Source of the DNA: a virus
Taxonomy: Duplodnaviria > Caudoviricetes
Direction: 5' to 3' (one strand)
Length of the DNA stretch: 32,322 nucleotides
IMG/VR virus record: IMGVR_UViG_3300032272_000050
Location: 1 to 32,322 of that record
Part shown: piece by piece, positions 1-32,322 of the stretch
Layout of the letters: each line of letters begins with the position of its first letter
How positions within the stretch are numbered: the stretch's first letter is position 1
The notes under the pieces: model-generated
The model's database searches: none
Told to the model about the DNA's origin: nothing
The model's input: the letters and a program-made list of their open reading frames with translations, nothing else
Translations under genes and position numbers: made by a program

Positions 1-156
1 CGGTCCCTGTTTGTCACCGCTGACATGCTCCATAAAAATATGGTCGTCAGGTACGTCCGCTTTTCGCAGCGCACTAAGCTGCAAATCGAGATTTTGATCA
101 TCCGTGGATACGCGGGCATAGCCCACAAAACTCCACTTAACAGCATCGTCAGTCAT
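1..156 (-). CDS. Serine recombinase (resolvase/invertase family), 5' part only; runs off the window start
   Basis: Manual translation from ATG at 156: MTDDAVKWSFVGYARVSTDDQNLDLQLSALRKADVPDDHIFMEHVSG, containing the canonical GYARVST..Q..Q catalytic-serine motif; GGAG upstream. Absent from the ORF track. Confidence 0.92.
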   Translation of the reverse strand, partial: MTDDAVKWSFVGYARVSTDDQNLDLQLSALRKADVPDDHIFMEHVSGDKQGP

Positions 157-263
157 GCCGTGACAACTCCCTCATCTATTACATATTCCGTTTTTCGACG
201 AATTGGTAATACGCTATTTTTGAGAAGTTGTCAGGGTTTGTTGGCAGGAATAGGAGAGAGATA

Positions 264-662
264 ATGGTTCAATTAGTTACAAAGCAAGAAGCTATCGACG
301 TTGCTTTCATGCTCGTCAAAGAGTTCTCAACAGATGCCAGCCCACAAGATGTAGCGGACATTCTAGCCGAGGTTCACCAGCACACTGTTTTTGATGATGT
401 CGCCAATGAACGCGAGCGCCAAGACGAAAAATGGGGCGGTCCAAAACATGACGATGACCACTCAACACATGACTTTTGCCGCTGGATTAAAAACTATGCT
501 GGTTGGGCTGACCAGATGGCCGATGGCGGCTCATATGATAAATCTCGCCGCCGTTTAATTCAAGTTGCCGCCCTCGCTGTTGCTGCCATTGAAAGCATTG
601 ATCGTTGGGAAGCCGAGCGGGCTGGCATTAGACGCCCACTTGATGGAGGCAGTGATGAATAG
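264..662 (+). CDS. MazG-like nucleotide pyrophosphohydrolase-fold phage protein
   Basis: ERERQDEKWG and LIQVAALAVAAIESIDR motifs resemble phage MazG-like proteins; AGGAG RBS before ATG 264. Confidence 0.6.
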   Translation: MVQLVTKQEAIDVAFMLVKEFSTDASPQDVADILAEVHQHTVFDDVANERERQDEKWGGPKHDDDHSTHDFCRWIKNYAGWADQMADGGSYDKSRRRLIQVAALAVAAIESIDRWEAERAGIRRPLDGGSDE

Positions 663-918
663 GCAGCCGATAGGCGATGTGTGGCATGAGTTCAATGAAT
701 TCAATGCCATAACATGGCCGAGAACAGATAAGGCACCTTCAGGGAAATCATGGGCAACTCTCAGGCGCGGCGGTGAGATTGAAAGCCTTGACTTCGGGGA
801 GATAAATGCGCTCTCGGCGGAATTCTGGGCTGAATGTGACGTGAACTATTATGCAGACCCCGTAGACTTATATTTTGTCAACAAACCCCCTCAGTCTGTC
901 GGAGGTGATGATGCTTAA
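655..918 (+). CDS. Hypothetical phage protein
   Basis: GGAGG RBS, ATG 655 overlaps the end of the upstream ORF; part of a coupled operon. Confidence 0.7.
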   Translation: MNRQPIGDVWHEFNEFNAITWPRTDKAPSGKSWATLRRGGEIESLDFGEINALSAEFWAECDVNYYADPVDLYFVNKPPQSVGGDDA

Positions 919-1378
919 ATTCTGGAAATGGTTACGGGCCTTTAGCGAACAGAAAATTCGTGATGCTCATATGCAAATTCACCATAGCGAAACGAGATGT
1001 CCGCATTGCAATACTTGGTCTTCGCTTATGGATAGCCCGACAAGATTTGAAGAGATCGCGGGTGGTTTCTATCGACAGTCATGTGGCCAGTGTCCGGGCG
1101 AGGCTGTTTTCGATTTTAACACGCCAGTGCCTTTGATGGTTGAAAAGCATTCCAACAAACCCCGGAGACAAATAATGGCATATGCCCAAACAAAATTTGG
1201 TACGGGAAAACCTGAGTTATACGAGGTTAATTTCGACGGCGAGACAATCAACATTGAAGATGTGATGAATGCCACTGGCCTATCGCTAGAGGTTAGCCTT
1301 TGGGCCTCTTTGGTGGAGTCCGTTGAGGAAGTCATGGAAACCGTCAGTAAAGGCCCCTCGCAATCTGGAGAGAAATAA
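911..1378 (+). CDS. Hypothetical protein with CxxC...CxxC zinc-ribbon motif
   Basis: GGAGGT RBS at 901; CPHC and CGQC motifs. Start could be 908 or 911. Confidence 0.7.
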   Translation: MLKFWKWLRAFSEQKIRDAHMQIHHSETRCPHCNTWSSLMDSPTRFEEIAGGFYRQSCGQCPGEAVFDFNTPVPLMVEKHSNKPRRQIMAYAQTKFGTGKPELYEVNFDGETINIEDVMNATGLSLEVSLWASLVESVEEVMETVSKGPSQSGEK

Positions 1379-1656
1379 TGTGCGGACGTGAACCAAATCA
1401 AGCCAGCGATGACCGCTATCTTGCCCGCGAAATTGATGAATTAATTGAGGCCCAAGACGACATGACTTTCGCCTCACTAATGAACGCAGTCGCTGCTTCA
1501 GGCATCTATCTGAACCCACGAGGTGAAGAGGTTGCTACCAACCGTGTTGAGACGGCCTTGCGGCGTCACAGAGAGGCTATGGCGGGAGCTGCGCAAACAA
1601 GCTTGTTAGACCTGACCAACAAATGCCCCAACTCGACGGAGGCAGATAATGGATGA
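1378..1656 (+). CDS. Hypothetical phage protein
   Basis: TAATG stop/start overlap, GGAG RBS. Confidence 0.7.
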   Translation: MCGREPNQASDDRYLAREIDELIEAQDDMTFASLMNAVAASGIYLNPRGEEVATNRVETALRRHREAMAGAAQTSLLDLTNKCPNSTEADNG

Positions 1657-1951
1657 GCTTTACGAAATCATTGAGCGCGGGCTGTCCCTATGTAGCCGTG
1701 GTCGGACCCTCAATGCTCAATGGGAAAAGTCGGGAAGCGGCACACCCAAAGCATGGGCCGATGAAGTCTATGACGACCAATTGACACAATGGGAGATTGA
1801 CGCTCGCAAATTGGTCAACAAACGCCCCGTTCACTGCGCCACATTTGATGAGCAAGTGATATCTGAAAAAGACCGCGCCAAAGTCGGTGACATTCTTGAC
1901 AGCTTGGGCACACCTGACAAACAACGCCCGCTTTCTGAGGCCAAAAAGTGA
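1649..1951 (+). CDS. Hypothetical phage protein
   Basis: GGAGG RBS, overlaps the upstream gene end. Confidence 0.7.
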   Translation: MDELYEIIERGLSLCSRGRTLNAQWEKSGSGTPKAWADEVYDDQLTQWEIDARKLVNKRPVHCATFDEQVISEKDRAKVGDILDSLGTPDKQRPLSEAKK

Positions 1952-2061
1952 CTGTTATTATATTCATTTTATGTGGTGCTGGCAGCGGATTATTGGCAGG
2001 CATAATAGCGAAAGCGCCCGGAAACAATCTAAGACGGGGGCCAACAGATAGAACCCGTTAA
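1948..2061 (+). CDS. Possible 37-aa single-pass membrane peptide
   Basis: GTGA start/stop overlap with GAGG upstream; MTVIIFILCGAGSGLLAGIIAKAPGNNLRRGPTDRTR (hydrophobic N-terminus, basic tail). Confidence 0.45.
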   Translation: MTVIIFILCGAGSGLLAGIIAKAPGNNLRRGPTDRTR

Positions 2062-2108
2062 CAAAAACCAAAATTTCTGCTAAACATCACCACTCGGAGG
2101 GCATACCG

Positions 2109-3320
2109 ATGGCACGATTAAAAGACAAAATTCGATATCTTGTAATAATTCCCAACGCTGATGGCAGTTTTCGCGCCTACTGGCGGCCATCCACATATCT
2201 GCGGCAGCAACACGGCTGGAAACAGGAATGTCTGGGCACCAGCCTTGGTCAAAACGACTTGCATGATGCAAAAAGCCGCGCCATGGAACTCAACGACCAG
2301 ATGGATGCCTGGCGCCGCGGCGATCAGCCAACCAACACCGGTGTTGCCCGCGCCGCGCGCCAGCAGCTGATGATGGATCATTTGATTGATACTTGGTTGC
2401 GCTCGGCTGAATTTTCCGCGCTCGCGCCGTCAACCAAAAGATTTTACAGCGCCCACGCACCAATAGTGCAGGCCTGGGGCAAAGATATCCCGGTCAGGGA
2501 AATCACAGCCAGCATGGTTCACGGCCTCTACCGCGAATTTGCCGCGCACCACCCGCGAAAGGCGCAAGCGCTTGTGCAAACCGGGCAGGCGGCCTTCACA
2601 TGGGGCACGCTCAACGCATCGCAGATCGGCAAGGGTATGCCGCAAAGCGTTAATCTCAGTCCGTTTGCCAGGCAAAAAATGCATCACAAGCCCAAAAAGG
2701 GCGCCATATGGTCGCCGGCGGCAATCACGGCCATCGTAGAGGCCTCGGATACCTACCAAAACAAAGACGGCGTCACCTATCACAGCATCGGCACCGCGGT
2801 TATGATCAACGAATGGGTCGCGCAGAACACCTGCGATATTATTGCCCTGCAGCGCGCATGGTATGTGGAAGGCTCAATTGATTTTGCCCGCTCCAAAACC
2901 CAAATTGGTGTCAAGGTTCAGCTGCCGGCCGCCGTGCAAGCGCGGCTTGAACAAGAACGCACCCGGCAATTGGCGCGGAACCTGTCACCCATGAGTTTGC
3001 TGGTTTGTGACGGCTCGGGTATGGCGTGGCGGTACCGGCATTTTTGCCGCGTGTTTGCAAAAATTCGGGACTTTGCGGCAAAAACCAACCCCGGTATCAG
3101 CAGTGAGATTACCGGCCTGCATTTCAGGGAGTTGCGCCACACCGGGGCCACACGAATGGACGAAGCAGGGGTGCCGCGCGCCCAAATTGCAGCGGTGATG
3201 TGCGTTTCAGTGGATACCGCAAACAACATCATCGACAGATACAGCAGCCGCACAAATAAAATGGCAGACGCTGCTATCGAGAAGCGCATCGCCTTTGAAT
3301 TGGCCGCAAAAAATAAGTAA
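2109..3320 (+). CDS. int: Tyrosine recombinase/phage integrase family protein with degenerate catalytic motifs
   Basis: GGAGG RBS; N-terminal arm-binding-like region, LAPSTKRFY core-binding helix, SKT lysine, FRELRHTGAT box II and C-terminal DRY tyrosine; adjacent to a tRNA-derived att core. Confidence 0.88.
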   Translation: MARLKDKIRYLVIIPNADGSFRAYWRPSTYLRQQHGWKQECLGTSLGQNDLHDAKSRAMELNDQMDAWRRGDQPTNTGVARAARQQLMMDHLIDTWLRSAEFSALAPSTKRFYSAHAPIVQAWGKDIPVREITASMVHGLYREFAAHHPRKAQALVQTGQAAFTWGTLNASQIGKGMPQSVNLSPFARQKMHHKPKKGAIWSPAAITAIVEASDTYQNKDGVTYHSIGTAVMINEWVAQNTCDIIALQRAWYVEGSIDFARSKTQIGVKVQLPAAVQARLEQERTRQLARNLSPMSLLVCDGSGMAWRYRHFCRVFAKIRDFAAKTNPGISSEITGLHFRELRHTGATRMDEAGVPRAQIAAVMCVSVDTANNIIDRYSSRTNKMADAAIEKRIAFELAAKNK

Positions 3321-3379
3321 GTTTTTCTAATGTGCACGCGAAGTATCAGATGCAAAACCAGAACGAAGCAAGCACAAAA

Positions 3380-3616
3380 AGTCTACCGTCTGGGGTTAAA
3401 AAAGTCTACCGCGCAATAATATTACAAAATTAACTTTTAATAAACTATTGAAAATAAAGGAAAAAATGGTGCCGGCACCAAGATTCGAACTCGGGGCCTG
3501 ATGATTACAAATCAACGGAATAATAATATATTTCAATGACTTAGGTTTTTAATTATACCAAAATATCCATTAAAAAACGCCAAAAGTCTACCGCGTGAAA
3601 CCATAACAGTCTACCG
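3380..3616 (+). repeat. Four direct repeats AGTCTACCG (putative integrase arm-type sites)
   Basis: Copies at 3380-3388, 3403-3411, 3585-3593 and 3608-3616: two pairs, each with 23-bp periodicity, flanking the tRNA fragment. Confidence 0.85.
3467..3516 (-). mobile_element. att core: 3' portion of tRNA-Thr(UGU), attP-like
   Basis: Minus strand reads GTTGATTTGTAATCATCAGGCCCCGAGTTCGAATCTTGGTGCCGGCACCA: anticodon arm with TGT, T-arm with GTTCGAAT, 3' acceptor strand and CCA. The 5' acceptor strand and D-arm are absent. Confidence 0.9.
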
Positions 3617-3697
3617 CAAAAATAAACAAAGATATCTAATTTGAAAGAAACGATATCTGAAGCCAGAAAACTTTCATAGATCCTCGCGTTATCACTT

Positions 3698-4861
3698 CTA
3701 ATGGTTGAGCCCAAATTTTACAGTATGACGCCGCGGGTAATGTCGTTGATTTATTGCATTCCTTACAACCAAACCGACCGCCATTCCTATTAGGGGATAG
3801 GAAAAATACTTTGCAAAAAGCATCAATATTACAGCAGAGATAAAACACATAACCGCGGATAAATATAGCTTATCAATTTCATTACCGGATGGCCTTAATC
3901 GGAAGGCACAAAAAACTATTGTAGCTAGTAATAGCCCAAATCCCAATAAGCCAGTATCAACCCAAGCCGACAAAATATTGTGCACATAGTATCCGTCCCG
4001 ATATTCTCCGTAGCTACCCAATATAGGGCTTTGCATTATGGTACGCCAAGCTTCAGGAACTAACTCGGAGCGCGCAATAAATGAATCATCAGCCGTTAAT
4101 GTTAAAAGCCCCCAAACACGGCTATCAGGAAACCAAGAATTTAATATAAATGTAAAAATCCCTAGAAAAATGGCGGAAAACAAAATCATCTTCATGAAGG
4201 ATTTACCGCTTGGCCCGCGGCGTAAAAATTCAACAGCGATAGTGGAAAAAACAAAGGCGATAATCTCTGAACGTGCCCCTACAGCAAAAAAAGTTGCCAA
4301 AGTAACCGAGAGAACAGTCCATTTTAATTTTCCATCAAGATTAGGCATCACAAAAAATGACATTGCTAAAATAGCCATTGCAACGGCCTGATAATTAAAG
4401 CGAACAAAAACCAAGTCCAATATCCCGCCAACAGACAAAATAGGAGATGTCCACAATATCAATGCAGAAATCATAATTAACGCAGCCACTATCCTGTGAA
4501 GCGAACGACTATCTATGTTAGCCGGCCAATGTCGGGCCATGAGATAAAGTCCCAACATTTGAATAAGACCAGCCATATGTGATTTTTCTACATTTTCGCT
4601 TGCCTCTCCAAAAAGAAGCGACAGGAAAAACACTAACAAAAATCCAAAAAATGTCACGCGGGAGGCTAGCGCATATTGTTTATACCGCATAAATGCTGCG
4701 CTGGACTTTAATGCCAAAATGGGAATACACAAAGCCGCGAGCAGTGTTAATCCACCAGGAAACTGGAAATTTGAATAGCCCGCAAAAAAAAGAACCTGCG
4801 AAACCACAAAAGCAGGAAACAGTATATAGAATGCGGTAACGGCAGGGTAAAATCTTAGCAT
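3698..4861 (-). CDS. O-antigen ligase/polymerase (Wzy_C-like) polytopic membrane protein; moron
   Basis: Many hydrophobic segments, with GARSEIIA and HNILSAWVDTGLLG motifs typical of WaaL/Wzy_C proteins; visibly AT-rich relative to the structural genes. Confidence 0.8.
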   Translation of the reverse strand: MLRFYPAVTAFYILFPAFVVSQVLFFAGYSNFQFPGGLTLLAALCIPILALKSSAAFMRYKQYALASRVTFFGFLLVFFLSLLFGEASENVEKSHMAGLIQMLGLYLMARHWPANIDSRSLHRIVAALIMISALILWTSPILSVGGILDLVFVRFNYQAVAMAILAMSFFVMPNLDGKLKWTVLSVTLATFFAVGARSEIIAFVFSTIAVEFLRRGPSGKSFMKMILFSAIFLGIFTFILNSWFPDSRVWGLLTLTADDSFIARSELVPEAWRTIMQSPILGSYGEYRDGYYVHNILSAWVDTGLLGFGLLLATIVFCAFRLRPSGNEIDKLYLSAVMCFISAVILMLFAKYFSYPLIGMAVGLVVRNAINQRHYPRRHTVKFGLNH

Positions 4862-5055
4862 GTTTTAGTTTTCTAGGTTTTGTAAAGCTATTTTAAAATA
4901 CACCGCGGCCAGATTACCTCTATAGCTGAAAGACCACCAGCTTTTATTTTACGCTATAATTGGCGCTAATGATTGGCAAAGCACTATGGTGACACGCGTA
5001 ACGGCTTGCTTATTAAAATACCAACCGACACCAAATGCTCCCGAACCAAAGCCGC

Positions 5056-5193
5056 TTATGCGTCGGCCTGTTGATCCGGGTAAGTTGATGACTTTGGACG
5101 CTTTGGTGCGACAGGCCGTTTAGGCATCACCGGACGCTTAGGTTTTTTCGGTTTGTCCGGTGCATCCGGTTTTTTTGGAAATTTCCAGGCCAT
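5056..5193 (-). CDS. 45-aa Pro/Lys/Arg-rich peptide
   Basis: TGATG coupling to the upstream lipoprotein; MAWKFPKKPDAPDKPKKPKRPVMPKRPVAPKRPKSSTYPDQQADA. Below the ORF track cutoff. Confidence 0.6.
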   Translation of the reverse strand: MAWKFPKKPDAPDKPKKPKRPVMPKRPVAPKRPKSSTYPDQQADA

Positions 5194-5558
5194 CAGCTTC
5201 CCAGTATTTTCATTATTGCATCAGTGAGCCCGGGAATATTGTCACCAATTTTTTCTGAAATAACCTTATCCACTTCAGCGCGTAGCGCCTGGCCTTCAAA
5301 TGCTTTGATGCCGGAGCCAGTAAAATTCAATATTGTTTCACCGTTATTGAGCGAAATCGCGATATCTGACGTACTCAATTCCTTGCCATTAGTATAGGTC
5401 ACGTCAGTGATCTGCCATTCACCTTCTGCGGTCTGGTTGCCGCTGACCTGCCAGCGTTCAAGGCCTGCATATTGCTGCTTGTTCATGCCCAGCGCGCCGC
5501 ATGCAGAAACAGTTAAAGCCAATAAGGCGATGAGGCTAAATTTGATAGAGTGTAGCAT
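5193..5558 (-). CDS. Lipoprotein, possible spanin-type component
   Basis: AGGAG RBS; signal peptide MLHSIKFSLIALLALTVSA|C with lipobox; located after holin-like genes. Confidence 0.7.
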   Translation of the reverse strand: MLHSIKFSLIALLALTVSACGALGMNKQQYAGLERWQVSGNQTAEGEWQITDVTYTNGKELSTSDIAISLNNGETILNFTGSGIKAFEGQALRAEVDKVISEKIGDNIPGLTDAIMKILGS

Positions 5559-5592
5559 GGTTGTTCTCCTTTTAAATTGTGTGGGGCTGTTC

Positions 5593-5859
5593 CTAGCCAT
5601 TGCCGTCCATTGAGCGCGAAGCTGTCTTGGTGGATTGAGGGTCAGGAATTGACTTGACACGCGCTGTCGGTCCATCACGGTTGGCTGCGTGGCCGTAATT
5701 ACCTGCTAGCGCGTTGGTAACGACATGCAGGCTGGCAGCAAGTTTGCCAAAAAAGCTTTCAGCCTTTGGTTTTTTCCACAGCGCCGCCAACTGCGCCGCC
5801 GCACCGATAACCGCCAGCAACACCACAAGCCAGGCCTCAACGGTTTCTATATCGATCAT
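5593..5859 (-). CDS. Holin-like membrane protein
   Basis: AGGAG RBS; N-terminal TM helix, second hydrophobic stretch ending NALAGNYGHAAN, charged C-terminus. Confidence 0.55.
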   Translation of the reverse strand: MIDIETVEAWLVVLLAVIGAAAQLAALWKKPKAESFFGKLAASLHVVTNALAGNYGHAANRDGPTARVKSIPDPQSTKTASRSMDGNG

Positions 5860-5871
5860 AATCAACTCCTC

Positions 5872-6096
5872 TCACGGGTTAAAAAAAACAGCGAGCAATA
5901 CAACCAGAACAGCACCTTGTCCGGTGATAAATGCCCAAAGTAGCCTAGTGTGCTTTGCGTCCTGCGATGTCCGGTGTGTGTCCATGTCTTTTTCCAGCTT
6001 GGCGGTTTTATTAAAAAGGGTTTTTATATTGGCAGAGATTTGGCCGCGCCACTCAGCTTGAGACATTTTCTCTGCATCGTTTGTTTGATCGACCAT
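5872..6096 (-). CDS. Small coiled-coil protein with C-terminal TM helix (XhlA/holin-associated type)
   Basis: Heptad-like N-terminal region plus LLWAFITGQGAVLVVLLAVFF; directly downstream of the tailspike region. Confidence 0.6.
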   Translation of the reverse strand: MVDQTNDAEKMSQAEWRGQISANIKTLFNKTAKLEKDMDTHRTSQDAKHTRLLWAFITGQGAVLVVLLAVFFNP

Positions 6097-6323
6097 CAAA
6101 ATTCACCTTCAATCAATCGGTGAGCCACAAAACAGCCAAAATGCTCGCGGATAATGTTGTTACTTTTTTGCATGATCGTCTCGCTTTCCAGATAGTTCAA
6201 ATTGAACCAATTATTTGACGCGGCGATCTGAATCCGGTTAGGAGTATCGTGGCCATGTCACTACCTACTTTAGTGGTTTGGTCAGGCTCCGCCGGTATGC
6301 CTAGTGCTGGCGGCGCCGCTACT

Positions 6324-8810
6324 TTAATCTGATAGTTTTACGACCGTATATTTAACCGTCCAGTCGTATACTGCAGCACCGCCAGAGGTTAAATAAAATC
6401 TGGCAGTGTTCCCACTAGCGGCCCAATTATATGTTCCAGCATAACCTGCGCTTGGCTCGTTATATAGAATACCAACGGCGCCTTGTAATGTGGCCCCGCC
6501 GCCGCCGTCGCGGTAAAAAGTGGCGCATTTTTTAAACCCTACTCTTTCGCCAGAACCCGAAAGTTTTCCTATACCTTCCGCTGTAAGAAGGTATGTACTT
6601 TCGTCTTCGAGGTTGCATTTCCACCCGGTAACGTTAGCGGTACTTGTGCTTTGAGAAACAACTGTAACCGGCGTCCCCACAGAGCCGATATTTCCAAGAT
6701 CAAAATAAGCCGTAGCATCATCGCCATACGTCGGGTTTGACGGAAAAGCAGTGAAGTCATCAACAGACCGAACGCCATTCGTCGCATATCCTGAGACTTT
6801 CAACGTGCCGTGAATGCCTACCAAAGCGCCGGAATTTTCACTGATAATGCCGTACAACATGTTAGAGCCGCTGTCGGTTATATCTGCATCGTACATATCA
6901 ACTGTTGCGGTTGCGCTTGCTACGCTGATACCGCTGTGTAAGCCGGCGGTTGAATTGGCTTTTCGGATGATGGGATATAGTCTAATTCCGCTGCTGTTTG
7001 TAGCATCAACTAAAATCCCGGCGCGACCCGACCCATTAGATTGGACATGGCACTCAAGGTCACTAAGGTTATCACCGGACAAAACCAGCGCATGCTGGGT
7101 GGAATTATAGGCAACAACATAGACTGAACTGGACCGCACATTTTTTTCAACTGATACGCCACGTTGACAATCAATCGCTATAATCTGGTAGTATCCATTT
7201 TCAATGGAACCAGTGCCTGTCGTTTGAATCGCCAGCGCCGCATCCAAAGCGTTTGAACAGGTAACACCGCTAACGATACATCCGCGGATTGCTTGGTTTG
7301 GTGTTCCCGATTGAATTTTGATACTATTAAGCGCAGTGCCATCGATGGTTCCGCCATTGATGTTCACATGGGTTTGCGCATAAATTCCGTGTTGGCCGGC
7401 AATGTCATGGATATTCGGATTTATAAGGTTGGTGCGACTGGTGCCGGTGAAACCAGAATATCCCTGCAGGACAACACCCTGCGCTGTGCCACTAATTTTG
7501 GCACTAATGGTTAAATACTTAATCTCGCCGTGCGTTGCATCGTGGGTAGCAAACACGCCCATTTGAAAGTTAGAGCCCGCATTAATTGTCTGCGAATAGG
7601 CGTGCGTTCCCTCGATGGTCACACTGTCTTCAATGGTGTTGTGGTCACCGCCCGTCATGGCCACGCCAGCGTGCGCCCAATTGCGTATGTTCAACCCGCG
7701 TACTGTGCAATATTTACAAGCATACATGTCAATACCCCGGTCAAAATGACCGTTGCTCGACCAAGCGTTATCGTAATTGCCGGCGCCGTAAAGTATACCA
7801 TCGCCGTCAATGGTTGTACCAATGGCTGAGGTCAGCCGAAAACATGGCTTGTTATCAGTTATTTGGTTAATCTGGCAACCCGCCGCCACCGTAACGCGGC
7901 AACTACTTGGCACATCAATGGCGTCGGTGATTTTGCAGGCACCGCCACTGATAACCACATGCGGGGAAGCATTAACTAGCCGTTGCAGGGCAGCGGTGTC
8001 ATCGGTTGAATTGTCGTGCTTCACGCCAGCCACCGCGCTAAAAATTAAATCTCCTGAAAGCAAATGCCAGCGTCCGGTGCCGCCTTCGTCGGCAGCAAAA
8101 ACAGTCACACCGGTGACGGTCGCTGTCGACGCAGCACGCCATTCAAAAACCGCTTGTCCTTTATCGCCCTGCGTAGCGTAAGCAAGATTGAAAATGCGAT
8201 CGCCGTCGTGCAAGCCAGAAATTAACAGTGCTGTCATGGCAGCGCGCGTGCTGACTTTTTCAAGATTTTGCAGACTAAAGTTACCCAACGCCTCGTTGAT
8301 TGCATCCTCGATAAGATCGGCGGGTGGCCCAACAGCCGGTGCGCCGCCAGCGTCAAATTTAAGCAACTTACCCTGCCTATCCGCGGACAGAGGTAGCTCC
8401 ATTGCAACAGCCAAATCACCCCGGGCGCGGTGCAGTGTAGTGGCCCTTATTCCGGCGGCCTCTTGCGCTTTGAGCATTACATCATCTAACCCGGCTTCAA
8501 GCTGGCTTGCAGGGTTGCCGCCGCTTTCGGTAAAGGCCTGTGTCTGGGTGCCGCCGCTATCGCGCCATACCTCCAGGTAACCTGTCGCAAGTGGCGAAGT
8601 GGTAGTCAAAACACCGGCGCCGCTATCGCCAATGCCCGAGAGGGTATAGTCAGCGGTCAATACCAGCGTGGTGGAAACTTTCGCGCTGGTGTCATGATGG
8701 ACAGCCTTGATATGGCTATCGTCTTTGTAAACAATGCCAGCAAGCGAAAACACCGCGGTAGACCCGTTGGTGGAAAATTCACGGCTGGTATCAGTAAGAG
8801 CGATGGTCAT
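6324..8810 (-). CDS. Tail fibre/tailspike with N-terminal virion anchor and right-handed beta-helix (putative polysaccharide depolymerase)
   Basis: GGAG RBS before MTIALTD at 8810; T7 gp17-like N-terminus (NGSTAVF...DYTLSG); GVKHDNSTDDTAALQ helix-cap motif followed by G/N/I/V-rich beta-helix rungs. Confidence 0.85.
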   Translation of the reverse strand: MTIALTDTSREFSTNGSTAVFSLAGIVYKDDSHIKAVHHDTSAKVSTTLVLTADYTLSGIGDSGAGVLTTTSPLATGYLEVWRDSGGTQTQAFTESGGNPASQLEAGLDDVMLKAQEAAGIRATTLHRARGDLAVAMELPLSADRQGKLLKFDAGGAPAVGPPADLIEDAINEALGNFSLQNLEKVSTRAAMTALLISGLHDGDRIFNLAYATQGDKGQAVFEWRAASTATVTGVTVFAADEGGTGRWHLLSGDLIFSAVAGVKHDNSTDDTAALQRLVNASPHVVISGGACKITDAIDVPSSCRVTVAAGCQINQITDNKPCFRLTSAIGTTIDGDGILYGAGNYDNAWSSNGHFDRGIDMYACKYCTVRGLNIRNWAHAGVAMTGGDHNTIEDSVTIEGTHAYSQTINAGSNFQMGVFATHDATHGEIKYLTISAKISGTAQGVVLQGYSGFTGTSRTNLINPNIHDIAGQHGIYAQTHVNINGGTIDGTALNSIKIQSGTPNQAIRGCIVSGVTCSNALDAALAIQTTGTGSIENGYYQIIAIDCQRGVSVEKNVRSSSVYVVAYNSTQHALVLSGDNLSDLECHVQSNGSGRAGILVDATNSSGIRLYPIIRKANSTAGLHSGISVASATATVDMYDADITDSGSNMLYGIISENSGALVGIHGTLKVSGYATNGVRSVDDFTAFPSNPTYGDDATAYFDLGNIGSVGTPVTVVSQSTSTANVTGWKCNLEDESTYLLTAEGIGKLSGSGERVGFKKCATFYRDGGGGATLQGAVGILYNEPSAGYAGTYNWAASGNTARFYLTSGGAAVYDWTVKYTVVKLSD

Positions 8811-8820
8811 GCAATATCTC

Positions 8821-11322
8821 CTAGTTACCGTTAGCGGCGTTGGCGATGTCCGGTGCGCGCGCAGGCGTGGCCTGCCCCGGAGCCCACCAGAAACCGGTTG
8901 AAAAATCTTTCTGTGCCGCTCGTGCCCGGCGGCGATTGGCCGCGGCCGCCTTGGCGGGGTCGGCCCACATATCCAGCCGGTCAAAAATATTGCGCTCAAT
9001 CGCCAGCCGCGTGTACCAAAGGCTACTGCCCGGCGTGTGTTTGCGGGCAAAGCGCACCGCCTCGCGGCCTGCATTTGTTTTCTGCCCGTCCAGCGCCTCA
9101 AGCGCGTTGCCGATAGTTAGCTCGCGGGCATCGTCTGCGGCCTGCACCACAGGACCGGCAAGCGTTTGCGCGAGGCCGCCACCGAAACGGTTGATATCCG
9201 AGAACAGGAAATCGCCGAAAATGCCCAGTCCGCCGCCCTGCAGCATGGCAGCACCCCAGAAGGCAGCACCCTTGTCGCCCACCATGGGGCGCGGATCGCG
9301 GCCCTTGGCCATTTCTTTCATTTGCATGGCCATCCCACCCATAAGAGTAGCTGACACCATCAGGTCGCTCAGATAACCGAGCCCCGCGGCGCCGCCGTTA
9401 CGCTGGGTTTCCTGCACACCGCGCCGCACATGGGTGAACATGATGGTCACCGCAAAATTCTTGTACATGGTGGCGCTGCGTAAAATCTCACCGACGATTG
9501 ATCCCGGCTTGGCAGCGGCGGCGGGCAGCGCGGCCCGCGCGCGCAGGCTGGCGGTCGGTACTGCAAATTCCATTTCGGTCTGAACCATTTCCAGATAGCG
9601 GGTTGCCAGGTCTTCGGCGCGCGCCGGGTCAAGCCCGCTGGCAGATCGCACATCTTCCGGCCGGATGAAGGTCACACCCTTGTGGCTGTAGGGTTTGATC
9701 GCCCTGATATCGTCCCATGCCTTGGGGTCGATCCCGTAGCGATCCAGCGCGCGCTTGAACGGCGCGGGCAAGTCCGCGTGCTTGAGCGTGCGGTTGTCGG
9801 CCATGGCACCCATAAATTCCCAGCCAAACGCAAAACGGCCCGATTGTGTCCAGGGGCTTAGGCCCGACACCCGCAGCACACTGTCAGCAAGCCGGCGGCT
9901 AATGTCACCGCCGAGGAAATCCTGCTGGAACCGCGCCATTCCCAGTGCATTTTCTGTCCAGTGTTCCGCAACCAACCCCGCGCGCACCATCTGTTCCTGG
10001 GTGGCACCGTCGGTTGCCACCTTCAACAACTTGGCCATGGTGCCGCTGAATTTCAGGCCGGAGAATTTGGCGGCCATACGCTGAAACGAAACATCAGCGG
10101 TCGCCGACAAAAACGCCGCACCCAGCTGCGCGCTGGTCAGCACATTTCTGATATCGCCGAACACGCGGGCAACCCCAGGATTAACCGGGTCATTGATGCT
10201 GCCATCAAATATCGCCATCATTTTTTGCTGAGTATCAATGGCGCGCTTGGCGCGGGTCACCGCTTTGTCGCGGCCCTTGCCGGTTTGAATGGCAGCGTCT
10301 TTTTCAACAGTTTGCTCAAGAAAACGCAGCGTGCTGGTCGGGTTAGGCCCAAGCACTTCAAGCTTGGCAATGTCGCGGGCCATACTGTCAAGGTGGCTGA
10401 CCATGGCAGAAAACGGATCACGCGCGCCAAAGCGGGCGTTATAGTCCAGCCAGTTGTGCGCATCCTTAAACACCAGAAAGCGGTGATCGGTGCGGCGGTT
10501 GGCCAGCTTTTTGCCGCGCGCTGTGCCCGACGGGGTAACCTTGGCAAAACCCTCGCTGGCGATAGTGTCGTAAACCGCATCTAGCGCTTCGTCCAATCTG
10601 TCGGCTTTCATCGGTAATTGTGTCACCGGGTCAATCATACGCTCGGCGTCAAGGCGGGGTTTTATCTCCCTGATCCATGCTTCGCGGCCAAGTTTTCGCA
10701 CCAGCACCGGATCATGGCTTTGTGGCAGGCCCCAGTCCTTGCGCTTGGGAATATCGCCGCCGCCGGCGTTAAAACGCGCGCGGGCACCTTCGGCGGCATC
10801 GCCCCATGCCTGCGCCAGTTCACGGGCACTTGCGTCGTCGCTTGCCTCGCCGAAGGCTTCGCGCACCAGATTTTCCATCTTGGCGCGCGAGCGCACGCCG
10901 CCGGTCAGGGTGCGTTTGAAAGTACGCAGCACATCGGCCATCTGGCCGTGCAACTGGCCCAGCACCGCCTTGTGCCGCGCCTCAATGTTGGAGACACCGC
11001 GCGCATTGTCATCGTGGCCAAGGTGCGCCAACATTGCAGCAGCCGGGTCGCGGTTACCCGACGCCGTGCGGTAGGCATCAAGGTTCTTTTGGATGCGTAC
11101 CTGCGCAGCCGCCTGCAAGAGTGTCTGGCGGCGCTCCAGGTTAAACTGGCGGGTGATCAGTTTCTTGACTTCAGTGTCGGCAAAAGCACGCGCAGCGGCA
11201 GGGGCCATGCTGGTCAGCGCTTCAGCTTCCAGTTCGTCGTAAAGTGCGGTGACTTCATCAACCCGGTGCGGCGGGATAATACCGGCCTTCACTTTGGCGT
11301 TTATGCAATTCTTCACACTCAT
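8821..11322 (-). CDS. Large internal virion (DNA ejection) protein
   Basis: 833 aa, helical, C-terminal GGGLGIFGDFLF...LAGPVV motif; last gene of the internal-protein cluster before the tail fibre. Confidence 0.7.
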   Translation of the reverse strand: MSVKNCINAKVKAGIIPPHRVDEVTALYDELEAEALTSMAPAAARAFADTEVKKLITRQFNLERRQTLLQAAAQVRIQKNLDAYRTASGNRDPAAAMLAHLGHDDNARGVSNIEARHKAVLGQLHGQMADVLRTFKRTLTGGVRSRAKMENLVREAFGEASDDASARELAQAWGDAAEGARARFNAGGGDIPKRKDWGLPQSHDPVLVRKLGREAWIREIKPRLDAERMIDPVTQLPMKADRLDEALDAVYDTIASEGFAKVTPSGTARGKKLANRRTDHRFLVFKDAHNWLDYNARFGARDPFSAMVSHLDSMARDIAKLEVLGPNPTSTLRFLEQTVEKDAAIQTGKGRDKAVTRAKRAIDTQQKMMAIFDGSINDPVNPGVARVFGDIRNVLTSAQLGAAFLSATADVSFQRMAAKFSGLKFSGTMAKLLKVATDGATQEQMVRAGLVAEHWTENALGMARFQQDFLGGDISRRLADSVLRVSGLSPWTQSGRFAFGWEFMGAMADNRTLKHADLPAPFKRALDRYGIDPKAWDDIRAIKPYSHKGVTFIRPEDVRSASGLDPARAEDLATRYLEMVQTEMEFAVPTASLRARAALPAAAAKPGSIVGEILRSATMYKNFAVTIMFTHVRRGVQETQRNGGAAGLGYLSDLMVSATLMGGMAMQMKEMAKGRDPRPMVGDKGAAFWGAAMLQGGGLGIFGDFLFSDINRFGGGLAQTLAGPVVQAADDARELTIGNALEALDGQKTNAGREAVRFARKHTPGSSLWYTRLAIERNIFDRLDMWADPAKAAAANRRRARAAQKDFSTGFWWAPGQATPARAPDIANAANGN

Positions 11323-12599
11323 GCGCAGGCATCCAGTTCAGCTAAAAGCGCCCGGTCATTATCAAGCCGGGCCTTGACCTCGGACAAGCGCCGAACCTGC
11401 ACGGCGGGCCCGCCCAGATCATCGGTGCCGTCAAACAGCAGATCACGGGTCAGCAAGCGCTTGTCAGCGGCGGTGCCAAAAAGATCGGCCTCGATGCCGT
11501 CCAGGCGCTGGTCAAAATCACCGAAATGCAATTGGGTATCATCCGCCGGCAGTTCAGCCCCGCGGGATGAAAAACGATCAACACCACTATCGGCGCGCGC
11601 GGCGGCGGCCTGCAGACCTTCCCGGTGGCGCGACTGGCCTTCAGGGGTTGCCGCGAAAGGATTATTATCTTCCAGATCAAGTTCGAGCTGCAAGTCATCG
11701 CGGGCAGCCTGCTGCTCGCGGGTGGCGTTAGGCACCAGCTCGTCAAATGTTTCAGCAACTGCACGCGTATCCATTTCCGCGACACGCTCAAAAGCACGGC
11801 CCGCTGGTCCAAGCGCTTTTGCAATTGCCTTGATACCACCACCAAAAATACCGCCGCCTGCCATTGCCATCAGAATATTTTCAAAAGCCACGTCGGCGCC
11901 AGCCTCAAGGCCAAGTTCCGCACGGTAGGCTTGCACCGCGGGCTGGATAATGGTTTCCACACCGCCGGCGATTGTTGCTTCCAGCAATGCGGTGCGCAGC
12001 ACGCCTGCGCGCGCCGACGCACCGAACGGTAGCGTTAAAACGGCCAGTGGTTCGGTGCCAATCAATGCACCAGCGGTGCCGAAAAACTGGCCTAACGCGC
12101 CGCCCGTGCTGGTGCGGCTCAGGGTGTCGTCCAGTTCAGCCACCCGGCCGGCAACATCAGCCTGTACTTTAGCCTCAAATTCCGCGCGGGTTGCAGGAAA
12201 CCCGGGCAGCGCTGCAGGGTCCGCGGCGCGGCGCTTTTGCACTTCGTCAAAAATCAAATTAATTTTGTCATCGCGCGGCAACCTCAAGCGGTTAAGGCGC
12301 GCCTGCGATTTGGCGTCCAGCGCCAACGGCACACCGCGCGTGTCAATGCTGCCGCGGGCCAGCGGGTTGTTGGTGAAGGGATTAAAAAACGCCTGATCAG
12401 CGGGCTGACCCTCATTCAATTGCTCGATCAGTTCGTCGTAGGCCTGCGCCAGATTTTGCGACTTGCTGATCATGCGGTCGGTCAGTTTTGTACTCTCAAA
12501 AGCTGCGGAAAGGCTTTCCGCAAAATCGGCGACGGGCCCCGGACTGGCTTTCTGGTTAATGCCTTCAAGGGCCTGGGCGGGGTCAAAAAACACACTCAC
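11319..12599 (-). CDS. Internal virion protein
   Basis: Ala/Gly-rich hydrophobic middle region; 4-nt overlaps with both neighbours; podoviral gene order. Confidence 0.6.
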   Translation of the reverse strand: MSVFFDPAQALEGINQKASPGPVADFAESLSAAFESTKLTDRMISKSQNLAQAYDELIEQLNEGQPADQAFFNPFTNNPLARGSIDTRGVPLALDAKSQARLNRLRLPRDDKINLIFDEVQKRRAADPAALPGFPATRAEFEAKVQADVAGRVAELDDTLSRTSTGGALGQFFGTAGALIGTEPLAVLTLPFGASARAGVLRTALLEATIAGGVETIIQPAVQAYRAELGLEAGADVAFENILMAMAGGGIFGGGIKAIAKALGPAGRAFERVAEMDTRAVAETFDELVPNATREQQAARDDLQLELDLEDNNPFAATPEGQSRHREGLQAAAARADSGVDRFSSRGAELPADDTQLHFGDFDQRLDGIEADLFGTAADKRLLTRDLLFDGTDDLGGPAVQVRRLSEVKARLDNDRALLAELDACA

Positions 12600-14677
12600 C
12601 GGTTGATCCCCCTGAGTTTGCTTAATTTTTCAATGTCCACTTTTTTCGACTGCGCCACCCGTTCTGCCGTCAACTCAGACAGCTTGCGCATATCCAGCAC
12701 ATAAAATCCGTTGAGGCCACTGCCCAAAATCAGCGCATCACCTGCGCCGTCGCGGTCAACCAGATAGCGACCATCACCCACTGCAACCAGCGTCGCGGCG
12801 CGCAGTTCATCCGCAGTGAAAGCAGTGCCGTTACTGTGTGTTGGCACACCGCCGCCCTCGCTGGCCAGGGCAAGGTCGCTGTCTTTGGCGGCTGTCAGAA
12901 AATCATCAACCTGGCCAGCGCTCATGGCCGACGGCAAAACCGTTTGCTGCCCGTTAATGTCGCCGATGCCGCCGCGCTCGCCGTCGCCGCCAAGGGCAAA
13001 ATTGATTGCGTTTGAATAGGCATCAATTTCGTCGCCGACATCGACCCGGCCGCGAAGCTGCATATCTGCGAAAATCGCGTCAGCAGCGGCAAGCACGTTA
13101 GCGCGCAGGCTCGACTGGGTACCAAAAGCATTGCCTACTGTATCGGTGACCGCCTCAGCACGAAGGGCAGGGTCAATCCCCAGATCGCGGTTATCCTTCA
13201 GCGCTTTGGCGCCGGTTAGAATGCGGCGGGCTGTGGTGGCTTGCGCGCTGCCAACGCCGCCCAAGTTGGCCAGCCCACCCACATGGGCATAAAGGCCATC
13301 TTCTTTGCTTATTTCCGCCATAACTTTTTGGCTGGAACCACCAAAAGAACCATTAAGGCTGGCCAAAAATGCCAGTTGGGTATCAGGCGGCGAGCCATCC
13401 AGAAACGCGGTAAAGGCCGACCTTTCTTCATCGGTGAGATAGCGCACCGGAGTGTTATAGAAACCGGCGATATTCTCAGCCGTGGCTATACGCGCCAGCG
13501 CTAAATCTTCAGTGACTGGCGCCGACGGGTCAAGCGGTGCAAGCGCAAAACCACCGGCGCGGCTGGCCCATGATAGCGGGTCGCGCGCCAGTTCGCTGGT
13601 CATGGTGCCCAGCAGCGAACGCGCCAGGGTTAATTTTTTAGCCGCCAGCCCGTCGCCTTTACCGGCGGCCAAAACGCTGACTTCGGCCTGTAATTCGCTC
13701 GGTGTCAGCACAGTAAATCCGCGCTGTGCTTCGGCAAGCCGCAGAGTTTCGTTAAACCGGGTAGCAAGCGCCGCGTCGCCGGACGCAATCGTACTGGTTT
13801 TTGCCGCCGTAACCACATCGTCCGACGGCACCAGCCCTGTCGCCAGTATCCGGTCAATTTCGCTCAGTGAACTACGCGCGCCGGCAGCGTGCTCTCTCGC
13901 CTGCGCGGCGACAGCGCGGTCAAGACGAGCAATATCAACCCGGGCGGCGTCGCGGAAACGCAGCCGTTCTTCCGGCGCCAAGCCCTTGAAACGATTGCTG
14001 TCGCCCAGCGCCTTCAGAGCGGCGGCAGGGTCTTTCTCGATCATGGTCAGGGCATCAATTTTCGACAGCCGGTTGTTCAATCCCGCTGCAAGCGCGACCC
14101 CGCGGGCAGACGTAATCCAGCCAGCGGTAACATTGTCTTTGATCGAGTCCTGCATTCCGTCCACGATCACTGCGCGGTCAGCCGGGGTAGCGGCAGTGGC
14201 TGCGGCGCTAACGCCTTGCTCAAGCAGTGTGTTCAGATCCCCAACAGCCTGATCGGCCAAGAGCGACAATCGGTGACCATTAACCCGGCGCGCGGTGCCG
14301 ACAGTACGGCGCGAAAGCTGCGCCTTGAAACTGCTGCGGTCGCGGCCATCGGTAATGCCTTCAAGTACCTGATTTTCAAACGCCGTCAGCTCTTTGGTGA
14401 AATTTGCCTGAATATCCGCCGGATTAGTGTTTTGCAAAAACTTTTCTTCAAGCCCTGCTAACCCTTCGGATGCCGCCACCGATGCGCCATTCAAGTCAGC
14501 AGTGCGCAGGCCGCGGTCAAGGTTTTCACTGGCACGCGTGATAGACGCGCCCAGTTGCACCAGCCCGGAGCCAAGCCCGGACTGTACCCGGGCATCAATA
14601 GCCTGCGGCCGCGCGATGCGGCCCGTCGACGCTATGACCTTTACCGCCAATGGATCAGCCCCCTCATAGCGTACCAC
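12596..14677 (-). CDS. Internal virion protein
   Basis: 693 aa, Ala-rich and helical; position equivalent to T7 gp15. Confidence 0.6.
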   Translation of the reverse strand: MVRYEGADPLAVKVIASTGRIARPQAIDARVQSGLGSGLVQLGASITRASENLDRGLRTADLNGASVAASEGLAGLEEKFLQNTNPADIQANFTKELTAFENQVLEGITDGRDRSSFKAQLSRRTVGTARRVNGHRLSLLADQAVGDLNTLLEQGVSAAATAATPADRAVIVDGMQDSIKDNVTAGWITSARGVALAAGLNNRLSKIDALTMIEKDPAAALKALGDSNRFKGLAPEERLRFRDAARVDIARLDRAVAAQAREHAAGARSSLSEIDRILATGLVPSDDVVTAAKTSTIASGDAALATRFNETLRLAEAQRGFTVLTPSELQAEVSVLAAGKGDGLAAKKLTLARSLLGTMTSELARDPLSWASRAGGFALAPLDPSAPVTEDLALARIATAENIAGFYNTPVRYLTDEERSAFTAFLDGSPPDTQLAFLASLNGSFGGSSQKVMAEISKEDGLYAHVGGLANLGGVGSAQATTARRILTGAKALKDNRDLGIDPALRAEAVTDTVGNAFGTQSSLRANVLAAADAIFADMQLRGRVDVGDEIDAYSNAINFALGGDGERGGIGDINGQQTVLPSAMSAGQVDDFLTAAKDSDLALASEGGGVPTHSNGTAFTADELRAATLVAVGDGRYLVDRDGAGDALILGSGLNGFYVLDMRKLSELTAERVAQSKKVDIEKLSKLRGINR

Positions 14678-15137
14678 CTGCCAGACCGGTGCCTAACTCC
14701 AGTAAATCGCCAGCAGCGCCGAAAATGCCCGATGTGAACTGCGCTTCGCCTTCGCGCCGCGCAAGAATGCCCCTGTCTGTCGCGGTGCGCGCGCGGGTGG
14801 CACCGCCGAAACGCACCAGCAGCTGGTCGGCGCGCAGATTTTCTGCGGACTGGACCTGCAATAACAACGGGCTGCCCTCATCAATGCGGCTGCCCTGCGC
14901 GGCCAGATTGACTGCCTGATCACCCAGCGCCGCGGATGCCTGAATGCGCAGGCGTTCTTCTTCCGCCAAAGCGGCGCTGCGCTCATCCGCGGCTTGCTTG
15001 TCAAATATCTGTTGCTGGAAACGGGCCTGGCGGCGCGCATTAATTGCAGACAGTACTTTACCGCCGGCACCGGCTACTTTACCGACAATTTTACCGCCGA
15101 GCGCAACGGCGGCAGCTGTTGCTGGATCAAGACACAT
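14664..15137 (-). CDS. Small internal virion protein (T7 gp14-like position)
   Basis: MCLDP start, Gly/Ala-rich N-terminus, Gln-rich coiled coil, AAQGSRIDEGSP motif. Confidence 0.7.
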   Translation of the reverse strand: MCLDPATAAAVALGGKIVGKVAGAGGKVLSAINARRQARFQQQIFDKQAADERSAALAEEERLRIQASAALGDQAVNLAAQGSRIDEGSPLLLQVQSAENLRADQLLVRFGGATRARTATDRGILARREGEAQFTSGIFGAAGDLLELGTGLAGGTL

Positions 15138-17377
15138 TAGTCAGCCACCTCCATATTTGTCACAAAGGCCAAAAGGTCCAGCGGCAATGGCTGGTCCTGC
15201 AAAATTTCGATGCGATTGCTTTCTTCCGGGTTACTGTTCAGCGGCACGGTTTTGGTGACGCTGTAGGCTTCGGGCGCTTCGCCTGGCGTCAGGTCGCCTG
15301 TGGGTGCCAGCAATTCATGATCATTGCTGCTATCAACAACCTTGACCTTGCCGCCAATACCCAGGGCTTTCACCGCAACATTTCTAATATAGCGCAGCCG
15401 ACCCGCCGAAGCGCCGTCGGACACAGCAAAATCAGGTGACAGTGACCAGATATAGGCGCTTGTATGCAGGCCAACCAGCACGTTGCTGGCCTCAAAGGGT
15501 AGGGTCACACTGCCACTGGCCACCGTCAGATTATCAACCACCTTGCCGTCGGCAAGGGCTGTGACAGTTTCGCCCTCAAGGTGAGACAGGCCGGTTATAA
15601 CGTCAGCCGCAACGCCTTCATAACGCAGTGCGCTGTCAAGATACCAGCTGTCAGCGGCGTCCTCGCCTTCCACAATGTCGTAAAAAGGCTGCATCACCTC
15701 GATGTACCGGGCGGCCGCGCCGCCAATGGTGCGCTCAATCAATAAATACAAGTCTTCGGTTTTGCCGTCGGCACCCGGAATGATGCAGGCGCTCTTGACC
15801 AAACCACCGGAAATATCATGCAGCGCCCAGCCCAGCACATCATTAAGCCGATCATAGGTTACACTGGCCAGGCCGCCATCATTGAGCCATATCCACAAAA
15901 TCTGTTCCGGGCTTTGCTGCCACGCAATGCCCACAATACCGATTTTCGTAATATGCCGAGCGGTCAGCGACATCTCGCTTGTCTGCAGCTTGCGAATATC
16001 GGCTTCAAAAACACCGTGCAAAATCCGGCGCGTATCACGGCTAACCCAGATCGCACCGTCTTTTCGCGCTGCCTTTATTTTTGCACTGCCAAAGCTGGTT
16101 GCTTCTTTACTGACAAAATCACCGACCTTGATATTATCGGTGCGCTGGGTGGCGCCGCCGACAAATTCCTGTCCCGGTGTCATCAACACCAGCACATCAT
16201 CGCCGACCAGTGACAATATGGGGTTGACCCTGTTATTGGTCGCGGTCATGGTTTTGGTTATGGCCAGATCGGCATCAGTACCGTCTTGCATATTACCGAA
16301 ATCATCCAGTACCGATGCCCAGATTGTTTGCGGCTTGGTTTTGGTGTTTGCCCACAGCAGCCTGTCATCATAAAGCGCCACTGCCTGCGGCCAGCCGCGA
16401 TCATCACTCCATTCGGGAAGCCTGAACCGTTTGGTGCCATTGCTGACTATTTCTTCCGGTATCGTATGTGTTACCGTCAGCGTCGCCTGGGTCGGCGACA
16501 CGACGCTATCTATCAGCCCGCGGCCAAAACCGTCATGTATAAAAATCCAGGTTGTGCGGTTGTCGCCTGCATCCTGTTCGCCTTCCGAATGGTCCGGCGG
16601 GTTTGGACCGATCAGGCGAGAATTTTTTGCCTCATACACATTACCAAACGCACGCACGCGGTCGCCGATGGTGCTTTTGTAAAGGCTGGCGGCGGGGTCC
16701 GTGCTGTTGGGGTCGGCGTGGGTATTGCCCAGCCATTTTGCAACGTCGTCGCTATCCTGTATCGTTAGCGCAAGCTCGCCTCCAACCATGGCGTCAACAA
16801 AAGTGGCAACCGACGCGGTTGCGGTAACTGTTGCATCGACCGCCGCATCGGTCGCACCCGATATATCCATAGTGGCGGCTGTGGTGTTTTCTTTCTGAAA
16901 CGGTCCCGCCGTCAAGTCGTAATCCCCGAAAGTCCAGCTGGTGTGGCTGGTTCTGGACAGCGCTTTTGGGTGGTGGTCAGCCTGTGCCATAAACATCACA
17001 TCGGCGGACTGGGCATAATCAACCAGCGGCACCTGGGCGGCGCTATAGGTGGTTGTAACTTCAACCGGGGTTGATGGTGCGGACTCTACTTGTCCGTTAT
17101 CGCGCCAAAAGCGAATGGCGAATTCCGTCATTTCCATGGCATAGCCGTCATCTTCGCTATAGATGAACGGGATCAGGCGGGTTTCCACGTTGGTGTTTTT
17201 GGCGTCACCAATATAGCGCGTACCGCCGCGGCGACGTACAATGCCCTCGGACATGGGCACCATCTCGCGGCAGCGCGCCAGCGCCGCGTGAAACAGTTGC
17301 AAATCCACCCGGCCGGAAAGGCTGGGGTGAATTTCGCCGCGGGCGAATGTGGGCTGGTGTGCGTGAACCCTGGTCAT
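15137..17377 (-). CDS. Tail tubular protein B (nozzle, T7 gp12-like)
   Basis: FARGEIHP...GR.D, RRGGT, RLIPF, YAQSADV, GWPQAVALYDDRL and GWALH motifs; 746 aa. Confidence 0.9.
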   Translation of the reverse strand: MTRVHAHQPTFARGEIHPSLSGRVDLQLFHAALARCREMVPMSEGIVRRRGGTRYIGDAKNTNVETRLIPFIYSEDDGYAMEMTEFAIRFWRDNGQVESAPSTPVEVTTTYSAAQVPLVDYAQSADVMFMAQADHHPKALSRTSHTSWTFGDYDLTAGPFQKENTTAATMDISGATDAAVDATVTATASVATFVDAMVGGELALTIQDSDDVAKWLGNTHADPNSTDPAASLYKSTIGDRVRAFGNVYEAKNSRLIGPNPPDHSEGEQDAGDNRTTWIFIHDGFGRGLIDSVVSPTQATLTVTHTIPEEIVSNGTKRFRLPEWSDDRGWPQAVALYDDRLLWANTKTKPQTIWASVLDDFGNMQDGTDADLAITKTMTATNNRVNPILSLVGDDVLVLMTPGQEFVGGATQRTDNIKVGDFVSKEATSFGSAKIKAARKDGAIWVSRDTRRILHGVFEADIRKLQTSEMSLTARHITKIGIVGIAWQQSPEQILWIWLNDGGLASVTYDRLNDVLGWALHDISGGLVKSACIIPGADGKTEDLYLLIERTIGGAAARYIEVMQPFYDIVEGEDAADSWYLDSALRYEGVAADVITGLSHLEGETVTALADGKVVDNLTVASGSVTLPFEASNVLVGLHTSAYIWSLSPDFAVSDGASAGRLRYIRNVAVKALGIGGKVKVVDSSNDHELLAPTGDLTPGEAPEAYSVTKTVPLNSNPEESNRIEILQDQPLPLDLLAFVTNMEVAD

Positions 17378-17955
17378 GTTGTATAGGCCTCAAGCCACGG
17401 GATAGTGGGTTCTTCGTCATCCGGGTCTTCGCCCTCACGTTCCGCGGCATCAATTTGCTCTGCGATCAGGTGCAGATCGGTGAGCGTATCGCGCACGTCC
17501 CTGATGCGTTCTTTTGATTGCGAAAGTTTGGGCGCACAGCGAAGCGCAAGTTCATTAACAAACAGGTCGGTAAACAGCGCGTCCCATGAACCGGGTTCTT
17601 TTACCAGTTTTCCGTATCGGATTTTGACCGGGCTGGCAGCGTTGGTCAGTAACTTGTTGCCTTCAACATGCCAGCTGTTTTTTTTCTGGCCAACAACATG
17701 CCAAACGCGCAAACAGTCCGGCGGCAGCGTATATTGGAATGTGAACCCAAACACCGGCGACACGGCATCAGCAGCGGCAGAAAAGCGGGTAGCGATAAAG
17801 TTCCATTGATAGCGGCGCTGCAACATGTCGCGCACACCGTCAAAATGCAGGCGCACCTGAACCCCGCGGGCAATATTCTGGTGATAGTCAGTAATCGGGT
17901 CGTTTCCGATCAACGACAACGCACGGTTAGCCAGGGTAGTATTGACATCAGCCAT
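17374..17955 (-). CDS. Tail tubular protein A (adaptor, T7 gp11-like)
   Basis: NRALSLIG, WNF, YTLPPDCLR and DALFTD motifs; 193 aa. Confidence 0.9.
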   Translation of the reverse strand: MADVNTTLANRALSLIGNDPITDYHQNIARGVQVRLHFDGVRDMLQRRYQWNFIATRFSAAADAVSPVFGFTFQYTLPPDCLRVWHVVGQKKNSWHVEGNKLLTNAASPVKIRYGKLVKEPGSWDALFTDLFVNELALRCAPKLSQSKERIRDVRDTLTDLHLIAEQIDAAEREGEDPDDEEPTIPWLEAYTT

Positions 17956-17975
17956 GTTGATTGCCCTGGGTTAAA

Positions 17976-18176
17976 TTAGCTGGTTGCGGCGGGTGGCCAC
18001 GCTCCGGTTTCAACATCATTGATCAAGCGCTTAAGCGCCGCATGAACCTGGTTTTTACCCACGTCGCTATCAACAATCAGCGCGGCGGGTTTTGTGACAG
18101 TTTGCTGGCCCGCCGAGCGGGTCACGGCGGCGGGGGGCTGCTGGATATCAATTGAAATCGTGTGATAGGTCGCCAT
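17976..18176 (-). CDS. Hypothetical virion-associated protein
   Basis: GAGGT RBS; 66 aa between head and tail genes. Confidence 0.7.
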   Translation of the reverse strand: MATYHTISIDIQQPPAAVTRSAGQQTVTKPAALIVDSDVGKNQVHAALKRLINDVETGAWPPAATS

Positions 18177-18196
18177 TGGATTACCTCATGTATCTG

Positions 18197-18240
18197 AAAG
18201 CAAAAGCCGGGCAGATCAATTGGGCATAAACCCGCCCGGC
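18197..18240 (-). terminator. Probable intrinsic terminator after the capsid/decoration genes
   Basis: Minus strand GCCGGGCGGGT...ATCTGCCCGGC stem followed by TTTTGCTTT; a second hairpin TTTGCGC/GCGCAAA lies at about 18247-18267. Confidence 0.65.
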
Positions 18241-18275
18241 CGGTGTTTTGCGCAGGGAGAGCGCAAACCTGTTTT

Positions 18276-18770
18276 TTAGCCTACGATGCTGTAACGGCTA
18301 TCGACCACCAGGTCAGACGCCAGCACCGTACCGGCACCAGTTCGATTAACCCGAATGGTCAGCATTTCGCCTGGGTCAGACGTAAAACCAGCCATTTCCC
18401 AAAGCTCTTTGCCGTAGTTTTCGACGCCGATATTATCCAGCACGTCTTTGCTGCCGGCGGCTGAAATATCCAGGCCAGTGGCAAGTGCGGTCGGCCCCAC
18501 ACTTGTGGTGCGCGGATTAACCGCCGTGATCGAACAGGTGACACTGGTGCCGGTCGCATCGTGATAAAGTTTGCTGTCGGCGCGCACAATCGCGTTCGAG
18601 GGAACCTGCGTCATTTCGTACGCGCTGGCGGTTTCCGCGCCCGCGGTCATTTGCACATGGCTCAGGCCGGATTTAAGAACACCTTCACTGAGCTTGCCGT
18701 CAATAACGGCGACAGTCAGGCCCGCTGTATTATCGCGGTGACCGCTGCCATATTTTGTTTCTGCTGCCAT
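18276..18770 (-). CDS. Putative capsid decoration/minor head protein
   Basis: 164 aa, predicted beta-rich, immediately downstream of the capsid gene; AAGGT RBS. Confidence 0.6.
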   Translation of the reverse strand: MAAETKYGSGHRDNTAGLTVAVIDGKLSEGVLKSGLSHVQMTAGAETASAYEMTQVPSNAIVRADSKLYHDATGTSVTCSITAVNPRTTSVGPTALATGLDISAAGSKDVLDNIGVENYGKELWEMAGFTSDPGEMLTIRVNRTGAGTVLASDLVVDSRYSIVG

Positions 18771-18842
18771 TTTTCTAACCTTTCAAATAGCGTGGGATGG
18801 AGAGGCGGGGCCGCAACACAGTCGAAGCCCCGTCAGCGGTCT

Positions 18843-19745
18843 TTAAAGTGCGTATGGCTCGCAGATAATTTTCACAACCTTGGTTTCCTGTGTGCGCGTC
18901 GCGCCCCAGAATTCCTGGAAGTAAACCTGCGTGTTGTTCTTTTTGTCGCCGCGTTTGTAGACATCACGTTCGTGTTCTTCATATTCACCAACATGCATGC
19001 CGCGCGACAGCCACATCGGCAGCCACAAATCACCGTCCGACTGTTCAACCAAACCCTCATAAGGAATGAAGTTAATGCCCATATAGCCCTGGAAATCGTC
19101 TTCATCCTTGCGGGCTTTGGTGGCAAAGTCCTTACTGGTTGTGAAAATGTCCTCTGCCAGTTTTTCGTGCTGGTCAGCAGGATAGGCCAGATTAAGAACA
19201 TCAAGATCGACGCGCTCTTTATTCCCTTTCAGGATACGTTTTGCGCGGGCAATTTTAGTGGCTGTCAGCCCGAGCGGTGTCGCGCCGCCTTGACCATCAA
19301 AGACCGCGGCAACTTCGTTGCCCGACGGGAATGTTGTGGCGGTTTCGCCGTTTTCACCGGTGTAGTTAGTGCCGAAAAACGCCGGAATGATGATATCTTC
19401 ATCAATGGCGCGACCAAGCGCCATACCACCTGCAAGAACAAGGTCGCTGGTGGGGTCATCGCCGAAATTAACAATGTCCAGACTGTCGACCAGATCGCCC
19501 CACTCAATTTCGTTGGGGGACAACCAGCGACGGTCACGGGGCGTGCCCATAATCGGCGTATCGGCGTTACGGCCGGAATTTACGCGCGCTTTGGTGGTGC
19601 CAAATGTTTTGACTGGTGATGCTTTTTTGCCGGAATAGCCGGTACCGTGCCAGCAGTGCGGCAGCAGGACAGAACCCTGAATTTGAGCAACATGAATTGT
19701 ATTGTCGATGTAGCTCTGAATATTATGCGGTGAGAGATCAACCAT
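18843..19745 (-). CDS. Major capsid protein
   Basis: GGAGG 6 nt before ATG 19745; DTP...DRRW, ALGRAIDEDII, YMGINFI and GATRTQETKVVKI motifs of BPP-1-like podoviral capsids; follows the scaffold gene. Confidence 0.88.
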   Translation of the reverse strand: MVDLSPHNIQSYIDNTIHVAQIQGSVLLPHCWHGTGYSGKKASPVKTFGTTKARVNSGRNADTPIMGTPRDRRWLSPNEIEWGDLVDSLDIVNFGDDPTSDLVLAGGMALGRAIDEDIIIPAFFGTNYTGENGETATTFPSGNEVAAVFDGQGGATPLGLTATKIARAKRILKGNKERVDLDVLNLAYPADQHEKLAEDIFTTSKDFATKARKDEDDFQGYMGINFIPYEGLVEQSDGDLWLPMWLSRGMHVGEYEEHERDVYKRGDKKNNTQVYFQEFWGATRTQETKVVKIICEPYAL

Positions 19746-20004
19746 GATCATCCTCCAAAAATTATAACCAAAGGGTTTGATTTTCGGAGGGGATGCCCGC
19801 ATCTTGGTCGCAGCTATCGCTGCGCCACGGACCCGACCTTGCCCGTATTGTGGGCCAGGCACCCGGTCTTACCCGGGCGTAGCGGACAATGGCGCCAACA
19901 CGTCAGCGCAAGAGATACCCGCTAGGGGTGGGCCGTTACGGTGGCCCAGGCCGGGGCGTGTGTGCCCTGTCAGAAAAAAACGTCATACAAAACCACCAAT
20001 CCTG
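19746..20004 (-). promoter_or_regulatory. Structured 5' leader of the capsid gene
   Basis: At least six stem-loops, the last pairing the GGAGG RBS; a TTGACA hexamer overlaps the scaffold stop codon. Confidence 0.6.
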
Positions 20005-21012
20005 TCAAGAGGGATATGCAATTTTATAGAAATGCGCGCGCTTTGCGACAGCTTCCTTGTGGCCAGGATCGCGCGGATTGCGCAGGGCTTCCTGGAAGCC
20101 GGTGTCCAGTTTCAGTTCTTTCAGGGTTGCTTTCGCATCCGCGGGCGAAGTACCAAAACCACCAGCGGCGCCGCCAGATGTCAGCACATCTTCGCCCAGC
20201 ATGGTGCCTATTCTATGCATCATCCGCAACACGCCCGGACCACCCACCGTCGTCTCAAGGGTGTCGATGGCTTCAGCCTGTTTTTGATCATCATACAGGC
20301 CCAGATGCGCGGCTGCGGCTTTCGCCAAACTCAGGTTACCGTCATATTCACCGCCCCAGTCTTTTTTCAGGGCTTCCGTTGTCGATTTAAGATCAGCTGC
20401 AGAGGCTGCTGCAATTTGCTCGTGCGCCTCTTTCTGGTGGTCAGCAAACAGGGAAATCAGTGGCTGCAATTGCTGCGGCAATAACTTATGTTCAGCTGCA
20501 ACCTCTAAAACCTTGGCTTCGAGATTTTCATCATACGCCATGTCCTGCGGCAGCTCGGGTCGCTCAACCTTGTAACCGGTCGCATCGTCTGGGGCACCCA
20601 GCTTGCTGTAAAAATCGCCTGCCAGCGGATCAGCCGCACTAGGCAACTCAACGGCATTTTTATTACCGATCAATTTTTCAGCGCCGCGCCAGCCATCGCC
20701 GAGCCTGTTCAACAATGTTGGCAGGTCCATATCCTCGGACACATCAAGGCGCTTTGCCTTCATCAGGGCTAAATTTTCCTCTGACAGGCCATCAAAAAGG
20801 TTCTTTCCCGGTTCGGGTGCCGGTGCGGGTGCTGGTTCAGGTGCCGGTTCGGGCGCAGGCGCAGGTGCTGGGGCGGGCTCAGGCTCAGGCGCAGGCGCAG
20901 GTGCTGGTTCGGGTGCTGGGGCGGGCTCAGGCGCAGGCGCCGGGCTACCAGCCGGCGGGGTCGCTGGTGTCATCATTTGGGCGGCGGTGCCCGGTGCTGG
21001 ATCTTGTGGCAT
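20005..21012 (-). CDS. Capsid scaffolding protein with Pro-rich N-terminus
   Basis: GGAGG RBS; located between portal and capsid; AEKLIG, KLGAPD...Y, LKKDWGGEYD and PGHKEAV motifs. Confidence 0.8.
   Translation of the reverse strand: MPQDPAPGTAAQMMTPATPPAGSPAPAPEPAPAPEPAPAPAPEPEPAPAPAPAPEPAPEPAPAPAPEPGKNLFDGLSEENLALMKAKRLDVSEDMDLPTLLNRLGDGWRGAEKLIGNKNAVELPSAADPLAGDFYSKLGAPDDATGYKVERPELPQDMAYDENLEAKVLEVAAEHKLLPQQLQPLISLFADHQKEAHEQIAAASAADLKSTTEALKKDWGGEYDGNLSLAKAAAAHLGLYDDQKQAEAIDTLETTVGGPGVLRMMHRIGTMLGEDVLTSGGAAGGFGTSPADAKATLKELKLDTGFQEALRNPRDPGHKEAVAKRAHFYKIAYPS
20808..20945 (-). repeat. Degenerate 6-bp tandem repeat encoding (PA/PE)n
   Basis: Units such as CCTGCG/CCTGAG/CCAGCA/CCCGAA encode PAPAPEPAPAPE... 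Confidence 0.9.
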
Positions 21013-21301
21013 TGGTTAGTTCCTCCATTATCGGTGTTAAATCATTGTCATCAACATTGGCCATTTCGGTGATATGCAACCACACTTGGCGGCGGCCAAT
21101 TGCCATATAGGTTTCCGCGTCGCTGGCGTCGGGCACATAACAGTCTTCAAACGCATGGCAGCGCTGCGCCAGGTCAGCCAGAGCCAGCGGGCAGCTTTTC
21201 ACCATAAACCGGTATTCTCGGGTAACACCGGCCCAGCGGCCCGGGAAAAACTGGTGCAACCATAAAACCAGCGCTTCCAGTTTTTGCGATATACGGGTCA
21301 C
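20945..21301 (-). CDS. Conserved portal-adjacent phage protein (Bbp19-like)
   Basis: LADLAQRC...GRRQVWLHI motif; ATGA overlap with the portal gene. Confidence 0.7.
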   Translation of the reverse strand: MTRISQKLEALVLWLHQFFPGRWAGVTREYRFMVKSCPLALADLAQRCHAFEDCYVPDASDAETYMAIGRRQVWLHITEMANVDDNDLTPIMEELTNATRSSTGHRRPNDDTSDPAGW

Positions 21302-22992
21302 AGCGCTTGTGCCTCGGCGTCCGCCAGATTGGCCTGCGCTTCATTGCGGTTAATTGTCGAAGACACGTCCGCCGCAGCCAGCGCCTGTTGTCCAGCTTCA
21401 ATAGCCTGATTAGCCTGGCGGCGCGCGGCGACTTCAACTTCCGGGCGCAACAGGGTCGCAGGCGCACCCAGCGCGCTTTGCATAATTGCCGGTATCGCCT
21501 CACCGTTGACATGATCAGCCACACCAGGATCAAACTGGCTGGCGACACCAACCGACTGTAAAAATCGCATGGTTGAACTACCAGCAGATACCTTCTGCGC
21601 GCGGTCCATGGCGCTTTCCATCACCACGCCGATATCCCTGTTTTCAATCTCGGGCGGCGGCGGCGGCAAGCGCCGGGCGCGCTGCAGCTGACTAACCCGG
21701 CGCTCGATAATAGGCACCAGAAACGGCCCTTGAATTTGGGTCAGGTGCGGCCCCATTAATTGCAGGCGCCGCTGTTCTTCCGCCAGAAATTCTTCCGAGC
21801 TGATGCCGGTGCGGCCTTCACTGAGAACGCTGAATAGATTGAACAGAAATTTTTCCTTAATTTGTGTGCGTTCCTCTTTGCTCATTTCCAAGGCATGCTG
21901 AAAGCTGCCGCTTGTATCGAGAACATCAGCAAGTCGTTTGCCCTGTCGGCTGATACCACCAACGATGATGTTGCCCGGCTTCTTGACCAGTTTGTTTTTC
22001 ACATCTTCGTCGTGGGTCAGCAGCATCGGATCAACAGCCATGTTACTGGCCGTTAACATATCGCGTTTGATGATGTTGGCTGACTTCACCGTCGACAGCG
22101 CTTTTTGACCCAGCCCGCGGGCATATTCGCCGCGAATGCGGCCAAGGCGCAACCAGCTGATCGGAAACTCGTGGGTGCCGCCCACATGAACGGCGTGCGA
22201 AGTTTCCATCAGGATAACCACACTGGTAAAGGCAAAACCTTTTGGCCCGAGACGCCCTTCAGTAAAACCGGGGTTGCGCAGGGATACATGCAGCAAGCGG
22301 TGCAGGTGCTCATCCTTGCCGGTTTTTTTATTCTGACTACCAGCCTTTAGGGCATCTTCGCCGTATTGAGCGATGATAAAATCTTCACGCGCGGAATAGA
22401 GCCGGTAGTTAGCAATGATATCGCCGTCATCGTCCACCTCGGCGTAATTTTCACCTAGCGGCAACGCCCGGTCAATAAACCGGCCACTGCGCGGATCAAA
22501 GCGGTGATACATGGGCGAATTACCGAACAGCCCCGAGTCAGCAAGGGTTTCCGGCATCCATGTATAAAACGGGCTGATATGCGGTTCGAAGCTGTCGCGC
22601 ACCACCCGTGTTGCCTGTTCCAGCCACAGCTTTACCGGCTGAAATTTTTCCAGTTCGTCATCATCAAGGCCAAGAGTGAACCAGGGCACCGACGGGTTGG
22701 TGGTAGCACCAAACAACCCGCCAACAAAATTATCAAGCGCGTCTTCGCCGGTGTCATCGTAGCGGCCAAGCGACCGCTGGCGTTTTTTCATGCCAGCCTT
22801 ATTGGTAGCTTCATAGCGGGTAAAATCATCGCGCGGGTCACCCATGAACTTGGCAATTGTGCGCCAGTCGCTTTCCAGCGTGGTGCGGTCGGTTTGCAGC
22901 TTGTTTGCCTTGGCTTTCAGCCGCGTGGCTGAAATACCAAGCCCGTCGATCATATCGTTGGCGTGAACCGGTGCAGTTTCAATGGCAGGCAT
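21298..22992 (-). CDS. Portal (head-to-tail connector) protein
   Basis: 564 aa; TNPSVPWFTL, VKLWLEQ, YARGLGQKAL, DPML and FLVPIIER motifs of T7 gp8-type portals. Confidence 0.9.
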   Translation of the reverse strand: MPAIETAPVHANDMIDGLGISATRLKAKANKLQTDRTTLESDWRTIAKFMGDPRDDFTRYEATNKAGMKKRQRSLGRYDDTGEDALDNFVGGLFGATTNPSVPWFTLGLDDDELEKFQPVKLWLEQATRVVRDSFEPHISPFYTWMPETLADSGLFGNSPMYHRFDPRSGRFIDRALPLGENYAEVDDDGDIIANYRLYSAREDFIIAQYGEDALKAGSQNKKTGKDEHLHRLLHVSLRNPGFTEGRLGPKGFAFTSVVILMETSHAVHVGGTHEFPISWLRLGRIRGEYARGLGQKALSTVKSANIIKRDMLTASNMAVDPMLLTHDEDVKNKLVKKPGNIIVGGISRQGKRLADVLDTSGSFQHALEMSKEERTQIKEKFLFNLFSVLSEGRTGISSEEFLAEEQRRLQLMGPHLTQIQGPFLVPIIERRVSQLQRARRLPPPPPEIENRDIGVVMESAMDRAQKVSAGSSTMRFLQSVGVASQFDPGVADHVNGEAIPAIMQSALGAPATLLRPEVEVAARRQANQAIEAGQQALAAADVSSTINRNEAQANLADAEAQAL

Positions 22993-22996
22993 GGGC

Positions 22997-23230
22997 TTAA
23001 CTCCCTAACAGAATTTTGGTGGCAACAGGGGCGGCAGGGCTACCGCCTCCGCCCGCCGGGCTAGACAATAGCGTCGACGCAATGCCCCGCGCATTTTGGC
23101 GGCGCTTGCGGAAGGCATCGCCTGCAACACGCACTGCACCGGTGTTAACGTCAGGCAATTGAACATTTGGTGAAAGGTTGCCCGGGAAATCAGACGCATT
23201 TACTTTCGGGACTTTAGGCAGCATACACAT
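22997..23230 (-). CDS. Small virion protein (T7 gp6.7/7.3-like position)
   Basis: GGAG RBS; MCMLPKVPK start and RGIASTLLSS...KILLGS C-terminus typical of pre-portal podoviral proteins. Confidence 0.7.
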   Translation of the reverse strand: MCMLPKVPKVNASDFPGNLSPNVQLPDVNTGAVRVAGDAFRKRRQNARGIASTLLSSPAGGGGSPAAPVATKILLGS

Positions 23231-23804
23231 CGCAGCGAACTCCATTATTGGTGGCTGGTACATCGCCGTACCAGGCAAATTGTTTGAAGCTTTCGCCGTT
23301 CTTGCCCAACAACGGCAGATCAGCTTCAAAGGTGGCGCCCAAATATTCTATCCAGCGGCAATTGGCTGGAGCGCTTGCCATGGCCCGCACTTCAACCCGC
23401 ATCAAACCCAGCGAGCGCAAAAGCGGTATGGCGCTATCTTTGATAAACCGCGTCATTGCATGCGCAATTTCCCCGAAGCGCTCTGTGGCAAAAAATCCGG
23501 CACCGCAAACACCGGGGCTTTGGTTGGTCACAACCATCAAAGCCACAGGGGCGGTGCCTTCATCCGAGGAAAAAATTTTGAAATAGGGGCAATGGCCCGC
23601 TTGATGTAATTGCCAGTGAAAGCTGGCCAATTGTTCCCAGTCGGCGCTTTCGGTCAGGGCATACACTTCGCGCTGATCCTCGGGACGCATATGGCGGCAG
23701 ACATGGCGCAGCGCAACCAGCGTCGGGTCTTTCACCACCAAATCAGGCGATGCAACCGGAACCGCTACATCCCGCGCGGGATGGCTAGACACTGAAGGGG
23801 TCAT
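23214..23804 (-). CDS. GNAT-fold/T7 gp13-like protein
   Basis: HMRPEDQREV and RWIEYLGATFE...GKNGESF motifs; start uncertain (23804 or 23819). Confidence 0.65.
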   Translation of the reverse strand: MTPSVSSHPARDVAVPVASPDLVVKDPTLVALRHVCRHMRPEDQREVYALTESADWEQLASFHWQLHQAGHCPYFKIFSSDEGTAPVALMVVTNQSPGVCGAGFFATERFGEIAHAMTRFIKDSAIPLLRSLGLMRVEVRAMASAPANCRWIEYLGATFEADLPLLGKNGESFKQFAWYGDVPATNNGVRCDVYAA

Positions 23805-25275
23805 AACTCTCACTTTCAACTGATCGCAGGCCGTGTGGCTGGCTGGACCGGCCAGCAGGCGAGCGCACGCCGTGCAATCCGCGCTCGCCGATTATTTCCA
23901 TATCTGCATACCCCCCGGCATCGCACAGGTCTGACCATGGGTGGTTTTTCACCGGTTCCTCGGTAAATTGATCGGTGCCTTCGCGCCGCGCACTGCCCTG
24001 AATTTTTCGGTAATGATATTTGCTGTTGCAGGCTTTGCGGTACACCACACAGCTGGGGTCAATAATCACGCGCGGGGTGATCGCATCAATGCGTTCTTCA
24101 AAAAGGGTCTGGCTGGCATCAATGCGCGTGCGCGGATTATTGGTCATCGCAGGCTCAACCCTTATATCAGCAGCTTGCGCCACCTGGTCAATCCAGGGAT
24201 CGTCACTGTTTTCGGTGGCATTCACCGCCGCGGGGTCAGCAACACCGTAAGCCGGGATACCGGGAAAATCACGCGCCAGCAAGCGCCCAAGTTCCTTGCC
24301 AAAACGCGGGCCCGCGGCACCTTCCATCATAAATTCGCGCAATACCCGCACCTGGCCGCCCGGGGCTTGCTGTTTTATCAGAGCCGCGGGGGTGCGCCCG
24401 GCGTCAAGGCCAATAACCAGATCAACATTCTCAATCGCCTTCAGCGGCACCGGTGACATATGCACCTTGTCGTCATACTGGGTGTAAATCGGCTTGCCCT
24501 CGCGCGAGCGGGCGTAGCGGTTGTGAACCATGCGGTCCACCATCCATGGCTTGTTTTTCAGGGCCTCTATCTGGCGCTGGTAATAATCCCGCCCGCCCGG
24601 CAGGTTTTGCAGATTTTCGGCGCCAGGCTCAAGCCCGCCGGGCTGCACAAAAAATGCCATATTTTCGGGGCGGCTTTCTTCGGCAAATACATACATATAA
24701 TTGTCATCGTCGGGCGCGTTATAATCACCCAAAATGCCAGCCCAACTTGGACCACCGTGCTGCTTGCCCGGATAGCGACCATAGCGGGTCACCGCCCATG
24801 TAATAATTTCCTCGGCGCATAGATCAGTTTCGTTGGGCCACAGTCCGGTAAATTCAAGGCCGCGCATCGCGTCTTCAACGGCTTTGTCCTCAATGGCAAT
24901 AAAATGCACTTCACAGTCCATTTTTGTACCGTCTGCAAGCGCCCCTTTAATGTGATGCAGGCCCGGCACACCGCCGCGTCCACCGGTGAAACTTTTCGGC
25001 GCCAGCCCTTTTTTGACAGTCCAGTCCTTATACGACGGAATAGTGGTGTTTTGCAGTTGACGGTAGGTGTCGCGCACAGCAATCCAGCGAGTATAACGGG
25101 TGTTATCAAGCGGGCTCGGGCGCTGCATCATGGCCAGTGTCAGTATTTTATTGATCAATGTTGCGGTTTTACCGCTACCGACCGGGCCCCTGATAAAAGC
25201 AATTTCAGCCACACTATCAAAAAACGCCTGCGACACCGGCCCGGGACATTTGAACAAATGTGTCGGCGCGGTCAT
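23785..25275 (-). CDS. terL: Terminase large subunit
   Basis: Walker A GPVGSGKT, VRDTYRQLQNTT, RGLEFTGLWPNE Walker B, nuclease motifs IGLDAGRTPA and KNHPWSDLCDA. Confidence 0.93.
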   Translation of the reverse strand: MTAPTHLFKCPGPVSQAFFDSVAEIAFIRGPVGSGKTATLINKILTLAMMQRPSPLDNTRYTRWIAVRDTYRQLQNTTIPSYKDWTVKKGLAPKSFTGGRGGVPGLHHIKGALADGTKMDCEVHFIAIEDKAVEDAMRGLEFTGLWPNETDLCAEEIITWAVTRYGRYPGKQHGGPSWAGILGDYNAPDDDNYMYVFAEESRPENMAFFVQPGGLEPGAENLQNLPGGRDYYQRQIEALKNKPWMVDRMVHNRYARSREGKPIYTQYDDKVHMSPVPLKAIENVDLVIGLDAGRTPAALIKQQAPGGQVRVLREFMMEGAAGPRFGKELGRLLARDFPGIPAYGVADPAAVNATENSDDPWIDQVAQAADIRVEPAMTNNPRTRIDASQTLFEERIDAITPRVIIDPSCVVYRKACNSKYHYRKIQGSARREGTDQFTEEPVKNHPWSDLCDAGGYADMEIIGERGLHGVRSPAGRSSQPHGLRSVESESYDPFSV

Positions 25276-27077
25276 ATCATTTCCCCCGGTGCCGTATCGC
25301 GCGGGTCATCGTCGGGCAATACCAAATCAATCGGCAAGGCAAGACAGCGAGACGCAACGCCGGAAAATTTCATCGGACGTGGCCACGGGTATGCCCCTTG
25401 CGGCTTAAAGCGCTCAAGGGCTTGGCGCCACACACCGTTGTCGCCGGGCCGGCCGGCCCAGCGCGTCCCGGTAAATATTTTGATCAAACCGGCGTGGCCG
25501 TTGGCAACAAGCAGATATTGTTTTCCGCCCTTATCCACCACACGCAGCCCTTTGCGCTGCAGACGTTTATCGTAAGCTGGCGCGTCGGTGATATCCTTGC
25601 CAGAGGCATGGCGCACCAATTCGGATATCACCATACGCTGGCCACCAGTGAAATCGTCATCTTCTGCGGTCAACAGGTGCGCGAGGCACCCTTGCTGTTC
25701 GGTACCTGTCGCCGTCAGTTCGTGCAATTTGGCCGGGTCAAGCTGTTCAACGAGCCCGCAAATGCGCTCATGGGACACGCTGGTTTTATGAAGTGCCATA
25801 TCGGCACACGCCAGCAGGTTGCCAAACAAATCGGCTGATCGGTTAGTGTGGCCCATGCCGACAAGCGCGCGCTGATATTCGGCCAGCGTTTCATCGAAAC
25901 GATGCCACTGGGTAAAGAATTTGTGGCGCAACCCTGCGCCGATTGCGCGCAAGTCGCCGTCATCCAGAACCGGCACAGGGGTGCCGTCAGGAATAGGGTC
26001 AAGTTCGACAATCACCATTCGGTTTCTATCCTGCGCTGTCAGCGGCGGGATCAAAATCGAACTGAACAAAAAGCAGCTGCGCGCCTGAAACTGTACCCCC
26101 ACATGGTCGCTGCCGCCGCGCAGGATCAAATCACCGCTTGCTGCAACTCGCGCCAGCTCGACCACCTTGTTAATTTTGCGGTTGTCTTCCGAGGCTTCCA
26201 CCTCGTCCAGCTGTACCGGCAGGGTCTGATAACCAAGCGTTTGCCAGATAGAGGCCGCCGTTGCGTCACCGGCGCGAACAATGTTGCCAACAACCGTGTT
26301 AATAACATGCTGCAGGGTTGACTTTCCGGTTGAACTGTCGCCGGTTATCCATGTCACCGGACGCCAGCTAATCGCACCGCCCAGCATGGCCGCGCAGATC
26401 CAGCCAAAAATCAGGTATTTGTCAATCGGGCGGTTATAAAACCACTTGCCCAACGTGTCCATCAGCGCCGCACCGGGGTCAGACGCCGAATATTCCGTTG
26501 GTTTTACGCCTGTCGCCGCGCCGGGGTAAACATAGCCGTCGATCAGGCCGGGCGCAGCGGCGGTATATTTTTTACCCGCCTTGTCATAAAAGCTGTAAAT
26601 CTGATTGCCGGTATGCATCACCAGCCGACCGTTATCGTCGCGCCAACAACCGCGACCGCGCAGGCGTTCCGCTGGATCAAAAATTCCTTTCAGCGCTGCG
26701 CTGTCCATGAGATCATGCGAGGCATGCTCACAAGCGAAGCCGACAACCTCTGACGGGCTTTCCTTTGTACCTTTGCTCCAGCGGGGCCAATATTCCCATG
26801 TTTTGCGGCTGTCGGGCACAAACAGGCTTTGCACATCAAGCTTGCCGTGTTCCTTGCGTTTCAGCGGGATAAGCTGTTGCAGTCCGTCCAGGTAAAAATA
26901 GGTGCCACCGTTGATACCCAGCGGCTGCACGGGAAAGCCATCAAACCGGTCAACAGGATCAGGGCGGGCCGTTTTTCCAGCACCGCCGTCGCCGGGCCGG
27001 GCCACAACCGGCGCGTTGTCCAGCTTGTCACGCATCAGCGGAACCACGTCGGCGCCGTTTGTTTTTTTGTCAGTCAT
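25272..27077 (-). CDS. Replicative P-loop ATPase/helicase (primase-associated, SF3-like)
   Basis: Walker A GDSSTGKST, Walker B VQLDEVE, FLFSSI sensor, QDRNR arginine finger. Confidence 0.8.
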   Translation of the reverse strand: MTDKKTNGADVVPLMRDKLDNAPVVARPGDGGAGKTARPDPVDRFDGFPVQPLGINGGTYFYLDGLQQLIPLKRKEHGKLDVQSLFVPDSRKTWEYWPRWSKGTKESPSEVVGFACEHASHDLMDSAALKGIFDPAERLRGRGCWRDDNGRLVMHTGNQIYSFYDKAGKKYTAAAPGLIDGYVYPGAATGVKPTEYSASDPGAALMDTLGKWFYNRPIDKYLIFGWICAAMLGGAISWRPVTWITGDSSTGKSTLQHVINTVVGNIVRAGDATAASIWQTLGYQTLPVQLDEVEASEDNRKINKVVELARVAASGDLILRGGSDHVGVQFQARSCFLFSSILIPPLTAQDRNRMVIVELDPIPDGTPVPVLDDGDLRAIGAGLRHKFFTQWHRFDETLAEYQRALVGMGHTNRSADLFGNLLACADMALHKTSVSHERICGLVEQLDPAKLHELTATGTEQQGCLAHLLTAEDDDFTGGQRMVISELVRHASGKDITDAPAYDKRLQRKGLRVVDKGGKQYLLVANGHAGLIKIFTGTRWAGRPGDNGVWRQALERFKPQGAYPWPRPMKFSGVASRCLALPIDLVLPDDDPRDTAPGEMI

Positions 27078-27286
27078 CCGATACTCGCACTGTCAATGGT
27101 GTTTTCATTCACATGAACCGCAAATAAATTGCGGCCGGTGATATCAACGCCGGGCATATCTTCCAGCATCGGCGGAACCAGTTCTGAACTAATCAGCAGA
27201 TCATGCGACTGCGACACCGACACCCGGGCCGTAGGGTCAAAATCATCAAACCGGTCGATAATATCTTTTAGCTGGTAAAGCCTCAT
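27074..27286 (-). CDS. Hypothetical protein
   Basis: 4-nt overlaps on both sides; 70 aa. Confidence 0.65.
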   Translation of the reverse strand: MRLYQLKDIIDRFDDFDPTARVSVSQSHDLLISSELVPPMLEDMPGVDITGRNLFAVHVNENTIDSASIG

Positions 27287-27624
27287 AGCGAACCACCGGA
27301 TAAAAGAGGATTATCAGGATCAAATTCCACATGCAGGTGTGTATCTTCAAGCACCACATCATAGTCGCCGCCGAGCCGCTGTTGCATCGCCGCGGCAAAA
27401 TACGACTTGTCACTATCGATCAAATGCCGGGTTCTGAAATCAACAGCGTTGCCCTCATAATGTTTTGAATTTTTGGAATGCTTACCGTCGCACAGGCTGG
27501 TAACCACACAGTTGGCATTTTCTTCAGATAAAATCTGGTTGGCGACTTCGATTGCATGCCAAATTTCAGGGCGTACACAGCCGGTTTTGCAATAGCCTTT
27601 CACGCTGTTTTTAAACTGGATCAT
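27283..27624 (-). CDS. Zn-dependent M15-family (Hedgehog/DD-peptidase fold) peptidase, candidate endolysin
   Basis: VVTS...H...SKHYEGNAVDFR (SxHxxGxAxD) and HLHVEFD zinc ligands; GGAGG RBS. Confidence 0.85.
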   Translation of the reverse strand: MIQFKNSVKGYCKTGCVRPEIWHAIEVANQILSEENANCVVTSLCDGKHSKNSKHYEGNAVDFRTRHLIDSDKSYFAAAMQQRLGGDYDVVLEDTHLHVEFDPDNPLLSGGSL

Positions 27625-28696
27625 GGGGTGCCTCCTGATAATTCGTCGATTGCAGCCAGTCGTTCGGGTCCTTGCCCGCGCTCTCCGGCGTTTGAAAATC
27701 TATAACCACCCGGCCCTTGGCGGCGTGCGCCTTGATCGCTTTCTCAAAGGCAGCGATAGCCTGCGGATTGTCCCAGTCGTTCTGGCGGCAAAGAATAACC
27801 TCTTTCACCGTGTCTGGCAGCCATACGGCCGCAAGGTTCGACAGGCTCACCGCCGCATGAACCCGCAGTGTTGGGTCAACCAGCGCCATGGTCAGCGCGT
27901 CCTCGATCCCTTCGGTCAGCGCAATGCGCTCGCCCGGAGGACTGTCTTTCAATGGGCAGCGGCTGGCGCCTCGCCATATGGGGATGCTGCCGCCAGCATA
28001 GGTTCCGTAAACTTTTTTACAATTGGCCAGGGGGGCCTTGAACCATTCATTTGGCTGCGTTTCGTCCTGAGACTGGGTCAGATAGGTGCGATGCGCCGCC
28101 ATAAAACCCCGTTCGCCGGTGATACAGGCCATCATAGCGGGCAGACCTGATCGACTTTCGCGTTCATAAGCGTCTGGATGGAAGCGCAACGCGCCCGGCT
28201 GCCGGGGCCATTCACGCAGGTCAACGCCGCGACCACGCAAATAATAGTCAACCGGTGTGTCGCGCAGCTTAGGCTCGGCCGACAGCCACATTTTATGAGC
28301 CTTGTCGCGGCGCTTGACGGCATCCTGCTGTGCAACATAATCCTGGTGTTTGACTGCAGCCTGCGCGTTCTGCTGTCGGCGGCGCAACTCCGCCGGTTCA
28401 ATATCATCAATTCCAAGCCAGCCCTTGGCCCATTTGACCGCTTCGCCGCGGTTGCCGCCGGTGACCACTTTTTCAATCAATATCAGCGCATCGCCCTTGT
28501 CATCGTCGCTGCCGCCGTAGTCTACCCAGGCACCTGCGCGCACACCGCGGTACAGTTTCAGGCTCTGCCCGCGCTCACCCGCCAGCGAGCCAAGCTCGAA
28601 CCAGCCAGCTTTACGCACCGCGTTTGGGAACAGTTCCATAACGAGGCTGTCCCAGCGGGTATTAAGCATGGCGATAATGTCTCTAATTTCCATCAC
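27611..28696 (-). CDS. Toprim-domain DNA primase
   Basis: GSLAGERGQSL N-terminus, YLRGRG, LRFHP, HRTYL, TEGIEDALT and QND Toprim motifs, GKDPNDWL end. Confidence 0.85.
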   Translation of the reverse strand: MMEIRDIIAMLNTRWDSLVMELFPNAVRKAGWFELGSLAGERGQSLKLYRGVRAGAWVDYGGSDDDKGDALILIEKVVTGGNRGEAVKWAKGWLGIDDIEPAELRRRQQNAQAAVKHQDYVAQQDAVKRRDKAHKMWLSAEPKLRDTPVDYYLRGRGVDLREWPRQPGALRFHPDAYERESRSGLPAMMACITGERGFMAAHRTYLTQSQDETQPNEWFKAPLANCKKVYGTYAGGSIPIWRGASRCPLKDSPPGERIALTEGIEDALTMALVDPTLRVHAAVSLSNLAAVWLPDTVKEVILCRQNDWDNPQAIAAFEKAIKAHAAKGRVVIDFQTPESAGKDPNDWLQSTNYQEAPHDPV

Positions 28697-29127
28697 AAGA
28701 CCCCCTGCGCATATTGGTCCAGCGCCTTTTCAAAAAACAATTGATCGGGGCTTGGGCGAATATCAGGGCGCGGAGCAACAGCCAGGGTGCCACAGGTGCG
28801 AACGCGAGCAGAAGCGGTTGCTATTGGTTGACCCGTGGCGCGAGCCCGGGAAATGGTGGTTTTGTTGGGAACTTTGCCTTTCGGTGACGCCAGGGTGCGC
28901 GCACCCTTGAAACGGCCCTTGCATATCTCCACCACACGGTAGTTATAGGGCCATAGTTCCACACTGATAAAACCCAGCTGCACCAAATGACGCAAAGGCG
29001 CACGGCTGATACCATGTACGTCCTGTAAATATTCCCGGGTTGGGCATCGTTCATTTGACATTGCCACGGTGACAAAAATGTTAAACAGCTTGAATTGCTT
29101 CTCTGTCAGTTGGGAAAATTCACTCAT
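28693..29127 (-). CDS. Putative winged-helix DNA-binding protein
   Basis: LTEKQ...CPTREYL...LRHLVQLGFI resembles a LexA-type N-terminal wHTH. Confidence 0.55.
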   Translation of the reverse strand: MSEFSQLTEKQFKLFNIFVTVAMSNERCPTREYLQDVHGISRAPLRHLVQLGFISVELWPYNYRVVEICKGRFKGARTLASPKGKVPNKTTISRARATGQPIATASARVRTCGTLAVAPRPDIRPSPDQLFFEKALDQYAQGVL

Positions 29128-29483
29128 GAGCGCGCACCATGAAAACGAGTAATGGCAGAGCCAAATCGCTCGGTCGCGGCTGAAATGTATCGTTCAATTT
29201 GACGATACGCCGCGGGTGATACAGGCCCGCTAAAATCACAATCAGATAAAGCGAAGAAATCGCTGATATGTTTTTCAACAGGTACAGGTGGTGACATCGG
29301 TTTTTTGCGTGCCGACAGTATCCTTTTCATGGCCGGATTAAGCCGCAGGTATGACAGACGGGCAGAAACCTCTTTCGTATAGCAAGCAAGACAGTGACCT
29401 ATTTGCGCATCTGTGAAGCCCTGTTCAACCAACCGCACAAGCTGCCGGTCATACTGGGTGTTCCATTCAATAGTAGCTGTCAT
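29124..29483 (-). CDS. GcrA-like N-terminal HTH protein
   Basis: WNTQYDRQLVRLVEQGFTDAQIG...V.ARL.YLRL resembles the GcrA N-terminal pattern W....L..L...G.S..QIA. Confidence 0.5.
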   Translation of the reverse strand: MTATIEWNTQYDRQLVRLVEQGFTDAQIGHCLACYTKEVSARLSYLRLNPAMKRILSARKKPMSPPVPVEKHISDFFALSDCDFSGPVSPAAYRQIERYISAATERFGSAITRFHGARS

Positions 29484-29761
29484 AGCTCTACTCCCTGGCC
29501 TGCGACATATACTTTTGGGGCGCCCAGCGCCTGAAAGCTGGCACCAAGAAAAAACCCGAGCATGCCAAAGCGGGTTTTTTCGTCAGCATTTTTAAATGCG
29601 ACCCTTACCGCTTTTGGTGCGAGCAACGAAGGTTCACAACAAGAAAAATCGGGGCAGCATTCATCCCGCCCAGAATTATGAATTGATATGCCGTTGACCC
29701 ATTCCGATAACTGTTCGTCAGGCGTCATGTCACGTTCCAGCTTTTCAATTGCAGATGTCAT
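29480..29761 (-). CDS. Hypothetical Cys-rich phage protein
   Basis: HN...ECCPDFSCC motif; GGAG RBS. Confidence 0.7.
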   Translation of the reverse strand: MTSAIEKLERDMTPDEQLSEWVNGISIHNSGRDECCPDFSCCEPSLLAPKAVRVAFKNADEKTRFGMLGFFLGASFQALGAPKVYVAGQGVEL

Positions 29762-30062
29762 CGCTCCACCCCCTGACCCCAGTTCCCCACTCTGAATTTT
29801 CCGCGATTTTTAGGGGTTCCTTTTTGAAAAATCGCCGCTATACACACGCCTATTCCCTCTAATGGGGTTGCAGGCGCGGGTACCCCCCCTTGATTTTTTT
29901 CGGCGCATGACCCAGCAAAACCATGGGGGGAGGGGGTCAAAGCCTGTTGATAGGCAATCAACGGCTTTGTGCCAAATCTTCCATATAAATCAATGGCTTG
30001 CTTTATCACGGTAGACATTATGCGGTAGAGTTTCACGGTTCCACCTCGCTAACCTGTTGATT
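29760..30062. promoter_or_regulatory. Cis-acting region with IHF consensus sites, a dif-like 28-mer and G/C tracts (candidate packaging/recombination site)
   Basis: Perfect WATCAANNNNTTR matches at 29988-30000 (+) and 30050-30062 (-); dif-like sequence at 30001-30028; G/C homopolymer runs at about 29769-29936. Confidence 0.5.
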
Positions 30063-30641
30063 TTCCTCAATATTATTTTCTGGCAATTGCTCAACTACTT
30101 TGGGTGTGGTCGCGGCCAAAGCGGGGTCCAGCTGCTGGATCAGGCCAGCCGCACCACCAGCAATGGCCTTTGATGCGATGTCACCGCCGAGAAGAAAGCC
30201 CAGGCCCAGCGGTGTGTCGGCCTGCAGTTCCAGCGCCTGCGGCATTTTCTGCGCAACATAGGGCGCAACATTATTGGCAGCGGCCAGCTGTATCTTGGCG
30301 GCATCGACCAGGTCACATTTCAATTCAGCGGCCAGCAACGCCAACGGCCGGCTGGCATATTGCATCAGCACCACCAGCGGGTGGGTGTATTGGCTCAACA
30401 GAAAAGTGCGCATCTGCTCGGTGCTTTTGTTCTTCGCACCCTTTGGCCGTCCGGGCGCGCGGTGCTGGCTGATTATCGCGCCCATGCTATCGATATCGGG
30501 GACCTCGCCATCGGCGGTTTTTTCAGCCAGCAAACTCAACTGCTCAACCGGCCTGAGCGGCAACAGCGCATCCGGCGACACCGCCTCAAGTGCGGTATCA
30601 AGCGCCGCAGAAACACCCGTTTTTGCACCGGCGTCACTCAT
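30033..30641 (-). CDS. Putative terminase small subunit
   Basis: GRPKGAKNKST and AANNVAPYVAQK motifs seen in TerS-like phage proteins; start uncertain. Confidence 0.55.
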   Translation of the reverse strand: MSDAGAKTGVSAALDTALEAVSPDALLPLRPVEQLSLLAEKTADGEVPDIDSMGAIISQHRAPGRPKGAKNKSTEQMRTFLLSQYTHPLVVLMQYASRPLALLAAELKCDLVDAAKIQLAAANNVAPYVAQKMPQALELQADTPLGLGFLLGGDIASKAIAGGAAGLIQQLDPALAATTPKVVEQLPENNIEENQQVSEVEP

Positions 30642-30704
30642 GGCATAAACCACCAATATTTAATTGATCACCAGATAGGTCGCCGATCAGCCCATCACAC
30701 AAAG

Positions 30705-30952
30705 GTAACGGCATTTTAAAGACGTTACCGTTTGCGTTACCTTTTTTCATTCAGCTAAACCTTTGAATTTAAACATTTAATTACACTAATATCAATTTAG
30801 TAACGGTGGTAACGGTGGTAACGCATAATTTTGCGCAATAGGCACGCATAGGTGCATGTATCTGGCATCTGTTGAGCGTTACTAGCGTTACTTTGTAACT
30901 CTCTTTATATTTCAAAGAGTTAAGAGGTAACGCCCCTGTAACCCCTCGTTAC
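30705..30952. repeat. Putative replication origin with 12 GTAAC/GTTAC iterons
   Basis: GTAAC at 30705, 30800, 30809, 30818, 30895, 30927, 30938; GTTAC at 30724, 30736, 30878, 30887, 30948; AT-rich spacers; non-coding. Confidence 0.75.
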
Positions 30953-31179
30953 CAAACAAACCCAAAATTTCGCGTTTTTCCTTTTTCAGTCCTATGGGTT
31001 AGGGTGAGGGTCAAAAAGGCGGGGTTGGCGGCTGGTTGGCGCATTATGCTATCGCTTTCAATGTGGGTGTTTTGGTTGGTTAATCGCCACCCGCAGGCAC
31101 ACTATGGCAAAGCGGTAGCAGGTGGCGATGTGCTGGCGATGGGAGCAACGCCAGGGGAAATTATATAAAACCGGCCGGT

Positions 31180-31437
31180 TCATTCGGCGGCCTGAATATT
31201 TTGAGATGCGTCCGGGTCAGGGTCAGCCTGGGCGAGTGCCAGCATTTCTTTGTGCCATGAATTGGCTGTGACATAACCGCCGGACCACTGGAAAATTGTC
31301 AGGGTTAGAGCAGCGCCAGGCTTTTGTTTGCCCGAGCGAAGCTTGCCAACATAACCGTCACTAATCACCAGCTCCGCACCAATTTCAAGGTTGCTTTTAC
31401 CGCTAGTTTCGCAAAATTGATCAAATCGATTTGACAT
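31180..31437 (-). CDS. Cro-like HTH regulator
   Basis: HTH...GKQKPG...SGGYVTANSW pattern; divergent from the repressor; GGAG RBS. Confidence 0.8.
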   Translation of the reverse strand: MSNRFDQFCETSGKSNLEIGAELVISDGYVGKLRSGKQKPGAALTLTIFQWSGGYVTANSWHKEMLALAQADPDPDASQNIQAAE

Positions 31438-31461
31438 CGCCGCTTTTCTCCGATTGATCGA

Positions 31462-31546
31462 AAACATACTATATGTACGTTTTTAGTCAAATATTTTCTC
31501 ACAATTGACAATCGTTTCGTCGATACCAACATGTACTATATGTACG
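31462..31546. promoter_or_regulatory. Divergent switch region with two operator copies
   Basis: TACTATATGTACG at 31467-31479 and 31534-31546; minus-strand TTGACT-16 bp-TATGTT promoter overlaps the first copy; TTGACA at 31505. Confidence 0.7.
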
Positions 31547-31548
31547 GC

Positions 31549-31992
31549 ATGAATGTGCAGCCAGAAAATCGTATAAAAGAATTGAGGAAATCCAAGGGGT
31601 TCACTCAAGAAACACTCGCGGCCAAAATTGGCGGCGTGTCAGCTGGCCAGATCCGAAAACTGGAAGCCGGCCTTGGCGGCCTTACAATATATTGGCTACG
31701 GAAAGTTTCGGCGGCACTCGATGTTTACCCGAGCGACTTGCTTATTGAGACTGACCGCAACCCTCACACGCGCGCGATCGGCCAAATGAATGCGGAACTG
31801 CTTGCCGACATTCTGCAGGTAGCGCTGGAATATAATCAGAATATCAATAAATCCAATGTTGGCCGGTTGACACCGTCCGCGATGGCCGCAGCTGCGGCCA
31901 CGCTATACAATGAATTATCAACAGACGCGCCACCAAAAAACGTGATAAGGCAGCAAGCCAGTATCTTGTTTAAATTTGCGGCGACACAATAA
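31549..31992 (+). CDS. CI-like XRE-family repressor
   Basis: NRIKELRKSKGFTQETLA...IRKLEAG...ALDVYPSDLL is an XRE HTH; start could be 31531, 31540 or 31549. Confidence 0.88.
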   Translation: MNVQPENRIKELRKSKGFTQETLAAKIGGVSAGQIRKLEAGLGGLTIYWLRKVSAALDVYPSDLLIETDRNPHTRAIGQMNAELLADILQVALEYNQNINKSNVGRLTPSAMAAAAATLYNELSTDAPPKNVIRQQASILFKFAATQ

Positions 31993-32083
31993 AAAATATG
32001 TCTATACCATTGACATATACATAATAATTATTATTTCTACTGTTATCAGCGGCTAACCACCGCACCAACACAGGAGAAATATC

Positions 32084-32322
32084 ATGAGAGCCAAGAAAAA
32101 GACACCGCATATCGACTGGCAACAGAATGTTACCGATCAAATCGTGAAACAACTAGAGCAGGGCACCGCGCCCTGGTCTCGGCCTTGGGCAATCAACGGC
32201 TATAACGGCCTGGCCAAGCGCCACACCGGCGAATATTATCGCGGCGTCAATCTATTAGTTCTTGATATGGCAACCATGGCCAAAGGCTGGCACTCAGGCT
32301 ATTGGATGACGTTCAGACAAGC
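32084..32322 (+). CDS. ardC: ArdC-like (DUF1738) ssDNA-binding antirestriction protein, 5' part; runs off the window end
   Basis: Manual translation after AGGAG: ...VTDQIVKQLEQGTAPWSRPW...TGEYYRGVNLLVL...WMTFRQA, all hallmark ArdC N-terminal motifs. Absent from the ORF track. Confidence 0.9.
   Translation, partial: MRAKKKTPHIDWQQNVTDQIVKQLEQGTAPWSRPWAINGYNGLAKRHTGEYYRGVNLLVLDMATMAKGWHSGYWMTFRQ

Follow-up and report, generated by a model that had tools for sequence, protein, structure and literature searches.

Roughly 9% of tyrosine recombinases lack the first catalytic arginine (Arg-I), and PMC2943603 leaves undecided whether these proteins are rewired or dead. In IntDOT, Arg-I is absent and a downstream Arg substitutes for it, as stated with reference to Kim et al. 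2010 in the available part of PMC8138268. The same part gives a profile for the Int_CTnDOT subgroup in which the node two places ahead of the catalytic Lys has Arg as its most probable residue (p 0.27) and the Arg-I position is occupied by Arg (0.33), Ala (0.14), Ser (0.10) or Asn (0.08). The IntDes subgroup, described there for Desulfovibrio only, shows a shifted first Arg and has Tyr at His-II. The phage proteins MrpR (YopR) of SP-beta and SroF of phi3T have the tyrosine recombinase fold and keep Lys and Tyr, with changed catalytic Arg and His. According to the available part of PMC10516654, MrpR has 3/7 catalytic residues and consists of a core-binding and a catalytic domain only, and the repeat to which it binds was found by genome-wide profiling.

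Here we describe an integrase encoded in a phage DNA stretch of 32,322 nt, which was analysed at its full length and is called the window. We predict, with fairly high confidence, that it is a lambda-type integrase which remains active with its arginine relocated and both catalytic histidines missing. It shares with lambda Int (1z1b, 1p7d) the three-domain fold, the spacing from box I to Lys (21 and 23 residues) and arm repeats flanking the core, but differs in having N240, R261, R340 and V366 in place of R212, Q233, H308 and H333. Like IntDes it has a shifted first Arg and a replaced His-II. Like IntDOT and IntCTnDOT it lacks Arg-I, carries Arg at the second position ahead of the catalytic Lys and possesses an arm-binding domain, and its residue at Arg-I, Asn, is among those of the subgroup profile. 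The IntCTnDOT enzymes, as far as the available part of their description goes, belong mainly to conjugative or mobilizable elements of Bacteroidota, whereas the integrase described here belongs to a lambda-like phage family whose genome matches are mostly from Alphaproteobacteria. That part of PMC8138268 mentions no member of the IntCTnDOT subgroup with a loss of His-III and a change from Gly to Cys. Because the integrase is nested in the lambda-like phage family, its swap would be convergent with that of IntCTnDOT. A search of the contig with PF17293, which we take to be the arm-binding domain of the IntCTnDOT subgroup, gave no match, while a B. thetaiotaomicron control matched. Unlike MrpR, as far as the available part of its description goes, the integrase has an arm domain, adjoins attP and keeps Asp, Lys, Arg-II and Tyr (D243, K263, R343, Y378) while gaining an Arg (R261), so that its changes are not a loss without replacement.

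The integrase gene and its setting

The integrase ORF (2109..3320, + strand) encodes 403 aa in an intact frame, comprising arm-binding, core-binding and catalytic domains. The product matched the integrases of PHROG 1 (E 1.3e-11), and the lone sequence scored 17.1 bits against a Pfam cut-off of 27.1. A PDB search with the single sequence gave no match; a 43-row family profile did match lambda Int. In the AlphaFold model (mean pLDDT 89.7) the lambda-like fold is directly seen, the best fold match being lambda Int 1z1b (Foldseek E 9e-11; VIA Z 19.9, rmsd 10.3, 332 aligned). The protein thus has the three domains and the tyrosine recombinase fold of lambda-type integrases, and departs from their canonical R-K-H-R-H/W-Y set, which here reads N240, K263, R340, R343, V366, Y378.

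The virus record is linear (32.3 kb), about 85% complete and also encodes a terminase, a head-tail adaptor, a major head protein, a primase and an HTH repressor. No second recombinase of the same family was found in the contig, the product of 2109-3320 being the sole integrase-family match; as the contig is about 85% complete, another recombinase could be absent from it. Contig depth is about 8.5. Over 1500-3490 the window agrees letter for letter with a Logan contig of run X1, but X1 is possibly the source sample or the same reads, so this contig is not independent.

Relatives were collected in a family alignment of 205 sequences, made up of 48 found by word searches, 147 that the best 150 of 11,837 profile hits added, and 10 genome loci; locus L008 was left out as a duplicate of P0010. 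P0022 and P0191, with aberrant or missing C-termini, are outside the trees and inside the count of 205.

Active-site residues

Alignment of the 43-row family profile with lambda Int was gap-free from box I to Lys235, so that N240, R261 and K263 correspond to R212, Q233 and K235 of lambda Int (numbering from Table 1 of PMC2943603). The residue changes, all on the + strand, can be read directly from the codons. In box I (2826..2837), codons and profile alignment place Asn240 (AAC, 2826) at the Arg-I position, with Asp243 (Asp/Glu-I) retained. The motif Arg261-Ser-Lys263 (2889..2897) contains the likely relocated catalytic Arg (CGC, 2889) at the Lys-2 position, and the catalytic Lys (AAA, 2895). 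Arg261 lies at the end of strand beta-2, which spans residues 256-260 in the AlphaFold model. In box II (3126..3137), codons and the 205-row alignment show Arg340 (AGG, 3126) in the place of His-II and a retained Arg-II, Arg343 (CGC, 3135). The same alignment has Met364-Cys365-Val366 (3198..3206) instead of Thr-Gly-His; Cys365 (TGC, 3201) precedes the His/Trp-III position, which is lost to Val366 (GTT, 3204). The nucleophile is Tyr378 (TAC, 3240..3242).

Throughout the family, Asp243 and Arg343 are present in 205/205 sequences, Lys263 in 204/205 and Tyr378 in 203/205. Arg occupies position 240 in 198/205 members and His position 366 in 195/205, so the losses of Arg-I and His-III are real. Position 340 is poorly conserved (Met in 95, Arg in 38, Lys in 23 and His in 6 of the 205). 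The earlier note had aligned Arg-I to Asn (AAC) and His-III to Val (GTT), and had listed Lys, the second Arg and Tyr as remaining; all of these assignments agree with the family alignment. Its argument that the intact frame makes a sequencing error unlikely is borne out by independent relatives carrying the same residues. The note had further counted RELR in place of HxxR among the missing residues: Arg340 does stand at His-II, but given the counts for that position this is not unusual.

D243, R261, K263, R343 and Y378 are all kept in three proteins, the integrase, P0002 and P0048, which share 45-51% identity. With 72 of 200 catalytic-domain columns invariant, the chance of these five residues being kept by that background is 0.6%.

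Distribution of Arg240 and Arg261

At the Arg-I position, seven of the 205 proteins have another residue (6 Asn, 1 Tyr), and each of them carries Arg at the Lys-2 position (261). None of the 198 members with Arg-I has Arg261; there the residue is Gln (195), Thr (2) or Pro (1). This either/or pattern is a direct observation: Arg240 and Arg261 are never both present and never both absent in the 205 aligned proteins. We take Arg261 and Arg240 to act at one and the same site, which would require a single Arg and explain why the two do not co-occur. P0041 was rejected as a further Arg261 carrier, since its Arg is an insertion effect in one alignment and two other alignments give Gln. Separately, P0081, P0179, P0162 and P0084 retain Arg-I and were noted for Thr or Pro in place of Gln at Lys-2, P0084 with Thr at the catalytic Lys.

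When the two trait columns were left out of a 203-row FastTree, no fewer than 4 state changes were required to account for the swap. A 24-row IQ-TREE of nearest neighbours (run under the non-mixture model LG+F+G4, with constrained searches kept short) clustered P0020 and P0024 with the canonical P0121 (98/99), and the AU test on these rows rejected a single origin for all seven proteins (p 0.016), for six (0.043) and for five (0.004). Sparser sampling did not reject it (AU p 0.16 and 0.26). In view of these sparser sets, the non-mixture model and the short constrained searches, we limit the claim to a swap that would have arisen at least twice, probably three or four times.

A genome scan detected 11 related loci, all 11 with Arg-I. 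Scans of viral contigs revealed no relatives of the integrase, and a metagenome scan yielded nothing beyond the window's own contig and a single N-terminal fragment.

Histidine losses and support of the tyrosine helix

Cys-Val or Cys-Leu replaces Gly-His at position III in 3/205 proteins, namely the window integrase and its relatives P0002 and P0048 at 45-51% identity. Both histidines are also missing from four relatives that bear Arg-I, in which position III is Gln or Trp. Position III is more variable than usual, as the Arg-I-bearing P0087, P0175, P0117, P0143 and P0170 have Trp (2) or Gln (3) there.

The main role of His/Trp-III is described as propping the tyrosine helix, a job that a Leu, Met or Val two positions ahead of it, or a large residue at the fourth position past Arg-II, can also perform (PMC2943603, section 22). 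The corresponding residues are Met364 and Ala347 in the window integrase, and Ala364 and Ile347 in both P0002 and P0048. All three of these proteins without His-III thus have a bulky residue at a position that Cre data predict to support the tyrosine helix. Met364 occurs in 1/205 family members and Ile347 in 32/205; since Ile347 is this common, the pattern is supportive, not decisive.

The attachment site

The anatomy of attP can be read directly from the window and agrees with the earlier description of an intact att site beside the gene. Its core (3467..3516, - strand) matches the 3' 50 nt of tRNA-Thr(UGU), from the anticodon arm to CCA, and begins 147 bp downstream of the integrase gene. 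Compared with tRNA-Thr(UGU) genes, 49/50 positions are identical in 15 of 20 viral loci, which were retrieved using a pattern from the attP core itself, and identity ends at 3516. Crossover is likely to occur in the anticodon loop (3505-3511), by which the tRNA would be rebuilt. The core is flanked by two pairs of AGTCTACCG on the + strand, the left at 3380-3388 and 3403-3411 (3380..3411) and the right at 3585-3593 and 3608-3616 (3585..3616), with the copies 23 bp apart in each pair. These are the 4 exact copies in the window (0.03 expected), and from their position they are predicted to be arm sites of the integrase. A core with flanking arm repeats thus adjoins the integrase gene as in lambda-type systems, and because phage genes lie on both sides, attP is in the unintegrated form. 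The canonical relatives L008 and L009 show the same layout, 111-122 bp from the 3' end of tRNA-Thr(CGU).

The 15 best-matching tRNA-Thr genes depart from the attP core at position 3496 alone. Run X2 contains a short contig (depth 797) that matches 47 nt of the core exactly (3467-3513), which shows that the window's letter at 3496 does occur in a tRNA or element.

No attL or attR junctions were detected in contigs read from parts of runs X1 and X2, contigs being able to show presence, not absence. No integrated copy of any Arg-swapped member was seen, and the DNA context is that of the window's own copy alone. A sample of one class (5 + 401 genomes) contained no host tRNA within 3 mismatches of the core. 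A scan for paired arm repeats gave 4 loci, none with a related integrase, and a scan with the core gave 20 whole tRNA-Thr genes, none with a family integrase match. Matches to a dif consensus numbered 6 at 3 mismatches (2.0 expected), with none in 3320-3700.

Other genes in the window

Beside attP, a hydrophobic 387-aa ORF (3698-4861, - strand) matched PHROG 19842 'polymerase' (E 1.6e-29) and weakly Wzy_C (E 1e-3); its product is likely to be an O-antigen polymerase for lysogenic surface conversion. The divergent pair at 31183-31992 consists of the HTH repressor (31531-31992, + strand) and a small Cro-like ORF (about 31180-31467, - strand) without family match, and is likely to form the lysis-lysogeny switch. 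An ORF cut by the contig end (32084-32322, + strand) matched the N-terminal domain of the anti-restriction protein ArdC (E 1.8e-20). Among the replication genes, a 113-aa ORF (27283-27624, - strand) showed a weak match to a Hedgehog-signalling domain (E 0.003); its product is presumably a zinc peptidase-type endolysin. The putative scaffold protein (20715-21012, - strand) starts with a long Pro-Ala-Pro-Glu repeat.

Discussion

On balance we favour, with somewhat less confidence than for activity itself, the wider reading that the protein works as a tyrosine recombinase although both catalytic histidine positions hold other residues and its first Arg has moved to the beta-hairpin, in a family in which Arg has flipped several times between mutually exclusive positions. 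In this mechanism the integrase would recombine attP with a host tRNA-Thr gene while holding the four arm repeats through its N-terminal domain, in the manner of lambda. Arg261 is predicted to reach the scissile phosphate in the place of Arg-I, and together with Arg343 would hold the phosphate and stabilise the transition state, possibly helped by Arg340. Lys263 would activate the 5' leaving group, and Tyr378 would attack from a Met/Val/Cys platform. The tyrosine helix, having no His-III, may be propped by Met364 (by Ile347 in P0002 and P0048).

Cre itself may have an Arg two residues before its Lys (Lys201), and it is not rescued, which would count against the reading of Arg261 as the replacement. 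For Cre Arg173 the replacements described as active are limited to Lys and His, Cre with His289 changed to Arg is inactive, and Val is absent from the active substitutions of Trp315 listed in PMC2943603. Each of these results counts against activity here, and the integrase combines all three corresponding changes.

They likewise favour a conserved pseudo-enzyme, that is, a three-member clade without catalysis which is kept for DNA binding or architecture at attP like the SP-beta repressor MrpR. Three of the six canonical positions are changed, and in Cre the equivalent substitutions either inactivate the enzyme or do not appear among those given as active; a long stem leads to the clade, such an option is named for recombinases without Arg-I in PMC2943603, and MrpR, in the available part of PMC10516654, retains fold, Lys and Tyr without recombining. 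We nevertheless regard a pseudo-enzyme as unlikely, as it leaves unexplained why Arg261 is found at every loss of Arg-I and never otherwise. Arg-II is retained here, whereas the crucial Arg and His of MrpR are reported, in the part available, to be substituted. The exact repeats are at attP only and not genome-wide as operators would be, attP is intact, and the phage already has an ordinary, separate HTH repressor, all of which supports activity of the integrase, as do the lack of another family recombinase in the contig and the matching layout of L008 and L009 beside tRNA-Thr. The earlier note had left the choice between a pseudo-enzyme and a clade with a rewired active site; the latter is supported and the former has become less probable. 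Its suggested partnership with host XerC/D finds no support, with no dif-like site at att. It had also named an alignment placing another Arg in the active site as grounds for giving up its reading, and Arg261, which it overlooked, would largely supply this Arg.

An active enzyme in which the lost contact comes mainly from Arg340 or Asn240, Arg261 being secondary, is a variant partly counted in the preferred reading and in itself rather improbable. Arg340 is enriched among the proteins without Arg-I (6/7 vs 32/198 of the others), but it accompanies Arg-I in those 32 proteins while Arg261 does so in 0, and P0110, which lacks Arg-I, has Met340 and yet Arg261.

Simple decay of a formerly canonical integrase, for which the 17.1 bits under the Pfam cut-off of 27.1 would speak, is very improbable. 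The earlier note had named relaxed selection beside canonical close homologues as the mark of such decay, but P0002 and P0048 share the changes at 45-51% identity with open frames, and the att site is intact. A close relative in run X2 shows 5 synonymous and 2 non-synonymous changes among 7 listed differences, a synonymous excess (p 0.013 at a neutral 25%) taken from two depth-2 pieces covering the N-terminal half only; it may count, as a thin argument, against decay, and bears on no other alternative. An assembly or alignment artefact, conceivable at a depth of only about 8.5 with a matching contig that may stem from the same reads, is practically refuted by independent proteins with the same residues and by the gap-free alignment to lambda Int.

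Relocation of the arginine has a precedent in IntDOT; what the integrase family described here would add is the recurrence of a clean swap and the absence of both histidines. Literature listings, which did not extend to subscription papers, showed no article dealing with this family or with an integrase that has neither histidine. The family supplies natural matched pairs (R/Q vs N/R) of several origins and a compact substrate (attP and tRNA-Thr), which turns the question of rewired or dead recombinases into a simple swap experiment. If the integrase is active, neither histidine is needed, and if the preferred reading is true, the required catalytic set would shrink to Arg, Lys, Arg and Tyr, together with a hydrophobic prop. 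Temperate phages would then be undercounted by annotation tools that take such integrases for dead or overlook them because they score under the Pfam cut-off.

Follow-up and report, generated by a model that had tools for sequence, protein, structure and literature searches.

Phage integrases are usually taken to act at att only and to mark a temperate lifestyle. In phage P1, recombination by Cre at loxP, close to pac, circularises redundant DNA and resolves dimers. The sites used by the host Xer recombinases have two 11-bp arms around a 6-bp spacer, and recombination of attL by attL with Int and IHF, the "bent-L" reaction, is said to exist. The arrangement of lambda attL is one in which, according to PMC4880445, IHF at the H' site lets two Int bridge two arm sites to the core. 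Full-text searches of the main texts of openly accessible papers turned up no account of a module with Int arms and core placed beside terS.

The stretch of DNA analysed here (the window) is a single contig of 32,322 bp in which no terminal repeat was detected. Its virion genes form a podovirus-type set related to those of BcepC6B, DU_RP_II and HTVC010P, and its other genes include a repressor, a primase, helicase-like genes and an integrase at 2109-3320; ARAGORN found no tRNA genes in it. A repeat with a 12-bp period in a scaffold-like gene (20798-20968) codes for a Pro/Ala/Glu-rich stretch, and the N-terminal anti-restriction domain of ArdC at 32084-32320 (plus strand) is interrupted by the contig end. 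At the end of a TerS-like gene, 26 kb from attP, stand the following features:

29946..29962, no strand: core-type inverted repeat GTTGA-n7-TCAAC, with the same half-site as the att core and a different spacer
29988..30000, plus strand: IHF2, perfect consensus, between the arms and the core
30009..30016, minus strand: arm 2, GTCTACCG, its start 59 bp ahead of the core spacer
30023..30030, minus strand: arm 1, CTCTACCG, 14 bp from arm 2
30050..30062, minus strand: IHF1, perfect consensus, 32 bp before arm 1 and within the TerS-like coding end

The order is IHF, arm, arm, inverted IHF and core inverted repeat, the whole overlapping the stop codon of the TerS-like gene, and its composition marks it as a half-att (lambda attL-like) module and a predicted Int site. 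A sequence-only reading of this DNA had noticed the two arm motif copies (30009 and 30023, minus strand), which are indeed there, and the two perfect IHF sites, which proved to be the only two in the window by the consensus used; their number is not by itself significant (29 of 100 shuffles reach two), but their position is. The interval it reported was too short: the core inverted repeat was overlooked, and the site runs over the stop codon of the TerS-like gene. It had also noted a single isolated copy of the arm motif elsewhere, at 8756; this copy was found, but a second at 2527 had been missed. A scan had been proposed for the significance of the cluster; TCTACCG has eight matches in the window against 1.41 expected, a number reached in none of 100 shuffles: besides the two isolated copies, these lie at 30009-30015 and 30023-30029 (minus strand) and in att at 3382, 3405, 3587 and 3610. 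A 92-aa GTG ORF running across the module (29758-30036) has no Pfam or PHROG match and is probably not a gene.

The second locus, attP, lies 3' of int and is made up of four GTCTACCG arms, two IHF-like sites and half of a tRNA-Thr(TGT):

2109..3320, plus strand: tyrosine integrase, 403 aa, lambda-Int-like with three domains (phrog_1, E 1e-11)
3381..3411, plus strand: Int-proximal arm pair, GTCTACCG twice (copies at 3381 and 3404, 23-bp spacing)
3441..3453, minus strand: IHF-like site, one mismatch
3467..3516, minus strand: attP core, the 3' half of tRNA-Thr(TGT), with 45-nt exact genome matches
3531..3543, plus strand: IHF-like site, one mismatch
3586..3616, plus strand: distal arm pair, GTCTACCG twice (copies at 3586 and 3609)

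The crossover core, GTTGA-TTTGTAA-TCATC, occupies 3500-3516, and identity to the host tRNA loci reaches GTTGA. The 45-nt tRNA half is matched exactly in 11 genome loci, and as eight of these are named Kordiimonas or Kordiimonadales/-aceae, the matches point to Kordiimonas, or its family or order, as the host group. A decayed fragment of a close Int was found in one of ten genomes holding the att tRNA. The assembled contigs of one run, possibly the one from which the window came, revealed no genome joints or termini, and the loose contig ends that stop at the att core most probably belong to tRNAs of other organisms. In a Kordiimonas genome (L268, G070:C3:33227-48568) the same tRNA-Thr holds a 14.7-kb element with attL and attR, which gave no match to the window Int. 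Adjoining attP at 3698-4861 (minus strand) is an AT-rich O-antigen polymerase/ligase-like gene (weak PF04932; phrog_19842), likely to be a serotype-conversion moron. As a profile against solved structures the integrase matches lambda Int chains only, from residue 37 (the arm-binding region) on, and its predicted model has a pLDDT of 85.

Relatives were collected by alignment-based searches, which turned up, with the TerS-like gene, 34 viral loci and 23 genome loci and, with Int, 26 loci; single-protein locus searches had returned no relatives, so that alignment queries were needed. A common layout is found at the terS ends: an IHF site is followed after 32-33 bp by a pair of direct repeats of 7-8 bp, spaced 14-16 bp from one another, and these by a reversed IHF site and, 57-61 bp past arm 2, a core in which a 5-6-bp inverted repeat surrounds a 7-bp spacer; the distances in the window (32, 14, 16 and 59) fit this exactly. 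With wide search ranges, and in a set that includes duplicates of one phage, the 32-33 bp distance of IHF1 was recovered in 57 of 76 rows, and that of the core, 57-61 bp, in 56 of them. IHF2, perfect in the window, is often weaker in relatives (5-7 of 9). When geometry alone was used, 89 matches were obtained in 3.68 Mb of overlapping loci, all except one at terS 3' ends (88/89); merging left 49 distinct modules, one of them probably spurious, and the spacing is rigid across about 50 distinct relatives. The position of the module relative to the terS stop codon floats, from -79 to +34, which indicates that it is a DNA element and not a peptide that is conserved. The arm motif itself has 22 variants among the phages.

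There was no credible module in six cultured phages (BcepC6B, DU_RP_II, HTVC028P, Pan3, MinM1 and RHph_N3_2). An upstream variant of the module can be seen by eye in the uncultured MT835534. In L037, L046, L035 and G027 a further shared element, GGCAGCTAAT, is present both in the left core half of the module and in the att arm region. At L223:11200-12086 and in L204, Int and different arm repeats lie in direct convergence with the TerS-like gene, module and G/C block; the stretch examined contained no terL, capsid, portal or primase match, and is possibly a satellite or a deleted prophage.

An important consideration is whether the arms and core of the module belong to the integrase of the phage that carries them, and for this the att of each phage was located independently through its tRNA half. 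The module arms are present exactly in the att flanks of the same phage in 25 of 33 phages, the window included, compared to 9.9% of mismatched pairs (an earlier version of the test gave 19 of 25), and the arm match sum of 68 is to be set against a permutation maximum of 37 (100,000 permutations; p<1e-5); the eight misses are one-mismatch copies in att, or were mis-parsed. The core half-sites likewise follow the phage's own att core (271 vs a permutation maximum of 265; 31 phages; p<1e-5): the unusual GTTGA of the window is a copy of the unusual stem of the host tRNA, and integrators into tRNA-Gly and tRNA-Arg have AAGC/ATGC-type cores. The arm and dif counts are without L046 and L035 (near-duplicates) and L063 and L074 (att unclear), the core test is in addition without G039 and L081, and the Mantel set is without G028; automatic parsing took the wrong repeat in G025 and L081, and both were retained in the counts. 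In Mantel tests on 50 phages, motif distance tracked the Int N-domain (r 0.25, p 0.001, also with TerS controlled) but not TerS (r 0.03, p 0.32, the TerS alignment being short and noisy), and TerS as the arm binder is, within the limits of that alignment, not supported. The phages are kin and all these p values therefore overstate independence, although many Int pairs are only 30-70% identical. The co-variation of arm motif and att arms that had been anticipated in related phages thus holds, and on its strength the earlier claim that the phage Int binds both loci is very likely to be correct.

The module spacer and the att overlap agree at 2-5 of 7 positions and were never equal (31/31 phages), which rules out attL, attR, a secondary att and internal excision. 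By its sequence the module is set apart from a dif site as well as from attL/attR and secondary att. It is highly probable that Int binds it for a job in the lytic cycle, which suggests that the integrase has a second job beyond integration.

The surroundings of the module bear on what that job may be, and the relevant features of the window are:

23785..25275, minus strand: terminase large subunit gene, terL (PF03237, phrog_2; 35% to BcepC6B TerL), 4.8 kb downstream of the module
29864..29939, no strand: G/C-run block, directly past the module core
30033..30641, minus strand: TerS-like gene, 202 aa (GRPKGAKN...APYVAQKMP), recognised by motif and by its position before terL in most relatives
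30705..30955, no strand: GTAAC-type iteron-like repeats, upstream of terS

The TerS-like protein has no Pfam or NCBIfam match, a weak match to phrog_15261 and, as ESM Atlas neighbours, unnamed viral proteins, and its gene is a putative terS by position and motif only. In 28 of 38 records the densest G/C-run block is found between -100 and +260 relative to the terS stop, and it is a putative genome-end or packaging signal, whilst the GTAAC-type repeats, which have analogous variable counterparts upstream of terS in relatives, are a putative replication origin. In most relatives the replication genes precede terS and the module stands 200-700 bp ahead of terL. The gene order of the window (25272-30641), with replication genes between terS and terL, is common to L037, L039, L040, L050, L053, L054 and L055, and in these seven relatives as in the window a primase and a helicase separate the module from terL. 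Module and G/C block are found together upstream of terS in L079 and L082 and, by eye, also in L274. The module moves with the block and stays with terS in both gene orders, which ties it to the region of terS and the G/C block and not to the late operon. Past the block at 29839-29856 is a TACACACGC-type stretch that is inverted relative to L073, and several relatives have CACAC tracts past the block which may mark the genome end. In the DU_RP_II locus (L165:460-720) an IHF-like site and a G/C-run block, with no arm repeats, follow the gene preceding terL; the block may have arisen before the module did.

The integrase had been described as degenerate from the sequence alone, and this was borne out by the active-site alignment, in which the window enzyme has N240 in place of Arg, K263, R340 in place of His, R343, V366 in place of His, and Y378. 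Arg is among the core residues for catalysis listed by PMC10516654. The His of the HxxR motif is absent family-wide, including from prophages with attL and attR, and its loss is thus evidently tolerated; the window Int has Arg at this H-II position and is also without H-III. Arg I is kept in most Ints of the family, and these were found as prophages with attL and attR. Asn or Tyr stands in its place in eight Ints that form a clade (99% SH-aLRT in a quick tree) including the window and both att-less genomes, and it was replaced separately in P0029; the Asn of the window Int is shared with a 51%-identical relative. The att-less genomes, G040 (L061, L166) and G063 (L260, L261), are complete and circular with a full-length int and an intact module, and in neither was an att found, nor an arm cluster or tRNA half outside the module. 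It follows that the job of the module does not need att, and the int gene would mislabel both as temperate. Their Ints have no compensating Arg at the H-II position. Whether catalysis is needed for the job may be argued either way, as the evidence pulls in both directions.

The best explanation at present, put forward tentatively, is that the module acts as a lox-like site at which two copies of it recombine, circularising the genome or resolving it. Two Int on the arms would reach the two core half-sites through a DNA bend made by IHF2, by analogy with lambda attL as outlined in PMC4880445. The module would lie within a terminal repeat, beside the packaging start, and two module complexes, on terminal repeats or in a multimer, would synapse, with IHF1 shaping the synapse; strand exchange within the identical spacers would then circularise an incoming terminally repeated genome, or resolve multimers, and the mismatch between spacer and att overlap would block recombination of module with att. 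The phased core with its private 7-bp spacer speaks in favour of this, as does the retention of K, R-II, H-III and the catalytic Tyr in the att-less clade, whose Ints are under purifying selection. The TerL has a Terminase_6N domain, which has been linked to headful packaging in bioRxiv 10.1101/2022.05.06.490963. No Erf, RecT or Sak4-type recombinase was found in 28 near-complete module-bearing records, a count that excludes Rad52-like Sak and RecA and has no matched control, and BcepC6B, which is without the module, has no annotated recombinase either. The loss of Arg I in the clade of eight weighs against self-recombination, but the attP of the window is still an exact copy of the host tRNA half despite the Arg to Asn change, so an Arg-less Int may still recombine. 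Further points against it are that the G/C block has the module upstream of it, so that inclusion of the module in the terminal repeat would require a cut upstream of the module or packaging towards it, that spacers recur among the 49 modules (TTGCGGA in four, TTAGTTA in three), which self-recombination does not require, and that the arms are one base off att in about 8 of the 33 phages. Cultured non-pathogenic lysogens, among them Zavarzinia aquatilis HR-AS, Jiella avicenniae CBK1P-4 and Neoroseomonas terrae LMG 31159 (loci L071, L070 and L205), carry the module, so direct testing is possible.

A close rival, possible although given less weight than self-recombination, is a non-catalytic role in packaging, in which an Int-IHF complex would fold the DNA beside the packaging signal and license or block the terminase. 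Packaging would in this way be tied to Int expression, and hence to excision, and Int would be an obligate cofactor, kept after the loss of att and Arg I; it is conceivable, at similar odds, that one lineage dropped integration together with the catalytic Arg, leaving Int purely as a packaging cofactor whose complex with IHF licenses the terminase. Packaging that starts ahead of excision creates a genuine difficulty for pac phages (PMC8575938), and MrpR is a recombinase fold reused for binding only (PMC10516654). The retention of module and Int where Arg I has been lost, with purifying selection on the clade Ints (dN/dS 0.06-0.16 in four pairs), is in keeping with a packaging role, but K, R-II, H-III and Y are all conserved in the att-less clade, and the exact attP of the window implies that an Arg-less Int integrated it recently. 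The joint movement of module and G/C block to a place upstream of terS, their staying with terS when replication genes separate it from terL, and the presence of IHF1 outside the arms, where attL requires no bend, also favour it; against this, the module persists with no G/C block after it in G005, G006, L199 and G066, and both TerS and pac are putative identities.

Transcriptional control, with module-bound Int repressing or activating a promoter of the downstream genes, is unlikely: it could draw on the MrpR precedent and on the short distance to terL in most relatives, but in the window and seven relatives the module precedes replication genes, in three it precedes terS, and a 7-bp-spacer core in fixed phasing exceeds the needs of a repressor. 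Marginally less likely still is a replication-linked role with the iteron region, such as activating the origin or switching the mode in which the genome replicates. In both gene orders a stretch of about 1 kb contains the iteron-like repeats, terS and the module, but how far the iterons lie from the module depends on the length and position of terS, and the fixed neighbour is the G/C block. The proposal that host XerCD recombines, gated by Int, at a dif-like site here is very improbable, since the count of 18/28 identities to the E. coli dif string is right but is at chance level (a second such match stands at 21576 in the window, and Markov-simulated windows average 0.8 of them, 56% of 200 having at least one), is unconserved (11-16/28 in the same region of 46 relative records) and consists of the arms and their variable linker, whilst the conserved core some 50 bp away copies the phage's own att core and has 5-6-bp half-sites and a 7-bp spacer, not the Xer geometry. 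A host dif was not located with two dif patterns in five genomes holding the att tRNA.

In dozens of divergent alphaproteobacterial phages there is thus a predicted second site for Int, dedicated to it, which has evolved together with the enzyme and outlasts att. Either one enzyme would integrate and also circularise, or the integrase would be a packaging factor, and both would change the reading of int genes in viromes; in addition, the matched arm motifs and Int N-domains offer a natural series from which a code for Int specificity might be read.

Set beside known systems, the module is most distant from IMEX elements and XerCD-dif, to which the chance 18/28 is the only likeness; unlike them it is without conserved XerC and XerD arms, has a 7-bp spacer and belongs to a phage with its own tRNA att. 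Podoviruses of the BPP-1/BcepC6B, DU_RP_II and HTVC010P types have related head, portal, tail and TerL genes, but there is no credible module in any of the six examined. MrpR of SPbeta (PMC10516654) is alike in having a tyrosine-recombinase fold that has lost catalytic residues, keeps K and Y and binds phage repeats, and unlike in being a master repressor with no arm domain or att. Cre/loxP of P1 is likewise a tyrosine-recombinase site near the packaging start, but Cre is dedicated, with no arm domain or IHF, whereas here it appears to be the integrase that also serves a second site, one dependent on accessory factors. With lambda attL (C'-H'-P'1,P'2), as set out in PMC4880445, the module shares two arm sites, an IHF site and a core with a 7-bp overlap; in attL two Int bridges are made by way of a U-turn at IHF. 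However, attL arises through integration and its overlap equals those of attB and attP, whereas the module is a permanent second locus whose spacer is its own, whose core is more symmetric and which has one further IHF site beyond the arms; its parts are lambda-type, and should the packaging model prove true it would count as categorically new.
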